Below, piece after piece: positions 1 through 48,068 of a stretch of 48,068 bases of DNA; position 1 is the stretch's first letter, and each line of letters begins with the position of its first letter. Origin of the DNA: Candidatus Gottesmanbacteria bacterium (GTDB lineage Bacteria > Patescibacteriota > Microgenomatia > UBA10105 > UBA927). The DNA is taken from positions 110,714 to 158,781 of the forward strand of contig JAUXTO010000042.1 in NCBI GenBank assembly GCA_030679255.1. Direction: 5' to 3'. Below the pieces are notes generated by a model. It had not been told where the DNA came from. It searched no databases and worked only from the letters and a program-made list of their open reading frames with translations. Both the position numbers and the translations under genes were made by a program.

Positions 1-336
1 GTCGCCCAGAAGATTGCCACTTCCTGGACAAACCTAGGAGTTGCGACGGGCGTACAAATCGTCAATCAAGTAGAACCATTTCAGGTGTTTCTCTCTGCAC
101 AAGCTATTCCACCGGATCCGGATCAATATCCCCTTTGGCATAGCACCCAGACTCCCACGAATATTACGGGGTATGTGAATGTCAAAATAGATAAACTTCT
201 GGAAGACGGGAGAAGAGAACAGGATATTGAGAAGCGCAAGAAAATATATTTCGATTTTGCCAAACGATTGGTTGAGGATGCCCCGGCTCTGTTCCTTTAT
301 TACCCCACGACGTATACGGTGACGCGGAGAAAATAG
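1..336 (+). CDS. ABC transporter substrate-binding protein (SBP family 5-like), C-terminal part
   Basis: Open frame from base 1. The pattern DPDQYPLWHS...NITGYVN..IDKLLEDGRRE.D.EKRK.IY...L.EDAP.LFLY is typical of family-5 SBP C-termini. Confidence 0.75.
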   Translation, partial: VAQKIATSWTNLGVATGVQIVNQVEPFQVFLSAQAIPPDPDQYPLWHSTQTPTNITGYVNVKIDKLLEDGRREQDIEKRKKIYFDFAKRLVEDAPALFLYYPTTYTVTRRK

Positions 337-356
337 GTCTGATATAATTGCTTGAC

Positions 357-443
357 GCCGATGTGGTGAAACTGGTATACACGCTAGCTTCAGGAGCTAG
401 TGACCTTAAACAAGTCGTGGGAGTTCGAGTCTCCCCATCGGCA
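357..443 (+). tRNA. tRNA-Leu(CAG)
   Basis: Acceptor GCCGATG/CATCGGC, anticodon arm CTAGC-TTCAGGA-GCTAG, long variable arm, GTTCGAGT T-loop. Confidence 0.95.
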
Positions 444-447
444 CAAG

Positions 448-502
448 GGGGAGACGAGAAGTTTATCCTGAGCGAAGTCGAAGGAAGTCTCCCATCGGCA
501 CC
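448..502 (+). repeat. REP-like element followed by a duplicated tRNA-Leu 3' end
   Basis: GAGAAGTTTATCCTGAGCGAAGTCGAAGGA, then AGTCTCCCATCGGCACC (486-502), which copies tRNA 428-444 with one C missing. Confidence 0.75.
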
Positions 503-580
503 GAGTCAAACTCGGTAACCACGTTTGACGTGGCACTCCATAGATTAATATCAATAAACACGGTACAATACATATTTGCC

Positions 581-662
581 GCGGACGTGGCGGAACTGGT
601 ATACGCGTACGCTTGAGGTGCGTATCCCGAAAGGGGTGGAGGTTCAATTCCTCTCGTCCGCA
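581..662 (+). tRNA. tRNA-Leu(GAG)
   Basis: Acceptor GCGGACG/CGTCCGC, anticodon arm TACGC-TTGAGGT-GCGTA, variable arm. Confidence 0.95.
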
Positions 663-672
663 CAAAAAATAG

Positions 673-745
673 GGATCCGTAGCTCAGCTGGTAGAGCGTT
701 GCGTTTACATCGCAAATGTCAGAGGTTCGATCCCTCTCGGATCCA
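673..745 (+). tRNA. tRNA-Val(TAC)
   Basis: Acceptor GGATCCG/CGGATCC, anticodon arm TTGCG-TTTACAT-CGCAA. Confidence 0.95.
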
Positions 746-756
746 CTATTTTTTAC

Positions 757-829
757 GCCGAGATAGCCAAGGTAGTCAAGGCGCCTGTCTGAAAAACAGG
801 TTATCTGGGTGCAACTCCTAGTCTCGGCA
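757..829 (+). tRNA. tRNA-Phe(GAA)
   Basis: Acceptor GCCGAGA/TCTCGGC, anticodon arm CCTGT-CTGAAAA-ACAGG; atypical T-loop TGCAACT. Confidence 0.9.
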
Positions 830-911
830 CCGAACAAAATTAAGAAATTTTTTCGGTGTAAACACGATACAATTGCGTTTACGCGGAAAATTTTGTCGAC
901 AAAATTATTCC

Positions 912-983
912 GCGGCGGTAATTCATCGGTAGAATGCTTCCTTGCCAAGGAAGATGTAGCGGGTTCAATTCCCGTCCGCCGCT
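912..983 (+). tRNA. tRNA-Gly(GCC)
   Basis: Acceptor GCGGCGG/CCGCCGC, anticodon arm CTTCC-TTGCCAA-GGAAG. Confidence 0.95.
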
Positions 984-997
984 CAAAATTATTTATT

Positions 998-1068
998 TGG
1001 GGGATCGTCCAATGGTAGGACGACGGACTTTGAATCCGTTAATCTAGGTTCGAATCCTAGTCCCCCAG
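998..1068 (+). tRNA. tRNA-Gln(TTG)
   Basis: Acceptor TGGGGGA/TCCCCCA, anticodon arm ACGGA-CTTTGAA-TCCGT. Confidence 0.95.
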
Positions 1069-1191
1069 CTCAGGTCTCCACACGCCACGCCTCTGAAACT
1101 GTCGCTCGAACAAGTCGCCGAAAGCGACTAAAAGAAAAAACAATGACTATTTCCCTTGACAATGTTTTTAGTATATGTATTAATTAACAGA

Positions 1192-1590
1192 ATGACATCT
1201 TTTCTAAAACTATTATTTGTTTATTTTGTTTTGATTTTTGCACTTGCTGGTTCTGTTTTTGCTCAAACTCCAATTTCTACTATAACAACATCGCCAACTC
1301 CAGTTGTGATCAGTGATTACGCAAAAGATGTTAAAGATGGTGAAAAAGAAACAGCAAATGATGTTGAAGCGCAAAACAACCAAAAAGACGTTGAGGATAA
1401 CGAAGATATCGAGGCTCAGGAAGAAACAGAACCGACAGAACCAGTTGAGGCTATTGAACTGAAGGAAGCAGTGGAGCCGCAGGAAGCTGTAGAAAATGAA
1501 AGTGAAGAAGGAAAAAGTGGCGGGGAAGGAAGCTCTGAGGGGTCAGGTCAAAAATCAGATGAGCAACAATCAACAACAAATGAAAAATAA
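1192..1590 (+). CDS. Secreted acidic low-complexity hypothetical protein
   Basis: Signal-peptide-like N-terminus (…LAGSVFA-QTP), Glu-rich tail, ATG at 1192. Confidence 0.6.
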   Translation: MTSFLKLLFVYFVLIFALAGSVFAQTPISTITTSPTPVVISDYAKDVKDGEKETANDVEAQNNQKDVEDNEDIEAQEETEPTEPVEAIELKEAVEPQEAVENESEEGKSGGEGSSEGSGQKSDEQQSTTNEK

Positions 1591-2176
1591 TCCACAAATA
1601 GTTCCTCCAGTAAACCCAAAGGTGCCGCTTTCTCTAGAAGCGGTCGTTCCAGTTGAAGATGTTCCATCCTCCAAGTCTAAACATGCGCTGTGGTATGTTG
1701 GTGGAGCTATTGTGGTACTCCTCCTCTTTGGTTTGTTCTATACTACGCTACAAAAATCAAAACTGACCCCTCCTCAAAAAGCAGTTGCCCCACAGCCAAC
1801 GTATTCCCTAAAACCGACCCTTGCCCGCAGTAAAGCGCCAGGTATCATTGTCAGTATTGTTACTGCCAAGGGCATAGATCCAAAAACAGGAGAAGCAGTT
1901 AATCCCACAACTACATTTTTAACCACAGAGAAAAGAATCTATGCGGTGACGACGCTTCAAAACGCTAAAGTAGGAACAAAAATTGAGTATGTGCGCTACC
2001 TAAACGATAAATTTCTTGACAATAGAAGCATAACAATTTCAAAACCAAATACCAATAACACGAGTTTTGTTTGGAGTCTCAAGAATTCAACATCTGCTCG
2101 TCTTGTTGGAGAATATAAGGTGAAACTCTATACCAACGGTATTTTTGAAAAGGAAACTTTTTTTACAGTGCGCTAA
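1580..2176 (+). CDS. Single-TM hypothetical protein with a beta-rich C-terminal domain
   Basis: One TM helix, Pro-rich linker, C-terminal G.YKVKLYTNG motif; start overlaps the upstream ORF end. Confidence 0.65.
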   Translation: MKNNPQIVPPVNPKVPLSLEAVVPVEDVPSSKSKHALWYVGGAIVVLLLFGLFYTTLQKSKLTPPQKAVAPQPTYSLKPTLARSKAPGIIVSIVTAKGIDPKTGEAVNPTTTFLTTEKRIYAVTTLQNAKVGTKIEYVRYLNDKFLDNRSITISKPNTNNTSFVWSLKNSTSARLVGEYKVKLYTNGIFEKETFFTVR

Positions 2177-2254
2177 GATACTCTATCTTATGCCTCACGC
2201 ATAAATTCTTTTTCCCTATCAAGTTAAGCGAGTCGAGCTAACACATCGATAATC

Positions 2255-3292
2255 CTAACGGATGGAGTTGCGTACTATCTGAAGCACAAAATCGTCAAGG
2301 GTCATACCATACGCCTGTATACTTGCTGTCATGGCGTCGCGTGGATTCGGATCAAAGCCCGCATTGGCATTAGCTTCCAGGAAATACCACTGATGTATTT
2401 TAGGATTGTACCGTAAATCAAACCGTGCGTAGTCCCGTAGTCCCAACGCATAAAAGGCCCGGATGGCATCCTTTCGTATGCTTCCATCGATATCGTTTCT
2501 TAATTGTTTTGGAGGAGAGATGAAGTGACAACTTTTATAAACCGGTAATTTTTTACTCCATTTTTCATCAAATCCATAGATATTCCATTTGTTTTTAATT
2601 TTTCCTTTAAATGCGATTTCTGCTATCGGCAGCGCATACGTTTTTGACGGTGTTTCGAGCACCGTTACTTGCAATTCTTTCCCTGCGATAAATACTTCGG
2701 CAAGGATTGTCTGATGGTGTTTTCGTCGAAGAGTTGTCACGATTTCTTTAAATCGTGTATACGTCGTCGCTATTGAGTTATCTGTGATACCAATGCTGCA
2801 ATGTTCAAATGCAGGTTTGAGGATGACCGGAAATTTTCCCGGTATCATGCTCCGGCGTAACCGCTGCCCCATGCGGATAATAGAATATTGTGGTGTGGGT
2901 AATCTATTGTGTTCAAAGACTTTTTTTGTTTTCAATTTATTATTTGTTGTTTGTATTGCGCGGAACGATGAACCGGAATAAGGAATATTGAGCCGACCTA
3001 ATATGCGCGCAATCTCGAGTTCCATTTTTTTACTATCCACCAGGTTAAAGACAAAATCTGCCCTGAGGTCTTTGAGAGCAGATAAATCATCCGGTTCCAC
3101 TTTGATGACTTGTACTGTGTAGCCGCGTCTGCGAAATAACCGTTGCATATACTTGACGATATCATCCGTCTGATTATCAACGAGGGCATGCTCACGGCTA
3201 AAATATTCGTTCGTAATGCTTTCCGGTACATAATGGTACAGGAGCGCTACGGTCAGCTTTTTTTTCTTGATAATACGTTTCTTATTTTTCAT
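2255..3292 (-). CDS. D-alanine--D-alanine ligase-like ATP-grasp protein
   Basis: Motifs DFVFNL, IPYSGS, FPVILKP..E.CSIGI, EVFIAGKE, YARFDLR, FLEANAN. Confidence 0.85.
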   Translation of the reverse strand: MKNKKRIIKKKKLTVALLYHYVPESITNEYFSREHALVDNQTDDIVKYMQRLFRRRGYTVQVIKVEPDDLSALKDLRADFVFNLVDSKKMELEIARILGRLNIPYSGSSFRAIQTTNNKLKTKKVFEHNRLPTPQYSIIRMGQRLRRSMIPGKFPVILKPAFEHCSIGITDNSIATTYTRFKEIVTTLRRKHHQTILAEVFIAGKELQVTVLETPSKTYALPIAEIAFKGKIKNKWNIYGFDEKWSKKLPVYKSCHFISPPKQLRNDIDGSIRKDAIRAFYALGLRDYARFDLRYNPKIHQWYFLEANANAGFDPNPRDAMTASIQAYGMTLDDFVLQIVRNSIR

Positions 3293-3399
3293 AGTATATA
3301 ATTGTTCATTCTAGCCCACATTCAGTTATGCAGATATTTTCCTGCTTGTCAACTTCTACTCTCGATTTTGGTACAATAGACTACGAAGAGTTGGAAATA

Positions 3400-3483
3400 G
3401 CCACGGTGGTGAAATGGTATACACGAGGGCCTTAAGAGCCCTTATCCGACTAGGATGTGAGAGTTCGAGTCTCTCCCGTGGCA
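3400..3483 (+). tRNA. tRNA-Leu(TAA)
   Basis: Acceptor GCCACGG/CCGTGGC, anticodon arm AGGGC-CTTAAGA-GCCCT, variable arm. Confidence 0.95.
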
Positions 3484-3487
3484 CAAT

Positions 3488-3799
3488 ATGATACTCAATT
3501 TTTTTCAGCGGGTCTATGCCGTGGTGCAACGAATACCGAGCGGCAATGTTGCAACATACGGCTTAATTGCTGACCTCATTGGCACAAAAGACGCGAGACG
3601 AGTGGGCCACGCTCTTCACGCTAATCCTGATAGCTCCAAGACTCCCTGTCACCGCGTGGTCTTCTCTGATGGCCGGTTAGCTCCGGGATATGCCTTTGGA
3701 GGACCCGAAGAGCAACGCAGAAAGCTTGAATCCGAAGGGGTAAGTTTTCTTCCGAATGATCGCGTGATTCTTTCTTTGCACCTTTGGGATCCCACCTGA
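3488..3799 (+). CDS. MGMT family methylated-DNA--protein-cysteine methyltransferase (DNA-binding domain only)
   Basis: IPSGNVATYG.IA, ARRVG.AL, PCHRVV active-site motif, L..EGV. Confidence 0.85.
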   Translation: MILNFFQRVYAVVQRIPSGNVATYGLIADLIGTKDARRVGHALHANPDSSKTPCHRVVFSDGRLAPGYAFGGPEEQRRKLESEGVSFLPNDRVILSLHLWDPT

Positions 3800-3840
3800 C
3801 GATAGCTCTAAAACCTGATACAATCTAAGTGCTGAAAAGC

Positions 3841-3914
3841 CGGGGTGTGGCGCAATTGGCTAGCGCGCATCGTTTGGGACGATGAGGTTGTGAGTTCAAG
3901 TCTCACCACCCCGA
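3841..3914 (+). tRNA. tRNA-Pro(TGG)
   Basis: Acceptor CGGGGTG/CACCCCG, anticodon arm CATCG-TTTGGGA-CGATG. Confidence 0.95.
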
Positions 3915-3917
3915 CAC

Positions 3918-4358
3918 ATGAAAAAACTAATTGCAATAGCAATTATCCTCGTCGGGATATTTTCTATTTGGTTTTATTCTCGGCATCCTCTTCAAACAAC
4001 GGTAACCGTCCGAAATACGACTTTCATTGTTGATGTCGCCGTCACAGCTAAGGAAAAAGAAGTAGGATTGGGTAATAGAGGCTCACTTACTCCGGACCGG
4101 GGAATGCTTTTTGTGTATGATATCAAGGCGAGATATCCTTTCTGGATGCGTAATATGCACTTTCCGATCGATATTCTCTGGATTGATGACCGGACGATCG
4201 TCGATATATCCAAAAATGTTCCGACTTCAGATAAGCCGTTAAACCAGCTTCCCATTTATCACCCAAATGTTCCCGTAGATAAGATATTGGAAGTCAATGC
4301 GGGCCTCGTGGATGAATACGCTATTACTGTTGGAGATAAGATTGTCATTAAAAATTGA
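3918..4358 (+). CDS. DUF192 family protein
   Basis: GL..R..L..DRGMLFVY, FWMRNM.FPIDILWI, ILEVNAG. Confidence 0.85.
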   Translation: MKKLIAIAIILVGIFSIWFYSRHPLQTTVTVRNTTFIVDVAVTAKEKEVGLGNRGSLTPDRGMLFVYDIKARYPFWMRNMHFPIDILWIDDRTIVDISKNVPTSDKPLNQLPIYHPNVPVDKILEVNAGLVDEYAITVGDKIVIKN

Positions 4359-4364
4359 CTCTAG

Positions 4365-4680
4365 CGCTCCCAGAGGGAATCCCTGCCCGCTAGCGCCTGA
4401 GCCTAGCTCTGGCAGGCGGGGAACCTTCATTTCCTCTTTACCTGCCCGCCGCGCCATTAATAAAAAAGTACGGCTGTATGCGCTCCCGGTGGGAATCGAA
4501 CCCACAACCTACTCTTTAGAAGAGAGTTGCTCTGTCCATTGAGCTACGGGAGCCTATCGGTAATTATACAACGGGTTAAGATTTTCTGCGCGCTTTGGCA
4601 GGCGGGGAAGAGAGGTGCCCCGCCTGCTACACCTCCAGCGTAGCTCTGGCGGGCAGGTCTATCCGTTGAGCTATGGGAGC
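4365..4680 (-). pseudogene. Interrupted outer tRNA-Arg(TCT) with three palindromic insertions, one containing an intact tRNA-Arg(TCT)
   Basis: Joining 4680-4658, 4618-4607, 4440-4421 and 4381-4365 gives GCTCCCA TAGCTCAACGGATAGAGCA CCTCT CTTCTAA AGAGG AAAT GAAGG TTCGATT CCCTC TGGGAGC G, a full cloverleaf. Confidence 0.85.
4481..4553 (-). tRNA. tRNA-Arg(TCT), nested
   Basis: Acceptor GCTCCCG/CGGGAGC, anticodon arm ACTCT-CTTCTAA-AGAGT. Confidence 0.95.
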
Positions 4681-4685
4681 GTAAG

Positions 4686-4756
4686 AGCGGGTGAAGGGAA
4701 TCGGACCCTCGTACCGAGTTTGGAAAACTCGTATTCTACCATTGAATTACACCCGC
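4686..4756 (-). tRNA. tRNA-Gly(TCC)
   Basis: Acceptor GCGGGTG/CACCCGC, anticodon arm CGAGT-TTTCCAA-ACTCG; T-loop TCCGATT. Confidence 0.92.
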
Positions 4757-4796
4757 GATTTCCCTATTATATCGTATGCGCAATACTATGCACCAG

Positions 4797-5855
4797 ATGA
4801 AGCTCTTTTTACTGCTCTTTATATTTCTTCTTGCTCGACCGGCAATTGCCATCTATGATCCGCTTTCCGTCCCGAATAACAAATATGGCATCCATGTGGC
4901 TGATCCTAATGATATATCCAAAGTGAAAGATCTGGTCAACTCGACCCAGGGGGATTGGGGATACGTTACGTTGGTTATACCCGATAACGAACGCCGCGTC
5001 GATGTTTGGCAGCCGGTATTTGAACGCATGAAACGCGATCATCTGATCCCTATTGTGCGACTTGCGACCCATGTAGAAGGTGGCGTGTGGATAAAGCCAT
5101 CACTCACTGACGCTCATGTTTGGGTAAATTTTCTCAAAGAACTCCCGTGGCCAACAAAAAATCGCTATATCATTCTATTTAATGAACCGAACCATGCAAA
5201 AGAATGGGGTGGAACGGTCAGCCCTCATGAATACGCGGATGTTTTTATGGCCTATGCAAACGCCTTGAGACAGGCATCAGAAGACTTTTTTATCCTGCCT
5301 GCCGGTCTGGACGCGTCGGCGCCCAACGGCCGCGATACCATGGATGAGGAATTATTTTTGCGGTGGATGATTATCCAACAACCAGACATTCTCAACGTCA
5401 TGGATGGTTTAACCTCACACTCTTACCCCAACCCGGGATTTTCCGGATCCCCTTATGCGCAAGGTCGGGGAACACTGAGGACATATGAATGGGAACTCAA
5501 GGTTCTTGCCGATCTCGGGTCTACAAAGAGACTTCCGATATTCATTACTGAAACTGGCTGGGCACACAATGGGAATGCAGGAAAACAAACCCGATTGTCA
5601 CCGGACGATGTGAGTCAGTACGTGGAAATTGCTTCAAAGACTGTCTGGAATAACCCCCAGATTGCCGCGGTGACGCCGTTTCTTTTTAGCTATCAAGATG
5701 GCCTCTTTGCTATGTTTTCCTGGCTGCGTTTGACTACACGCGAGCCTTATTCCTTCTACCGATCATATCAACACATTGCTAAAATGAAAGGCGAACCGCT
5801 TACCTATCCAACGAACGACTATCTCGCTCTCATTGCTCACCCGCTTAACCTCTAA
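4797..5855 (+). CDS. Secreted clan GH-A-like glycoside hydrolase
   Basis: Signal peptide, FNEPN acid/base motif, SHSYP, IFITETGW nucleophile motif. Confidence 0.7.
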   Translation: MKLFLLLFIFLLARPAIAIYDPLSVPNNKYGIHVADPNDISKVKDLVNSTQGDWGYVTLVIPDNERRVDVWQPVFERMKRDHLIPIVRLATHVEGGVWIKPSLTDAHVWVNFLKELPWPTKNRYIILFNEPNHAKEWGGTVSPHEYADVFMAYANALRQASEDFFILPAGLDASAPNGRDTMDEELFLRWMIIQQPDILNVMDGLTSHSYPNPGFSGSPYAQGRGTLRTYEWELKVLADLGSTKRLPIFITETGWAHNGNAGKQTRLSPDDVSQYVEIASKTVWNNPQIAAVTPFLFSYQDGLFAMFSWLRLTTREPYSFYRSYQHIAKMKGEPLTYPTNDYLALIAHPLNL

Positions 5856-5882
5856 CACAAAATACGGTATACTACCGATATT

Positions 5883-5977
5883 GGTGATCCCCGCCTGCAA
5901 CGCCTGAGTTTTGCGATGGCGGGCAGGGTAGCATCGTCCATAGGACGACTAGCCTATGGCTAGCAATGGTAGTGCAC
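5883..5977 (+). pseudogene. Duplicated tRNA-His 5' segment interrupted by two palindromic elements
   Basis: GGTGATC[38 nt]GTAGCA[30 nt]CAATGGTAGTGCAC rejoins to the exact first 27 nt of tRNA-His (6292-6318). Confidence 0.85.
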
Positions 5978-5989
5978 TAATTTGAAAAA

Positions 5990-6253
5990 ATGTATTATCT
6001 TTATTTTTTAAAGAGTTTAAAAAATCAAGAAGTATATGTAGGAAGTACCTCTAAACACCCGGAGGTGCGACTACTTGAACACAATAACGGTTCCAATAAG
6101 TGGACTAGACAAAATAGACCGTTAAAGTTAGTCTATTTTGAAAAATATCACTGCAATAAAGATGCAAAGTCTAGAGAATTATTTTATAAATCAGGGGTAG
6201 GAAAAGTTGTAAAAAATATAATAATTGAAGCCTTTGAAAAGATTTCTAAATAA
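5990..6253 (+). CDS. Small GIY-YIG nuclease family protein
   Basis: YYLYFL…YVGST…RLLEHNNG…T…RPLKLVYFE…A..RE…KSG.G. Confidence 0.9.
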   Translation: MYYLYFLKSLKNQEVYVGSTSKHPEVRLLEHNNGSNKWTRQNRPLKLVYFEKYHCNKDAKSRELFYKSGVGKVVKNIIIEAFEKISK

Positions 6254-6257
6254 TATA

Positions 6258-6287
6258 TCGTCCATAGGACGACTAGCCTTTGGCTAG
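6258..6287. repeat. 30-nt double-hairpin repeat (second copy at 5934-5963)
   Basis: TCGTCCATAGGACGA-CTAGCCT(T/A)TGGCTAG occurs as a direct repeat on both sides of the GIY-YIG gene. Confidence 0.85.
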
Positions 6288-6291
6288 CATT

Positions 6292-6364
6292 GGTGATCGT
6301 AGCACAATGGTAGTGCACCAGCTTGTGGAGCTGGGCGTTGCGGGTTCGAATCCCGTCGGTCACC
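6292..6364 (+). tRNA. tRNA-His(GTG)
   Basis: G-1, acceptor GTGATCG/CGGTCAC, C73, anticodon arm CCAGC-TTGTGGA-GCTGG. Confidence 0.95.
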
Positions 6365-6400
6365 CATTCGACAGGCTCAGGGTTTACGACCCAAGACAGT

Positions 6401-6673
6401 ATGGAGTGGTACGTGTATATTCTTCTTTGCGATGAGAAAACTTTTTATGTGGGATTAACCTCTAATTTAAAAGAAAGACTGCATTCTCATAATTCTAAAT
6501 ATAATATCGGTACGAAAAAGTTTTCTCATATTGAGTTGGTCTATTCTGAAAAACATCCCGATCGGAAATCTGCTGAATATCGTGAAAAACAACTCAAACG
6601 CTGGACACACGCAAAGAAGAAAGCATTAGTTGAAGGAAATATCGAATTATTGAAACAACTGAGTAAATCCTGA
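6401..6673 (+). CDS. GIY-YIG nuclease family protein (UPF0213/YhbQ-like)
   Basis: WYVYILLC…FYVGLT.NL.ERL..HN…LVYSE…A..REKQLKRW…KK.AL; flanked by the inverted repeat CATTCGACAGGCTCAGG / CCTGAGCGTGTTGAATG. Confidence 0.9.
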   Translation: MEWYVYILLCDEKTFYVGLTSNLKERLHSHNSKYNIGTKKFSHIELVYSEKHPDRKSAEYREKQLKRWTHAKKKALVEGNIELLKQLSKS

Positions 6674-6716
6674 GCGTGTTGAATGATCGACGGTTAATGG
6701 TGAGCAAAGTCGAACC

Positions 6717-6734
6717 ATCCCGTCGGTCACCCCA
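6717..6734 (+). repeat. tRNA-His 3'-end copy 1
   Basis: ATCCCGTCGGTCACCCCA. Confidence 0.9.
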
Positions 6735-6854
6735 AGAGCTAAGTCGTTAGAGAATTCCAACTTTAAAGTAATATATTTGATTCAAAGCTATATTAAGATC
6801 CTAGCGTGGTTAGCTATTTCATATCAGGTAAGTATGATTTAAAATCAACTTATC

Positions 6855-7760
6855 ATGGTTATTAGCTCGGTATCCGAAGAAAATATATTTTACGAATTGC
6901 TTGATAATACTAAAGATAATATCAAATACGCTTTTGAAAATAATTGGCCATATATTCTACAAGCCACGCGAAATGGATATATGACATATGGCGATACAGA
7001 AACAAAAGTGTATTATACTAAACGATTTCCTAACGTAGAAAGATCGCCTATTGTGATAGTAAATGCACTAGGGAGATACCCTAGAGAATGCATAAGTAAA
7101 CTTGCACTGAATAATCATAAAAATAACATTAATACAATTGTAAAAAACGTTCCTTCTAATAATTTGCAGTGGTGGCTGGAAAATAATTTTACCGAAACAA
7201 CGACACCCTGGAGTCATTATTCGATAAAGGATGATAATACTTTCCCACAATATATTGTTCTTAACGAGACAATACTGCTCAAAGGTTTTAAAGAAGATGT
7301 AAAGTATCAAATCAATCGTTTTCAAAAAAGACCAATCTCTACAATTCAATATTCAGAAAATTATAACAAAGAAGCAATGCGTCTACTTGATGATTTCTCG
7401 ATTTATTCTCAAAATAAAGGAAATGATTATGCTAATGAAGTTAAAAATGGACATTTATTTTTTTTTGATAATTTAATTCAAAAAAGAATCAGGTTTGCAC
7501 ATATTGAAAACGATAGATTAATAGGTTTTTCATTTTTAACTCCTGTGAATAATATAATTTTTTATAATGCTGTTATATGCCAATACGAAAGAAACATTAT
7601 GAAATATTTGGTGTACCAAAGTTTAAAGTTACTAGCAGAGAGAAATATATACAAGTATTTTTGTATGCAGGGTTCAGAAAATGAGGGACAAGACTATTTA
7701 AAAAAACGACTTGGTGCATCAATAGTAATTCAGAAAACACACTTGACTTATTCCCCGTAG
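6855..7760 (+). CDS. AT-rich hypothetical protein, possibly GNAT-fold (DUF2156/FemAB-like)
   Basis: 301-aa ORF. RLIGFSFL and the C-terminal YFCMQGSENEGQDYLKKRLG resemble aminoacyl-transferase GNAT C-termini (weak). Confidence 0.55.
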   Translation: MVISSVSEENIFYELLDNTKDNIKYAFENNWPYILQATRNGYMTYGDTETKVYYTKRFPNVERSPIVIVNALGRYPRECISKLALNNHKNNINTIVKNVPSNNLQWWLENNFTETTTPWSHYSIKDDNTFPQYIVLNETILLKGFKEDVKYQINRFQKRPISTIQYSENYNKEAMRLLDDFSIYSQNKGNDYANEVKNGHLFFFDNLIQKRIRFAHIENDRLIGFSFLTPVNNIIFYNAVICQYERNIMKYLVYQSLKLLAERNIYKYFCMQGSENEGQDYLKKRLGASIVIQKTHLTYSP

Positions 7761-7995
7761 TCATCAATGAGATTATTTAACTACTTTAGGTGCCAGCAGG
7801 TGTAGTCTCTAAAACATTTAGCGATTTATACACAACACTCAACAATACAGCCTCTCTAGAATTCTCCATGAAATACCTTGCTAGGTTGGCATATAGTCCC
7901 GTTGGGGACCCACAGTTCGACAAGCTCACTGTTCAAGTGAGTTTGGCGGAGTGTGAGCGATGGGATGAGAAGTTTATACTGAGCTTGCCGAAGTA

Positions 7996-8014
7996 AATCC
8001 CGTCGGTCACCCCA
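7996..8014 (+). repeat. tRNA-His 3'-end copy 2
   Basis: AATCCCGTCGGTCACCCCA, preceded by the REP-like GAGAAGTTTATACTGAGCTTGCCGAAGTA. Confidence 0.9.
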
Positions 8015-8084
8015 ACCTTTTTAGCTTCAAGTAACTTAATCAAACTATTCTAATCCAAAACTGGACTTGAACTACTTGTCAAAA

Positions 8085-8624
8085 TTAAACAAGTTCTTCC
8101 TTCCGCAACTCCATGATATAAGTGGGATCAGGCTCATTATGAATTTGTACTGTTTTTACATATTTAAACCCTGCTTTTTTGTATGCCTTAATTGCTCTGG
8201 TGTTATTTGGTTCCGGGCCAATGATGCAGGTATTTATACTATTATTTGCAAAAACAATTTTTTTAAGAAACTTTTTTATCATCTTATTTCCTAATTCTCG
8301 ACCCATAAATGAAGTGTCCCCTATAAATAAATCTATACTTGCAGTGTTGTCATCATACCCTACATGGTTTCCAAACTCGGGCCAATCATTCACTTTATAT
8401 GTTTGCATATAGGCAACTGGTTTTTTACCATATAAAACTATATAACAATCCGTTGGTTTTTCTCCTTTTATTTTCGGAGCATAACGTTTAGTAATTGCTT
8501 CCAGTGTATTTTCTTTGTCTTTGTCATACCATTCATGCACATGAGGTTCATTAAGCCATTTATGCATGAGGTCTAAACCGGCTAGTTGGAGTCTTTCAAA
8601 AGAAATAAATTTCGGATTAAGCAT
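8085..8624 (-). CDS. GNAT acetyltransferase, AAC(6')/Acetyltransf_8-like
   Basis: WLNEPHV.EWY, AYMQTY, IDLFIGD….GRELG, PEPNN.RAIKAYKKAGF. Confidence 0.85.
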   Translation of the reverse strand: MLNPKFISFERLQLAGLDLMHKWLNEPHVHEWYDKDKENTLEAITKRYAPKIKGEKPTDCYIVLYGKKPVAYMQTYKVNDWPEFGNHVGYDDNTASIDLFIGDTSFMGRELGNKMIKKFLKKIVFANNSINTCIIGPEPNNTRAIKAYKKAGFKYVKTVQIHNEPDPTYIMELRKEELV

Positions 8625-8795
8625 GTGTATATTGTATCATTTGGGGACTATAAAATCGCAAATGCGGATCTTAAAAATACCAACTTTCGTTGGTTTCAAT
8701 GAACTATTTATAGTAAGTCCTTACATCGTTCGATAGTCTACCCACAGAACGATGGGGTGAGAAGTTTACCCTGAGCGAGTCATCGAGTCGAATGG

Positions 8796-8815
8796 GAATC
8801 CCGTCGGTCACCCCA
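8796..8815 (+). repeat. tRNA-His 3'-end copy 3
   Basis: GAATCCCGTCGGTCACCCCA, preceded by the REP-like GAGAAGTTTACCCTGAGCGAGTCATCGAGTCGAATGGG. Confidence 0.9.
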
Positions 8816-8836
8816 AAACAGTGTATAATAATCTTC

Positions 8837-10408
8837 ATGGCATTATCTCCGGTCGTTGATTCATTGCTTACAGAAATTGAAGCAGACAGCCATACGGCGA
8901 CCCGCAGTACGCACGCCGATGTGAGCCGCGCGGTTTCAGCGTTTGCCGTCCTTTATGAAAAAGCAAGAAATGCTGTAGAATTCCGTGCCGATCATCTCGT
9001 CCGCAGAGCAGCTATTGAGCGCATACTCAAACGCCGGTTCCTCATTAACGGTGGCCCGTCCGCTATCGCCGAGAGCCTGATCACTGAGCTTCTTTGGGCG
9101 CGGTATATAGATAGCGCGCTCATCACGGATGCGAAAACGAACACTATTCAATCGATTATAGACCGTTATGCGCGCGTCAAACACATTATGGATGCTTCGC
9201 CCCACGGGCGATTTCTTTCATGGGATTTCCTTACGGGCTTGGCGTCTTCTGAAATAGAAGAGACCCTTATCTCCGGAAGAAAACGAAGTGCCCTGACAAA
9301 TTTCTTTTATCAGGCAATACGACCGGACATTACCCTACCGGGCATGGATGAGCAGTATGTCAATCTTCTCACATTTATCGCCGTCGAACGCGCCTATTCT
9401 CAATCAGACGATGCGATCCTTTCCTATCATGTGTTGCGCATCATGCTTCCTGAATGGTTCACCAATGACGAACAGTCTATCGACAAGAATTGGAAGAATT
9501 TTTTGCAGGTTACGGAAATGATGCATAAAGCCATGCGGGATACCAATAGTGATGCGCTATTCCGGTACGTCCGGAAGCATGCTCCACCGTTTCTTCTCTT
9601 GCAGGATTTTCTTTTCGAAACCGGAGAAAAAGCACGAGGCATCATCGAGGATAAGACTGCATTTGAACAAAAACTCGCTGAGATTGCCGGGGCCCGGTAC
9701 CATGCCATTGGCAATAAAGTGAAGCGGGCGATCGTACGGAGCTTTATCTATATTTTCTTTACCAAAATGATTTTTGCTTTTGCTCTGGAAGCCCCCTATG
9801 ATCTCCTTATCGCGAAAAAAATTGCGTATTTACCTCTCGCCGTCAATACGCTCTTCCCGCCGGTTCTTCTCATCCTCGTGGCTGGGCTCTTCACGGTTCC
9901 GGGTGCCGATAACACTCGTCGACTGATCGACCGGCTTTTTACCATCATCTACAAATTTGACACTCTCAAATCCGATACCGATTCTTTTGTCGCAGTACCG
10001 CGGGTGAGACGACCGCTGCTGACTGCCGTCTTCTCTCTGTTTTATCTGGCAACGTACGGCATCACTTTCGGACTGATCCATATGGGCTTGACGTCCCTTC
10101 ACTTTAGTATAGCCAGTCAAATCATCTTCATCTTTTTCGTGGCACTCATCAGTTTCTTTGCCTATCGCATCCGACTCTCGGCCAAAGAGTACGAAATGGT
10201 TGAGCATCAAGGAATCCTCGAGCCGCTCTTTGACTTTTTCTTTCTTCCCATTCTGCGCGCCGGGCATATCCTTTCCCAGGGCATTGCTAAGATAAATGTC
10301 TTCATATTTCTTTTTGATTTTATTCTGGAAGCACCCCTGAAAGTCATCTTCGATGTGGTCGAGGAATGGATCCGCTTCGTGAGGATCAAGAAGGATGAGA
10401 TTATTTAA
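8837..10408 (+). CDS. Hypothetical multi-pass membrane protein (CPR-type)
   Basis: Long ORF with YEKARNAVEFR..HL.RR.AIERILKRR, C-terminal TM helices and DFILEAP.K; TATAAT lies 7 nt before the ATG. Confidence 0.8.
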   Translation: MALSPVVDSLLTEIEADSHTATRSTHADVSRAVSAFAVLYEKARNAVEFRADHLVRRAAIERILKRRFLINGGPSAIAESLITELLWARYIDSALITDAKTNTIQSIIDRYARVKHIMDASPHGRFLSWDFLTGLASSEIEETLISGRKRSALTNFFYQAIRPDITLPGMDEQYVNLLTFIAVERAYSQSDDAILSYHVLRIMLPEWFTNDEQSIDKNWKNFLQVTEMMHKAMRDTNSDALFRYVRKHAPPFLLLQDFLFETGEKARGIIEDKTAFEQKLAEIAGARYHAIGNKVKRAIVRSFIYIFFTKMIFAFALEAPYDLLIAKKIAYLPLAVNTLFPPVLLILVAGLFTVPGADNTRRLIDRLFTIIYKFDTLKSDTDSFVAVPRVRRPLLTAVFSLFYLATYGITFGLIHMGLTSLHFSIASQIIFIFFVALISFFAYRIRLSAKEYEMVEHQGILEPLFDFFFLPILRAGHILSQGIAKINVFIFLFDFILEAPLKVIFDVVEEWIRFVRIKKDEII

Positions 10409-10452
10409 ACTTCGAGAGCCCCCAATCTGATATAATCAAAGTGGTAATTTTT

Positions 10453-10524
10453 GCGCCTATAGCTCAACGGATAGAGCAATAGTCTTCGGAACTATTTATG
10501 CAAGTTCGATTCTTGCTAGGCGCG
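10453..10524 (+). tRNA. tRNA-Arg(TCG)
   Basis: Acceptor GCGCCTA/TAGGCGC, anticodon arm ATAGT-CTTCGGA-ACTAT. Confidence 0.93.
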
Positions 10525-10539
10525 CCCGAGAAATTTGTA

Positions 10540-10611
10540 GGGCGCGTAGCTCAATGGTAGAGCATTTCCCTCTTAAGGAAGTGGTTGGAGGTTCGAATCC
10601 TCCCGCGCTCA
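10540..10611 (+). tRNA. tRNA-Lys(CTT)
   Basis: Acceptor GGGCGCG/CGCGCTC, anticodon arm TTTCC-CTCTTAA-GGAAG. Confidence 0.93.
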
Positions 10612-10612
10612 C

Positions 10613-10670
10613 CGCGTCAAACGCGACACGTCAAACGTGCCGAGTTTGTAAGCGAGTCGCGTTTGACGCG
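10613..10670. repeat. Long inverted repeat directly after tRNA-Lys
   Basis: CGCGTCAAACGCGAC…GTCGCGTTTGACGCG, a 15-bp perfect stem. Confidence 0.75.
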
Positions 10671-10780
10671 ACCTTCGAATATATTTTCCTACGATGGGAA
10701 CGACGGACGTTTCTATATCTGAAAATGGATATTTTGTATATATTCTTCAAATAATTTCTACTTTTTGATAAATTACGATT

Positions 10781-11353
10781 ATGTCCATTAAGAAGCTAAT
10801 TATTTTTGTTGATCGGGGCGATATAGCCAGAGCTCCCATTGCAGCAGCAATCGTTAGTCAAAATCTTAACGAAAGAAATTTACAAAATCTATACTCTGTA
10901 ATTTCATTTAGAACGCAAGGTTATGCTCCTGATGACAAAGAACCCATAAAATTTCCCAATATAACGTATTATCGTAAGCAGTATTTAGATTCAGAAAGAT
11001 GGCTTAATGAACACAACATCGATTTATCTTCTCGTTGGTCAACAGCTATTAATTCATGGTTTGCAGAAAAAGCCAAAGTTATTTTCGCAATGGACACTAA
11101 AACACGGCGATCACTTTTATTGATGTTTCCAAACTGTGAAGGAAAAGTACATACGTTCTCAGAAATTGTTCGTGAGGTTAAGGAAATCGACGATCCAGAG
11201 TTCGCGGAAGATAGACAAGGACTCGAACAAATATACAATGGAATAGAAAATACGATTGTCAATGGGTTCCCTAGATTACTTTCGTTAACAGATGGAATAA
11301 ATGTTAAAAATTTAGAAACGGCAGATACTTACCCACGTAAAGAACAAAAGTAG
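10781..11353 (+). CDS. Low-molecular-weight protein-tyrosine-phosphatase-like protein lacking the catalytic Cys
   Basis: IIFVDRGDIARAPIAAAI aligns with IlFVCxGNxCRSPxAeai; also IFAMD and EIDDP. Confidence 0.7.
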   Translation: MSIKKLIIFVDRGDIARAPIAAAIVSQNLNERNLQNLYSVISFRTQGYAPDDKEPIKFPNITYYRKQYLDSERWLNEHNIDLSSRWSTAINSWFAEKAKVIFAMDTKTRRSLLLMFPNCEGKVHTFSEIVREVKEIDDPEFAEDRQGLEQIYNGIENTIVNGFPRLLSLTDGINVKNLETADTYPRKEQK

Positions 11354-11548
11354 ACATACATAATGAAAGATTAAAATTACACTAATTCCCTTTTGTATAT
11401 TACAATTCAAAAACCGCGCGCGCTCAAAAATAACTGGGTCAGAAGACTGAGCGTATTAATAGTGCTGCATCTGGGAGAGATTATCCGACTCTACCTATTA
11501 AATGCGTTCAATTTTATTCGAAGACGTTCACATCAGTTTTTCGAACTT

Positions 11549-12694
11549 TTATGAAGTTAAACTAAACCAATTGCCATGAAAGTCGCGGAATCCGCGTTTC
11601 CAGTTTACTTCCCATCCTGCTCCTTCCGGTGCCGGAACCTTCCCATATCCATTGGGCGTATCGATGACAAAGCGGGCTGTCGCCGCGACTCCGGATAGCA
11701 TAGGACGCAGTTTTTGCCAAAGCGCAATTGCCCGATGAATCGGTACGGTAAAATGCTGAGCCCAATACACCGGATCATTCTGGAATACGTAATAGGGCAC
11801 AACCCCTACGGAAGCAAGCTTCGTAAAAAGGTTATACAGTGTTTCCACGTCATCATTTACGCCTTTCAGGAGCACGGTTTGAGACATGACGACTGCGTTG
11901 CATTCCTTACGGAACCGCTCGAGGACTCCCAACGTTTGGGGCGTCAGTTCAAGCTCGTGATTAATATGAATCATCATGCGGGGATTGCGCAGTTGGGCTA
12001 TAGCTTGAAAATGAGCATCGCGCAACAGGAGGGGGTTATGGACCGGTGTCCTCGTTCCGATGCGCACTATCGCGAGTCTTCCAGTACGCTGAAGTTCGCC
12101 GAGCTTCCCTAATACGTAGTGTAAAATGGGTGGGTGGACCGTCATAGGATCGCCGCCAGATAGGATAATTTCATTGATACCCTTTTCCTTTTCGATAAAT
12201 GTAAGGGTTTCGTTAATTTGATCCATGAGGAGGTGCGGTGTGTGGGCAAGGGCCGCAGTACTTCCGGTCTCCTGATTGGCGGGTATTCCCACTTCGCGGC
12301 CGCGCGTACAAAAACGGCAGTATGCAGCGCAGTGGCGGGTAATAGTCCATAATGCTCTTCCCTGATAGGAAAAATCGTGTTTCTTATGACCCTTACTCGT
12401 GCCGTTTGTATATTTATAGACGAGTCCGGGCGCCACTTCATGGTGATCTTCCATAAGAGGATCCTTGGCTCCGCTTTTGAAGAATCGGCGCTCCAAATCC
12501 GGACGTGACACAAATTGGAGTCCGATGGGGCCTAAGGGTCCTCCGGTTTGCGCGATAAGGTCGGATAAATACGGCGGAAAAATTTCCGGCAATCCGCCAT
12601 GCGGCAACATCATCTTCGTTCCCCGTGGCCGTAATGGTTCGACAAGAACAGTTTTTTTTACCATACGTAATTGTCTATGATGCGATACCTTCAT
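11549..12694 (-). CDS. KamA family radical SAM protein (lysine 2,3-aminomutase-like)
   Basis: CAAYCRFCTR, ILSGGDP, RIGTRTP, HINH, QTVLLKGVND, PYYVFQ, G.GKVP. Confidence 0.9.
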   Translation of the reverse strand: MKVSHHRQLRMVKKTVLVEPLRPRGTKMMLPHGGLPEIFPPYLSDLIAQTGGPLGPIGLQFVSRPDLERRFFKSGAKDPLMEDHHEVAPGLVYKYTNGTSKGHKKHDFSYQGRALWTITRHCAAYCRFCTRGREVGIPANQETGSTAALAHTPHLLMDQINETLTFIEKEKGINEIILSGGDPMTVHPPILHYVLGKLGELQRTGRLAIVRIGTRTPVHNPLLLRDAHFQAIAQLRNPRMMIHINHELELTPQTLGVLERFRKECNAVVMSQTVLLKGVNDDVETLYNLFTKLASVGVVPYYVFQNDPVYWAQHFTVPIHRAIALWQKLRPMLSGVAATARFVIDTPNGYGKVPAPEGAGWEVNWKRGFRDFHGNWFSLTS

Positions 12695-12790
12695 CTAACA
12701 CTATAGACTTCCGGCGTCTTGTCAATATAGAAATAAATATACAGAAAGAATGGCCGCGTAAACTTGACACAAATGTATCGATATGACAGC

Positions 12791-13396
12791 ATGAAGAGTA
12801 TGATACAGAAGATTATTCTTACCGTAGTTTGGTTTCCGCTGACATTCGTCCTGTTGATCCTTAATCTTACTCTCCTTCGTTCGCTCTATACCGATGGATC
12901 TCATGTCCAGGCGTCAGAATCGACTATGCTTCCAGCCAAGCATATCACCGCGGCAGCTGGGAGCGCCCAGACACTTGGTACATCAGTGATCGCCGGTGAC
13001 GCGCGAGAAATGCTTCTGGAAGCATTTCTGAAGAAATTTGATTCTCCTATGGCGCCATTTGCGGGCTTGATCGTAAAAGAGGCGGACAAAAATGGTGTCG
13101 ATTTCCGTCTCGTGGTGGCGATAGCCATGTGCGAATCAAATTTAGGCAAGAAAATGCCCAAAAAAGATGAATATAATGCTTGGGGGATCGCCGTCTATAC
13201 CGGACAAAACCAGGGAAAGGCTTTTGACAGCTGGCCGCATGCGATTGAGTGGGTATCCACTTATATTAAAACGAAATACTATGATCGAGGAATCACAGAC
13301 CTACTGCAAATCGGCGCTATCTGGGCACCTCCTTCTGTCGCAAACGGAAACTCGTGGGCAAATTGCGTCGGAAAATTTCAATCTACTATCCTCTGA
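12791..13396 (+). CDS. Lysozyme/glucosaminidase-like cell-wall hydrolase (CPR type)
   Basis: N-terminal TM, SP…..IV..AD..G.D.RLVVAIAMCESNLGK, YNAWG, F.SW..AI. Confidence 0.7.
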   Translation: MKSMIQKIILTVVWFPLTFVLLILNLTLLRSLYTDGSHVQASESTMLPAKHITAAAGSAQTLGTSVIAGDAREMLLEAFLKKFDSPMAPFAGLIVKEADKNGVDFRLVVAIAMCESNLGKKMPKKDEYNAWGIAVYTGQNQGKAFDSWPHAIEWVSTYIKTKYYDRGITDLLQIGAIWAPPSVANGNSWANCVGKFQSTIL

Positions 13397-13416
13397 TTGC
13401 CCGCGATACTAATCCG

Positions 13417-13487
13417 CCTGCCCGCAATCGCCCTGCCCGAAGCTGCTGCATCGCTGCAGGCGGGTACGCTCAAGCGTTGCAGGCGGG
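13417..13487. repeat. Nested CCTGCCCG…GCAGGCGGG palindromic elements
   Basis: An inner copy at 13432-13464 lies inside an outer copy at 13417-13487. Confidence 0.8.
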
Positions 13488-13544
13488 CGAATGCATGCCA
13501 ATGCAACGAATGAATACTGATACATTTTGAAAGCCCTATAATAC

Positions 13545-13573
13545 TTGACAAATAGATAATTATAGGGTATTAT
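13545..13573 (+). promoter_or_regulatory. sigma70-type promoter
   Basis: TTGACA-17 nt-TATTAT. Confidence 0.6.
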
Positions 13574-13816
13574 ACTTCCTTAGATCCTAAGGTGGGCCAT
13601 CCAAATGTCTGCTTTAGGATTTTTAGTAGGCAGTTGCTTTCTGAGGCAACCGAAGAATGCTTACTGCCGACTATCCCGAAGTCACGCTCTTGTGACGCGT
13701 CCCGCTTAGCGGGACGGGAACAAGGAAGTGTACTTCTGGGGTTGATGAACCACAGACTTCTCCCTCTTCCTTCACCTCGATCCGTCAGCCGACGGACCGG
13801 CGTGAGGCAAGACACT

Positions 13817-14374
13817 ATGAAACAAATCAATAATCTCATTCTTGCATTTCTTCTTTTTTATACCGTACTCACGGTTCATACTCCTGTCGTGATGGCTCAG
13901 GAACCTGAGGCGGGGGGAGCAGCACAGCTTCGTTTTGGTCAAATATTACGGGACGAGCGCATCGATCGTCTCCGCACCTACCTAGCCATGCACAACTCTC
14001 CACTCGTGGAAGAAAGTGCACATTTTATAGCGGAAGCCGACCGTCTCGGCTTAGATTGGAAACTCGTGGCAGCGATAGCCGGTGCGGAATCAACATTTGG
14101 TAAGCGTGTGCCGGGAGGCTCCTACAATGCCTGGGGATGGGGGATTCCCACTGGTGCCCAATCCGGGATCGCGTTTGATAGCTGGAAGGAAGGGATCACG
14201 AAAGTATCAGAAGGATTAAAAAACCGCTATATTGCCCGAGGAGCAATCTCCGTCGAACAAATCGGAAGGATTTATGCAGCGAGTCCCCGGTGGGCAGGGA
14301 ACGTGCGGTTCTTTATAAACGCGATAGAAACGTTTGCTCCCAATGATCCTTCGCTTCTGGCAGTTGCCCTCTAA
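13817..14374 (+). CDS. Lysozyme/glucosaminidase-like cell-wall hydrolase (paralog of 12791-13396)
   Basis: Signal peptide from ATG 13817; NSPL…FI.EAD..GLDWKLVAAIAGAESTFGK…YNAWGWG. Confidence 0.75.
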   Translation: MKQINNLILAFLLFYTVLTVHTPVVMAQEPEAGGAAQLRFGQILRDERIDRLRTYLAMHNSPLVEESAHFIAEADRLGLDWKLVAAIAGAESTFGKRVPGGSYNAWGWGIPTGAQSGIAFDSWKEGITKVSEGLKNRYIARGAISVEQIGRIYAASPRWAGNVRFFINAIETFAPNDPSLLAVAL

Positions 14375-14397
14375 GGAGAGGTATAATGACTCCGTGC

Positions 14398-14479
14398 GCC
14401 TCTGTGGCGGAACTGGTATACGCGTACGCTTTAGGAGCGTATCCCGTAAGGGTTGGAGGTTCAAATCCTCCCAGAGGCA
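14398..14479 (+). tRNA. tRNA-Leu(TAG)
   Basis: Acceptor GCCTCTG/CAGAGGC, anticodon arm TACGC-TTTAGGA-GCGTA. Confidence 0.95.
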
Positions 14480-14535
14480 CATCGATACATATCGATGTCT
14501 TGCACGATCGTTCTTCTGAGTGCTACGATGAAGTA

Positions 14536-15354
14536 ATGATGAACTACAGATTCGGTACAATTTTTGGGATACTGGTTTTGCCGGTGTTGCTTTTACTGTT
14601 TGCACAACCCATCGCTGCTTCTTCCCCCCAGGCCTATCAGGATTACCTGTATCAATTTGATCTGTATCGCCAAAAACAGAGCGCATTTTCGGTTGCCAAA
14701 GGCGAATATGAAAAGTTCCACAGTCTCACGAGTCAAACGACGGCCCTCTCCACTACCACGGCGATGCTCGCGCAGCGCAACAATCTCTTGCGGGCATATC
14801 TCCTCCTCCTCAACGAAAAAATCAATGAGAATCCTGGTCTTAACGAACTGCAGAAAGCGGAGCTTCATGGTACGGTCAATACTGAAATTAAATTTTTTGA
14901 CGGACACACCATGCGCATTGCATCCATAGGGTCGCTCGAGGATGCAACGATTGTATCTCGAGAACTCGAAACGCATAATAAAATTCTTCAAACTGTGATG
15001 CGGCAGACTATTACAGGAATATCATTTGGCACATTGGCTTCATTATCCCGGCAATTTGACATGGGATTTTCACAAGCGCAAGCATTGGTCAATGCGTCCA
15101 AAGCTATCTTCACTCCTCAAAAGCAAGCTACAATAGACCGTTGGCTACAACAGATACAAAATGTTCGGAAACTGTATCAACAGAAAGTTGACGATATTGG
15201 ATCTATGAATACGAAGCTTTCAGAACGCAGTGTAGACGGCCTGGATGATGGATTTCGAAATCTTAAAAAAGATATCGCTCAAGCCAAAATATATTTACAA
15301 GACGGCAATAGATTCATCGGAGAGCTTATCGAAGCGTTACGGTATCAGAATTAA
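14536..15354 (+). CDS. Secreted helical hypothetical protein
   Basis: Signal peptide, AYQDYLYQFDLYR, coiled-coil-like composition. Confidence 0.7.
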   Translation: MMNYRFGTIFGILVLPVLLLLFAQPIAASSPQAYQDYLYQFDLYRQKQSAFSVAKGEYEKFHSLTSQTTALSTTTAMLAQRNNLLRAYLLLLNEKINENPGLNELQKAELHGTVNTEIKFFDGHTMRIASIGSLEDATIVSRELETHNKILQTVMRQTITGISFGTLASLSRQFDMGFSQAQALVNASKAIFTPQKQATIDRWLQQIQNVRKLYQQKVDDIGSMNTKLSERSVDGLDDGFRNLKKDIAQAKIYLQDGNRFIGELIEALRYQN

Positions 15355-15361
15355 TACAGAT

Positions 15362-15742
15362 ATGAACGATGAACACGCATTATTTCAAGATGTCGCGGAA
15401 CCTGCCCAACCGGTAGAAGTGCCAGTTCCTGTTGTTGGCCCTACCAAGTCGTCAACGGTGCGGTTATGGCTTATTGCTATCGTGGCTATCTTGCTAGGAC
15501 TTGTTGGACTATTTATATGGAAAATCCTTAATCCACCTCCCAAACCGATTATTCAAGTGACACAGTCACCGACCCCGACCCCGACCCCCATACGGATTCT
15601 ATCCTCAATTGCTAGCGAAAGCGCTTTTGTGAATTTGACGCAATTACACGCTTCGCTCTCCACAGGATTATCCCAAGCAAATCTTGATGATCCGAGTCTT
15701 TCTCCCCCGGTCATAGAGCTCCCTCTGGGATTTAAACCGTAA
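15362..15742 (+). CDS. Single-TM hypothetical protein with a PT linker
   Basis: TM helix, SPTPTPTP linker, L.PP.I.L C-terminus. Confidence 0.65.
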   Translation: MNDEHALFQDVAEPAQPVEVPVPVVGPTKSSTVRLWLIAIVAILLGLVGLFIWKILNPPPKPIIQVTQSPTPTPTPIRILSSIASESAFVNLTQLHASLSTGLSQANLDDPSLSPPVIELPLGFKP

Positions 15743-15764
15743 ACATGGTAGTATCTTTTCTCAT

Positions 15765-16631
15765 ATGATTACCGCTCTGGAACATCAACAAAACGGTACT
15801 GTTACCCTTACCATTACGATACCATGGGCCTCTGTAGTAGCTGCCCGCGAAACGGTCACCGCAGAGCTCGTAAAAAATATTGAACTTCCGGGTTTCCGTA
15901 AAGGCAAAGTTCCCCGGGAAACTGCCCAAAAACACTTGGATTCCTCAAAAATATATGAAGAGGTAATCCAAAAACTTCTTCCCCAGGTTTACTCAGATGC
16001 CGTGGTTGAACATAAACTCCACCCGGTTGTTTTGCCCAAGATTGAAATCGTAGAGGCCAAAGAAGAAACTGATTGGGTCATACGTGCGCATACTGCGGAA
16101 AAGCCGGTCGTAACCCTTGGGGATTATAAAAAAGCAATCCGGGAAGCAAAGGCCACCAAACGCAATACAATATGGACCCCGAAGGATGGGATCGAACCCC
16201 CCAAACCCGAGGAAGAAGCCAAATCCAAACAAATGACGTTGGGAGAACTCTTGGAGGCGCTGTTTACTGTGGTTACATGTCAGATTCCTGATATTCTCAT
16301 TGAGAACGAAGTCAACCGGGGGCTTTCCGATCTCATCGATCAAACGAAAAAACTTGGGCTAACTGTCGACCAATATCTTTCCTCTACAGGGAGGACTGCC
16401 GAGAGTGTAAAAAAAGAATATTCCGAAAACTCCCGCCGCACGCTTACCCTCGAATTTGCTCTCGAGACGATAGCTGATGCAGAAAGTATATTTGTTTCTG
16501 ACGATGATATCGAAAAAGCTATTAAAGCAGCCAAATCCGAAGAGGAACGGGCGTCTCTTGCCCGAGAGCGCTACTACCTGGCTACCATCCTGCGGCGCCA
16601 GAAGACTCTTGACTTTTTGAGTACAGTATAA
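15765..16631 (+). CDS. tig: Trigger factor (short form, apparently without the PPIase domain)
   Basis: Ribosome-binding motif LPGFRKGKVP; C-domain IP.ILIENEV and L..IA.AE.I.VSD.DI; only 288 aa. Confidence 0.88.
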   Translation: MITALEHQQNGTVTLTITIPWASVVAARETVTAELVKNIELPGFRKGKVPRETAQKHLDSSKIYEEVIQKLLPQVYSDAVVEHKLHPVVLPKIEIVEAKEETDWVIRAHTAEKPVVTLGDYKKAIREAKATKRNTIWTPKDGIEPPKPEEEAKSKQMTLGELLEALFTVVTCQIPDILIENEVNRGLSDLIDQTKKLGLTVDQYLSSTGRTAESVKKEYSENSRRTLTLEFALETIADAESIFVSDDDIEKAIKAAKSEEERASLARERYYLATILRRQKTLDFLSTV

Positions 16632-16679
16632 TAAACAGTAGATTGTATCCCTTGCTGCCCTATAGTATAATCACACCCT

Positions 16680-17294
16680 ATGCAACCATTACAGGCCAAT
16701 CAGACAAGTCAACCCAAGAAGCAAAGCGCGAATACCACAAATAGCGTGTTAGAGTCATTGCGGGACCTGGGCTCCGGTGTGGGGAATACCATCACCAAGG
16801 ACGTCATCGGAGGAATGGCAAATGATGCGCTTTCTTCTCTGTTCGGCCAGCCCACTGGAGGGGATTTTAAACGACCGCAGCAGCCAACGGTGGAAGGATT
16901 TCCGGAACGGCAGCCATTCCGTCCGCAAATGCGCCGCCCCGAAGTATACCAACCGATGATCCTCGATCAGCGTGAGGAAGTAGGTATGAAACAAAAACTT
17001 GATTCTGTCCGCCTGGAACTGAAAGCGCTCGCCTCATCCATCAAGAATTTAAACAGTCAAATAGAACGTGCGATTGATGATATACCTGCTCACGCCGGCA
17101 TCTACCATGTTAATTTTCTGGAACGCTTGCGGGGTATCATCCGTACACTTCGTGAAAATATTGAAGACAGCGGGTCATGGCTTGCATTGTGGTCGGGGAG
17201 AAAGCAAAAAAAGAAATACTGGGGTATGTATAAAAAACACGGCACCTCCTTTGGGCTCTCTTCAGAGCGGAATGTCTCGACACAAGCCGGGTAG
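16680..17294 (+). CDS. DUF5660-like hypothetical protein
   Basis: GIYHVNFLE…WL……KKKYWGMYKKHGTSFGLSSER….QAG C-terminus; family recalled from Microgenomates, not searched. Confidence 0.7.
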   Translation: MQPLQANQTSQPKKQSANTTNSVLESLRDLGSGVGNTITKDVIGGMANDALSSLFGQPTGGDFKRPQQPTVEGFPERQPFRPQMRRPEVYQPMILDQREEVGMKQKLDSVRLELKALASSIKNLNSQIERAIDDIPAHAGIYHVNFLERLRGIIRTLRENIEDSGSWLALWSGRKQKKKYWGMYKKHGTSFGLSSERNVSTQAG

Positions 17295-17421
17295 TGAAAA
17301 TTCGACTGCTTGCTCCTAGCAAGCTATGCCAGGTGTTTATACCTGTCGAATTTCTACTACGCGGCAAGCCGGATAATCTCCATTGACTAATTGGGCGAAG
17401 TGGTTTACGTTGGAGGAACAG

Positions 17422-17495
17422 GGCCGATTAGCTCAGTTGGTTAGAGCGCTGCATTCACATTGCAGAAGTCGGAGGTTCGAATCCTCCATCGGCCA
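17422..17495 (+). tRNA. tRNA-Val(CAC)
   Basis: Acceptor GGCCGAT/ATCGGCC, anticodon arm CTGCA-TTCACAT-TGCAG. Confidence 0.95.
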
Positions 17496-17542
17496 CAGAT
17501 GCGTAGCGTACGCCGATAAGAAGCCACAGGATAGAGAGATAT

Positions 17543-18043
17543 ATGGGTCGAAATGTTGCACGTATCAAAGGGTTAGGATATATTCTTTGGCATACCCGTC
17601 ATCATGCGTATCATATGCTCATTGGAGTGGTTTGGGCATGGATATTGCGGGAGGTTTGGGGAGAATTTCAGCTCCGGTGGTTATTTCTCTCCATCATCGC
17701 TTCGGAACTGCCGGACGCCGACCACATCATCTATTTCCTGAGTTATGGAAAACACGATCCGTACTCCAAGCTCGTCAAGTCCTTGTTTGCTAGTCAACAA
17801 TGGAGGCTTCTCTGGTATACGGTGGAAAAAGGACACAAGTATAATACTAATCTCGCCACGCATAATTATTTTACGATCCTCGTTTTGACTGCATTATCAT
17901 TCATTGCATTTTTCTTTGAGCGTCAATCATCCGTAGTTTTTTTGGGTTCTATGGTGCTTCATTATGTGTTCGATATTGTCGACGACCTGTTGATACTCGG
18001 AACGGTGAATCCTAACTGGAAGCGCCTGGGAAAGGCTAAGTGA
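17543..18043 (+). CDS. Membrane-bound metal-dependent hydrolase (YdjM-like)
   Basis: H…G, LPDADH, THN and LHYVFD motifs in a hydrophobic protein. Confidence 0.7.
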   Translation: MGRNVARIKGLGYILWHTRHHAYHMLIGVVWAWILREVWGEFQLRWLFLSIIASELPDADHIIYFLSYGKHDPYSKLVKSLFASQQWRLLWYTVEKGHKYNTNLATHNYFTILVLTALSFIAFFFERQSSVVFLGSMVLHYVFDIVDDLLILGTVNPNWKRLGKAK

Positions 18044-18056
18044 ACAATATTGGAGT

Positions 18057-18509
18057 CTACTTTGGAAGCCAATTCTGTAATTCAACAATGTTTCCTTCAG
18101 GGTCAGAAATATAGATATACGTCGATTTTCCTTTACTGTATTCTTTTGTTGCCACTTCTCCTATTTTTTTCCCGCCGAACTCTATTGCCTTTATCAGGAT
18201 CGCTTCAATATCATCTACTTGAAAAGCAATATGTCCGTATCCCTCCCGATTAGCTAAAACAGGCAGTGTTTTTTCAAGTAAATCTGTATATTGGAAAATC
18301 TCCAGTAATGGAGGTTGAGTCTCATATCCAGGCAAAAGAAGATTAATACCTTCCAATGCAGCATGTTCTATGCCAGTTCCTTTTTCTAAATATTCGCCCG
18401 AAAGATGTGTAACATTTGTTTGTTTACACCCAAATACATTCACATAAAAATCCGCTAATTGTTTCCAATTTTTTGCAATAAGATTTGTGTGAGAATATCG
18501 GATTGTCAT
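18057..18509 (-). CDS. VOC/glyoxalase family protein
   Basis: HTNL..K….LADFY..VFG, LEIFQY, GHIAFQVDD, DPEGNIVEL. Confidence 0.88.
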   Translation of the reverse strand: MTIRYSHTNLIAKNWKQLADFYVNVFGCKQTNVTHLSGEYLEKGTGIEHAALEGINLLLPGYETQPPLLEIFQYTDLLEKTLPVLANREGYGHIAFQVDDIEAILIKAIEFGGKKIGEVATKEYSKGKSTYIYISDPEGNIVELQNWLPK

Positions 18510-18601
18510 AGTGAGATCATACCAGCAGGTCATGTAGGAATCCCTACCTCCATACATCTGAACGATGCTCTGACAGGAGGGAAATTTCCAAAAAAGCTCT
18601 G

Positions 18602-18672
18602 CAGGGACGTCCCGATTCGGACGGGAAATTAGGATTTTGGAGATCCTTGTGATGCCATTTCACTACGTCCCT
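18602..18672 (-). tRNA. tRNA-Trp(CCA)
   Basis: Acceptor AGGGACG/CGTCCCT, anticodon arm AGGAT-CTCCAAA-ATCCT; T-loop TCCGAAT. Confidence 0.92.
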
Positions 18673-19328
18673 ATTTGCTTGATCCTAAAGGAATTGTAGA
18701 GTGATGTGAGTTCCTTTGCAACTTTACTGTCATAATAGGTAATGGCAAGACAACCTGGATAATTTTTATGCATATTTTTCCCCGTGTTAGGTTTCATATA
18801 TGAGCGATTAAATTGCGCTTTTGGAATTCCAGTTATTTTCTGCCAAAAAAGTCTTTGTTTCGTCTCGTTGTGATATTGATGTAAATGCATCAACGCCCGA
18901 AACTTTTTTTCTTCCAGAGTATATCCCGCCCGAAGAAACTTTAAAAACAATTTTATTAGTTGGGGGTCAGAGTTCGTAAACTTTAGGCTATTTTGGTTTT
19001 TGCTTCCTTCACACCAATAGAGTAGAGAACAAAAGAGTTGAGATAGCTCTTTTGAACTCGGAATTTTATTCAATGAACAACTCGCCTTTAGAGCAATTTG
19101 TTCATTTATGATCGATGCTTTTGCAAGCAAAATATTTCTTGACATTTCTTGACCATATATTCTTCTTTGATTTAGCCTAGCTAAGGCTTGAGAATCAAGG
19201 TACGTTTCTCTCAGCCATCGAGAAGCTGTACCGGGTGAAATTTTGAACAATCTGGCTATCTCTTTAATGGAGTAACCTAATTTTCTGTAGTTTTTTGCCT
19301 TCTTTATGATTTCCTGATTATACCCCAT
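18663..19328 (-). CDS. HTH plus LAGLIDADG-like hypothetical protein
   Basis: N-terminal HTH (R.LGYSIKEIARLF.IS.GT.SRW), LYWCEGSK, FTNSDP.LI.LFL.FL; its stop codon falls inside tRNA-Trp. Confidence 0.75.
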   Translation of the reverse strand: MGYNQEIIKKAKNYRKLGYSIKEIARLFKISPGTASRWLRETYLDSQALARLNQRRIYGQEMSRNILLAKASIINEQIALKASCSLNKIPSSKELSQLFCSLLYWCEGSKNQNSLKFTNSDPQLIKLFLKFLRAGYTLEEKKFRALMHLHQYHNETKQRLFWQKITGIPKAQFNRSYMKPNTGKNMHKNYPGCLAITYYDSKVAKELTSLYNSFRIKQIGT

Positions 19329-19384
19329 AGGTTATATGACTATTTTAGTGGGTACGATAATAGATGTCAAATTGATGTGAGAGA

Positions 19385-19897
19385 TTATGGGAGTAGCGTG
19401 ATTGAGGATATGAGCTTACGGAATGCCTCACCGCGGCCGGCGAGGAACACATCGAGCTTTGTACCCGGATGACGGAAAATAAGTGAATCAACGGAAGCAC
19501 TGTCAGTCGCCAGTTGCGTATGATACAGTTTTGCTGCCGTCGTCCCAACGCGGATATCTTCTATCGATGATTCTGAAACCATAGGTTTTGGAATATTTTT
19601 TTGACAGGTCATGAGGATCCCATCATCCGGATTATTGCCGGTAAACGCCGCGCTACCCGAGGCGTTTTCCAATACACGCAACGATGCAGGGTAATCAAAT
19701 GCCACGTTACAGAAAGAGTTACGGTATGGTTTTACATCAGATGGTATCGATTGGCCGGTGGTGAGAACGGTGGGAGTTGGAAATGAGATGGAGCTCGATG
19801 GAGTAGCGGGCGTCAATTTTCTGCCAAGATTCACTCCAATGAGAAGTGCTGCTATAACGGCGAGAAGACTCACAAGCAAGTAGGTATTTCGATACAT
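19385..19897 (-). CDS. Single-TM hypothetical protein (PsbP-like extracellular domain?)
   Basis: TM helix, P/T/S linker, Y.N..C.V.F.YP motif. Confidence 0.6.
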   Translation of the reverse strand: MYRNTYLLVSLLAVIAALLIGVNLGRKLTPATPSSSISFPTPTVLTTGQSIPSDVKPYRNSFCNVAFDYPASLRVLENASGSAAFTGNNPDDGILMTCQKNIPKPMVSESSIEDIRVGTTAAKLYHTQLATDSASVDSLIFRHPGTKLDVFLAGRGEAFRKLISSITLLP

Positions 19898-19905
19898 GGC
19901 TTCCC

Positions 19906-20079
19906 TTAATCCAATTTGCCTGATTCTTTGTGTTCCGTATGCTTCCGGCACTTTGGACAATATTTGCGCAGTTTCAGTTTTTCCGGCGTGTTGAGCTTAC
20001 TGCGCTCAGTCATATAGTTTTGACATTTGCAAACAGTACAAGTAAGTCCTGCGATAATCCGTTGTGCTTTCTTGGCCAT
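19906..20079 (-). CDS. rpmG: 50S ribosomal protein L33
   Basis: Below the ORF-track cutoff: MAKKAQRIIAGLTCTVCKCQNYMTERSKLNTPEKLKLRKYCPKCRKHTEHKESGKLD. Confidence 0.95.
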   Translation of the reverse strand: MAKKAQRIIAGLTCTVCKCQNYMTERSKLNTPEKLKLRKYCPKCRKHTEHKESGKLD

Positions 20080-20099
20080 AACGACATTATACCCGAATT

Positions 20100-20531
20100 T
20101 TACGGTCGCTTCAAGAAGGTGACGTCTATGCGTTTTGCTTCAAAAAAGTCCTGACAAAATTGTGCCGTCTTTTCCATATCATACCAGACACAGGAAAAAA
20201 TATTGATATAACAACTTTTTTTATATTCCGAAAAATGCCCGGTCACAGAACTCGTTTCGATAAGCTGAACCATAGAGTACCCGGCAGTAATAGGATTTTC
20301 ATGACCGAAGTGGGGTATAAGCGGCTCACCGTACCGCTTCATATGGATCACGCGGTCGCAAAGTTCTATGATAAATCGCTTGATTTCTTCACCGGATGAA
20401 ATTTTTTTAAGATTACAATCATACAGATTGAGGACTAGCTCTTGTCCAAAAAAATCTTTTTCATGCGGATTGATATTTTTAAGCATATATGTAGATAACG
20501 GTATTTTCTTCTGTTTGTCAATAGTCGTCAT
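20100..20531 (-). CDS. S-adenosylmethionine decarboxylase family protein
   Basis: FGQELVLNLYDC, GYS.VQLIETSS.TGHF, YINIFSC. Confidence 0.8.
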   Translation of the reverse strand: MTTIDKQKKIPLSTYMLKNINPHEKDFFGQELVLNLYDCNLKKISSGEEIKRFIIELCDRVIHMKRYGEPLIPHFGHENPITAGYSMVQLIETSSVTGHFSEYKKSCYINIFSCVWYDMEKTAQFCQDFFEAKRIDVTFLKRP

Positions 20532-20549
20532 GCATTATACTACGGCCAT

Positions 20550-21413
20550 ATGTCCTACATCGGCTTTGCGTGGATTACGGCCATACTGTATTCATCGAGT
20601 TTTCTTGTTGGGAAATACTCGACCAAACATAAAATCGCCAATCCATGGCTTTATAATTTTATCTGGTCTTTTATCATCGTCATACTGTCAACGATAATCG
20701 CAATTTTTCAAGGCGCCGGCATTCCGCACGATTGGAGAAGTTTGGTACTTGCCGGTTTTCTTTCCGCAATTGCCTCGGTGACCTATACATTGTCCATATA
20801 TTTACTCGATGTCACCGTTCTCGGGCCGCTCTATAACTTCAGAACGCCTATGGCTGTATTATTGGGAGTACTCATGTTTGGAGAAAAGCTATCAATGAAT
20901 CAGATGATGCTCATCGGTATCATGACCATAGCGGGAATGTTTATCAGTATGGACGAACGGTTTAGCATACGTACTTTTTTTCGCAAACCCATTGCCTTTG
21001 CCTTGCTGACTATCGCTGTCTCCGCACTTTATAACGCTAGTTTAAAATATGCAAGCGTTCAAAACGGCTATTGGAGCACGGTTTTGTGGTTTAATATCAT
21101 AAATCAGGTGTTTCTTGTCGTCACGGTACCGTTATTTTGGAAAGAATTGCACCGCGTGAGACCCACAGATTATATTCACGTTTCTATTTCTGCAGTCTTG
21201 GCTGGCCTGGGTGGTATCACGGTCATCCCGGCACTCCTTGGAAACTTAGGCATTACGGCAGCAATTTTATCTCTTCCTATCGCTATGGTGATTGCCATTG
21301 CATTATCCGTTGTCGCGCCACACCTCTTAGAAAAACATCCCTGGAAGGTGTATGCGGTGCGTCTCGGTGCCGCAGCCGTTATGTTTGGCAGCGCACTCAT
21401 GCTTTCCCGCTAA
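20550..21413 (+). CDS. EamA/DMT family transporter
   Basis: About 10 TM helices; LLGVLMFGEKLS motif. Confidence 0.8.
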   Translation: MSYIGFAWITAILYSSSFLVGKYSTKHKIANPWLYNFIWSFIIVILSTIIAIFQGAGIPHDWRSLVLAGFLSAIASVTYTLSIYLLDVTVLGPLYNFRTPMAVLLGVLMFGEKLSMNQMMLIGIMTIAGMFISMDERFSIRTFFRKPIAFALLTIAVSALYNASLKYASVQNGYWSTVLWFNIINQVFLVVTVPLFWKELHRVRPTDYIHVSISAVLAGLGGITVIPALLGNLGITAAILSLPIAMVIAIALSVVAPHLLEKHPWKVYAVRLGAAAVMFGSALMLSR

Positions 21414-21429
21414 GCAATTTTTCCGTTTG

Positions 21430-21677
21430 AGCCCAGAGAAGGAATTGTCATGCGAAGCGTGATTTGGCTTCGCCAGAAACCCACGACCGAGTTCTTACCG
21501 CGCTCGCCGCGCCTACCTTGAGCCCAGAGAGGGAATTGAACCCTCGACCTCTTTCTTACCAAGAAAGCGTTCTGCCGCTGAACTATCTGGGCGCTATGGC
21601 GGGCGAGCCAAGAACTCGCTCCCCGCCTGCAACGCTTAGCCTAGCATTGCGGGCAGGTACCACTGAGCCATTCGGGC
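21430..21677 (-). pseudogene. Interrupted outer tRNA-Thr(GGT) with three insertions, one containing an intact tRNA-Thr(GGT)
   Basis: Pieces 21677-21658, 21621-21608, 21497-21478 and 21447-21430 join to GCCCGAA TGGCTCAGTGGTAGAGCG AGTTC TTGGTAA GAACT CGGTC GTGGG TTCAATT CCTTC TCTGGGC T. Confidence 0.8.
21521..21592 (-). tRNA. tRNA-Thr(GGT), nested
   Basis: Acceptor GCCCAGA/TCTGGGC, anticodon arm CTTTC-TTGGTAA-GAAAG. Confidence 0.95.
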
Positions 21678-21729
21678 GCAATAAAGACAATTGTATCATG
21701 GATAAATAATTGTATGAAGTACAAAAAAC

Positions 21730-22245
21730 TTATGGCTGAGGTAATACGAAAGTTTGTGTACAGGAGGCCGTTTGATTGCTGTCATTTTTGAGCAGAACAT
21801 CGACAACCGTTGGTACGTTTGCCTCGAGTTCAAGAGAAGGAGAGTCGCAGCGAAATATTCCACCGCCTCGAGCTACATCCTGAGTAAGAGAACTCTGTGC
21901 GCTCGTCGTTGCGACAACTTTTCCGGCGACACTGACACTAAAATTGCACATGACTTTTTTGGTCGTCATGAGATCAGCCCCCTCTACACCGATAAAATAT
22001 TTCGGGAATCCGACAACGGGATTATACCATTGACGTTCACACGCCAGTCCAACGATAGGTCCAGGAGTCGGGGATACTTCAACGATCGGAGTGACTACTT
22101 CATTCCCTGTCTGAACCGGGGCATTTGTGGTCTTAGGTCGAAGAAAATAAACACCTCCGGCAATCGCAGCAAGAACAACCGCACCAATGACATAGTACAT
22201 CATCGACCCGTTTGTTTGTGTTTCTTCTGTGTGTTGTTCTTCCAT
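21730..22245 (-). CDS. Single-TM hypothetical protein with Cys pairs
   Basis: TM helix, PT linker, Cys-containing beta-rich domain; the start could be 22263. Confidence 0.65.
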   Translation of the reverse strand: MEEQHTEETQTNGSMMYYVIGAVVLAAIAGGVYFLRPKTTNAPVQTGNEVVTPIVEVSPTPGPIVGLACERQWYNPVVGFPKYFIGVEGADLMTTKKVMCNFSVSVAGKVVATTSAQSSLTQDVARGGGIFRCDSPSLELEANVPTVVDVLLKNDSNQTASCTQTFVLPQP

Positions 22246-22367
22246 ATCAACCACTATACCCATCTATATTTATCAATGCAAGGGTCAATTTTTTTATAGG
22301 ATATTGGCGTACCTAAAGATTGTTCCTGTCAACATTTTATATCAAAATCGGCTATAATAACCTTTAC

Positions 22368-22455
22368 GCTGAGGTGGCGGAGCGGACAATCGTAGTAGAC
22401 TGTAAATCTACCGGCCGAAAGGCCTACCCAGGTTCGAATCCTGGCCTCAGCACCA
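22368..22455 (+). tRNA. tRNA-Tyr(GTA)
   Basis: Acceptor GCTGAGG/CCTCAGC, anticodon arm GTAGA-CTGTAAA-TCTAC, variable arm, encoded CCA. Confidence 0.95.
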
Positions 22456-22494
22456 CTTCGCTAAAGCTTCGCGGTGCACGGCACATTTTTTGCT

Positions 22495-22806
22495 ATGCTT
22501 ATCCGAAAACGACTCATCGATAAAACGACCAGATTAAGCACACTGACCAATGCAATTGCCCATCGGTATCGTTTAGCAATACTCTATTTATTGGCCCATG
22601 ATCCGAAGGAAACGAGGGAACTTGCTTACGCCCTTGCGATACGGGAACCGCTCCTCATTCATCATGTACAAATTATGGTCAAATCAGGCTGGCTCAGACG
22701 GATTAAAACCGGCAGGCATGTGACGTATGAGTTGAAAGAAGATTGCGCTATAGAACTCAAGAAGTTTTTAGGAGATACTCCGTTTTTTCGTAATTTGAGC
22801 CGATGA
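22495..22806 (+). CDS. ArsR family winged-helix transcriptional regulator
   Basis: AIAH.YRL.IL.LL…….ELA..L.I….L.HH…M..SGW….K.GR.V.Y.L. Confidence 0.75.
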   Translation: MLIRKRLIDKTTRLSTLTNAIAHRYRLAILYLLAHDPKETRELAYALAIREPLLIHHVQIMVKSGWLRRIKTGRHVTYELKEDCAIELKKFLGDTPFFRNLSR

Positions 22807-22998
22807 TCCCGCTTAGCGGGACAACCTTCGCTTTATCCCAGTACCATTTAGCTCGCCTTTGTTTGGAGCCTCCCAACAGAATCGAACTGTTATCAGCGGT
22901 TTATCCCAGTACTTCTTGCTGGCGACACTATTGAGCTGGCGGGGAGGATCGGACTCCCGACCTACTGTTTATCCCAGTACCATTTAGCCGACGTCTTG

Positions 22999-23070
22999 AG
23001 CCGACGAGAGGATTTGAACCTCCAACCTTCGCTTTACAAAAGCGCTGCTCAACCATTGAGCTACGTCGGC
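22999..23070 (-). tRNA. tRNA-Thr(TGT), innermost and intact
   Basis: Acceptor GCCGACG/CGTCGGC, anticodon arm GCGCT-TTTGTAA-AGCGA. Confidence 0.93.
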
Positions 23071-23084
23071 GTAAATGTACGGGA

Positions 23085-23129
23085 CTAACTCACAGTATAA
23101 CTCACTTCGTTCGCTAACTGTGAGTTGAG
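23085..23129. repeat. 45-nt hairpin element (second copy at 23301-23345)
   Basis: CTAACTCACAGTA…CTCACTTCGTTCGC..ACTGTGAGTTGAG, two near-identical copies at tRNA anticodon split points. Confidence 0.85.
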
Positions 23130-23476
23130 CAAAACAGTTGCTCGGACTTTATCCGCCTCTGGCGGAACTGAGCTACGCCAGCTTAGAAGTACGGGATCCC
23201 GCACCTCTAAGCCAAATTGTACAACAATTTGGCAAGATGGTGCTGGGACAAAACCGTCGCTCTGCCGTTGAGCTAGGGAGGCGAGCATAAATGTACGGGA
23301 CTAACTCACAGTATTACTCACTTCGTTCGCAAACTGTGAGTTGAGCAAAACAGTTGCCCCGCCCGCTACGCCTGAGCGTTAGCTCTGGCGGGCAGGTCTA
23401 CCACTGAGCTACGCCAGCAACTCGTATTGAAATTGTACCAAAGACTACGAAGATCAACAACATTTGAGGTTAAAGA

Positions 23477-23698
23477 GTGGAAGTAAAGAAATAATTCCGC
23501 CTGCCAGCAATGCTTACGCAAAGCGTTTGCAGGCTGGCCCGGTAGGATGAAGGTATTTTCCCCGATTTGATCAATCGGAAGGACCGTCTCACTGACCAAG
23601 GCCAGTGAAGAACTTTAGTCCTGTCTCCTGCGCCAAAAATTGGTGCAGAATACCTCATTGTTCATGATTTTGTGGAGGAAAATATTCTCCATCTCCAC
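23477..23698 (-). ncRNA. Putative 6S-like rod-shaped RNA carrying two palindromic inserts
   Basis: Minus-strand TTGACA-17-TAAGCT promoter upstream. Terminal stem GTGGA/TCCAC, stems ATGAGGTATT/AATACCTTCAT and AGGAC/GTCCT around a central bubble, apical TCACTGGCC/GGTCAGTGA; no convincing ORF. Confidence 0.5.
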
Positions 23699-23728
23699 AC
23701 GGGCATAATCAGCTTATCGATTACAAAT

Positions 23729-24379
23729 TCATTTGTCAAGAGCGGCAAAAAAGAACCGGTTATTCGATATAGAAAAGTCTCGAACATCATGGAATATTGT
23801 TTTCAGTGTAATGTTCAACGTATTTGATTTTTTCAGATAATCAAGCTCACGGAGATAGTTGACGATCACGACCCCCTGCGGTTTCAGACAGCGTTTCAGT
23901 GATTGATAAAAAGAAGGTAAAGTAACAAATTCCGGAATGATCCGTCCGATAAAAAGATCGATGACGATCAAATCATAGCTATGAGCCGGTGGAGCACTGA
24001 TGTATTTTTTAGCATCATCGACGATAAACTGTATGAACGGGAACGAATCAAATCCAAAATATTTTTTGGCGATCGATATAATCGTTGCATCGATGTCAAC
24101 CGCAGTTATGTAGGGCTTGACTGTGCGTTCGGAGAGAATTCTCATCACCGTCCCACCTCCTACTCCTAACACGAGAATAGACGGCTGGTCCGGAAATTGG
24201 GGTAGCCCAAATGCATCGATAGCTTTTTCCCATAACTCCTGGATGGTCGGCCCTGACTGCCGGGAACCATTAACGAGTAATCTTCTCACCCCCCATTCTT
24301 CCATGACCCGTATATCTTGATTGTACCGGGAGGATGTATGAAGAAGCGTACGGGGAATGAGGTACGACAAAAGGGACAT
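23729..24379 (-). CDS. Spermidine-synthase-like SAM-dependent methyltransferase
   Basis: ILVLGVGGG, TAVDID, DDAKKY, YDLIVIDLF, LKPQGV.IVN. Confidence 0.82.
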   Translation of the reverse strand: MSLLSYLIPRTLLHTSSRYNQDIRVMEEWGVRRLLVNGSRQSGPTIQELWEKAIDAFGLPQFPDQPSILVLGVGGGTVMRILSERTVKPYITAVDIDATIISIAKKYFGFDSFPFIQFIVDDAKKYISAPPAHSYDLIVIDLFIGRIIPEFVTLPSFYQSLKRCLKPQGVVIVNYLRELDYLKKSNTLNITLKTIFHDVRDFSISNNRFFFAALDK

Positions 24380-24380
24380 A

Positions 24381-25055
24381 TCAGATAAATCGGGCGATAG
24401 GCAATAAGAGTCCAAGAATAAAACTGATAATGGGTGAAATAATTTGATGAATCGGCGATACGCCGCCGCCAAGGGGAAGAATGAGGAAAATGAGGAAAAT
24501 CATGCCATAGCGTTCAAGCCCGGCCCACTGATGTGCGTACTCTTCCGGGAGTATTCCCCCGACAATTTTAAATCCGTCCAACGGATGAATGGGAACGAGG
24601 TTAAAGATAGCAAGGATAACGTTATAGATAATGAGAGGTTGTAGGAGACTAATAATAAAATAAATGAATAATTGAATAATCGAATAATTGAATGTGGAAA
24701 CACCGAAGCGCATAAGCACATTGAGAAGTATAGAGCATACAAGGGCGAGTAAGAGGTTGCTTACGGGACCGGCGAGAGATATGAGGGCGCTGTCGCGGCG
24801 CGGGAACCGGAGGTTATAGGGATCAAACTGGACGGGTTTTCCCCAACCAAACCGAACGATTAAAAGCATAATCGTGCCGATCGGATCCAGATGAGCAAGC
24901 GGGTTAAGGGTGAGACGACCCATGAGCCTTGGCGTCGGATCACCCAGCCGGTCCGCGGACCACGCGTGGGCAAATTCATGGATAGTAATGGCGATAACCA
25001 ATGCGAGTATTCCCAATAGGAAACCCAGGGGATCAGTGGAAAGTTCTCCGAGCAT
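24381..25055 (-). CDS. Site-2 protease family (M50) zinc metalloprotease
   Basis: HEFAH, GDPTP…GRLTLNPL.HLD, AGPVSN, FNLVPIHPLDG. Confidence 0.92.
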   Translation of the reverse strand: MLGELSTDPLGFLLGILALVIAITIHEFAHAWSADRLGDPTPRLMGRLTLNPLAHLDPIGTIMLLIVRFGWGKPVQFDPYNLRFPRRDSALISLAGPVSNLLLALVCSILLNVLMRFGVSTFNYSIIQLFIYFIISLLQPLIIYNVILAIFNLVPIHPLDGFKIVGGILPEEYAHQWAGLERYGMIFLIFLILPLGGGVSPIHQIISPIISFILGLLLPIARFI

Positions 25056-25074
25056 ATGGTATAGTATACATTCT

Positions 25075-25326
25075 ATGTCTTACGTATGCGAGCTTTGTGA
25101 TAAACATTCCAGTCGTGGCCGCCAACACACCCATCACACGGGAGTGGCCGGAGGTCAATGGAAAAAACGAGCCCAAACGACGCTCCGTGGCTTTAAACCC
25201 AACCTTCATTGGGTGACGTATTCCATGAAAGGTATCTTGACACGAGTCCATGCTTGTACGAAGTGTATTAAGAGATTGAAGTTTGATATCGCCAAGGATA
25301 CTATCAAAGCCCCTATTTCTGCGTAA
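25075..25326 (+). CDS. rpmB: 50S ribosomal protein L28
   Basis: MSYVCELCDK….G….H….T.R.FKPNL…CTKCIK. Confidence 0.88.
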   Translation: MSYVCELCDKHSSRGRQHTHHTGVAGGQWKKRAQTTLRGFKPNLHWVTYSMKGILTRVHACTKCIKRLKFDIAKDTIKAPISA

Positions 25327-25343
25327 CTCTTCTATTTATATCC

Positions 25344-25643
25344 TTATTTCTTCAATGGAGATTTTGATGGAGTCACCGTTTCCTTAACCTCGCAGAAAAA
25401 TGCGAGACAGCCGTTTCCATCCCGTTTATACGTCCATCCACCGGTGCAGTCTTCTGCGCGAGGCAAGGTAAGTTGCGGACAACTGAGTCCCGCTCGGCTT
25501 CGGAGGTCAAGCGAAACTTTTTTCATAGCGGTCAAAACGACGACTAAGAGTATAAAAGCGAGCGTGAGAAAGATAATAAAATTCCATGAGGAAAGATCAT
25601 TCCATTTTGCCACTTTATTGATGATAATTTTCCGCTTTGCCAT
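25344..25643 (-). CDS. Small single-TM hypothetical protein with a Cys-rich tail
   Basis: MAKRKII…TM…DLRSRA…C…C.GGW…GC…C, with GAGG upstream. Confidence 0.55.
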   Translation of the reverse strand: MAKRKIIINKVAKWNDLSSWNFIIFLTLAFILLVVVLTAMKKVSLDLRSRAGLSCPQLTLPRAEDCTGGWTYKRDGNGCLAFFCEVKETVTPSKSPLKK

Positions 25644-25686
25644 AGTTTTTACCCCTCGTTTCAGTGTACTCACTCGACCAGTCGTG

Positions 25687-26634
25687 TCAAGAGGGCAAAT
25701 AGGCATCCTGAAATTGCGTCCAGGAGACAGGATTCTTGCCTTCAAGTTGGACGGTGTCAAATTGTAGGTTGTAGGTCGTAGGTTGTAGATGAAGAGAGAG
25801 GATTTTAAGCCGCTTTTCTTCACTTTTGACTTGAATAGTCGTCCATACTCCCGGCCAGGGGAAGAACGCACGGAATTTCCGGTCAAGTCTTTGCGCTTCA
25901 TTGGGATCGATGAACGCTTTTTGTATTGCCTCCCATGACTCGAATCCATCATCGCGGGAAAGTCTGCGGGCATATGGTGATGGAGAGGGGGGTGACGAGT
26001 GACGGGTGACGGGTTTATGATCGAGATATGATGGTAAATACTTCGCAAGGAGCTCTGCACCCAAGGTAAAAAGTTTCGTCCGCAGAGGATCACTTGTATC
26101 CGTATCCGTTATGGACATTTTTTTTCGGGCAATAATAGTACCGGTATCAAACGTGTCCGATAGCGTTACGACCGTCACACCGGTCTGGTGGTCTCCGGAA
26201 AATAGTGCCCACGGCACAGGGTCGGCTCCCCGCCAGCGGGGAAGAAGGGACGGATGGACATTGAGTCCACCGAACGCGGCATCACGAATGGTTTTTTGGG
26301 GAATTTTCTGGCCGTAACACGCGCTCACTATCAGGTCAGCTTTAAACGGTTGGAGCGTGTCAATCACTTGATGTTCATCAGCGTACGCCCAGGACTTTTC
26401 GGCGGCGCTGGCAAACGAAAGCACAGGAATGATGTGTTCTTTTGCCCAAGCCTCTACGGGGGTCGGCGTCATCGTTTGTTTCCGGCCTACGGCGCGGGGA
26501 GGTTGGGTGACCACACAGGCAATTTCCAATGACCATCCGCCAGCTGGCGGACCAATGACCAATGCGTACAATGCGCTTAAAACAATGACAGAGTCATCTG
26601 TCGAGCCGAAAAAGATTATTTTTACTGTTTGCAT
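25687..26634 (-). CDS. fmt: Methionyl-tRNA formyltransferase
   Basis: IIFFGS, VVTQPPR.VGR, ACYGQKIP, NVHPSLLPRWRGA.P, RAF.PWPG, VQLEGK. Confidence 0.95.
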   Translation of the reverse strand: MQTVKIIFFGSTDDSVIVLSALYALVIGPPAGGWSLEIACVVTQPPRAVGRKQTMTPTPVEAWAKEHIIPVLSFASAAEKSWAYADEHQVIDTLQPFKADLIVSACYGQKIPQKTIRDAAFGGLNVHPSLLPRWRGADPVPWALFSGDHQTGVTVVTLSDTFDTGTIIARKKMSITDTDTSDPLRTKLFTLGAELLAKYLPSYLDHKPVTRHSSPPSPSPYARRLSRDDGFESWEAIQKAFIDPNEAQRLDRKFRAFFPWPGVWTTIQVKSEEKRLKILSLHLQPTTYNLQFDTVQLEGKNPVSWTQFQDAYLPS

Positions 26635-26646
26635 ACTCTGTACTAT

Positions 26647-27258
26647 TTATTTAAGAATAATCTCTTCCAGCGCTTCTTTGCCTTCCGCATCCTTTACTGA
26701 TTGGTAGAGCTTTCCTTTTTGTTCGAGCACCCGATGGGTGAAAAGGATACCATTGGTGTGGTCCGTTTCATGTTGGAGGATCGTCGCCATAAAACCGGTA
26801 AATTCTTCTTCGTGGGATACGCCGACTTCATCCTGGTAGCGCAAGGAGATGCCGCTAGCACGCTTCACTCTCCCCCAAATTGCGTCAATCGAGAGACATC
26901 CTTCGAGTTTATTATCTGGCGAAGCCAGATCCCGCTTCGCAGGATCCCACTCGGGCCCGACTGCAACGCTATGCGTAGCATTGCGGGCAGGAACTCCTTC
27001 AGTAAGAGCATCAGACCGCTTGATGATTTCAGGATTAATAAATACCCGGATCGGATCATCATCCTTTGGACGAGTGATAAACATCCGGAGGGCAAAGCCT
27101 ACCTGCGGCGCGGCAAGCCCCACCCCTTTGGGTTTACGTGTTGCCCGGAGAGTCTTCTTCATGTCTTCAATAATGGCAATAAGTTTTGAATCAAAGACTC
27201 GTATTGATTCAGCGGGTCTTGTTAACACATTGTGCGGTACTTTTACTATCTGTTTCAT
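26647..27258 (-). CDS. def: Peptide deformylase
   Basis: GVGLAAPQVG, EGCLS, QHETDH; carries in-frame palindromic inserts. Confidence 0.95.
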   Translation of the reverse strand: MKQIVKVPHNVLTRPAESIRVFDSKLIAIIEDMKKTLRATRKPKGVGLAAPQVGFALRMFITRPKDDDPIRVFINPEIIKRSDALTEGVPARNATHSVAVGPEWDPAKRDLASPDNKLEGCLSIDAIWGRVKRASGISLRYQDEVGVSHEEEFTGFMATILQHETDHTNGILFTHRVLEQKGKLYQSVKDAEGKEALEEIILK

Positions 27259-27283
27259 ACAAAACTTGTCACGATCACCGATT

Positions 27284-29614
27284 TTATTCGTTGACTTTCG
27301 ATAAAAATTCTTTATCACCTGCATCTACTTTTGCGAGATAGTCCTTCAGTACCGTACGCGCAAGATCGGATTTTCGTATCTCGGTATAAAATACCCAAAG
27401 GGCATAGTAGCCATCACGATAGTTCGGTTTGAGGGTAATGGTAGATTTGAGAAGATCTATAGCTTTTGTATTATCTCCTTTACGACCGTACAGAATAGAG
27501 AGATTGTAGGTAATCTTCGGATCGTTGGGAGATAATCTCTGTGCTTGTTCGAGAGCGGCAATCGAAGCGTCGTTAAAAGCCGGATCGAAAGAGGAAAATG
27601 TGTAATAGATCTTCGTGCGTGTTTTCCAAAAATTGACGTTTTTGGGACTCGTGGTAATTGCCCGGTCGCTTTCGGCAAGACTCATGCGCACGAATTGGGC
27701 GGCTCGAGTGGCATCCTTCTCCTCAATTGCTGTCGTCGCGAGTCCCGCGTATGCCATCCCTAGCTCATCGGCAAACAATGGTTCAAGCGGATTATAGGTG
27801 AGCGCTTGGGATAATTTCGCGACCGCCACATCATATTGCCCGGCCCGGCTCATGCGATACCCGCTCGCATAAAGTGTATCTGCGTACCAACCCGCCGATA
27901 GCAACGCAAGCAAGCCAAACAATACAAGCAAGACCAGATAGACCGGAATGAGCGATAGAGCATTCGTCTGTTTTGAAGAAGATAAGAATGATACATGATA
28001 AAAAGTATTCTTGTTTCTTGTTTCTTGGTTTTTGATCGTTAAACTCATGATGATCGCCGGAAAAAGAAATAGAAATACTTGCACAATGACGACAGAGAAT
28101 CCGAAGAAGTTTGTGACGAGGATAGAGAGCCAACCGGCAAAGAGGGCTGCACGTAAGCACCAAGCATCAAATTCCAAATTCCAAACAAAATTTAGGGGAT
28201 TTGTTTGTGATTTGGTGCTTGGAATTTGGGATTTGATGAACCAAAATACAAAAGAACTAAGAAGTAATAGGTAGCTTCCGAGTCCAAAAATCCCCGTTGT
28301 AGCCAAGTAGTTGAGGTATTCGTTGTGGGCTTTGTTGTAGAGGAAATCCCATTCGCTCGTCATGTTATGCCCCTGGGGTCGGTATTGGTAAAACGCAAAT
28401 GCAAAGGTCTCCGTGCCGGTGCCGATGAGATAGGCTTTCGTCGAACTTCTCCATGCGTTGATTGCCCCCTGCCAGACGTATTTTCGTATCGTTCCGGATT
28501 CCGTGCCTCCGGTTTCCAAAAGGGGAGCGGTAAATGCTGAGGCGGAAGCCTCGGTGGTTGTAGGTGGTAGGTTGTAGGTTGTAGATTGTGGAAGGCGGGA
28601 TTTCCAGCCGTCAAGCGTAAGCCAACGATCAACCGAGGCGATGGACGTGCCGCTAAAGAATACGATGAGAAAAAAGGATACATGTACAAGGATAAAGGAT
28701 AGATACCCGGGTTTCAAAGCCTGGCTTTGATTTGATTTGGAGCGTCGTAATAATCCGATAAAAAATAACCCCCAAAACACGATATCTGCGACAGCAAACG
28801 CAAAGAGCCCTGAGCGGGAGCGGGTGAAGAGGAGGACGGCAAAAAACAAAATGACCAATGACCAATGACCAATGACCAATAAAATATTCAAGAAATAATT
28901 TTTGTTTGGAAATTGAAAATTGAAAATTGTCCCGCGAAGCGGGATCCCGCTTCGCGTGAGAAATTGTAGCCCGAGCGCCATAGCTAGCGGCGTGAGGGCG
29001 ACCAGGTATGCTGCCAGCCAATTGGGCTGTCCCAACGTCGAGAACACACGATTCTGTACATCCTGTACCCAGAGGTGGCGGTCAATGCCCAACCGTTCCG
29101 CGACCCCGTAGAGGGCGACGACAACACCAGTGGCGAGGGAGATTTTAAGTATATAGGTTAGGGTATTTAGGGGTAAGGGACCATCCGATGATTTATCCGA
29201 GATTTTATTCCTAAATACTAAATACTTTTCCCTAAATACTTCCCCTATGTTGCTTATCAATGCGTAGTACAGCAGCACATAGCTGATGATCGATAACATC
29301 CCGCCATTAAACCGGCTGTAGTAGCCAAACCATGAGACGTGAGGATCGATAGAGAAGAGAGAAGAGAGAAGCTGAGAAAAGAGGAAGAGGAGAATCGGGA
29401 TATCCAACGGTGTTTTGGCAATCCGAAGCTCTCTTTGATGAACGCTCTTGACGAGCCACGCACCGGTTATGACGACCGTGAGGGCGTAGACTGCCATCAT
29501 TTTATTAAATTCAAACAGTTCGTAGTTCCAGGGGGTCAGAAGGATAGGCACCAGGCCAAAAAGGAGATAGAATCCCCACCGGATCACGCGGTCACACCAT
29601 AGGCTCACATTCAT
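27284..29614 (-). CDS. O-antigen ligase family membrane protein with C-terminal TPRs
   Basis: Many TM helices, STLGQPN, TRSRSG, IGTG.ETF, AHNEYL, TPR-like C-terminus. Confidence 0.85.
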   Translation of the reverse strand: MNVSLWCDRVIRWGFYLLFGLVPILLTPWNYELFEFNKMMAVYALTVVITGAWLVKSVHQRELRIAKTPLDIPILLFLFSQLLSSLFSIDPHVSWFGYYSRFNGGMLSIISYVLLYYALISNIGEVFREKYLVFRNKISDKSSDGPLPLNTLTYILKISLATGVVVALYGVAERLGIDRHLWVQDVQNRVFSTLGQPNWLAAYLVALTPLAMALGLQFLTRSGIPLRGTIFNFQFPNKNYFLNILLVIGHWSLVILFFAVLLFTRSRSGLFAFAVADIVFWGLFFIGLLRRSKSNQSQALKPGYLSFILVHVSFFLIVFFSGTSIASVDRWLTLDGWKSRLPQSTTYNLPPTTTEASASAFTAPLLETGGTESGTIRKYVWQGAINAWRSSTKAYLIGTGTETFAFAFYQYRPQGHNMTSEWDFLYNKAHNEYLNYLATTGIFGLGSYLLLLSSFVFWFIKSQIPSTKSQTNPLNFVWNLEFDAWCLRAALFAGWLSILVTNFFGFSVVIVQVFLFLFPAIIMSLTIKNQETRNKNTFYHVSFLSSSKQTNALSLIPVYLVLLVLFGLLALLSAGWYADTLYASGYRMSRAGQYDVAVAKLSQALTYNPLEPLFADELGMAYAGLATTAIEEKDATRAAQFVRMSLAESDRAITTSPKNVNFWKTRTKIYYTFSSFDPAFNDASIAALEQAQRLSPNDPKITYNLSILYGRKGDNTKAIDLLKSTITLKPNYRDGYYALWVFYTEIRKSDLARTVLKDYLAKVDAGDKEFLSKVNE

Positions 29615-29771
29615 CCTCAAAGTATACCATAGAGGGTAGAGGGATTTGACAAATTTTAAAATTTTAGGGATTATTTTTGTAAGCGGTGAAGGGTCAGGAC
29701 CCACAAGGTTGTCGCAATAAGAAATAGTACGCCCCAAACGGCGGCGTTGTTGCTGATTGTGGTATAAAAAT

Positions 29772-29993
29772 CTAAAGAAGATCAAGAAAATTTTCCTTGC
29801 TAATTTCCGCTTGTCGCAAGATAGCCATGAATGTCCCGATTCGAACCGGTTTATTATGGCGGGGAACGATCGTTCTTCGTCCATCGGGATGCCGATAAAC
29901 CACATGACTGCTTTTCGTCGTTCGTGCAATAAATCCTTTACGAACGAGTACCATTTCGATTTGACGTGGTTTGATCTGACGTAATAAGGCCAT
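29772..29993 (-). CDS. hicA: HicA family mRNA interferase toxin
   Basis: L.RKGF….SSH.VYRHPDGRRT.VPRH….GT..AILRQA.I. Confidence 0.88.
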   Translation of the reverse strand: MALLRQIKPRQIEMVLVRKGFIARTTKSSHVVYRHPDGRRTIVPRHNKPVRIGTFMAILRQAEISKENFLDLL

Positions 29994-30271
29994 TATAGCT
30001 GTGCGTATTGAATATTTCCCCGCACGCTCACCTGTGCGGTAGTAACAACATCATGTTCCGGCTCATCCTTTGGAACGGGTAGCCCATCCTCAATGAGACT
30101 TTCAACAAAACACTCAATTGCTCCTTTTATGTTTGCGAGGGCCTGATCAATAGTATCGCCATCATCGGCAACCCCTAATGTGGGGCATAACGCCGTATAT
30201 CCGGGTTCATTTGTGCCTGTACGAACGTCGGGAGTGACGATGATGCGATAGTTGAGGACCGTGGTTTGCAT
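29993..30271 (-). CDS. hicB: HicB family antitoxin
   Basis: GYTALCPTLG….GDTIDQAL.NI..AIE..VESL.EDG.PVP. Confidence 0.88.
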   Translation of the reverse strand: MQTTVLNYRIIVTPDVRTGTNEPGYTALCPTLGVADDGDTIDQALANIKGAIECFVESLIEDGLPVPKDEPEHDVVTTAQVSVRGNIQYAQL

Positions 30272-30320
30272 AGTAGACAAAGTATACCACGCTTTGGCAA
30301 ATCTCCAAAGACCGCTCAAT

Positions 30321-30349
30321 TTGACAAAACTATAGGATTATAGGATAAT
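30321..30349 (+). promoter_or_regulatory. sigma70-type promoter
   Basis: TTGACA-17 nt-GATAAT. Confidence 0.55.
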
Positions 30350-30370
30350 CTCACAACTGCCATCGAGATC

Positions 30371-30398
30371 AAGCCCGCTGCCGACCGAGCGGGTTTTT
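30371..30398 (+). terminator. GC hairpin plus T-tract (terminator/attenuator-like)
   Basis: AGCCCGCT…AGCGGGTTTTT; a similar hairpin occurs in the 16S leader (47031-47058). Confidence 0.5.
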
Positions 30399-30415
30399 GT
30401 GTTTATTTTACCTCG

Positions 30416-30742
30416 CCGTAGTCCTATACCTGTCAAAGGACGAAGGCGGGTGCCTGCCAATCCTTTGTCTTATGCCATGCCCGGCATACGAGAAAAATTT
30501 TTTGTGAACGCCTCTTCACTGAGGTGATTTTTAGTGTTTTGAAATCAGAAGGAAGCGTCATCAATTGACCATTGTCCCTTCCTCCTGGCTTCAAGCCAGT
30601 GCCCGATGGTAGTGCGTGCAGACGGCATAAGCGCCGTCCGTTCACGCCGCCACGAGTAAATTGTACTTTACCCTAGTACCAACCTTTCCGGCTCACAAGG
30701 GCTTCGTCCTTGTCTCGCAGGAGCGGTGGTACAGGGCTACGG
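30416..30742 (+). ncRNA. Candidate large structured ncRNA or leader
   Basis: Closing stems CCGTAGTCCTATACC/GGTACAGGGCTACGG and AAGGACGAAG/CTTCGTCCTT, inner GTGAACG/CGTTCAC, several hairpins; no credible ORF. Strand inferred from the promoter. Confidence 0.5.
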
Positions 30743-31069
30743 TGCAAAGCACCTTGACAAGTGAATGAAGGAAAATAATTATAGGGCGTCAAAATTGCCA
30801 AACGACGCAAGCGAGGTGAGGTAAGTTGCTGGCTCTCAATACGAACGTAAAACATTCTTTTCCTCTATCTATTTGCGGGTTAGATAATCCAATCGGGTAT
30901 CGGTTCAAGGTTTTAACGGATATCCCACCGGATTATCTAATACTAAAAAATAATGAAAGGAAAAAGGATGAAAAAATTGAATAAGGGTTTATCCCTATAA
31001 AAAATTAAAGAACTTCGTATTGAAATACTTGGTTTGAAAAAATTTTAGCAAGCAAACAGGAGACTCATC

Positions 31070-31186
31070 ATGGCTAAGGATCCAAACGGAAATAAGTTGT
31101 GCAATTGCGGTCTACCAAAACATCACAAAGGGCAATGCAAGACGCAGAAACCACAGGGTTCCACCAAGAAGGAGAAAGAAAAGTAG
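31070..31186 (+). CDS. 38-aa Cys/His, Lys-rich small protein
   Basis: AGGAGA ribosome-binding site; MAKDPNGNKLCNCGLPKHHKGQCKTQKPQGSTKKEKEK. Confidence 0.5.
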   Translation: MAKDPNGNKLCNCGLPKHHKGQCKTQKPQGSTKKEKEK

Positions 31187-31290
31187 AAATTTTCAAATCC
31201 CGCCAGAACACCGGCGGGCCTGACTTATAAACGAGGCGAATCTTCGTCTCGAAAAATTTCTAGCGCCCAAAAGGGCAAAGGAGATCGGAA

Positions 31291-32871
31291 GTGTTTAAAA
31301 AAACATTTCTTCTCATAGTAGCCCTTTCTGGGTTACTTTTTTTCAAAGTCAGTTCAGTCACGGCCCAAACCCGAGACTGTAAATTCTCTTCTCCTATAGA
31401 GGGTGGGAAACCAAATGGAGATTTTGCTTTCCAGGCAACCACGCCCTGGGAACCCTCGCACACCGGTGAGGACTTTATCTATGCCCCAGGGACTCACGTC
31501 CTTGCCGTCGACGAGGGTGAGGTGGTATTTGCTGGCTGGTGGCCACCGGAAGGCGAGAGCAGTCGCTTTGGATACGGACCATCCGTATTCATTCAGCACG
31601 ACTGTGGTGTGTTGAGTTTCTACACACACCTGGATCCGAGCATCCCCGCGGTTCGGACCCAAAAGGTCGAACGCGGCCAGTTGATCGGACTCATCGGACC
31701 AAAGGGTATCGCCCCGGCTGGCAACGTACCCCATCTTCATTTCGGAATACGAAATGGAGATAGCGATCCTAATCTGGGATACTCCGGATCCGGATCCTGG
31801 TTCGACCCGAAAGTTTTTCTCAATTCCGCTCCTGTGGCTAAGAAAACGCCACTTGGTGGAATGAGATCGTCAGATGCGTTATCAACTCCTATAACGCTTC
31901 CATCTATTGACGAGATCTGGGAGAACATCACAGCAATAATCCCGTACGGCCTTGGGATTATTTTGCTGATTTTTGTAGTAAAGAACGGTGGATATATGAT
32001 CTCTGGATTTATATACCACTCGTTCTGGGGTACCTATAAATGGAACGCCTGGATGTTAGGCGCGACGCTTGCGGTACCCTTTAGCTGCATAATCTTCCTT
32101 CTCTATCCGGTCATTAACAATCTACCGGAAGCGCCTAAAAACGCTATGGCAGCAATGTCATTTGAAGAGAAGGGGACGCAATATGCAGCTATCTACGGTC
32201 GTTTTCGCGGCTGGGGAACAGTCGGAACCCTAACAAGCGCAGAAGCGATCGTCAAAAAGGCCCAGGAGAATGCCACACTGGTCTCAAGTTGGAACAAGAC
32301 TCCGGTGAAGCCCGTAGTGATTTTGAACATCTACGGCGCAGGCACTTCACCAGAAAAACCGGAGTTCATCAAGCAAGTATTAGCCGCGGCAAAAGGAAAA
32401 ATCGTGGTAATGCTTGATATCCAACCGACACCCGGACAGAGCTTGCAAGAGCTTTGTACTACCGCGGTGTCGTACGTATCAAGTGACCAGATTTGGATCT
32501 CGATTGATCCTGAGTATTTTAAGGGTCAATTCGAAGCTTCATGGCTCAACGAATGCGCCGACCGCTACAACGCGGCGCTCCAAAACGGCCATGGGGTAAT
32601 AGGTCTGTGGGAGTTTCGCCCGGGAGGGGCCTGGCTCCTGAAAGATCCGCAGAACGTCACCCGACGACGTTCGCGATCACTCATCCTCCCAATGTTTGAC
32701 GGGTTCGGCTCGCTTTCTGCGAAAACCGCCGGACTCGAGCAACTTAAAAAGAGCTACGGAGAACCCTTTGGGGTAGCCGAGTGGCAGAGTTTATACCCCG
32801 ACCGATATGATCGAGGATTTACTCCAAACTCCCTACTTACAAAAGGGCCGTGGATCTTAGTGAGGTACTAA
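31291..32871 (+). CDS. M23 peptidase fused through TM helices to an uncharacterised domain
   Basis: HTGED, GT.VLA…G.VVFAG, YTHL, V..GQLIG, PHLHFGIR; C-terminal LDIQP…IDPEY…FDGFG. Confidence 0.8.
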   Translation: MFKKTFLLIVALSGLLFFKVSSVTAQTRDCKFSSPIEGGKPNGDFAFQATTPWEPSHTGEDFIYAPGTHVLAVDEGEVVFAGWWPPEGESSRFGYGPSVFIQHDCGVLSFYTHLDPSIPAVRTQKVERGQLIGLIGPKGIAPAGNVPHLHFGIRNGDSDPNLGYSGSGSWFDPKVFLNSAPVAKKTPLGGMRSSDALSTPITLPSIDEIWENITAIIPYGLGIILLIFVVKNGGYMISGFIYHSFWGTYKWNAWMLGATLAVPFSCIIFLLYPVINNLPEAPKNAMAAMSFEEKGTQYAAIYGRFRGWGTVGTLTSAEAIVKKAQENATLVSSWNKTPVKPVVILNIYGAGTSPEKPEFIKQVLAAAKGKIVVMLDIQPTPGQSLQELCTTAVSYVSSDQIWISIDPEYFKGQFEASWLNECADRYNAALQNGHGVIGLWEFRPGGAWLLKDPQNVTRRRSRSLILPMFDGFGSLSAKTAGLEQLKKSYGEPFGVAEWQSLYPDRYDRGFTPNSLLTKGPWILVRY

Positions 32872-33764
32872 TGGGTACATTATTTGCGTACATAGGTCCA
32901 TTTTTACTTATTGTGGGCCTACTGTTGATGATCGTAACTGTTCTTTATGTTGCGATAAAGGGGATGCAGGTTGGATTCAGAGCCTCCATTGATATGATGT
33001 CTGCATTTCTGTTAATCAGCTCGGTACTGGTTCTTGGTTTCGCGCTGATATGGAATCTCTCGGGCGTTGTTTGGCGCGACTGGATGACCAAGGGCGATAC
33101 AGCTGACTATATCAGTGGGCAATGGTCGAAAATCGGCGTAGTTGATCAGAAACAAGCAGATCAGCCTGCTCCGAAAGTAATTGCGCCCGTGACAGTTTAT
33201 ACCGAAGTGTTAGCGACGTTTGATCAAAGACTTGTGAATACTAAAAGTGGCTCCGCCACTGAATTCAATGCGTTAACACAAACATCGCGCACTCTAACTG
33301 ATGCCGATAAAATTCAAATATGCGGCTGGTCGCGCGATGGACGGCTGATCGGGTGTCCCGTTCATACTGGGAAGCTGATAGCGGCAGATCAATTGAAATG
33401 GATGGAAGCTGGAATCAGCATCCCACCACAACTCTTGCCCGCGACTCCGATTCCGACTAAAGTGATCGTAACACCTGCTCAGTGCAAGGCGAAATTCGTT
33501 CGCTCGTACAATTCGAAAGAGTTCGAAAAGTTAGTCGGTGCATCTGGCGTACCAATTGGTTATTCGATCATGATAATTGGACCCGGCGCAACTGGATACA
33601 TCCCGATGGTCGGCAACGATACATACGAAGCCTCAATTGAATGGGGTATTGGGGTAGAACCGACAAAATTTCGAATGGCATATGCGAAAGGAGCAGAATT
33701 CGGCATCTGGCGAATCTCGACAAAAACTGTCGCCGGAACCAACACAACTCTCTGCGCACCTTAA
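32871..33764 (+). CDS. Membrane-anchored hypothetical protein
   Basis: TAATG coupling to the upstream gene; two TM helices. Confidence 0.65.
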   Translation: MGTLFAYIGPFLLIVGLLLMIVTVLYVAIKGMQVGFRASIDMMSAFLLISSVLVLGFALIWNLSGVVWRDWMTKGDTADYISGQWSKIGVVDQKQADQPAPKVIAPVTVYTEVLATFDQRLVNTKSGSATEFNALTQTSRTLTDADKIQICGWSRDGRLIGCPVHTGKLIAADQLKWMEAGISIPPQLLPATPIPTKVIVTPAQCKAKFVRSYNSKEFEKLVGASGVPIGYSIMIIGPGATGYIPMVGNDTYEASIEWGIGVEPTKFRMAYAKGAEFGIWRISTKTVAGTNTTLCAP

Positions 33765-33790
33765 AAGATTTCCTTCATCACTTCGTTACA

Positions 33791-33845
33791 TCGGTATGGG
33801 GCATGACCTGCCTTTTCTGATTTATCAGAAAATGCCCCATACCGA
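33791..33845. terminator. Strong inverted repeat after the 31291-33764 gene pair
   Basis: 14-bp perfect stem TCGGTATGGGGCAT/ATGCCCCATACCGA with an inner TTTTCTGA/TCAGAAAA. Confidence 0.55.
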
Positions 33846-33893
33846 ACGTTATATTGACTCAAAATTAGTAGTATCCTATAATACAATATTCTT

Positions 33894-35429
33894 ATGAAAC
33901 GAATCGAATCTAAATATTCAATTTTTGCAAATCCTAGCGCAAAACCAGCAGAAGGTGTTCGTCAAGGTACGTCTACATCATTAAGGTATAATATTTTTAG
34001 TGGCGGTTTACTTGATTTCTCACCCTCACAAAAATCTGCTAATCCTAAAAAGGATGAGGGAAAGAGTGCCATGAAACATCGTGTATTCGGTACTGAATTA
34101 TTTACTGAAGTACGAAAACAAGCAAACGACACAACGCCACTCGCTAAAGTAATTCAAGCACAGCGACCTCCTCAACAAAAATATGATATTTTTGGTCCAT
34201 CTACTTCACCGACCCATGATATTTTTGGACATGCAGTGCAGACTCCTACTGCTGATAAAAAACCAATAAAAGCTGCAGCGCATGAAACAGCAATAGCCGC
34301 CGGAGTCGTCGTCGGTCGATCTGTGGTCAAAGGTTTGGGGGATTTCTTCAATATTTTTCTCCCTACTCCTAAAAGAGATAATTCAGGATCAATTCGAGAG
34401 GATCAGGAAAGCATACGTCAACAAAATGACGAGGCGTTAGCCAAATTATATGAACAATTTGGTGATCTACCCTTATCAGAAGTTGGGAGATTGCCCGAAT
34501 TGGTTATTAAACGATCACAAATAGCTACAACAGTAGAGCCTCGAAAATGGCTGGAAACTGCAGAGCATCATGTACAGCACGCTACTCGAAGCGCTAAAGC
34601 TATTGAACATAGCAATGCACAGATTCGAGCCGCACAGGATAAACTTAATAGGCTTGCAGCGAGAGGTGCAATTTCAACGAATCATTTTAAGATTGATCCA
34701 GCTGATCAACAAGATGGGCCAACTGATCCAATTAAAGTATTATATAGTAATTACAGAAAACGATTGTTTAGAGCGATCACTGCAAGAAAACTACCACCTG
34801 GACAAAAGGATGATGTGCTTGATGATGAAATCATTTTAGACGTACGCAATGGGGTACTGATCGTGTCAGATGCCTCCAAAGGTGGAAGGCCGGAACCACG
34901 ACCACTAAGTGGAATTGGAAAAGATTATGAATTAAAAGTGTTAGCCCCTGGGCTCGTGGCAGGAATTGATGCCAAATTAAAAGAATACAATCAAAAACCT
35001 ATAAATGGATTAGGTTGGGGCCGAGTAGTGCTTGTTGATCGTATGGGAGGAAAAGATGGAACGATCGAAGTGGAAGTACCAATGCCATCTGCAGAAGAAT
35101 TCGCACAACTAGTTTTTGATGCAAAAAGAGCAATCGAACAAGCGACAAAACCACTCGATAGATCTATGGTTGCTGTGCCACAAATAGTCGATTTGTTACC
35201 GCTTAAGAGACCAGCAATGGATGATAGCCGTACAATTTTTGATAATCGATCGATTTCTTTTGCCGGAACAAATCCTGATGATTTTTTTGACTCAATAGCC
35301 AAGACTCAACCGTTACGGCCAATCAAAAGAAAACAAACAATAATACCCAACGAAAGACCGATGACCGCTGAGAGTTCACTTGATTGGCTGGCGGATCAGG
35401 AAGCAGAGAGGGAAGATTTGCCATTTTAA
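33894..35429 (+). CDS. Hypothetical protein
   Basis: 511-aa ORF with repeated Y.IF/DIFG peptides; no recognisable family. Confidence 0.65.
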   Translation: MKRIESKYSIFANPSAKPAEGVRQGTSTSLRYNIFSGGLLDFSPSQKSANPKKDEGKSAMKHRVFGTELFTEVRKQANDTTPLAKVIQAQRPPQQKYDIFGPSTSPTHDIFGHAVQTPTADKKPIKAAAHETAIAAGVVVGRSVVKGLGDFFNIFLPTPKRDNSGSIREDQESIRQQNDEALAKLYEQFGDLPLSEVGRLPELVIKRSQIATTVEPRKWLETAEHHVQHATRSAKAIEHSNAQIRAAQDKLNRLAARGAISTNHFKIDPADQQDGPTDPIKVLYSNYRKRLFRAITARKLPPGQKDDVLDDEIILDVRNGVLIVSDASKGGRPEPRPLSGIGKDYELKVLAPGLVAGIDAKLKEYNQKPINGLGWGRVVLVDRMGGKDGTIEVEVPMPSAEEFAQLVFDAKRAIEQATKPLDRSMVAVPQIVDLLPLKRPAMDDSRTIFDNRSISFAGTNPDDFFDSIAKTQPLRPIKRKQTIIPNERPMTAESSLDWLADQEAEREDLPF

Positions 35430-35490
35430 ATAACCTGTCTCGAATTTTCACTCTTCTCACCTGCATGTTTAACGCTTTGAGGTATTTGTT

Positions 35491-35871
35491 ATGCAAATAC
35501 TTGAACATATATCTTTCTACAAAGCCGAAAGAAAGACTACTATGGTAATAGATGAACTTGAAGTAAAGAATGGCGGGGAACAAAATCCATTAATTCGCGC
35601 AGTGGTGCGATTCGAGGATGGAAAAGAGCGGTCAGTCGTTGGGCGACCATTGGGAAAAATGACGCTGTCTACCGATGACGGAATAACGACTGCTGTTAGT
35701 TTTCCGATTGAAGCACCTGATCCATTTAGGCTTAATCATGGATTATTAATATCTGAAAGTGAGGTTGCTGAATTTATAATTGAAGGATTTCCTAGTGAGA
35801 ATGGAATTGTACCTATGAGTATAAGACCGCGTCCTGATATTGCCGTAATAAATTTTCAAAAAATTTGGTAA
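35491..35871 (+). CDS. Hypothetical protein
   Basis: GAGGT ribosome-binding site; 126-aa ORF. Confidence 0.5.
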   Translation: MQILEHISFYKAERKTTMVIDELEVKNGGEQNPLIRAVVRFEDGKERSVVGRPLGKMTLSTDDGITTAVSFPIEAPDPFRLNHGLLISESEVAEFIIEGFPSENGIVPMSIRPRPDIAVINFQKIW

Positions 35872-35893
35872 GAATGTAACTGTATAACACTTA

Positions 35894-35932
35894 TGAACGC
35901 TTAACCTTCCGGGTTAATTAGCTTTGAAGATC
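35894..35932. repeat. About 40-bp direct repeat (other copies 36482-36510 and 36824-36864)
   Basis: TGAACGCTTAAC.TTCC.GGTTA…GCTTTGAA(G/C)ATC. Confidence 0.75.
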
Positions 35933-35990
35933 ATGTAAATTTTTTACCAATAATGATTGTGGTTTGCCCCTTGCTTTGATATCATCATAG

Positions 35991-36233
35991 ATGATGATAG
36001 CGTTTAGCGACCATGCGCTGCGAAAAATGCAGCAGCGCAAGCTCAAGAAAGAATGGGTGCTTGAAGCGCTTGGGGAGCCAGACTATAGCAAACCTGGGCA
36101 CGAGAACCGCGTGATTGCGTTTAAAAAGATAGAGCATCTTTTTCTCGCAGTTGTCTATGTGAAAGAAGATAAAAATATCGTTGTGATTACTGCTCACTGG
36201 GAAAAGGGGTTTAAACCAATAAAGGAGGCATAA
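35991..36233 (+). CDS. DUF4258 family protein (RelE-like toxin)
   Basis: FSDHALRKMQQR…V.EAL..PD…L.VVY…..IVVITA. Confidence 0.8.
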   Translation: MMIAFSDHALRKMQQRKLKKEWVLEALGEPDYSKPGHENRVIAFKKIEHLFLAVVYVKEDKNIVVITAHWEKGFKPIKEA

Positions 36234-36237
36234 TCTT

Positions 36238-36468
36238 ATGAACATTTATTACGATCCGAAGGTAGACGCACTGGATGTTGTATTTAAAGAGGGTGATGTA
36301 TCCGAAACCCGCGAAGTAGGCCGGGAAATGTTTCTGGACGTGGATAAAAATGGGGAACCGCTATCCTTGGAAATTCTCGACGCAAGTCACAGGCTTCCCG
36401 CTGATGCGTTTGGGAGGCTTTCTTTTACCATCGCCAACTACCCCAAATCGTTCGGGGTGTCTGTATAA
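36238..36468 (+). CDS. DUF2283 family protein (putative antitoxin)
   Basis: M.IYYDP.VDAL.V…..D.D.NG.P..LEILDAS. Confidence 0.82.
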   Translation: MNIYYDPKVDALDVVFKEGDVSETREVGREMFLDVDKNGEPLSLEILDASHRLPADAFGRLSFTIANYPKSFGVSV

Positions 36469-36561
36469 ATACAGAAACAATCTTCCCGGGTTACGTAGCT
36501 TTGAAGATCCAGGTTATCAATTTTTTCTTTCCTTTATTATCCCATGGTATACTGATGTGTA

Positions 36562-36804
36562 GTGAACATCCGCTACACCAAGCACGCTCTGAAGAAATTT
36601 CGAGATAGGGAGGTACCACGTATGAAAATGCGGTATGAAAAAGAGGATGATGTCCTAGATTATGCCGAACAAACCGGCAGTATTATCATGCATTTTACGA
36701 AAGATAATCGTCCGGTACTTATGGAAGTTCTCGATGCATCTGCATTTCTCCGGAACACATCCCAAATACTTCCGGCCTCTGTAAAACAACGTCTTTTTGC
36801 ATAA
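36562..36804 (+). pseudogene. Degenerate second DUF4258/DUF2283 pair
   Basis: NIRYTKHALKKF (DUF4258 start) is cut after about 15 codons and runs in frame into GGAGG-ATG 36622 MKMRYEKEDDVL…PVLMEVLDAS (shortened DUF2283). Confidence 0.6.
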
Positions 36805-37073
36805 GTAAAAAAGCGATGCGGTGTGAACGCTTAACATTCCCAGGTTACGACGCTTTGAACATCCCTGAGATTATTCATAAATGGTGGTGTATAGATGTAT
36901 GGTTTATATGCTTCCGTTGGCGAAGTATATTTTTTCGTATTCCACGAATAACCTTTTTCGCAAATTTCTGAAGATCCCCAACAGTAATTGGCCTGTTTCT
37001 ATGATAACGCTTACTCTTCATATTTACACTGTACATCCGAGAGCAATGCGGCGCAATATGATAGAATGGCCTC

Positions 37074-38129
37074 ATGTTTGATTTCCTCTTTGGGCTCCTC
37101 TCGCATGATTTAGGGATTGATTTAGGAACTTCTTCTGTGTTGGTGTTTGTCAAAGATAAAGGGATCGTGGTCCGTGAGCCGTCGGTCGTTGCCCGCCACA
37201 AAAAAACAAAGGCTATTGTCGCGATCGGTCGGGAAGCCAAGAAAATGCTGGGCAAAACTCCGGGGACGATCGAGGCCATACGGCCGCTGCGTGACGGGGT
37301 CATCAGTGACTTTGATGCCGCTGCCGCCCTCCTCACGCATTACATTCGGCTTGTCCATGAATCGCCAAAGAATCCATTTTTGCCAAAAATTCCCCGGCCC
37401 AAGGTCGTCATTGGTATCCCGAGCGGAGTCACGGAGGTAGAACGACGTGCAGTGCAGGAAGCCGCAATTATGGCCGGCGCCCGCACCGCATTTCTCATTG
37501 AGGAACCGATGGCTGCGGCAATCGGGGCGGGGCTCCCCATCCAGGAAAGCCAGGGGACGTTCATCTGCGACATCGGCGGGGGGACGAGCGAAATAGCGGT
37601 TCTTTCTTTGGGCGGCATCGTGGTCAACCGCAGTATCCGGATAGCAGGCGACGAGATGGATGAGGCCATTACCAACTTTATGCGGCTCAAACACTCGCTG
37701 CTCATCGGCGAGCAGACGGCGGAGGAAATAAAGATAACGATCGGGAGCGCCTATCCTACGGACAAAAATGAGCGCGTGACGGTCGTCCGGGGTCGGGACA
37801 TCGAAACCGGGCTTCCAAAGTCCGTCCGGGTCAGTGAATCCGAAATCCGTGAGGCACTGGCGACAGTCGTCCACCAGGTCATTGAGGCGATAAGCGAGAC
37901 GATAGAAGAAACGCCTCCCGAGCTCGTCGGAGACATCATCGAACATGGGATCATCCTTGCCGGCGGGGGATCCATGCTGCTTGGGATTGATCGGTTGATC
38001 GCCAATGAGCTGAAAATGCCGGTCTGGGTGACGGATGATCCGCAGACGGCGGTCGTGCGCGGAGCTGGCAAATTACTTACGGACGAAGTCTTGCTACGAA
38101 AAGTACGGGTAGCCGCGAGGAGGGTCTAA
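37074..38129 (+). CDS. mreB: Rod shape-determining protein MreB
   Basis: GIDLGTSS, EPSVVA, IRPLRDGVI, EEPMAAAIGAG, DIGGGTSE, GIILAGGG. Confidence 0.96.
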   Translation: MFDFLFGLLSHDLGIDLGTSSVLVFVKDKGIVVREPSVVARHKKTKAIVAIGREAKKMLGKTPGTIEAIRPLRDGVISDFDAAAALLTHYIRLVHESPKNPFLPKIPRPKVVIGIPSGVTEVERRAVQEAAIMAGARTAFLIEEPMAAAIGAGLPIQESQGTFICDIGGGTSEIAVLSLGGIVVNRSIRIAGDEMDEAITNFMRLKHSLLIGEQTAEEIKITIGSAYPTDKNERVTVVRGRDIETGLPKSVRVSESEIREALATVVHQVIEAISETIEETPPELVGDIIEHGIILAGGGSMLLGIDRLIANELKMPVWVTDDPQTAVVRGAGKLLTDEVLLRKVRVAARRV

Positions 38130-38130
38130 G

Positions 38131-38234
38131 AGAGTCTATAAAGTCAAAAGTCATAAAGTCCGTAAAGTTGGGAAGTACCTTTCATTTTTTCGACATTCGA
38201 CTTTATAGACTTTATAGACTTTCGACTTTATAGA
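38131..38234. repeat. Inverted array of short tandem repeats (AAAGTC-type)
   Basis: TATAAAGTCAAAAGTCATAAAGTCCGTAAAGT … ACTTTATAGACTTTATAGACTTTCGACTTTATA. Confidence 0.7.
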
Positions 38235-38238
38235 CAAA

Positions 38239-38814
38239 ATGCTTACATTTGCAATTATGGTTTCCCGTCTTCTTGACCCCATGTGGGTGATGGCAGCAAT
38301 TTCCATATTGGGTGCATATCGATATGGTTTACACACTTTTGCGCTATGGCGCATTATTGTGTTTATGATCGGTGTAATGCTGGTCCCTCTGTTCATTCTT
38401 CGAATATATTTTTCTAAAAGGCATCAAACGAGCGGGTGGGATATCAAACTGCTCAAACACCGGCCTCTCGTCATCGGCGTATTGCTCCTTTTTGGTGCAC
38501 TCAACATCGTTATCGCTTGGACTTACGGCAATCCGGCGTTAGGGAAGCTTTTTATTTTTTATGAATTGTGGCTCTTCGGCTTTTTCTTTATCTCTTTGGC
38601 ATGGAAAATGTCCGGACACGCCGGAGGAATAGCTCTCGCTACAGGATTGATCATCATGTGGTATGGGTGGGATTGGTGGCCGGCGCTCCTCCTCGTGCCA
38701 CTTATGGGGTGGGCAAGAGTCGTGACGAAAAATCATACAGTCGCACAGGTTATTGCAGGGACTGTGTATTCATGGGGATTACTCCAGTTAGGCACATTAG
38801 TCCAACTCGTCTAA
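38239..38814 (+). CDS. PAP2-like membrane protein
   Basis: WKMSGH and WARV…NHT.AQVI.G. Confidence 0.75.
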   Translation: MLTFAIMVSRLLDPMWVMAAISILGAYRYGLHTFALWRIIVFMIGVMLVPLFILRIYFSKRHQTSGWDIKLLKHRPLVIGVLLLFGALNIVIAWTYGNPALGKLFIFYELWLFGFFFISLAWKMSGHAGGIALATGLIIMWYGWDWWPALLLVPLMGWARVVTKNHTVAQVIAGTVYSWGLLQLGTLVQLV

Positions 38815-38820
38815 TTTGGT

Positions 38821-40641
38821 ATGAGGAATATGAAACTCGGTCAAGCTTTTTCCGATTCGGTGATCATCGAGGCCAAAACCGCAAGCCGCGTAGGTAAAAT
38901 CCCTCCACGTGCCTGGTGGCTTGGTGCCGGACGAGCACTACTTTTTACGACCATATTGTTTGCCACACTTTTTATTCTTGCGTGGAGACTTTTTGACTTA
39001 ACCATTATTCGCGGATATGAACTGCGTGCGCTTTCCGATGGCAACCGCACCCGCGAACTTATCCGTCATGCCCCACGGGGGAGGATACTTGACCGGACCG
39101 GACGGGAACTAGCCGGTAATACGCCCACGTATCGATTCATCATGCCCTGTGGGAACAATACGATTGCTCAATGTACGAAGATCATTGACGCATCAGAACG
39201 CGCTACACTTATACATCAAGGATTAACGCCGGGCGCTTACATCGAAGATGATTTTGCTCGGTACTACCCCGCGGGTCTGGCGACCAGTCATGTCATCGGA
39301 TATACCGGAGAAATAAGCGAAAAGGAACTCAAAGATCCGTATTTTAAACTCCGAGGCTATCGGGCAGGCGACCGGATCGGCCGTATGGGAGCCGAGGCTG
39401 TCTATGAAGATCGGCTTCGTGGACGCGATGGAAGGCAACTTGTAGAGATTAACGCAAGTGGTGTGGTCACCCGCACGTTGGGAAGTGTAGAAGCCGTACC
39501 GGGCGAGGATATCACGCTTTCTCTCGATCGAAGCCTATCGGAAGCAGCACAAGTTGCTTTTCCTCAGGAGCAAAAAGGGGCAATCATCGTCTCTCGACCG
39601 ACAACGGGCGAACTATTAGCGCTTATCACGAGTCCCACATTTGATGCAAATATTTTTACTCAACCACTCTCCAAAGATGCCTATAGCAAGCTTTTTGATG
39701 ATCCTGCCTTGCCGATGTTTAACCGCGCAATTAGTGGCACTTACCCCCCGGGATCTCTTTTTAAGATTGTCACATCCATTGCCGGACTTGAAGAAAAAAT
39801 TTTGACGGCAAAGACACTCTATGAAGATACCGGTGAGGTCGTAATCGGCCCGTTTAAATTTGCAAATTGGTATTTTACAAAATATGGGAAAACGGAAGGT
39901 CTTGTCGACATTATTAAAGCTATCCAGCGAAGTAATGATATATTTTTCTATAAAGCAGGTGAGGCGATCGGCATCACCAAACTTGCGTTATGGGCCAAAC
40001 GTATGGGCATTGGGTCTCCTCTTGGGATCGAAATACCCGGAGAAGCCGGTGGTCTGATGCCTGAACCTACCTGGAAACTTCTGAGGTTTGACACTCCGCA
40101 AGATAAAATTGACCGTAATGACCAGTGGTATCTGGGAGATACGTATCACGTCGCCATTGGTCAGGGATATGTGCTCACGACCCCACTCCAGGCAAACGCA
40201 TGGACGAATGTGGTGGCAAATGGAGGAAAACTCTGCCGGCCGACCATTGAGAAAGTCAAAAGTGAAAAGTCAAAAGTCAAAAGTGAATGCAAAGATTTAG
40301 AGATTAAGACTGAAACAATTGCACTTATTACGGAAGGAATGAAAAAAACATGCGAAACGGGCGGGACGGGATGGCCTTTATTCAATTTCCAAATCACAAA
40401 CCTGCCTGCCGGCAAGGCAGGTCCCAATGACCAAACAACACTATTGATGCCAGTCGCCTGCAAGACGGGAACTGCCGAATTCGGGGACCCCGACAACAAA
40501 ACGCACGCGTGGTTTACCGTATTTGCGCCAATCAATGAGCCCGAACTATCCGTGACCGTACTCGTGGAAGCGGCAGGAGATGGCAGCGATAAAGCCGCAC
40601 CCATTGCGAAAAAAATATTGGAGGAGTGGTTTTCACGATAA
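38821..40641 (+). CDS. mrdA: Penicillin-binding protein 2
   Basis: APRGRILDR, YPPGSLFK (SxxK), SND, KTGT motifs. Confidence 0.92.
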   Translation: MRNMKLGQAFSDSVIIEAKTASRVGKIPPRAWWLGAGRALLFTTILFATLFILAWRLFDLTIIRGYELRALSDGNRTRELIRHAPRGRILDRTGRELAGNTPTYRFIMPCGNNTIAQCTKIIDASERATLIHQGLTPGAYIEDDFARYYPAGLATSHVIGYTGEISEKELKDPYFKLRGYRAGDRIGRMGAEAVYEDRLRGRDGRQLVEINASGVVTRTLGSVEAVPGEDITLSLDRSLSEAAQVAFPQEQKGAIIVSRPTTGELLALITSPTFDANIFTQPLSKDAYSKLFDDPALPMFNRAISGTYPPGSLFKIVTSIAGLEEKILTAKTLYEDTGEVVIGPFKFANWYFTKYGKTEGLVDIIKAIQRSNDIFFYKAGEAIGITKLALWAKRMGIGSPLGIEIPGEAGGLMPEPTWKLLRFDTPQDKIDRNDQWYLGDTYHVAIGQGYVLTTPLQANAWTNVVANGGKLCRPTIEKVKSEKSKVKSECKDLEIKTETIALITEGMKKTCETGGTGWPLFNFQITNLPAGKAGPNDQTTLLMPVACKTGTAEFGDPDNKTHAWFTVFAPINEPELSVTVLVEAAGDGSDKAAPIAKKILEEWFSR

Positions 40642-40693
40642 ATGCATCAGCCTTAAAAGGTCTCACCTTTTAAGGCTGGAGACGTGAAATGTT

Positions 40694-41821
40694 ATGGATG
40701 ATGAAAAAAAGTATTGGGTTGCATTCAGTGTTTTTCCCGGTATCGGGCCGGTACGGTTTAAGCTTTTACGTGACTATTTTGGGAGTGTCGTGGACGCATG
40801 GAACGCGAGTCCTCAAGCTCTTCGGAAAATCCACCTTGGAGAAAAACTCGTACAAGAATTCATCATCTTTCGCGAAAGTTTTCCTTTAGATGATTATCTC
40901 ACGCAGCTCGGCAAACAACATGTCCACATATTGACCCTTGATGATCCACGTTACCCCAAACGTCTCAAAGAAATTCCCGATGCGCCGTTTCTTCTCTACA
41001 TCAAAGCCAAACCCGGTCAGGAAAAGTTGAATCTCGATCGGACTATAGCTGTCGTCGGAACACGCAAAATCACCCATTATGGAGAAGAAGTTACGCGGCG
41101 GATCGTCAAAGGGCTCGTCGCGCATGGCTTTACCATCGTCTCCGGCATGGCCTACGGAGTGGATGCCGTAGCCCATCAAACGGCTATCGATGCGGGAGGC
41201 AAAACGATCGCGGTACTCGGATGCGGTATTGACATTATCGCTCCGCCAAGTAATGCTAGATTGTATCGGGCGATAGGAGAGGAGGGCGGCGGAGCAATAG
41301 TTTCGGAGATGCCGCTTGGGTTACGGCCCAATAAAGGACTCTTCCCGGCCCGGAACCGTATCATTAGTGGATTATCTATGGGTGTGGTCGTCACGGAAGG
41401 AGCGGATGACAGTGGAGCACTCATAACGGCCAGGAATGCAACCGAGCAGGGGAGAGAGGTGTTTGCTATACCGGGGCCCATTACGAGTCCGTATAGCCGA
41501 GGACCGGCGAGTCTCATTAAAAAGGGTGCTAAATTAGTAGAACGGGTGGAGGATATACTGGAGGAACTCAATATTAATACTACTCCTTCGACTGCGCTCA
41601 GGACAGGCAATCCGGCAAATACTACCAAGACTCAATATAAAGCAGATACAAAAGAGGAACAAATCATCATCGATCAACTACAGAAAGAACCGATGCATAT
41701 TGATGAGATTGTAAGGAGTAGCGGCTTGACCGCGTCTGCGGTGGCTGCTAGTATCACGATTCTGGAAATGAAGCATGTGATCCGGGATTATGGGGAAAAG
41801 AATTATGGAATAAGAGAATAA
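40694..41821 (+). CDS. dprA: DNA processing protein DprA
   Basis: AVVGTR, IVSGMAYGVD..AH, FPARNRIISGLS, SGALITA, GREVFAIPG. Confidence 0.95.
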   Translation: MDDEKKYWVAFSVFPGIGPVRFKLLRDYFGSVVDAWNASPQALRKIHLGEKLVQEFIIFRESFPLDDYLTQLGKQHVHILTLDDPRYPKRLKEIPDAPFLLYIKAKPGQEKLNLDRTIAVVGTRKITHYGEEVTRRIVKGLVAHGFTIVSGMAYGVDAVAHQTAIDAGGKTIAVLGCGIDIIAPPSNARLYRAIGEEGGGAIVSEMPLGLRPNKGLFPARNRIISGLSMGVVVTEGADDSGALITARNATEQGREVFAIPGPITSPYSRGPASLIKKGAKLVERVEDILEELNINTTPSTALRTGNPANTTKTQYKADTKEEQIIIDQLQKEPMHIDEIVRSSGLTASAVAASITILEMKHVIRDYGEKNYGIRE

Positions 41822-41927
41822 ACGAATAATGTAATAATGGAATAAGCAAATAAAAAATCAGGAACCGAATTACATCTCATTCGATTATTCCGTTATTCGA
41901 TTATTTCATTATTCATTTATTGAAATT

Positions 41928-44036
41928 ATGATTCTCATCATCGTCGAATCACCAACGAAAGCCCGCACCCTTACCCGTTTTCTTAGCGGCAAAGGCGACT
42001 ATCGCGTGGAAGCCACCATGGGCCACATACGGGATTTGCCCAAAGCTACACTTGGGGTCGACTTGGATCATGATTTTGCGCCAAGTTACATCATTCCCAA
42101 AGACCGTCAGAAAAGAGTCGGAGAACTCAAAGCACTCGCCAAAAAAGCCGATTCTGTCATCCTTGCAACTGATCCGGACCGCGAAGGGGAAGCAATCGCT
42201 TGGCATGCGGCGAGCTTACTCGCGGATAGTCGTCAGTCGTCAGCCCGCCTGCAGGCGCCTGGAGCGCCAGCGACTGGCGGGCAGGTCGTCAGTCGTCAGA
42301 AAAAAAATAAAAAGTCTGAAGGCAGAAAGCTGACCGCTGATAGCTTCCGTCGTATCATCTTCCACGAAATTACGGAGTCGGCAATTCATGAAGCAATCTC
42401 ACAACCGAGGGAAATAGATCTCAAACTCGTGGATGCCCAACAAGCCCGCCGGGTCCTTGACCGCCTCGTCGGATATAAACTCTCTCCGCTTCTCTGGCAA
42501 AAACTTTCCCGCCGGTGGCTTTCTGCCGGCCGCGTCCAATCCGTGGCGGTACGACTGATCGTAGAACGGGAAAGAGAAATAGAAAAGTTTGGGAAAGAAG
42601 AATTTTGGACAATCGAGGGCAAATTTCTATTATCCAATTCTCAAATTAACGCGCAATTAGTAAACAAAAACGGAGAGAAATACGAAAAATCACTAACGTA
42701 TACGCTTTTTGATGGAACGTATACGACCACCAGTTCGTCAATAGACAATAAACAAAAAGCAGAAAGCGTTATAGCGGATCTTCGATCTCCCTACACAGTG
42801 TCGGCCGTCGATACGAAAGAAATCCGCCGGAGCCCGCCGCCGCCGTATACCACAAGTACCCTTCAGCAGGATGCGGGGCGACGATTAGGATTTTCAGCCA
42901 AACGCACGATGCAACTTGCGCAAAAATTGTATGAAGAAGGCATTATTACCTACCACCGGACGGACAGTGTCAATTTAGCGGAAAAATTTATCGGTGAAGC
43001 ACGAGCGTACATCGAACTCACGTATGGCGCCCGGTACTCACCGGAGAAGCCACGCCGCTACCAAACCAAGTCCAAACTTGCCCAGGAAGCACATGAAGCA
43101 ATCAGGCCGACGGACGTAGGAATGACCAATGACCAATTTCCAAATCCCAATGCGGAACTCAACCGAGATCACCATCGTCTCTATGGTCTCATCTGGAAAC
43201 GGGCCTTAGCGTGCCAGGTGAAAGAGGCAGTGTTTGATTCGACCACGATCAAAATCGCAAGTGGCAATGGCTACCAGTTCGAGCTACAGGGATCAGTCAT
43301 CAAATTTGACGGCTATCTCATAGTGCTCGGTCGCGAGACCGATGGTGAGGCTCAGCTACCTCGCGTATCGGTAGGAGAAATCGTCACATTAGACGCTACG
43401 AGTCCTTCCGAACATTTCACTATGCCTCCGCCACGATATACGGAAGCCACCCTCGTTAAAGCTCTCGAAGAAGCCGGGATAGGCCGTCCGAGCACGTATG
43501 CTCCAATTATTTCTACGATACAGGAACGCATGTATATCGCCAAAGAAGAAAAAAAATTGGTCCCTACTGATCTCGGATTTTCCGTCACGGACTTTCTCGT
43601 GCAATATTTTCCTACCATACTCAAGCTTCCATTTACCGCCCATATGGAAGATGAATTCGATCAGATTGCAGCGGGCTCCAAGGCATGGCAACCGGTTATC
43701 CGCGATTTTTATACACCATTTGCCGTTGAGCTTGCTCAAGCCTACGAATCTGCAGAAAAAGTGAAAATGCCCGTAGAGACGCTCGATGAAAAATGTCCTG
43801 ATTGCGGGTTTGCTCTCGTCATCCGTACTGGCCGGTATGGCAAGTTCATCGCATGCAGCACGTTTCCTGCGTGCAAATACAGCCGTCAACTCATCGAAAA
43901 GATCGATAAGCTATGCCCCCGCTGCGGGGGAGATATCATTGTCAAAAAAAGCAGAAAACGAGGAAAAACGTTTTATGGATGCGGCAATTACCCGACCTGT
44001 ACGTTTGCCGCATGGAAGAAGGAAGATATAAAATAG
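41928..44036 (+). CDS. topA: DNA topoisomerase I
   Basis: IVESPTKA, ATDPDREGE, SAGRVQS, ITYHRTDS, AHEAIRPT, GIGRPSTY, C-terminal zinc ribbons. Confidence 0.97.
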   Translation: MILIIVESPTKARTLTRFLSGKGDYRVEATMGHIRDLPKATLGVDLDHDFAPSYIIPKDRQKRVGELKALAKKADSVILATDPDREGEAIAWHAASLLADSRQSSARLQAPGAPATGGQVVSRQKKNKKSEGRKLTADSFRRIIFHEITESAIHEAISQPREIDLKLVDAQQARRVLDRLVGYKLSPLLWQKLSRRWLSAGRVQSVAVRLIVEREREIEKFGKEEFWTIEGKFLLSNSQINAQLVNKNGEKYEKSLTYTLFDGTYTTTSSSIDNKQKAESVIADLRSPYTVSAVDTKEIRRSPPPPYTTSTLQQDAGRRLGFSAKRTMQLAQKLYEEGIITYHRTDSVNLAEKFIGEARAYIELTYGARYSPEKPRRYQTKSKLAQEAHEAIRPTDVGMTNDQFPNPNAELNRDHHRLYGLIWKRALACQVKEAVFDSTTIKIASGNGYQFELQGSVIKFDGYLIVLGRETDGEAQLPRVSVGEIVTLDATSPSEHFTMPPPRYTEATLVKALEEAGIGRPSTYAPIISTIQERMYIAKEEKKLVPTDLGFSVTDFLVQYFPTILKLPFTAHMEDEFDQIAAGSKAWQPVIRDFYTPFAVELAQAYESAEKVKMPVETLDEKCPDCGFALVIRTGRYGKFIACSTFPACKYSRQLIEKIDKLCPRCGGDIIVKKSRKRGKTFYGCGNYPTCTFAAWKKEDIK

Positions 44037-44135
44037 CAACACGAGAAATACGAGCAACGGGAAGCAAAATAGATAGATAATTTTGACTCGTGTTTCTATC
44101 ACTGCTAGTATTACTAGTGTTGCTCATTTATCAAT

Positions 44136-44450
44136 ATGGATGACCGTCGAAAAACAGTTGCAGCTATCACGCTCATTATTATTGTTGTTAGTCTCTTGGT
44201 GCTCGTTGGACTCGTCCTCGTCACCCGGAAAAAGTCGATCGTTTCTCCGGTACCGGAAGAAGGCGCCATCCGTATAATATTTGTGAGCCCTACCGTGACG
44301 CCGTCACCCGATGCAAACTCGGCCATAACGAAAACTCCGACTCCTACACAGAAGCCAAAGGCAACGGCAACACCAAAGCCAACCTCCGCAACAAGTTCGA
44401 CCCCGACACCGACAAAAATCTCCAGTCCATCTGCTACTCCTAAACCGTAA
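44136..44450 (+). CDS. Small TM protein with a P/T-rich tail
   Basis: TM helix followed by a TPTP low-complexity region. Confidence 0.6.
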   Translation: MDDRRKTVAAITLIIIVVSLLVLVGLVLVTRKKSIVSPVPEEGAIRIIFVSPTVTPSPDANSAITKTPTPTQKPKATATPKPTSATSSTPTPTKISSPSATPKP

Positions 44451-44451
44451 T

Positions 44452-44985
44452 ATGGATCGCGTACTCGCTTTTGATCAGTGGCTTTTTCTTTTCCTCAATC
44501 ACCTTCCGCATACGGGATTGTCCAATTTGCTCGCACTGACGCTATCAGGCGTGGGAACAGCAGGAATCATCTGGTTCATCATGACAGCCATACTTTTTCT
44601 AAAGGAACAAAAAAAGGACCATAGATTTTTTCTACCCTTTGTCCTTTCGGGTGGGACAAGTTGGGCGGTGGTAGAGCTCGTCCTCAAACCTCTTTTCGGA
44701 CGAATCCGTCCTACAGAACTCATGGGTGCCATTATCGTAGGATCGGGAAGTGATGGATTCTCCTTCCCCTCCGGCCACGCAACCATTGCCTTTGCGATGG
44801 CCACAGTATTAGCCCATAAAGAACCAAAATGGCGATGGGTTTTTATTAGCCTCGCGGTTCTCATATCTCTTTCGCGCATTTATTTAGGGAAGCATTATCC
44901 GCTCGATGTAATCATGGGGGGATTAATCGGAACGGCAATTGGTTTCCTTTCTCGTATAGTTACGCAAAAACATGTACAAGCTTAA
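44452..44985 (+). CDS. PAP2 family phosphatase
   Basis: K…R.RP, SFPSGH, SRIYLGKHYPLDV. Confidence 0.9.
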   Translation: MDRVLAFDQWLFLFLNHLPHTGLSNLLALTLSGVGTAGIIWFIMTAILFLKEQKKDHRFFLPFVLSGGTSWAVVELVLKPLFGRIRPTELMGAIIVGSGSDGFSFPSGHATIAFAMATVLAHKEPKWRWVFISLAVLISLSRIYLGKHYPLDVIMGGLIGTAIGFLSRIVTQKHVQA

Positions 44986-45520
44986 CGCCCAGCAACTCCG
45001 CACGACCCAGCCCGATCCCGTTGTAGCCCACGCTGTCAAAAAAAATCCGATTACGATAATTCTGGACAATGTATTGGATACCTATAATGTTGGCTCAATA
45101 TTCCGACTTGCCGATGCTGTCGCAGCCGAGCGGGTCATATTATGCGGACAGACGCTTACCCCGCCCAACTCGCGTATCAAAAAAGCATCCATTAATACGT
45201 GGGGATGGGTAGAATGGCAATACGCTTCAACCGCGATTGAAGCGATTGCCGAACTCAAAATTCAAAACTCAAAACTCAAAGTCGTCGCAGTCGAACAAGA
45301 TGCAAGGAGTAAGCCGTTTGCCGAAGTCACCTATGAGTTTCCCATCGCCCTTGTCGTCGGACACGAATCAAATGGTGTATCCAAAGAAGTCCTGGACATG
45401 GCCGATACGATCGTCGAGCTGCCCATGTGGGGGATAAATAGAAGCTTGAACGTCATGGTGTCGTTGGGTATCGTTCTGTATCAAATAATGTCAAACTCCA
45501 GCCTCAAGGCCCGGCCTTGA
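44972..45520 (+). CDS. TrmH/SpoU family RNA methyltransferase
   Basis: LDNV.DTYNVGSIFR.ADA, VVGHESNGV, LPMWG..RSLNV. Confidence 0.9.
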   Translation: MYKLNAQQLRTTQPDPVVAHAVKKNPITIILDNVLDTYNVGSIFRLADAVAAERVILCGQTLTPPNSRIKKASINTWGWVEWQYASTAIEAIAELKIQNSKLKVVAVEQDARSKPFAEVTYEFPIALVVGHESNGVSKEVLDMADTIVELPMWGINRSLNVMVSLGIVLYQIMSNSSLKARP

Positions 45521-45564
45521 GGCTGACTCCTGAAACCTTGACACGGCTTCATAACTGTGTGACC

Positions 45565-46296
45565 ATGGATGTAATGGATACTAAGCTAGCCTCACCATTT
45601 GCGCTCCTCAAACAAGCGTGGGCGCTTGGCTATTCCAAATCAAACGTGCTCCTATTTCTGGGGCTGGGAACTCTGCCACAAATTCTCTCATTCGGCTTTT
45701 CCGCGCTTCTGGCATACGCCCCCGGATCAAACAATCTCGAATCGACCATCACGGACTTTCTCGCCCAAACCAACGGATGGATGATTGCTGCAATCGGAGC
45801 CCTTGCGCTTCTCGGAATTGTCCTCATGATATATGTGGGTACATGGTATAGCGCATTTCTTTATAGAGTCTATGAAGCGACCGTCTCCGGCTCCAATGGC
45901 CGGCTCTCTAGCCATATATCCTCTGCACGGCTTGTTACAAAAAGACTTTTTTTTACCTCTATCAAAGTCGGTGTGTATGCGACCATTGGTTTTCTCCTGT
46001 TTGTCATTCCGGGCATCATCATCACGGTTCGATACGCATTCGCTCCCTTGATCGCAACTCTTGAGGATAGCTCCGTCTCACCACTCGGGGAGAGTAAGCG
46101 CCTCGTAAAGAATCGTTTTTGGAAACTCGCAGGTCGGGGATTGATCCCGTTTTTCCTCTACAGCATTCCCCTTTCTCTGTTTCAATCGCTCCATCCGCTC
46201 CTCGGTGCCCTCTGGTCTCTCTCATCTCCGGTTTTCGGTCTCTATTTTTACCTCGTCTATTTGGACTTCAAACGAACGGCTGCAGTTCCCGCATAA
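45565..46296 (+). CDS. Hypothetical membrane protein
   Basis: Multi-TM; GF.LFVIPGII..VRY.F…S..LVK.RFW. Confidence 0.7.
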   Translation: MDVMDTKLASPFALLKQAWALGYSKSNVLLFLGLGTLPQILSFGFSALLAYAPGSNNLESTITDFLAQTNGWMIAAIGALALLGIVLMIYVGTWYSAFLYRVYEATVSGSNGRLSSHISSARLVTKRLFFTSIKVGVYATIGFLLFVIPGIIITVRYAFAPLIATLEDSSVSPLGESKRLVKNRFWKLAGRGLIPFFLYSIPLSLFQSLHPLLGALWSLSSPVFGLYFYLVYLDFKRTAAVPA

Positions 46297-46988
46297 TGAA
46301 ACGAACTCACCTGGTACTAGTGGGTATCTTATTAATTCTCTCCTTCACTTTTTTTAGCCGCTCCATCAAACAGGGTGGCATGAAAGATCTCGACTTTGCC
46401 ACAACGGTGAAACTGCAGGAGCGGATTGATAATTCCTCGCGTCTGCGGCTCGCGAGAATCACGGGAGAAGTCATGGAAGGAGCGACATTTTTCGCAAGTC
46501 CGATGATTTCTGTCATCGCTATAATTGTTATAACCTTTATAACATATATACAACGTAAAAAATGGCGACTCGTGGCCCTCGTTATCCCGCTCTTTTTTGG
46601 ACTCATGATCCTTGCGGAAATCTATGGCAAGTCCGTCGTCCACCACCCGGCACCGCCGTTTTTTCTTTTGAAGAATCCTACCACTGTGTTCCCCAAATAT
46701 TATATATGGGAGGATTATTCCTATCCCTCCGGACACGCCGCCCGCGCTGCGTTCATAGGGATAATGCTATACTCATCCTTCCTCCTTCATACTTCCTACT
46801 TCCAACGAAGGCCAATAAAAAATATGATAAAGATCGGGGTGTTTAGTTACATCGGTTTAATCAGCGTGTCCCGCATCTATCTCGGCCACCATTGGGCTTC
46901 TGATGTCATCGCGGGGTTACTGTTGGGCGGTGGTTCTGGGCTATTGACGCAGAGCTTCATCCTCCCATATAATACGAAACGAGAATGA
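46296..46988 (+). CDS. PAP2 family phosphatase
   Basis: TAATG coupling; SYPSGH, SRIYLGHHWASDV. Confidence 0.88.
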   Translation: MKRTHLVLVGILLILSFTFFSRSIKQGGMKDLDFATTVKLQERIDNSSRLRLARITGEVMEGATFFASPMISVIAIIVITFITYIQRKKWRLVALVIPLFFGLMILAEIYGKSVVHHPAPPFFLLKNPTTVFPKYYIWEDYSYPSGHAARAAFIGIMLYSSFLLHTSYFQRRPIKNMIKIGVFSYIGLISVSRIYLGHHWASDVIAGLLLGGGSGLLTQSFILPYNTKRE

Positions 46989-47090
46989 GTGACTGTGCCT
47001 AGCCATCATCAATTCAGGGTTTTCCACCGAAATCCCGCACGATGGCGGGTTTTTGTTTGCTCTCGAGGGAGATCATGCTCCACTTGGTTT

Positions 47091-47108
47091 GTACTTTGAC
47101 AATCGAAT
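47091..47108 (+). promoter_or_regulatory. boxA-like antitermination motif in the 16S leader
   Basis: GTACTTTGACAATCGAAT about 20 nt before the 16S. Confidence 0.5.
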
Positions 47109-47126
47109 GGTGATAGGAAACGTTAT

Positions 47127-48068
<942 letters not shown>

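What the first reader, a model, noticed from the sequence alone, without database searches (positions are those of the whole stretch)
22836..23300. Carrier ends TCCCGTAC…GTACTGGGA have fold-back arms tailored to each cargo
Seen (minus strand): each Thr layer opens with TCCCGTAC and closes with GTACTGGGA. The sequence before the closing motif is an imperfect reverse complement of what follows the opening motif, and it extends into the cargo tRNA's 5' end. The pairs are ATTTAC-GCCGACG with CGTCGGC-TAAATG, TTCTAA-GCTGGCG with CGCCAGC-AAGAA, and ATTTAT-GCTCGCCT with AGGCGAGC-TAAATG. A cargo-free relative (TCCCAGCACC…GGTGCGGGA, 23197-23248) and a 45-nt hairpin (two copies) are stacked at the same junctions. 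Inference: one arm is templated from the other at capture (fold-back or template-switch synthesis). The stem would juxtapose the host tRNA halves and could compete with folding of the inner acceptor stem.
Basis: partly seen in the sequence, partly recalled or inferred. Interest (0 to 1): 0.78.

Follow-up and report, generated by a model that had tools for sequence, protein, structure and literature searches.

The report
Nested tRNA genes in hairpin cassettes
Four threonine tRNA genes sit one inside another like Russian dolls, each apparently delivered by a small hairpin-ended DNA cassette that splits the resident tRNA gene in its anticodon loop and brings a replacement copy, which I could not find described for bacteria.

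Summary
On the minus strand (23418-22796) one intact tRNA-Thr(UGU) lies inside three interrupted tRNA-Thr(UGU) copies. Each layer is bounded by TCCCGTAC...GTACTGGGA, and its inner arms pair with the cargo's own leader or 5' acceptor strand. The arm duplexes beat 200 of 200 shuffles in all three layers here. The same holds in 20 of 22 complete units from 20+ genomes. Matched arms beat mismatched ones (0 of 10000 permutations).

My reading is a nest of miniature hairpin-bounded DNA cassettes. Each carries a whole tRNA and inserts into the anticodon loop of the same isoacceptor gene, disabling it and replacing it.

Support:
- Empty sites exist in 8 relatives and in other metagenomes.
- Four congeneric genomes show four different nest states at one locus.
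- 12 of 22 hosts are decayed.
- Host and cargo anticodons agree in 26 of 26 units.
- The genome shows no EndA or RtcB.

The junction pattern occurs in 18 of 401 genomes of the class and in 0 of 237 from other classes of the phylum.

Conserved bulges and compensatory changes point to a maintained hairpin rather than one-off templating at capture. The mobilising enzyme is unknown, and RNA splicing of intact hosts is not excluded. I found no prior description.

The parts
23346..23418 (-). Outermost 5' tRNA-Thr(UGU) remnant (A5', C-type acceptor GCTGGCG). A 39-nt palindromic insert (23396-23358) sits in the D stem. The remnant ends in the anticodon-loop bases TTTG.
   Evidence: Read. The insert belongs to the CCYGCCYGC...GCRGGCRGG family found genome-wide.
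23301..23345 (-). 45-nt hairpin, copy 1 (CTCAACTCACAGT...ACTGTGAGTTAG), between the host TTTG and the carrier.
   Evidence: G001 has the same hairpin with a compensatory change, CGCAGT/ACTGCG.
23283..23300 (-). 5' arm of the B carrier: TCCCGTAC ATTTAT GCTC.
23249..23282 (-). 5' half of tRNA-Thr(UGU) layer B (GCCTCCC...GGTTTTG).
   Evidence: Joined in silico to 22903-22864 it gives an ARAGORN tRNA-Thr(tgt). It is uninterrupted in 8 relatives.
23197..23248 (-). H1: an empty hairpin of the same family in inverse orientation (TCCC-A-GCACC...GGTGC-GGGA).
   Evidence: Covariation in 28 distinct copies.
23183..23196 (-). 5' arm of the C carrier: TCCCGTAC TTCTAA.
23130..23182 (-). 5' half of tRNA-Thr(UGU) layer C (GCTGGCG...), with a 15-nt mini-hairpin TCCGCCAGAGGCGGA in the D loop.
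   Evidence: The mini-hairpin family has 15 copies genome-wide. In-silico excision of the anticodon-loop insert does not give an ARAGORN tRNA.
23085..23129 (-). 45-nt hairpin, copy 2.
23071..23084 (-). 5' arm of the D carrier: TCCCGTAC ATTTAC.
22997..23070 (-). Innermost, intact tRNA-Thr(UGU) (layer D). It is the only tRNA-Thr(UGU) that ARAGORN finds in the genome.
   Evidence: ARAGORN. Rfam tRNA, 67.9 bits.
22972..22996 (-). 3' arm of the D carrier: AGA CGTCGGC TAAATG GTACTGGGA.
   Evidence: duplex -26.1 kcal/mol, 0 of 200 shuffles.
22932..22971 (-). 3' half of layer C (TAAACAGT...CGCCAGCTCA).
22904..22931 (-). 3' arm of the C carrier: ATAGTGT CGCCAGC AAGAA GTACTGGGA.
   Evidence: -30.0 kcal/mol, 0 of 200 shuffles.
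22864..22903 (-). 3' half of layer B (TAAACCGC...GGGAGGCTCCA).
22836..22863 (-). 3' arm of the B carrier: AACAA AGGCGAGC TAAATG GTACTGGGA.
   Evidence: -28.8 kcal/mol, 0 of 200 shuffles.
22796..22835 (-). Outermost 3' remnant (A3', D-type-like), with the mini-hairpin TCCCGCTAAGCGGGA in a truncated T arm. It does not match A5', so the outer layer is a chimera of two older hosts.
23432..23440 (-). TGGTACAAT, read by eye as an extended -10 box that could drive one transcript through the whole nest.
   Evidence: Seen and conserved at the same place in G001 and G003. The two-hexamer consensus scan found no promoter and no terminator in 22600-23700, so this is inference only.

Best explanation
The locus is a nest of miniature, non-coding, hairpin-bounded DNA cassettes. 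Each cassette is a long imperfect hairpin: P1 TCCC/GGGA, a one-base bulge, P2 GYAC/GTRC, a variable P3, and a GC-rich P4. Its loop holds a complete tRNA gene.

The cassette enters the anticodon loop of the resident gene for the same isoacceptor. In tRNA-Thr this is between positions 35 and 36, TTTG^TAA. No target duplication is resolvable beyond one ambiguous T. The cassette lies in the orientation of the host gene, so it is read from the host's promoter. The split resident gene is left dead and the cargo takes over its job. Later cassettes enter the cargo in the same way, giving D inside C inside B inside an older chimeric shell. Old shells decay and collect other small palindromes.

The fold-back arms are the element's own stem. 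I infer that this stem is what the mobilising machinery recognises in single-stranded DNA. It is kept paired by selection on the element, or by intrastrand correction, which is why it follows each cargo's leader or acceptor sequence.

Shown here: the anatomy, the presence/absence polymorphism, host decay, the anticodon match, covariation, and the taxonomic spread. Inferred: movement as DNA, recognition of the hairpin, and the absence of splicing. Unknown: the enzyme.
For: 1. Empty sites. Layer B is uninterrupted in 8 relatives (G001, G002, G005, G010, G018, G020, G022, G024). In each, query positions 193 and 538 abut and share one T. The same joint, 22902->23248, occurs in contigs of three DNA runs from other studies.
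2. Turnover. The four genomes of the genus have four different states at the same locus, behind the same upstream sequence: G003 has a C-type host with an E-type cargo; G001 has a truncated shell with an intact B cassette; G002 has another shell with an intact B cassette; G000 has the four-deep nest.
3. Host decay. In-silico excision restores an ARAGORN tRNA in 10 of 22 hosts. The other 12 are truncated, chimeric or further interrupted.
4. Anticodon match. The host loop fragment agrees with the cargo anticodon in 26 of 26 units: Thr-UGU, Thr-CGU and Cys-GCA. It also agrees in a Glu-UUC nest (L048), a Trp-CCA cassette (G000 C23), and the Arg-UCU and Thr-GGU nests with other carrier types.
5. 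No uncompensated hits. None of the 20 junction-pattern hits is an empty hairpin in an otherwise intact, unreplaced tRNA. The empty doublets lie in T loops of 3' remnants behind intact Leu, His and Gly genes.
6. No splicing enzymes seen. EndA and RtcB were not found in this 95%-complete genome, while the control genomes scored.
7. The hairpin is conserved as a structure. For H1, 95.4% of cells pair against 83.5% in shuffles (0 of 500), 9 of 14 pairs change on both sides, and slid controls give 33-50%. Carrier P2 and P3 covary.
8. Relatives of the hairpin behave as dispersed DNA repeats. Mini-hairpins with TCC(C)...(G)GGA ends occur 15 and 39 times genome-wide. One 70-nt TCCCGTAC...GTACTGGGA element lies outside any tRNA, at G000 C40:49729-49798.
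9. Spread. The H1-carrier junction pattern gives 20 hits in 18 of 401 genomes of the class, with 0 hits for the reversed control pattern. It gives 0 hits in 237 genomes from other classes of the phylum.
Against: No transposition or excision intermediate was seen, and no enzyme is linked. The nine Y1_Tnp matches are IS200-type fragments and five RAYT-like genes. Each RAYT-like gene is flanked by its own, different palindromes, not by TCCC hairpins.

The flanks at insertion sites share no fixed sequence on the 5' side (TTTG, ATCG, TTCG, TCTG, GTTC, TTTT). Only a loose N^YRA inside 7-nt loops is shared. This fits no characterised transposase that I know of.

Ten of 22 hosts still look intact. That is also what a spliced intron would give, and recent insertion is my assumption for them.

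Units were found through an intact cargo, or through one exact junction pattern. Dead cargos and diverged carriers are therefore under-sampled.

The TCCCGTAC-type hairpin is rare in this genome: the Thr nest, one Trp cassette and one lone copy. This is unlike a proliferating repeat.

The RNA data were uninformative. One metatranscriptome contig carries the uninterrupted B form, but that form also exists as DNA.
Confidence: 0.6

Rival explanations
1. A new kind of bacterial tRNA intron. The whole nest is one precursor RNA. The TCCC...GGGA hairpins are excised and the host halves are ligated, so that B (and other intact hosts) as well as D become working tRNAs. The arms are the helix that brings the splice sites together.
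For: The insertions sit in loops and are closed by helices that would leave the host fold intact. Ten of 22 hosts are restored by exact excision. Cargo and host always share orientation. H1 and the arms covary as a structured RNA would. The same genome tolerates a true intron in another tRNA: a group I intron, RF00028 at 56.3 bits, in a tRNA-fMet-like gene.
Against: There is no bulge-helix-bulge motif. The junctions lie at the foot of a helix, and the bulges are single bases. EndA and RtcB were not found. No Rfam intron or ribozyme matches the nest at E <= 1. Twelve of 22 hosts are decayed or have unmatched halves. The host/cargo anticodon match in 26 of 26 units is not needed if hosts are spliced. 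No empty hairpin was seen in a tRNA that lacks a replacement (0 of 20 hits). The same hairpins in D and T loops occur only in remnants.
Confidence: 0.12
2. When a tRNA is captured, one arm is synthesised from the other by fold-back or template switching. The complementarity is a relic of that single event.
For: The same outer carrier (TCCCGTAC ATTTAC ... TAAATG GTACTGGGA) holds different cargos (B, D, L009, L020). Their innermost arm differs and fits each cargo. In D- and C-type cassettes the extra arm repeats the 7-base complement of the acceptor 5' strand a few bases after the tRNA's 3' end. Templated change in quasi-palindromes is an established mutational route (recalled, not tested).
Against: The imperfections are conserved, not random: the bulge positions, and T in 19 of 22 units. 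Compensatory changes occur within one cassette type: B-type ATTTA/TAAAT against ATCTA/TAGAT, and C-type TTCT/AGAA against CCTCT/AGAGG against TTTT/AAAA. The extra arm is not a copy of the tRNA's own 3' strand in L007 (TGCCAGC against CGTCAGC). I saw no microhomology at the supposed switch points by eye. The cassette types are old lineages shared across families, so captures are rare.
Confidence: 0.13
3. The arms are an RNA processing stem only, for example an RNase III site like those flanking rRNAs. It frees the cargo pre-tRNA from a long read-through transcript. The nesting itself arose by ordinary recombination between tRNA-Thr paralogues.
For: The stem has about 20 bp with small bulges, and the scan shows no internal promoter or terminator. 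The fold predicts that the stem wins over the acceptor helix unless it is cut or out-run during transcription.
Against: Empty hairpins of the same design process nothing, yet they are conserved and covary. They also sit in T loops of dead remnants. Recombination between paralogues does not explain exact, repeated entry at one loop position in Thr, Cys, Glu and Trp genes. RNase P and 3' trimming need no such stem (established knowledge, recalled).
Confidence: 0.1
4. Chance similarity or a mis-assembly of several tRNA-Thr genes.
For: The genome is a metagenome bin of 44 contigs. The locus contains short repeats.
Against: The shuffle and permutation tests argue against chance. The same architecture occurs in 18 of 401 genomes. 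Junction-spanning contigs with 0 differences come from two other studies.
Confidence: 0.01

Closest known systems
REP / REPIN elements mobilised by RAYT (Y1 HUH) transposases (Bertels & Rainey 2011, PMC3116915; abstract read)
   Same: Short non-coding imperfect palindromes. The functional unit is a doublet in inverted orientation predicted to form hairpins in ssDNA or RNA. They are non-autonomous. RAYT-like genes are present in this genome. H1 plus the carrier form such an inverted doublet.
   Different: REPINs are many-copy, extragenic and carry no gene. Here the copy number is tiny, the target is a tRNA loop, and the loop of the hairpin carries a whole tRNA. The RAYT-like genes here are flanked by other palindromes.
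Very small dispersed repeats (SDR) of Nostoc and relatives (Elhai et al. 2008, Genome Res; recalled, not held in the library)
   Same: As I recall them: tiny hairpin-forming repeats that insert into other repeats and hairpins, nest in each other, lack target duplications and have no known enzyme. The mini-hairpins and CCCGCC-type palindromes here behave alike.
   Different: As far as I recall, no cargo, no tRNA targeting and no replacement logic were described. I could not check the paper.
IS200/IS605-family elements and their miniature derivatives (PATEs); mechanism recalled
   Same: Hairpins at both ends. Seamless insertion without target duplication. Strand- and orientation-specific. A single-strand DNA mechanism. 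Y1 transposase genes are present.
   Different: Those insert 3' of a fixed tetra- or pentanucleotide and are cut some bases away from the hairpin foot. Here the 5' flank varies and the boundary is the hairpin foot itself.
Group I introns in bacterial tRNA anticodon loops
   Same: The same kind of target: the anticodon loop of an essential tRNA. Both are mobile and both solve the problem of not killing the host gene. One such intron is present in this genome.
   Different: Group I introns restore the host gene by self-splicing. These cassettes have no ribozyme core (no Rfam match), end in A rather than G, and seem to solve the problem by bringing a spare gene.
Archaeal tRNA introns, split and multiply interrupted tRNA genes (reviews PMC4090602 and PMC4033280, seen in search listings only)
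   Same: Short hairpin-like insertions at several positions in tRNA genes (anticodon, D and T regions). They are thought to be mobile.
   Different: Those carry a bulge-helix-bulge motif and are removed by EndA and RtcB. Neither the motif nor the enzymes were found here, and many hosts here are dead.
Integrative elements that target tRNA genes and carry a copy of the displaced 3' part (recalled)
   Same: They target the anticodon or T loop region of tRNA genes and repair the damage with a carried tRNA sequence. Successive integrations leave stacked remnants.
   Different: Those are kilobase elements with an integrase. They carry only the 3' part and leave direct repeats. Here the element is about 115 nt, has no gene for a protein and carries the entire tRNA, and both host halves stay in place.

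Membership tests
Archaeal/eukaryal-type (BHB) tRNA intron | Bulge-helix-bulge at the exon-intron junctions: two 3-nt bulges on opposite strands, 4 bp apart. | tested here: not met
   The junctions lie at the foot of the TCCC/GGGA helix next to a 4x3 internal loop. The only bulges are single bases (read).
Archaeal/eukaryal-type (BHB) tRNA intron | Splicing endonuclease (EndA, PF01974) and RtcB ligase (PF01139) encoded. | tested here: not met
   There were 0 matches in G000 (95% complete), while the control genomes scored. An incomplete genome cannot prove absence.
Group I intron | Catalytic core recognisable by the Rfam model RF00028. | tested here: not met
   No intron family matched at E <= 1 in 20500-25000. 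The same model finds the tRNA-fMet intron elsewhere in the genome.
Group I intron | 5' exon ends in U and the intron ends in G (recalled rule). | tested here: not met
   The insert is G|TCCC...GGGA|T. With the ambiguous T shifted, it ends in T.
REP/REPIN | Imperfect palindromes organised as inverted doublets that form hairpins. | tested here: met
   H1 is the carrier design in inverse orientation, directly abutting it. Empty doublets occur in L057, L063 and L064.
REP/REPIN | High copy number, spread through extragenic space. | tested here: not met
   Only the Thr nest, one Trp cassette and one lone copy in G000.
REP/REPIN | A cognate RAYT gene flanked by the same palindromes. | tested here: not met
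   Five RAYT-like genes are flanked by CAAGGCCNGGCCTTG- or AAAGCCWGGCTTT-type palindromes, not by TCCC hairpins.
IS200/IS605-type miniature element | No target-site duplication; seamless insertion. | tested here: met
   Empty and filled sites differ by exactly the TCCC...GGGA block, with one ambiguous T.
IS200/IS605-type miniature element | Insertion 3' of one fixed tetra- or pentanucleotide (recalled). | tested here: not met
   The 5' flanks are TTTG, ATCG, TTCG, TCTG, GTTC, TTTT and GGTT.
IS200/IS605-type miniature element | Mobilised by a Y1 transposase. | not testable with these tools
   Y1_Tnp genes exist, but nothing links them to these hairpins.
MITE | Terminal inverted repeats plus a target-site duplication of fixed length. 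| tested here: not met
   Inverted ends are present. At most one ambiguous base is duplicated.
Integron cassette (attC) | Imperfect palindrome with conserved extrahelical bases and a variable centre. | tested here: met
   The ends are conserved, the centre is variable, and the single-base bulges are at fixed places. This is a likeness of form only.
Integron cassette (attC) | R-box GTTRRRY / RYYYAAC core and an IntI integrase with attI (recalled). | tested here: inconclusive
   No GTTRRRY at the ends, by reading. IntI was not searched.
tRNA-targeting integrative element | Integrase gene in the element; carries only the 3' part of the tRNA; direct repeats at both ends (recalled). | tested here: not met
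   The cassette is about 115 nt, has no ORF, carries a whole tRNA and has inverted, not direct, ends.

The most novel reading that the evidence does not exclude
These are a distinct class of selfish element: self-complementing tRNA replacement cassettes. They act like a gene drive on essential tRNA genes. A folded single strand (a hairpin with fixed extrahelical bases and a tRNA cloverleaf in its loop) is inserted by a dedicated, still unidentified enzyme into 7-nt loops of tRNA genes. Because the element kills the resident gene and supplies the only working copy, the cell cannot lose it. Rival cassettes then displace one another in series, so that in this bacterial class every tRNA-Thr gene (and some Cys, Glu, Trp and Arg genes) is or has been cargo.
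Probability: 0.3. Interest if true: 0.9.

Novelty: new variant of a known kind. Interest (0 to 1): 0.8.

Why it matters
If the reading holds, mobile DNA has a third way to live inside an essential tRNA gene. The two known ways are self-splicing (group I introns) and carrying a repair patch (integrative elements). The third is to bring a complete spare gene inside the element's own hairpin.

This would explain several things in small-genome groundwater bacteria: odd tRNA remnants, apparent tRNA pseudogenes beside working genes, and tRNA clusters. It warns that tRNA-finding programs see only the innermost gene. It also offers a natural system in which an element is addictive without any toxin.

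It gives a clean test of how single-stranded hairpins with fixed bulges are recognised. If the rival reading (splicing) were true, it would reveal an unknown bacterial tRNA splicing pathway.

The rapid turnover (four states in four congeneric genomes) makes the locus a sensitive strain marker.

Tried and rejected
- Rfam scan of 20500-25000 at E <= 1 found only the three ordinary tRNAs and two chance-level hits. No intron or ribozyme.
- EndA and RtcB searches of the genome found nothing.
- Y1 transposases as the mobilising enzyme: present, but their flanking palindromes differ. No link could be made and none is claimed.
- Genome-wide collection of TCCCGYAC / GTRCTGGGA: the words alone are at chance frequency. 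Five of the 10 GTACTGGGA sites are unrelated chance matches, 4 of them apparently coding.
- First class-wide pattern (TCCCRYA N90-120 WGGGATAAA) was too loose: 83 of 401 genomes matched, mostly by chance, with about 13 true cassettes by eye. It was replaced by the junction pattern. One chance match fell in the unpublished genome G096.
There were 0 true hairpins among the 236 loci checked.
- The gapped junction pattern in viral contigs gave 75 matches. None folds as an H1-type hairpin or has its conserved ATCT...TAGA core. Not found there, which is no proof of absence.
- Sequencing runs: only contigs were available. The RNA run X20 holds 4% of the sampled words. One of its contigs carries the uninterrupted B form, which also exists as DNA. 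So there is no verdict on splicing or expression.
- Promoter/terminator scan found nothing in 22600-23700.
- Neighbouring ORFs are an ArsR-type regulator and a spermidine-synthase-like methyltransferase, with no visible connection.
- Literature: eight full-text searches found no description of tRNA genes nested in tRNA genes in bacteria, nor of tRNA-carrying palindromic elements. The Elhai 2008 paper is not held. Subscription journals are not covered.
- I did not establish the taxon's name. 'Candidate-phyla-radiation-like' is my inference from genome sizes of 0.5-1.8 Mb and the groundwater source.
Full report
**What is there.** Read on the minus strand, the window from 23418 to 22796 holds four tRNA-Thr(UGU) genes, one inside another. 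Only the innermost, D (22997-23070), is called by ARAGORN and by the Rfam tRNA model at 67.9 bits. It is the only tRNA-Thr(UGU) that ARAGORN finds in the 1.45-Mb, 44-contig genome.

Around D lie the two halves of C (23182-23130 and 22971-22932). Around C lie the halves of B (23282-23249 and 22903-22864). Around B is an outer shell whose 5' piece (23418-23346, C-type acceptor) and 3' piece (22835-22796, D-type-like) do not match each other.

Every split falls at the same point of the anticodon loop, after TTTG and before TAA. One T is ambiguous. Each inner gene is wrapped by TCCCGTAC...GTACTGGGA.

Between the host's TTTG and the wrapper sits a second hairpin. In two layers this is a 45-nt hairpin (23345-23301 and 23129-23085). 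In the third it is the 52-nt 'cargo-free relative' H1 (23248-23197).

**Is it more than chance?** The three arm duplexes in the window (-26.1, -30.0 and -28.8 kcal/mol) are not reached by any of 200 shuffles each. I collected 26 units: a carrier opening followed by a tRNA, from loci of related genomes, plus layers B and C here.
- 22 units have a closing motif. Of these, 20 have 0 of 200 shuffles as good and 2 have 1-3 of 200.
- 4 units have lost the closing arm and score at chance.

With the conserved ends cut off, inner arms fit their own partner better than the partners of other units. The means are -14.5 and -8.2 kcal/mol. The own partner ranks first in 10 of 20 distinct units, and 0 of 10000 permutations do as well. 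The units are relatives, so the numbers overstate independence.

The bare words TCCCGYAC and GTRCTGGGA are at chance frequency in the genome. The element is rare, not a common repeat.

**The arms are a conserved hairpin, and H1 is the same hairpin empty and inverted.** Across the 22 complete units:
- P1 (TCCC/GGGA) is invariant.
- One bulged base follows P1 on the 3' strand. It is T in 19 of 22.
- The last pair of P2 runs through CG (14), TA (2), GC (2) and AT (2).

P3 changes in step on both sides: ATTTA/TAAAT, ATCTA/TAGAT, TTCT/AGAA, CCTCT/AGAGG, TTTT/AAAA, ATTTTCA/TGAAAAT.

P4 always starts with GC and is 7-10 bp long. It may be the cargo's 5' acceptor strand (D, C), a 4-nt leader plus 3-4 tRNA bases (B, E-type), or leader alone (L060, L061).

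Read on the other strand, H1 has the same layout: TCCCGCAC-N-TCTAA-GC..., with the bulge moved to the other arm. In L011 its P4 is a 7-bp stem closed by three bases.

Twenty-eight distinct H1 copies give a consensus hairpin:
- 95.4% of cells pair, against 83.5% in column shuffles (0 of 500).
- 9 of 14 pairs change on both sides.
- Slid controls give 33-50%.

So the 'tailoring' is real. It looks like a structure kept paired over time, not the relic of one templating event.

**Evidence that this is inserted DNA which disables the host.**
- Empty sites. Layer B is uninterrupted in eight relatives. The two halves abut and share one T. The same joint, 22902->23248, is present in contigs of three DNA runs from other studies. 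One contig of a metatranscriptome run also has it. Because the form exists as DNA, that says nothing about splicing.
- Turnover. The four genomes of the genus carry four different states behind the same upstream sequence. G003 has a C-type host with both halves and an E-type cargo. G001 has a truncated shell with an intact B cassette. G002 has a different shell with an intact B cassette. G000 has the four-deep nest. The types swap roles between genomes: B is cargo here and host in L051 and L002, and E is cargo in L004 and a remnant in L005 and L050.
- Host decay. Exact in-silico excision restores an ARAGORN tRNA in 10 of 22 hosts. The other 12 are truncated, chimeric or further interrupted.
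- Anticodon match. The host's loop fragment agrees with the cargo's anticodon in 26 of 26 units, covering Thr-UGU, Thr-CGU and Cys-GCA. The same holds for a Glu-UUC nest in which the cargo sits in the other hairpin of the doublet (L048), for a Trp-CCA cassette in this genome (C23:84386-84540), and for the Arg-UCU and Thr-GGU nests in this window, which use other palindromic carriers. A spliced intron would not need this match. An insertion that kills an essential single-copy gene does.
- No uncompensated hits. None of the 20 junction-pattern hits is an empty hairpin in a tRNA that lacks a replacement. Empty doublets lie in T loops (TT^CRA) of dead 3' remnants behind intact Leu, His and Gly genes.
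- No splicing machinery seen. There is no bulge-helix-bulge, no EndA, no RtcB, and no Rfam intron or ribozyme in the nest. A genuine group I intron in a tRNA-fMet-like gene of the same genome is detected without difficulty.

**Context.** The genome is full of small palindromes.
- A CCYGCCYGC...GCRGGCRGG family gives 68 regular-expression hits counting both strands. Copies nest in one another, sit in D stems and T loops of tRNA remnants, and serve as the carrier of the Arg-UCU nest.
- 15-16-nt mini-hairpins with TCCGCC...GGCGGA (15 copies) and TCCCGC...GCGGGA (39 copies) share the TCC(C)/(G)GGA foot of the carriers.
- One 70-nt TCCCGTAC...GTACTGGGA element lies outside any tRNA.

Insertion sites share only a loose N^YRA inside 7-nt loops.

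Nine Y1-transposase matches exist. They are IS200-type fragments and five RAYT-like genes, each flanked by its own, different palindromes. The enzyme therefore stays unknown.

**Spread.** The H1-carrier junction pattern gives 20 hits in 18 of 401 genomes sampled from the class, across several families, with 0 hits for the reversed control pattern. It gives 0 hits in 237 genomes from other classes of the phylum. It gives no true copy among 75 pattern matches in viral contigs. The pattern is strict, so these are lower bounds. 'Not found' is not 'absent'.

**How it most likely works.**
- Shown: the anatomy, the polymorphism, host decay, the anticodon match, the covariation and the distribution.
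- Inferred: a cassette folds as a single strand into the P1-P4 hairpin with the tRNA as its loop. It is inserted seamlessly into a tRNA loop in the host's orientation and is read from the host's promoter. A TGGTACAAT box at 23440-23432 is conserved in the genus. The consensus scan saw no promoter or terminator.
- The cargo then replaces the broken gene. The cell cannot lose the element without losing the tRNA. The next cassette repeats the process.
- As RNA the extended stem is predicted to beat the cargo's acceptor helix (P = 0.98). It also suggests either co-transcriptional folding and fast RNase P action, or a cut in the stem. Neither was tested.

**Rivals.**
- A new bacterial tRNA intron. 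It is kept alive by the 10 intact hosts, and I put it near 0.12.
It may still contribute as repeated intrastrand correction.
- A pure RNA-processing stem, near 0.1. It does not explain the empty hairpins in dead remnants.
- Artefact, near 0.01.

**Comparison and novelty.** The nearest known things are listed here with the reason each fails.
- REP/REPIN-RAYT systems (abstract read): these are many-copy, extragenic and carry no gene.
- The very small dispersed repeats of cyanobacteria (recalled; paper not held): as far as I recall they carry no cargo and do not target tRNA.
- IS200/IS605 miniature elements (recalled): they insert 3' of one fixed short sequence, which these do not.
- Group I tRNA introns: they have a ribozyme core, which is absent here.
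- Archaeal tRNA introns: they have a bulge-helix-bulge motif and need EndA, neither of which was found.
- tRNA-targeting integrative elements (recalled): they are kilobase elements with an integrase and carry only the 3' part of the tRNA.

Each shares some features and each fails at least one defining test (see the membership table). Eight full-text searches found no report of tRNA genes nested in tRNA genes in bacteria, nor of palindromic elements that carry a tRNA. Subscription journals and supplements were not searched.

I file it as a new variant of the miniature palindromic mobile elements. There is a fair chance that it deserves a class of its own.

Noticed in passing
window about 4375-4680, minus strand (G000 C29:115090-115395): A second nest. 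An intact tRNA-Arg(UCU) (4480-4553), with its own TTGTATAAT-like box, lies inside a split tRNA-Arg(UCU). The split is at CTTC^TAAA, and the carrier is a different palindrome (CCCGCCTGCC...GGCGGGCAGG). The host also has the same palindrome type in its D stem and T loop.
   Followed up: partly
window 21428-21679, minus strand: A third nest. tRNA-Thr(GGU) (21520-21592) lies inside a split tRNA-Thr(GGU), at TTGG^TAAG, with yet another carrier (CTCGCCCGCC...GGCGCGGCGAG). The host has palindromic inserts in its D and T arms.
   Followed up: partly
G000 C23:84386-84540, minus strand (locus L382): tRNA-Trp(CCA) sits in a TCCCGAAG...CTTCTGGGA carrier preceded by an H1-like hairpin, inside a remnant loop at GTC^CAAA. 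The genome has a second, plain tRNA-Trp at window 18601-18672.
   Followed up: partly
G000 C23:86624-86814, minus strand (locus L381): A group I intron (Rfam RF00028, 56.3 bits, gathering score 50) lies in the anticodon loop of a tRNA-fMet-like gene. Two of its peripheral hairpins (TCCGCCAGTTGGCGGA and TCCCGCTTAGCGGGA) are the same mini-hairpins seen in layer C's D loop and in the outer 3' remnant.
   Followed up: partly
genome-wide in G000; in the window e.g. 23396-23358, 21657-21622: A palindrome family CCYGCCYGC...GCRGGCRGG of about 36-40 nt gives 68 regular-expression hits on both strands. Copies are often nested in one another or embedded in AAGTCAAAAGTC-type tandem repeats. At least seven copies lie in D or T arms of tRNA remnants.
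   Followed up: partly
genome-wide in G000; in the window 23166-23152 and 22821-22807: 15-16-nt mini-hairpins occur 15 times (TCCGCC(N3-5)GGCGGA) and 39 times (TCCCGC(N3-5)GCGGGA), far above chance. They share the TCC(C)/(G)GGA foot with the tRNA carriers.
   Followed up: partly
G000 C40:49729-49798: A lone 70-nt TCCCGTAC...GTACTGGGA element without a tRNA and outside any tRNA gene, between TCAA and TATATAAT.
   Followed up: partly
G000 C17:37895, C25:3617, C25:49002, C36:20144, C40:64085: Five RAYT-like Y1 transposase genes (217-267 aa between stops, one with an in-frame TAG). Each is flanked on both sides by its own palindrome (CAAGGCCNGGCCTTG, AAAGCCWGGCTTT and others). Those palindromes are among the commonest 12-mers of the genome.
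   Followed up: partly
window 4685-4756 (tRNA-Gly UCC); layer C 22954-22948; loci L008, L011: Several tRNAs have a T loop that reads TCCGAWY, with C where the near-universal U55 stands. This recurs in called genes, so it is probably a lineage trait and not a sign of decay.
   Followed up: no
loci L046, L049, L060 (Cys), L048 (Glu), L052: In other genomes of the class the same TCCC-type carriers hold tRNA-Cys(GCA) inside tRNA-Cys (split CTG^CAAA) and tRNA-Glu(UUC) inside tRNA-Glu (TTTT^CAA). L052 is a three-layer Thr(CGU) nest with internal deletions.
   Followed up: partly
window 357-23070: Nineteen tRNA genes lie in the first 23 kb of the window, and 24 of the genome's 47 are on this contig. 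The tRNA complement is strongly clustered. No tRNA-Asn was found in the assembly, and only one plain CAU tRNA.
   Followed up: no
G000, 12-mer GTTCCCCCGCGC (23 copies): A repeated word that looks like a CRISPR repeat. Its location was not examined.
   Followed up: no

What the first reader, a model, noticed from the sequence alone, without database searches (positions are those of the whole stretch)
26915..26991. The palindromic elements that split tRNAs also sit in frame in essential proteins
Seen: def carries a 30-nt element (26915-26944) that matches the Thr(GGT) T-loop insert at 27 of 30 positions. It also carries a 36-nt element (26956-26991) closely similar to the D-loop insert, just before EGCLS. 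Others occur in topA (42244-42285, 42 nt), mrdA (40401-40421, 21 nt), the O-antigen ligase (28930-28959, 30 nt), fmt (26536-26551) and dprA (41585-41607). Many copies in non-coding tRNA also have lengths divisible by 3 (30, 36, 39, 39, 39, 45), though some do not (38, 52). Established analogy: Rickettsia palindromic elements. Inference: a frame-preserving insertion system that adds peptide loops, or removable hairpins.
Basis: partly seen in the sequence, partly recalled or inferred. Interest (0 to 1): 0.7.

Follow-up and report, generated by a model that had tools for sequence, protein, structure and literature searches.

The report
Tiny mobile hairpins translated inside genes
Two very small hairpin-forming DNA repeats (30 and 36 letters) have been dropped cleanly, in frame, into the only peptide deformylase gene and many other housekeeping genes of this ultra-small groundwater bacterium, and the 36-letter one is a near-identical element found across many bacterial phyla that can also carry whole tRNA genes.

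Summary
Observation largely confirmed. def carries a 30-nt (A) and a 36-nt (B) palindromic unit. Together they add 22 residues that 19 of 19 orthologues lack. Removing them restores GVPEWDNKL against GVPERDNKL, with no target duplication. In this genome 30 of 49 curated A/B copies lie inside long ORFs, 26 of them in genes backed by Pfam or orthologues (LeuRS, GluRS, GyrA, TopA, IF-2, IMPDH and others). Non-3n variants (35 and 38 nt) occur only outside genes.

Best reading: miniature non-autonomous mobile DNA that is retained and translated as disordered loops. This is an RPE / intragenic-REP / SDR-like case. The mobilising enzyme was not identified.

I found no support for RNA-level removal. 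The tRNAs the elements "split" are relics, each nesting an intact tRNA.

B-type arms bracket complete tRNA genes in 22 of 30 cassettes across Patescibacteria. Most sit inside a disrupted tRNA gene of the same anticodon, and one case has a clean empty site in a sister species.

Earlier agents of this scan noted the 36-nt hairpin elsewhere in this genome (e1-1325776). As far as their notes show, they did not report the tRNA cargo.

The parts
26647..27324 (-). def (peptide deformylase). The likely start is the ATG at 27258, giving 203 aa. It is the only def match in the genome.
   Evidence: Pfam Pep_deformylase, 1.8e-41. One match in G000. Orthologues start at MK.IV.
26956..26991 (-). B element, 36 nt. 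The sense strand reads CCTGCCCGC...GCAGTCGGG and encodes PARNATHSVAVG. It is inserted between GTT and CCC.
   Evidence: It differs by one mismatch from the pan-phylum 36-mer.
26945..26955 (-). Eleven native def bases (CCC GAG TGG GA) lying between the two inserts.
   Evidence: Collinear with CCG GAG AGG GA of the G002 orthologue.
26915..26944 (-). A element, 30 nt. It is an inverted dimer of a 15-nt hairpin, encodes (D)PAKRDLASP(D), and is inserted inside a GAT codon.
28930..28959 (-). A element, 30 nt, in the Wzy_C/TPR O-antigen-ligase-like gene (27284-29929). It encodes TRSGIPLRGT and is flanked by heptamer-type repeats.
42244..42285 (+). B-family 42-nt variant in topA (41928-44036), flanked by GTCGTCA heptamers. 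It lies in the linker between the Toprim and Topoisom_bac domains.
   Evidence: An identical 42-nt variant with similar arms is in gyrA (G000 C25:52914).
26536..26551 (-). 16-nt perfect palindrome in fmt (25687-26634), set within CATTGGT heptamers. It gives a net +4 aa.
   Evidence: 5 genomic sites, 0 in a shuffle.
40401..40421 (+). 21-nt palindrome in mrdA/PBP2 (38821-40641), in a hypervariable loop.
   Evidence: 3 sites. Not a clean insertion relative to orthologues.
41585..41607 (+). 23-nt two-copy repeat in the dprA inter-domain linker. It is a weak hairpin and its membership is doubtful.
21429..21677 (-). Outer tRNA-Thr(GGT) relic. It carries B in the D loop (21622-21657), A in the T loop (21448-21477), and a 110-nt anticodon-loop insert (21500-21609) that holds the intact tRNA-Thr(GGT) at 21520-21592.
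   Evidence: G003 has the same layout but lacks B exactly.
4364..4680 (-). Outer tRNA-Arg(TCT) relic. It carries B39 in the D arm (4619-4657), B39 in the T loop (4382-4420), and a 166-nt anticodon-loop insert with B-type ends (4441-4606) that holds the intact tRNA-Arg(TCT) at 4480-4553.
   Evidence: Excising all three inserts gives an ARAGORN tRNA-Arg(tct).
23358..23396 (-). B39 copy in the D arm (GGTAGA^GC) of another tRNA-like fragment upstream of tRNA-Thr(TGT). A 38-nt copy lies at 23500-23537.

Best explanation
The def inserts are copies of two families of miniature, non-autonomous, hairpin-forming mobile DNA.

- A is 30 nt long and is an inverted dimer of a 15-nt hairpin.
- B is 36 nt long, with conserved asymmetric ends CCTGCCCGC...GCAGGCGGG.

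The elements insert precisely and without target duplication. Insertion sites include heptamer-repeat runs, hairpin loops (tRNA D, anticodon and T loops, and the apex of other copies) and ordinary coding sequence.

Inside essential genes only some copies survive: those whose length is a multiple of three, that are read in a stop-free phase, and that land in tolerant surface loops or linkers. These copies stay in the mRNA and are translated as short disordered loops.

Shown: clean lineage-specific insertion, family membership, the intragenic census, the frame and length pattern, and a disordered loop in the model.

Inferred: that the copies are translated rather than removed, and that a trans-acting enzyme which handles single-stranded hairpin DNA moves them. 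An HUH/Y1-type transposase is the leading candidate but is not linked to A or B here.
For: Clean insertion in def.
- 19 of 19 orthologues lack the 22 aa.
- Removing 36 + 30 nt restores a collinear reading, GVPEWDNKL against GVPERDNKL.
- def is single-copy in this genome.

An exact empty site for B.
- The D loop of the tRNA-Thr relic in sister species G003 reads AGTGGTA|GAGCGAG, with no duplication.

Family census in the genome.
- 49 curated copies, 10 of A and 39 of B.
- 30 of 49 lie in long ORFs.
- 21 of the 26 ORFs I scanned have Pfam domains (LeuRS, UvrD-like helicase, RNase H, GyrA, TGT, IF-2, DnaJ, ATP synthase gamma, IMPDH, RseP, TsaE, GluRS with two copies, and others).
- The window genes are confirmed by Pfam.

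Lengths.
- All A copies are 30 nt.
- Simple B copies measure 36 (x15), 39 (x7), 42 (x3), 38 (x3) and 35 (x1). The 38- and 35-nt copies occur only outside genes.
- Nested composites in genes measure 69, 69 and 72 nt.

Reading phase.
- 0 of 22 coding B copies lie in a stop phase.
- Across phyla the PARNATHSVAGG phase is open through the whole 156-nt locus in 57 of 111 loci. Other open phases score 23-34, and the two stop phases score 1 and 4.

Mobility.
- Presence is patchy: 11 of 41 relatives carry the element. G000 has 12 copies, G001 has 7, and G002 and G003 have none. The reversed-pattern control gives 0.
- Of G001's 7 copies, 1 shares a site with G000 and 5 sit at other sites.

Structure.
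- The AlphaFold2 model of Def has mean pLDDT 86.3. Only residues 95-115, which are the insert, fall below 50.

Enzyme candidates.
- The genome holds at least 7 Y1/HUH transposase genes.
- 7 of 10 A copies are flanked by TTG on one side.
Against: - No RNA or protein data: no RNA run holds this DNA. Retention in mRNA and translation are therefore inferred from frame and length statistics alone.
- Copies share ancestry and some move together with heptamer arms, so the frame statistics overstate independence.
- No enzyme is tied to A or B. The Y1 genes I inspected are flanked by other palindrome families. Y1 genes occur in 35 of 41 relatives, against 11 of 41 for B, so presence does not discriminate.
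- B shows no conserved flanking tetranucleotide. There is only a weak preference, purine at -1 and C/G at +1.
- B orientation does not follow GC skew, so there is no lagging-strand signature.
- mrdA and dprA do not behave as clean insertions.
Confidence: 0.8

Rival explanations
1. Removable hairpins. The elements are transcribed but then cut out of mRNA and tRNA precursors by an RNA-level process (intron-like, or cleavage followed by ligation). On this reading the proteins and tRNAs are unchanged.
For: - The same elements sit in tRNA D, T and anticodon loops, where a retained insert should destroy function.
- The stems contain G.T pairs that are more stable on one strand (sequence reading).
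- The genome does splice at least one tRNA by a group I intron.
Against: - Every insert-bearing tRNA examined here has an intact same-anticodon tRNA nested inside it.
- The outer tRNA-Thr is decaying in G003: its anticodon stem is broken.
- Excising A and B copies rebuilds no additional tRNA.
- Coding copies avoid stop phases, and non-3n variants are absent from genes. Removal at RNA level would not require either.
- No Rfam intron matches at these sites.
Confidence: 0.06
2. Host-beneficial modules. The hairpins are kept in genes because they do something useful, for example as pause or attenuation sites, gyrase or recombination sites, or flexible linker peptides. On this reading they are not merely tolerated parasites.
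For: - One reading phase, PAR(N)AT.SVAGG, is strongly preferred, in 10 of 22 coding copies here and 57 of 111 loci across phyla.
- One insertion, in the UvrD-like helicase, is shared by G000 and G001.
- Two topoisomerase genes carry the same 42-nt variant.
Against: - The host proteins are functionally unrelated.
- Insertion sites differ between sister species.
- 19 of 19 def orthologues work without the insert.
- The insert is predicted to be disordered.
- The phase bias can be explained by selection for the least harmful peptide, and by co-movement with heptamer arms.
Confidence: 0.1
3. Home-grown palindromes. The hairpins arise locally by replication slippage or template switching in repeat-rich loops, and are not copies of a mobile element.
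For: - Many sit in heptamer runs that themselves expand by slippage.
- The mrdA and fmt palindromes are tiny and have few copies.
Against: - The same 36-mer, with the same asymmetric mismatches, occurs in more than 20 unrelated genes here and in many phyla.
- Both def inserts and the tRNA-relic copy lie outside any heptamer run and have exact boundaries.
- The reversed-pattern controls give 0 matches.
Confidence: 0.04

Closest known systems
Rickettsia palindromic elements (RPE; Ogata et al. 2000). I saw this only as summarised in passages of PMC3733652.
   Same: These are dispersed palindromic repeats inserted in frame in genes that still encode functional proteins. They add peptide segments.
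   Different: - By my recollection RPE-1 is roughly 100-150 bp and confined to Rickettsia.
- A and B are 30 and 36 nt and have no sequence relation to RPEs.
- B is near-identical across phyla.
- B nests in heptamer runs and hairpin loops, and its arms can bracket tRNA genes.
REP / REPIN elements with RAYT transposases, including intragenic REPs (Di Nocera et al. 2013, PMC3733652, passages read; Bertels & Rainey 2011, PMC3116915, passages read).
   Same: - Both are 20-40 nt GC-rich imperfect palindromes, and A is an inverted doublet like a REPIN.
- Intragenic copies encoding 20-30 aa are reported in repair and replication genes.
- The genome holds several Y1/RAYT-like genes, each with its own flanking palindromes.
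   Different: - B has no GTAG or CGTC tag and no flanking RAYT.
- Most copies are intragenic (30 of 49), whereas REPs are mostly intergenic.
- B is shared nearly unchanged between phyla, whereas REPINs are described as vertically inherited (abstract listing).
Small dispersed repeats (SDR) nested in heptamer repeats of Nostoc (Elhai et al. 2008, Genome Res 18:1484). The paper is not held. The reference was seen in PMC3116915; the content is recalled.
   Same: These are very small hairpin repeats found inside tandem heptamer arrays and inside one another, with an unknown mobilising enzyme.
   Different: - By my recollection SDRs are 21-27 nt and cyanobacterial.
- Here the units are 30-42 nt, mostly inside housekeeping genes, spread across phyla, and able to carry tRNA cargo.
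IS200/IS605-type single-strand 'peel and paste' transposition (abstract of PMC6006769 seen in the listing; details recalled).
   Same: - Hairpin-structured ends.
- Precise insertion and an exact empty site, with no target duplication.
- 7 of 10 A copies lie next to TTG, which resembles insertion 3' of a short target word.
   Different: - In B the two ends pair with each other rather than forming separate end hairpins.
- B has no conserved target word.
- There is no replication-strand bias.
- No linked transposase gene was found.
Disrupted and intron-bearing archaeal tRNA genes, and mobile elements that integrate into tRNA genes (PMC4390854, PMC3293823; abstracts seen in the listings).
   Same: tRNA genes are interrupted at the D arm, anticodon loop and T loop by short, similar inserts. 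Mobile DNA is implicated in the disruption.
   Different: - This is a bacterium.
- The interrupted genes look like relics.
- The insert itself carries a complete replacement tRNA of the same anticodon, between hairpin arms.

Membership tests
REP/RAYT (REPtron, REPIN) | Short GC-rich imperfect palindrome present in many dispersed copies | tested here: met
   A has 10 copies and B has 39 entries in the genome. A shuffled genome gives 0 matches for the related small palindromes.
REP/RAYT (REPtron, REPIN) | GTAG or CGTC tetranucleotide tag at one end | tested here: not met
   B ends in CCTGCCCGC/GCAGGCGGG, and 111 flank pairs show no conserved tetranucleotide. Only 6 of 24 single 15-nt A-type hairpins are followed by GTAG.
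REP/RAYT (REPtron, REPIN) | A cognate RAYT gene flanked by the same repeats | tested here: not met
   The genome gives 9 Y1_Tnp matches. Those with flanking palindromes carry other families (clusters 0, 1, 2, 8 and 15). None is flanked by A or B.
REP/RAYT (REPtron, REPIN) | Predominantly extragenic location | tested here: not met
   30 of 49 copies lie inside long ORFs.
Rickettsia palindromic elements | In-frame insertion in ORFs whose orthologues lack the segment | tested here: met
   Shown for def (19 of 19 orthologues), topA, the ligase-like gene and fmt.
Rickettsia palindromic elements | Sequence or length relation to the RPE families of Rickettsia | not tested
   No RPE sequence was available to a tool. 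The lengths (30-42 nt) differ from RPE-1 as I recall it.
IS200/IS605-derived miniature elements | Insertion 3' of a fixed 4-5 nt word, with no target duplication | tested here: inconclusive
   There is no duplication at def, at the tRNA relic or at the tRNA-Leu site. TTG lies beside 7 of 10 A copies. B shows only a purine at -1 and C/G at +1.
IS200/IS605-derived miniature elements | Orientation tied to the lagging-strand template | tested here: not met
   On contig C38, where GC skew is uniformly negative, B orientation is 3:3. Orientation follows the gene strand instead.
Self-splicing or enzyme-spliced intervening sequence | Match to a known intron model, or need for removal because no intact gene copy exists | tested here: not met
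   Rfam finds no intron at these sites. Intact same-anticodon tRNAs are nested inside each interrupted tRNA. BHB motifs were not evaluated.
Small dispersed repeats in heptamer arrays (Nostoc SDR) | Hairpin unit nested in tandem heptamer repeats and in other copies | tested here: met
   13 B copies sit in AGTCAAA runs without breaking the repeat phase. Six composites have a 33-nt unit at the apex of a 36-nt unit. Membership by sequence could not be tested because the paper is not held.

The most novel reading that the evidence does not exclude
B is the minimal, cargo-free form of an undescribed class of hairpin-ended mobile element shared across bacterial phyla.

The element's two short arms can carry a complete tRNA gene at the apex. 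These armed tRNA cassettes land in the loops of resident tRNA genes. They survive when the cargo has the same anticodon as the gene it destroys, so resident tRNA genes are replaced by incoming alleles and are left behind as nested relics. The cargo-free 36-mer spreads into protein loops by the same machinery.

Evidence not excluded by anything I found:
- In 22 of 30 cassettes across 401 sampled Patescibacteria genomes, the arms enclose a complete tRNA.
- Excising the cassette rebuilds an outer tRNA in 10 of 30. ARAGORN calls the same anticodon in 9 of those 10, and I read the tenth as the same. Inner and outer tRNAs are co-oriented in 10 of 10 and share 63-85% identity.
- One clean empty site exists: the tRNA-Leu(CAA) gene is intact in G001.
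- One counter-example exists: in G020 an outer Thr-like gene holds an inner tRNA-Ile.
Probability: 0.45. Interest if true: 0.9.

Novelty: new variant of a known kind. Interest (0 to 1): 0.74.

Why it matters
Selfish DNA only 30-36 letters long is lengthening loops of essential, single-copy enzymes in a bacterium with a minimal genome. The affected genes include deformylase, topoisomerase I, gyrase, IF-2 and two aminoacyl-tRNA synthetases. This is a route to new protein sequence, and it is also a caution for annotation and for structure-based comparison of CPR proteins.

The same 36-mer, unchanged, is present in distant phyla. This points to horizontal spread or a shared recognition machinery, and either would make it among the smallest mobile units known.

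If the tRNA-cassette reading holds, it gives a testable mechanism for tRNA gene turnover and for the origin of disrupted tRNA genes in bacteria. I found no paper on that subject in four literature searches.

Tried and rejected
- **RNA evidence.** The look-up of sequencing runs listed only the probable source DNA sample, and no RNA holder. I therefore did not use read laying, and expression is untested.
- **Replication-strand bias of B.** None was seen.
- **Link to Y1 transposases by neighbourhood** **and by presence or absence across 41 relatives**. Neither was informative.
- **Candidate autonomous element.** The B composites at C23:152012 and C23:153434 flank small ORFs inside a ~170-nt direct duplication. 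I did not scan those ORFs, and nothing there resembles a transposase by eye.
- **Excision tests.** Excising all A and B copies from the genome produced no new ARAGORN tRNA. The same was true of excising the 36-mer from the 115 cross-phylum loci with 60-nt flanks. A single-excision scan around G000's 47 tRNAs rebuilt no outer tRNA. The G000 relics need three excisions.
- **Rfam in permissive mode over window 1-24000.** It gave no partial tRNA hits and no intron at the relics.
- **Vectors for horizontal spread.** There were 0 matches in IMG/VR viral contigs, PLSDB plasmids and INPHARED phages.
- **Flank complementarity across phyla.** It was no higher than in shuffles (1.51 against 1.49 of 6 pairs). 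'Always lands in a stem' is therefore rejected, and loop targeting holds only for the tRNA and nested subsets.
- **First hairpin census.** With stems of 9 or more it was barely above a shuffled genome (1535 against 939), so I replaced it with family-based counts.
- **My first regex lengths for nested copies.** The 47, 48 and 55 nt values were boundary artefacts, corrected.
- **Literature.** The 14-mers of B occur in no relevant held paper. Supplements are not searched by that tool.
Full report
**Setting.** The window is G000:C29:110714-158781, from a 1.45-Mb, 44-contig genome of 46.9% G+C. Earlier notes of this scan call the organism a Candidatus Gottesmanbacteria (CPR) genome; I did not verify the name. 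The window holds 19 ARAGORN tRNAs and the start of a 16S rRNA gene.

**The observation in def.** The 30-nt stretch at 26915-26944 is 27/30 complementary to 21448-21477 (pair I6). The 36-nt stretch at 26956-26991 is 32/36 identical to C29:132335-132370, which is window 21622-21657.

A search of 41 related genomes found def in all of them. In most, the match breaks into query residues ~20-114 and ~137-224 on contiguous DNA. An alignment of 20 sequences shows that 19 of 19 orthologues lack the 22 residues. One of them, L003, has a different and shorter insertion of its own.

On the sense strand G000 reads GGA GTT [36 nt] CCC GAG TGG GA [30 nt] T AAT AAA. Aligned with the three same-genus genes, removal of the two units leaves GVPEWDNKL against GVPERDNKL. 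There is no duplicated or lost flanking base. G000 has only this one def match.

An AlphaFold2 model built on the 20-sequence alignment has mean pLDDT 86.3 and pTM 0.84. Only residues 95-115, which are the insert, fall below pLDDT 50, and the catalytic motifs are intact.

- **topA.** The 42-nt unit has B-type ends and encodes ARLQAPGAPATGGQ. It is flanked by GTCGTCA heptamers, lies in the Toprim/Topoisom_bac linker, and is absent from G003 and G001.
- **Ligase-like gene.** This is a 30-nt A copy in a lineage-specific loop.
- **fmt.** A 16-nt perfect palindrome sits inside CATTGGT heptamers and gives a net +4 aa. It has 5 genomic sites, one with the same arms.
- **mrdA.** A 21-nt palindrome with 3 sites lies in a loop that is as long or longer in relatives, so no clean insertion can be called.
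- **dprA.** The 23-nt stretch folds at only -1.1 kcal/mol. It has one other copy and gives +5 aa against genus relatives. I regard it as doubtful.

**Census in the genome.** A pattern search gave 52 hits. I dropped four: two that belong to another palindrome family, one non-hairpin, and one overlapping duplicate. I added the T-loop A copy, which leaves 49.

A has 10 copies, all 30 nt long. Each is an inverted dimer of a 15-nt hairpin, and that hairpin has 24 single sites. B has 39 entries.

Thirty of the 49 lie in long open frames. I fetched 26 ORFs and scanned them with Pfam, and 21 had domains: LeuRS, a UvrD/PD-(D/E)XK helicase, DUF3105, RNase H, polyprenyl synthase, a KAS-III-like enzyme, GyrA, TGT, IF-2, DnaJ, FemAB, ATP synthase gamma, IMPDH, RseP, three glycosyltransferases, PMT_2, TsaE, GluRS (two copies in one gene), and DUF359. 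Counting the four window copies, 26 of 30 intragenic copies are in genes supported by Pfam or orthologues.

**Length and reading phase.** Simple B copies measure 36 (x15), 39 (x7), 42 (x3), 38 (x3) and 35 (x1) nt. The four that are not multiples of three all lie outside genes. Six composites carry a 33-nt unit exactly at the apex of a 36-nt unit. They measure 69, 69 and 72 nt in genes, and 69, 69 and 71 nt outside.

Among the 22 coding B entries, the sense strand starts CCTGCCCGC in 16 and CCCGCCTGC in 6. Ten are read as PAR(N/I)A..S.A.G, and none lies in a stop phase. Thirteen sit inside AGTCAAA heptamer runs without breaking the repeat phase, which gives ...SQKS-PARNATQSVAGG-KVKS....

These counts are not independent events, because copies share descent and some probably move together with their arms.

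**Evidence for mobility.**
- The tRNA-Thr(GGT)-like gene of the window has B in its D loop. In same-genus G003 the locus has the same layout but lacks the 36 nt exactly (AGTGGTA|GAGCGAG).
- With up to 2 mismatches the 36-mer occurs in 11 of 41 relatives: G000 has 12, G001 has 7, and G002 and G003 have none. The reversed-pattern control gives 0 everywhere.
- Of G001's seven copies, one is at the same site as in G000 (the helicase gene). Five are in genes where G000 has none at that place; one of these corresponds to a spot where G000 has the heptamer run without B. One is in a short ORF.

**Spread across phyla.** Ninety of the matches are the identical 36-mer. They come from MAGs labelled Patescibacteria (many classes), Verrucomicrobiota, Lentisphaerota, Kiritimatiellota, Bdellovibrionales and Gammaproteobacteria, and their flanks are diverse.

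The flanks show only a purine at -1 (89 of 111) and C or G at +1 (87 of 111). They are not complementary to each other. In 57 of 111 such loci the PARNATHSVAGG phase is open through all 156 nt. Other stop-free phases score 23-34, and the two stop phases score 1 and 4. In-frame residence is therefore general.

I found no copy in viral contigs, plasmids or phage records. The 14-mers of B occur in no relevant held paper.

**The 'split tRNAs'.** The genome has 47 ARAGORN tRNAs. It also has a tRNA-Met(CAT) with a genuine group I intron (RF00028, 56.3 bits).

The insert-bearing tRNAs are of a different kind. At window 4364-4680 an outer tRNA-Arg(TCT) carries a B39 in the D arm, a B39 in the T loop, and a 166-nt anticodon-loop insert. 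The ends of that insert are B-type, and its interior holds the intact tRNA-Arg(TCT). At 21429-21677 an outer tRNA-Thr(GGT) has B, A, and a 110-nt insert holding the intact tRNA-Thr(GGT). Removing the three inserts in silico gives ARAGORN cloverleaves in both cases.

In G003 the 3' half of the outer Thr gene has diverged and its anticodon stem is broken, whereas the inner tRNA is 100% identical between the two species. These outer genes therefore look like relics. That removes the main argument for RNA-level removal of the hairpins.

**tRNA cassettes (beyond the finding).** At G000 C40:7712-7828 the arms CCTGCCCGCAAT... and ...AAGCGTTTGGCAGGCGGG enclose a complete tRNA-Leu(CAA). The whole unit sits between C32 and T33 of a resident tRNA-Leu(CAA). 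Same-genus G001 has that resident gene intact and uninterrupted, with a 3' half identical to G000's outer half. G003 has the cassette together with further deletion.

I then searched 401 Patescibacteria genomes for CCTGCCCGC-N85-115-GCAGGCGGG. This gave matches in 19 genomes (34 listed) and 0 for the reversed control. Results for the 30 loci I analysed:
- 22 enclose a complete tRNA.
- Excising the cassette rebuilds an outer tRNA across the junction in 10.
- ARAGORN gives the same anticodon as the inner tRNA in 9 of those 10. The tenth (L288) was called Gly, but it carries an extra palindrome and its junction reads TTCACA^TC, which I read as the same CAC.
- Inner and outer tRNAs are co-oriented in 10 of 10, and are 47/75 to 65/77 identical.
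- Insertion points lie in the D arm or the anticodon loop.

By eye, seven more share the anticodon, four are undetermined and one is cut by a contig end. G020 is a counter-example with other arms: an outer Thr(GGT)-like gene, with B at the same D-loop site as in G000, holds an inner tRNA-Ile(GAT).

The simplest reading has three steps. Armed elements favour tRNA loops. Insertions that destroy a needed tRNA are lost unless the cargo replaces it. The resulting relic is then free to collect further cargo-free copies.

**Mechanism.** Precise ends, absence of target duplication, conserved asymmetric mismatches in the stem, nesting in hairpin loops, and TTG beside 7 of 10 A copies all point to an enzyme acting on folded single-stranded DNA. 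The genome has at least seven Y1/HUH transposase genes. The ones I inspected are bracketed by other palindromes, and one even contains its palindrome in frame. Y1 genes are in 35 of 41 relatives, and B orientation ignores GC skew. The enzyme therefore remains unidentified.

**Comparison with known kinds.** In-frame palindromic repeats are known from Rickettsia (RPE) and from intragenic REPs in several phyla, often in repair and replication genes (PMC3733652, passages read). REPINs and RAYTs are described in PMC3116915 (passages read). The Nostoc SDR paper is not held and is cited from recall.

What differs here: the size (30-36 nt), the predominance of intragenic copies, the near-identity across phyla, the absence of a GTAG/CGTC tag or a cognate RAYT, and the arms that carry tRNA genes. 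Searches for nested or disrupted bacterial tRNA genes returned archaeal and organellar work only (listings). Searches on CPR palindromic repeats returned nothing on point.

**Relation to earlier notes of this scan.** Earlier agents reported the 36-nt hairpin with heptamer arms elsewhere in this genome and in other phyla (e1-1325776). They also reported RAYT-linked in-frame palindromes here (e1-1134630, e1-1134651, e1-1057876). I re-derived the first independently and partly re-checked the second.

**Verdict.** The finding is real for def, topA, the ligase-like gene and fmt. It is weak for mrdA and dprA. It is a new variant of a known kind, namely in-frame miniature palindromic mobile DNA. The hairpins are most probably retained and translated. 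The element family has properties that deserve direct study: pan-phylum identity, loop targeting and tRNA cargo.

Noticed in passing
window 4364-4680 and 21429-21677; G000 C40:7712-7828 (L254); loci L271-L300: Complete tRNA genes, bracketed by B-type hairpin arms, sit inside disrupted tRNA genes of the same anticodon. In G001 the tRNA-Leu(CAA) gene is an intact empty site. The pattern recurs in 22 of 30 cassettes from 401 Patescibacteria genomes.
   Followed up: partly
G000 C23:86575-86835 (L252:425-615, minus strand): A tRNA-Met(CAT) is interrupted by a 191-nt group I intron (RF00028, 56.3 bits). One of the intron's hairpins has the TCCCGCTTAGCGGGA shape of the 15-nt A-type unit.
   Followed up: partly
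whole genome G000: ARAGORN finds 47 tRNAs but no tRNA-Asn(GTT). Only one uninterrupted CAT tRNA is present. The genome is about 95% complete, so this may be an assembly gap.
   Followed up: no
G000 C36:19916-20563 (minus strand): A RAYT-like Y1 gene is split by one TAG. It is flanked by the palindrome CAAAGCCWGGCTTTG and also contains that palindrome in frame. tRNA fragments with inserts lie just downstream (C36:20730-21140).
   Followed up: partly
G000 C23:151990-153590: A direct duplication of about 170 nt, including a 69-nt nested B composite, brackets two or three small ORFs on the minus strand. This may be an inserted gene cassette.
   Followed up: no
window 23069-23357: A 216-nt tandem duplication (73 nt at 96% identity) contains a long hairpin (CTCAACTCACAGTT...ACTGTGAGTTAG) and tRNA 5' fragments, upstream of tRNA-Thr(TGT).
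   Followed up: no
G020 locus L246 (minus strand, around 968-1003): An outer tRNA-Thr(GGT)-like gene has perfect acceptor, D and T arms. It carries B at the same D-loop site as in G000, and its anticodon-loop insert of about 200 nt holds a complete tRNA-Ile(GAT).
   Followed up: partly
loci L145 and L149 (Saccharibacteria and Nomurabacteria MAGs): The 36-mer sits in the same larger unit (GCGGTTA-B-GCTCAGTTG...AAAAAATATGTTTTATAC) in two different CPR classes, and twice in one contig.
   Followed up: no
G375 loci L289, L296, L300: B-type arms enclose AT-rich cargo of about 70 nt with no tRNA. The unit is inserted between complementary flanks (GCTTACGA^...^TCGTAAGG), that is, in the loop of another hairpin.
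   Followed up: no
window 26647-27324: The longest def ORF starts at 27324, but orthologues start at the ATG at 27258 (MKQIVKVP). The first 22 codons are probably not translated.
   Followed up: partly
many contig ends of G000 (e.g. C2:17457-17596, C4:30646-30784, C36:21540-21671): The same ~140-nt IS200/IS605-like end, with a CCCCGGCCGTAAGGCCGAGGG hairpin, terminates several contigs. This indicates a multi-copy IS that breaks the assembly.
   Followed up: no
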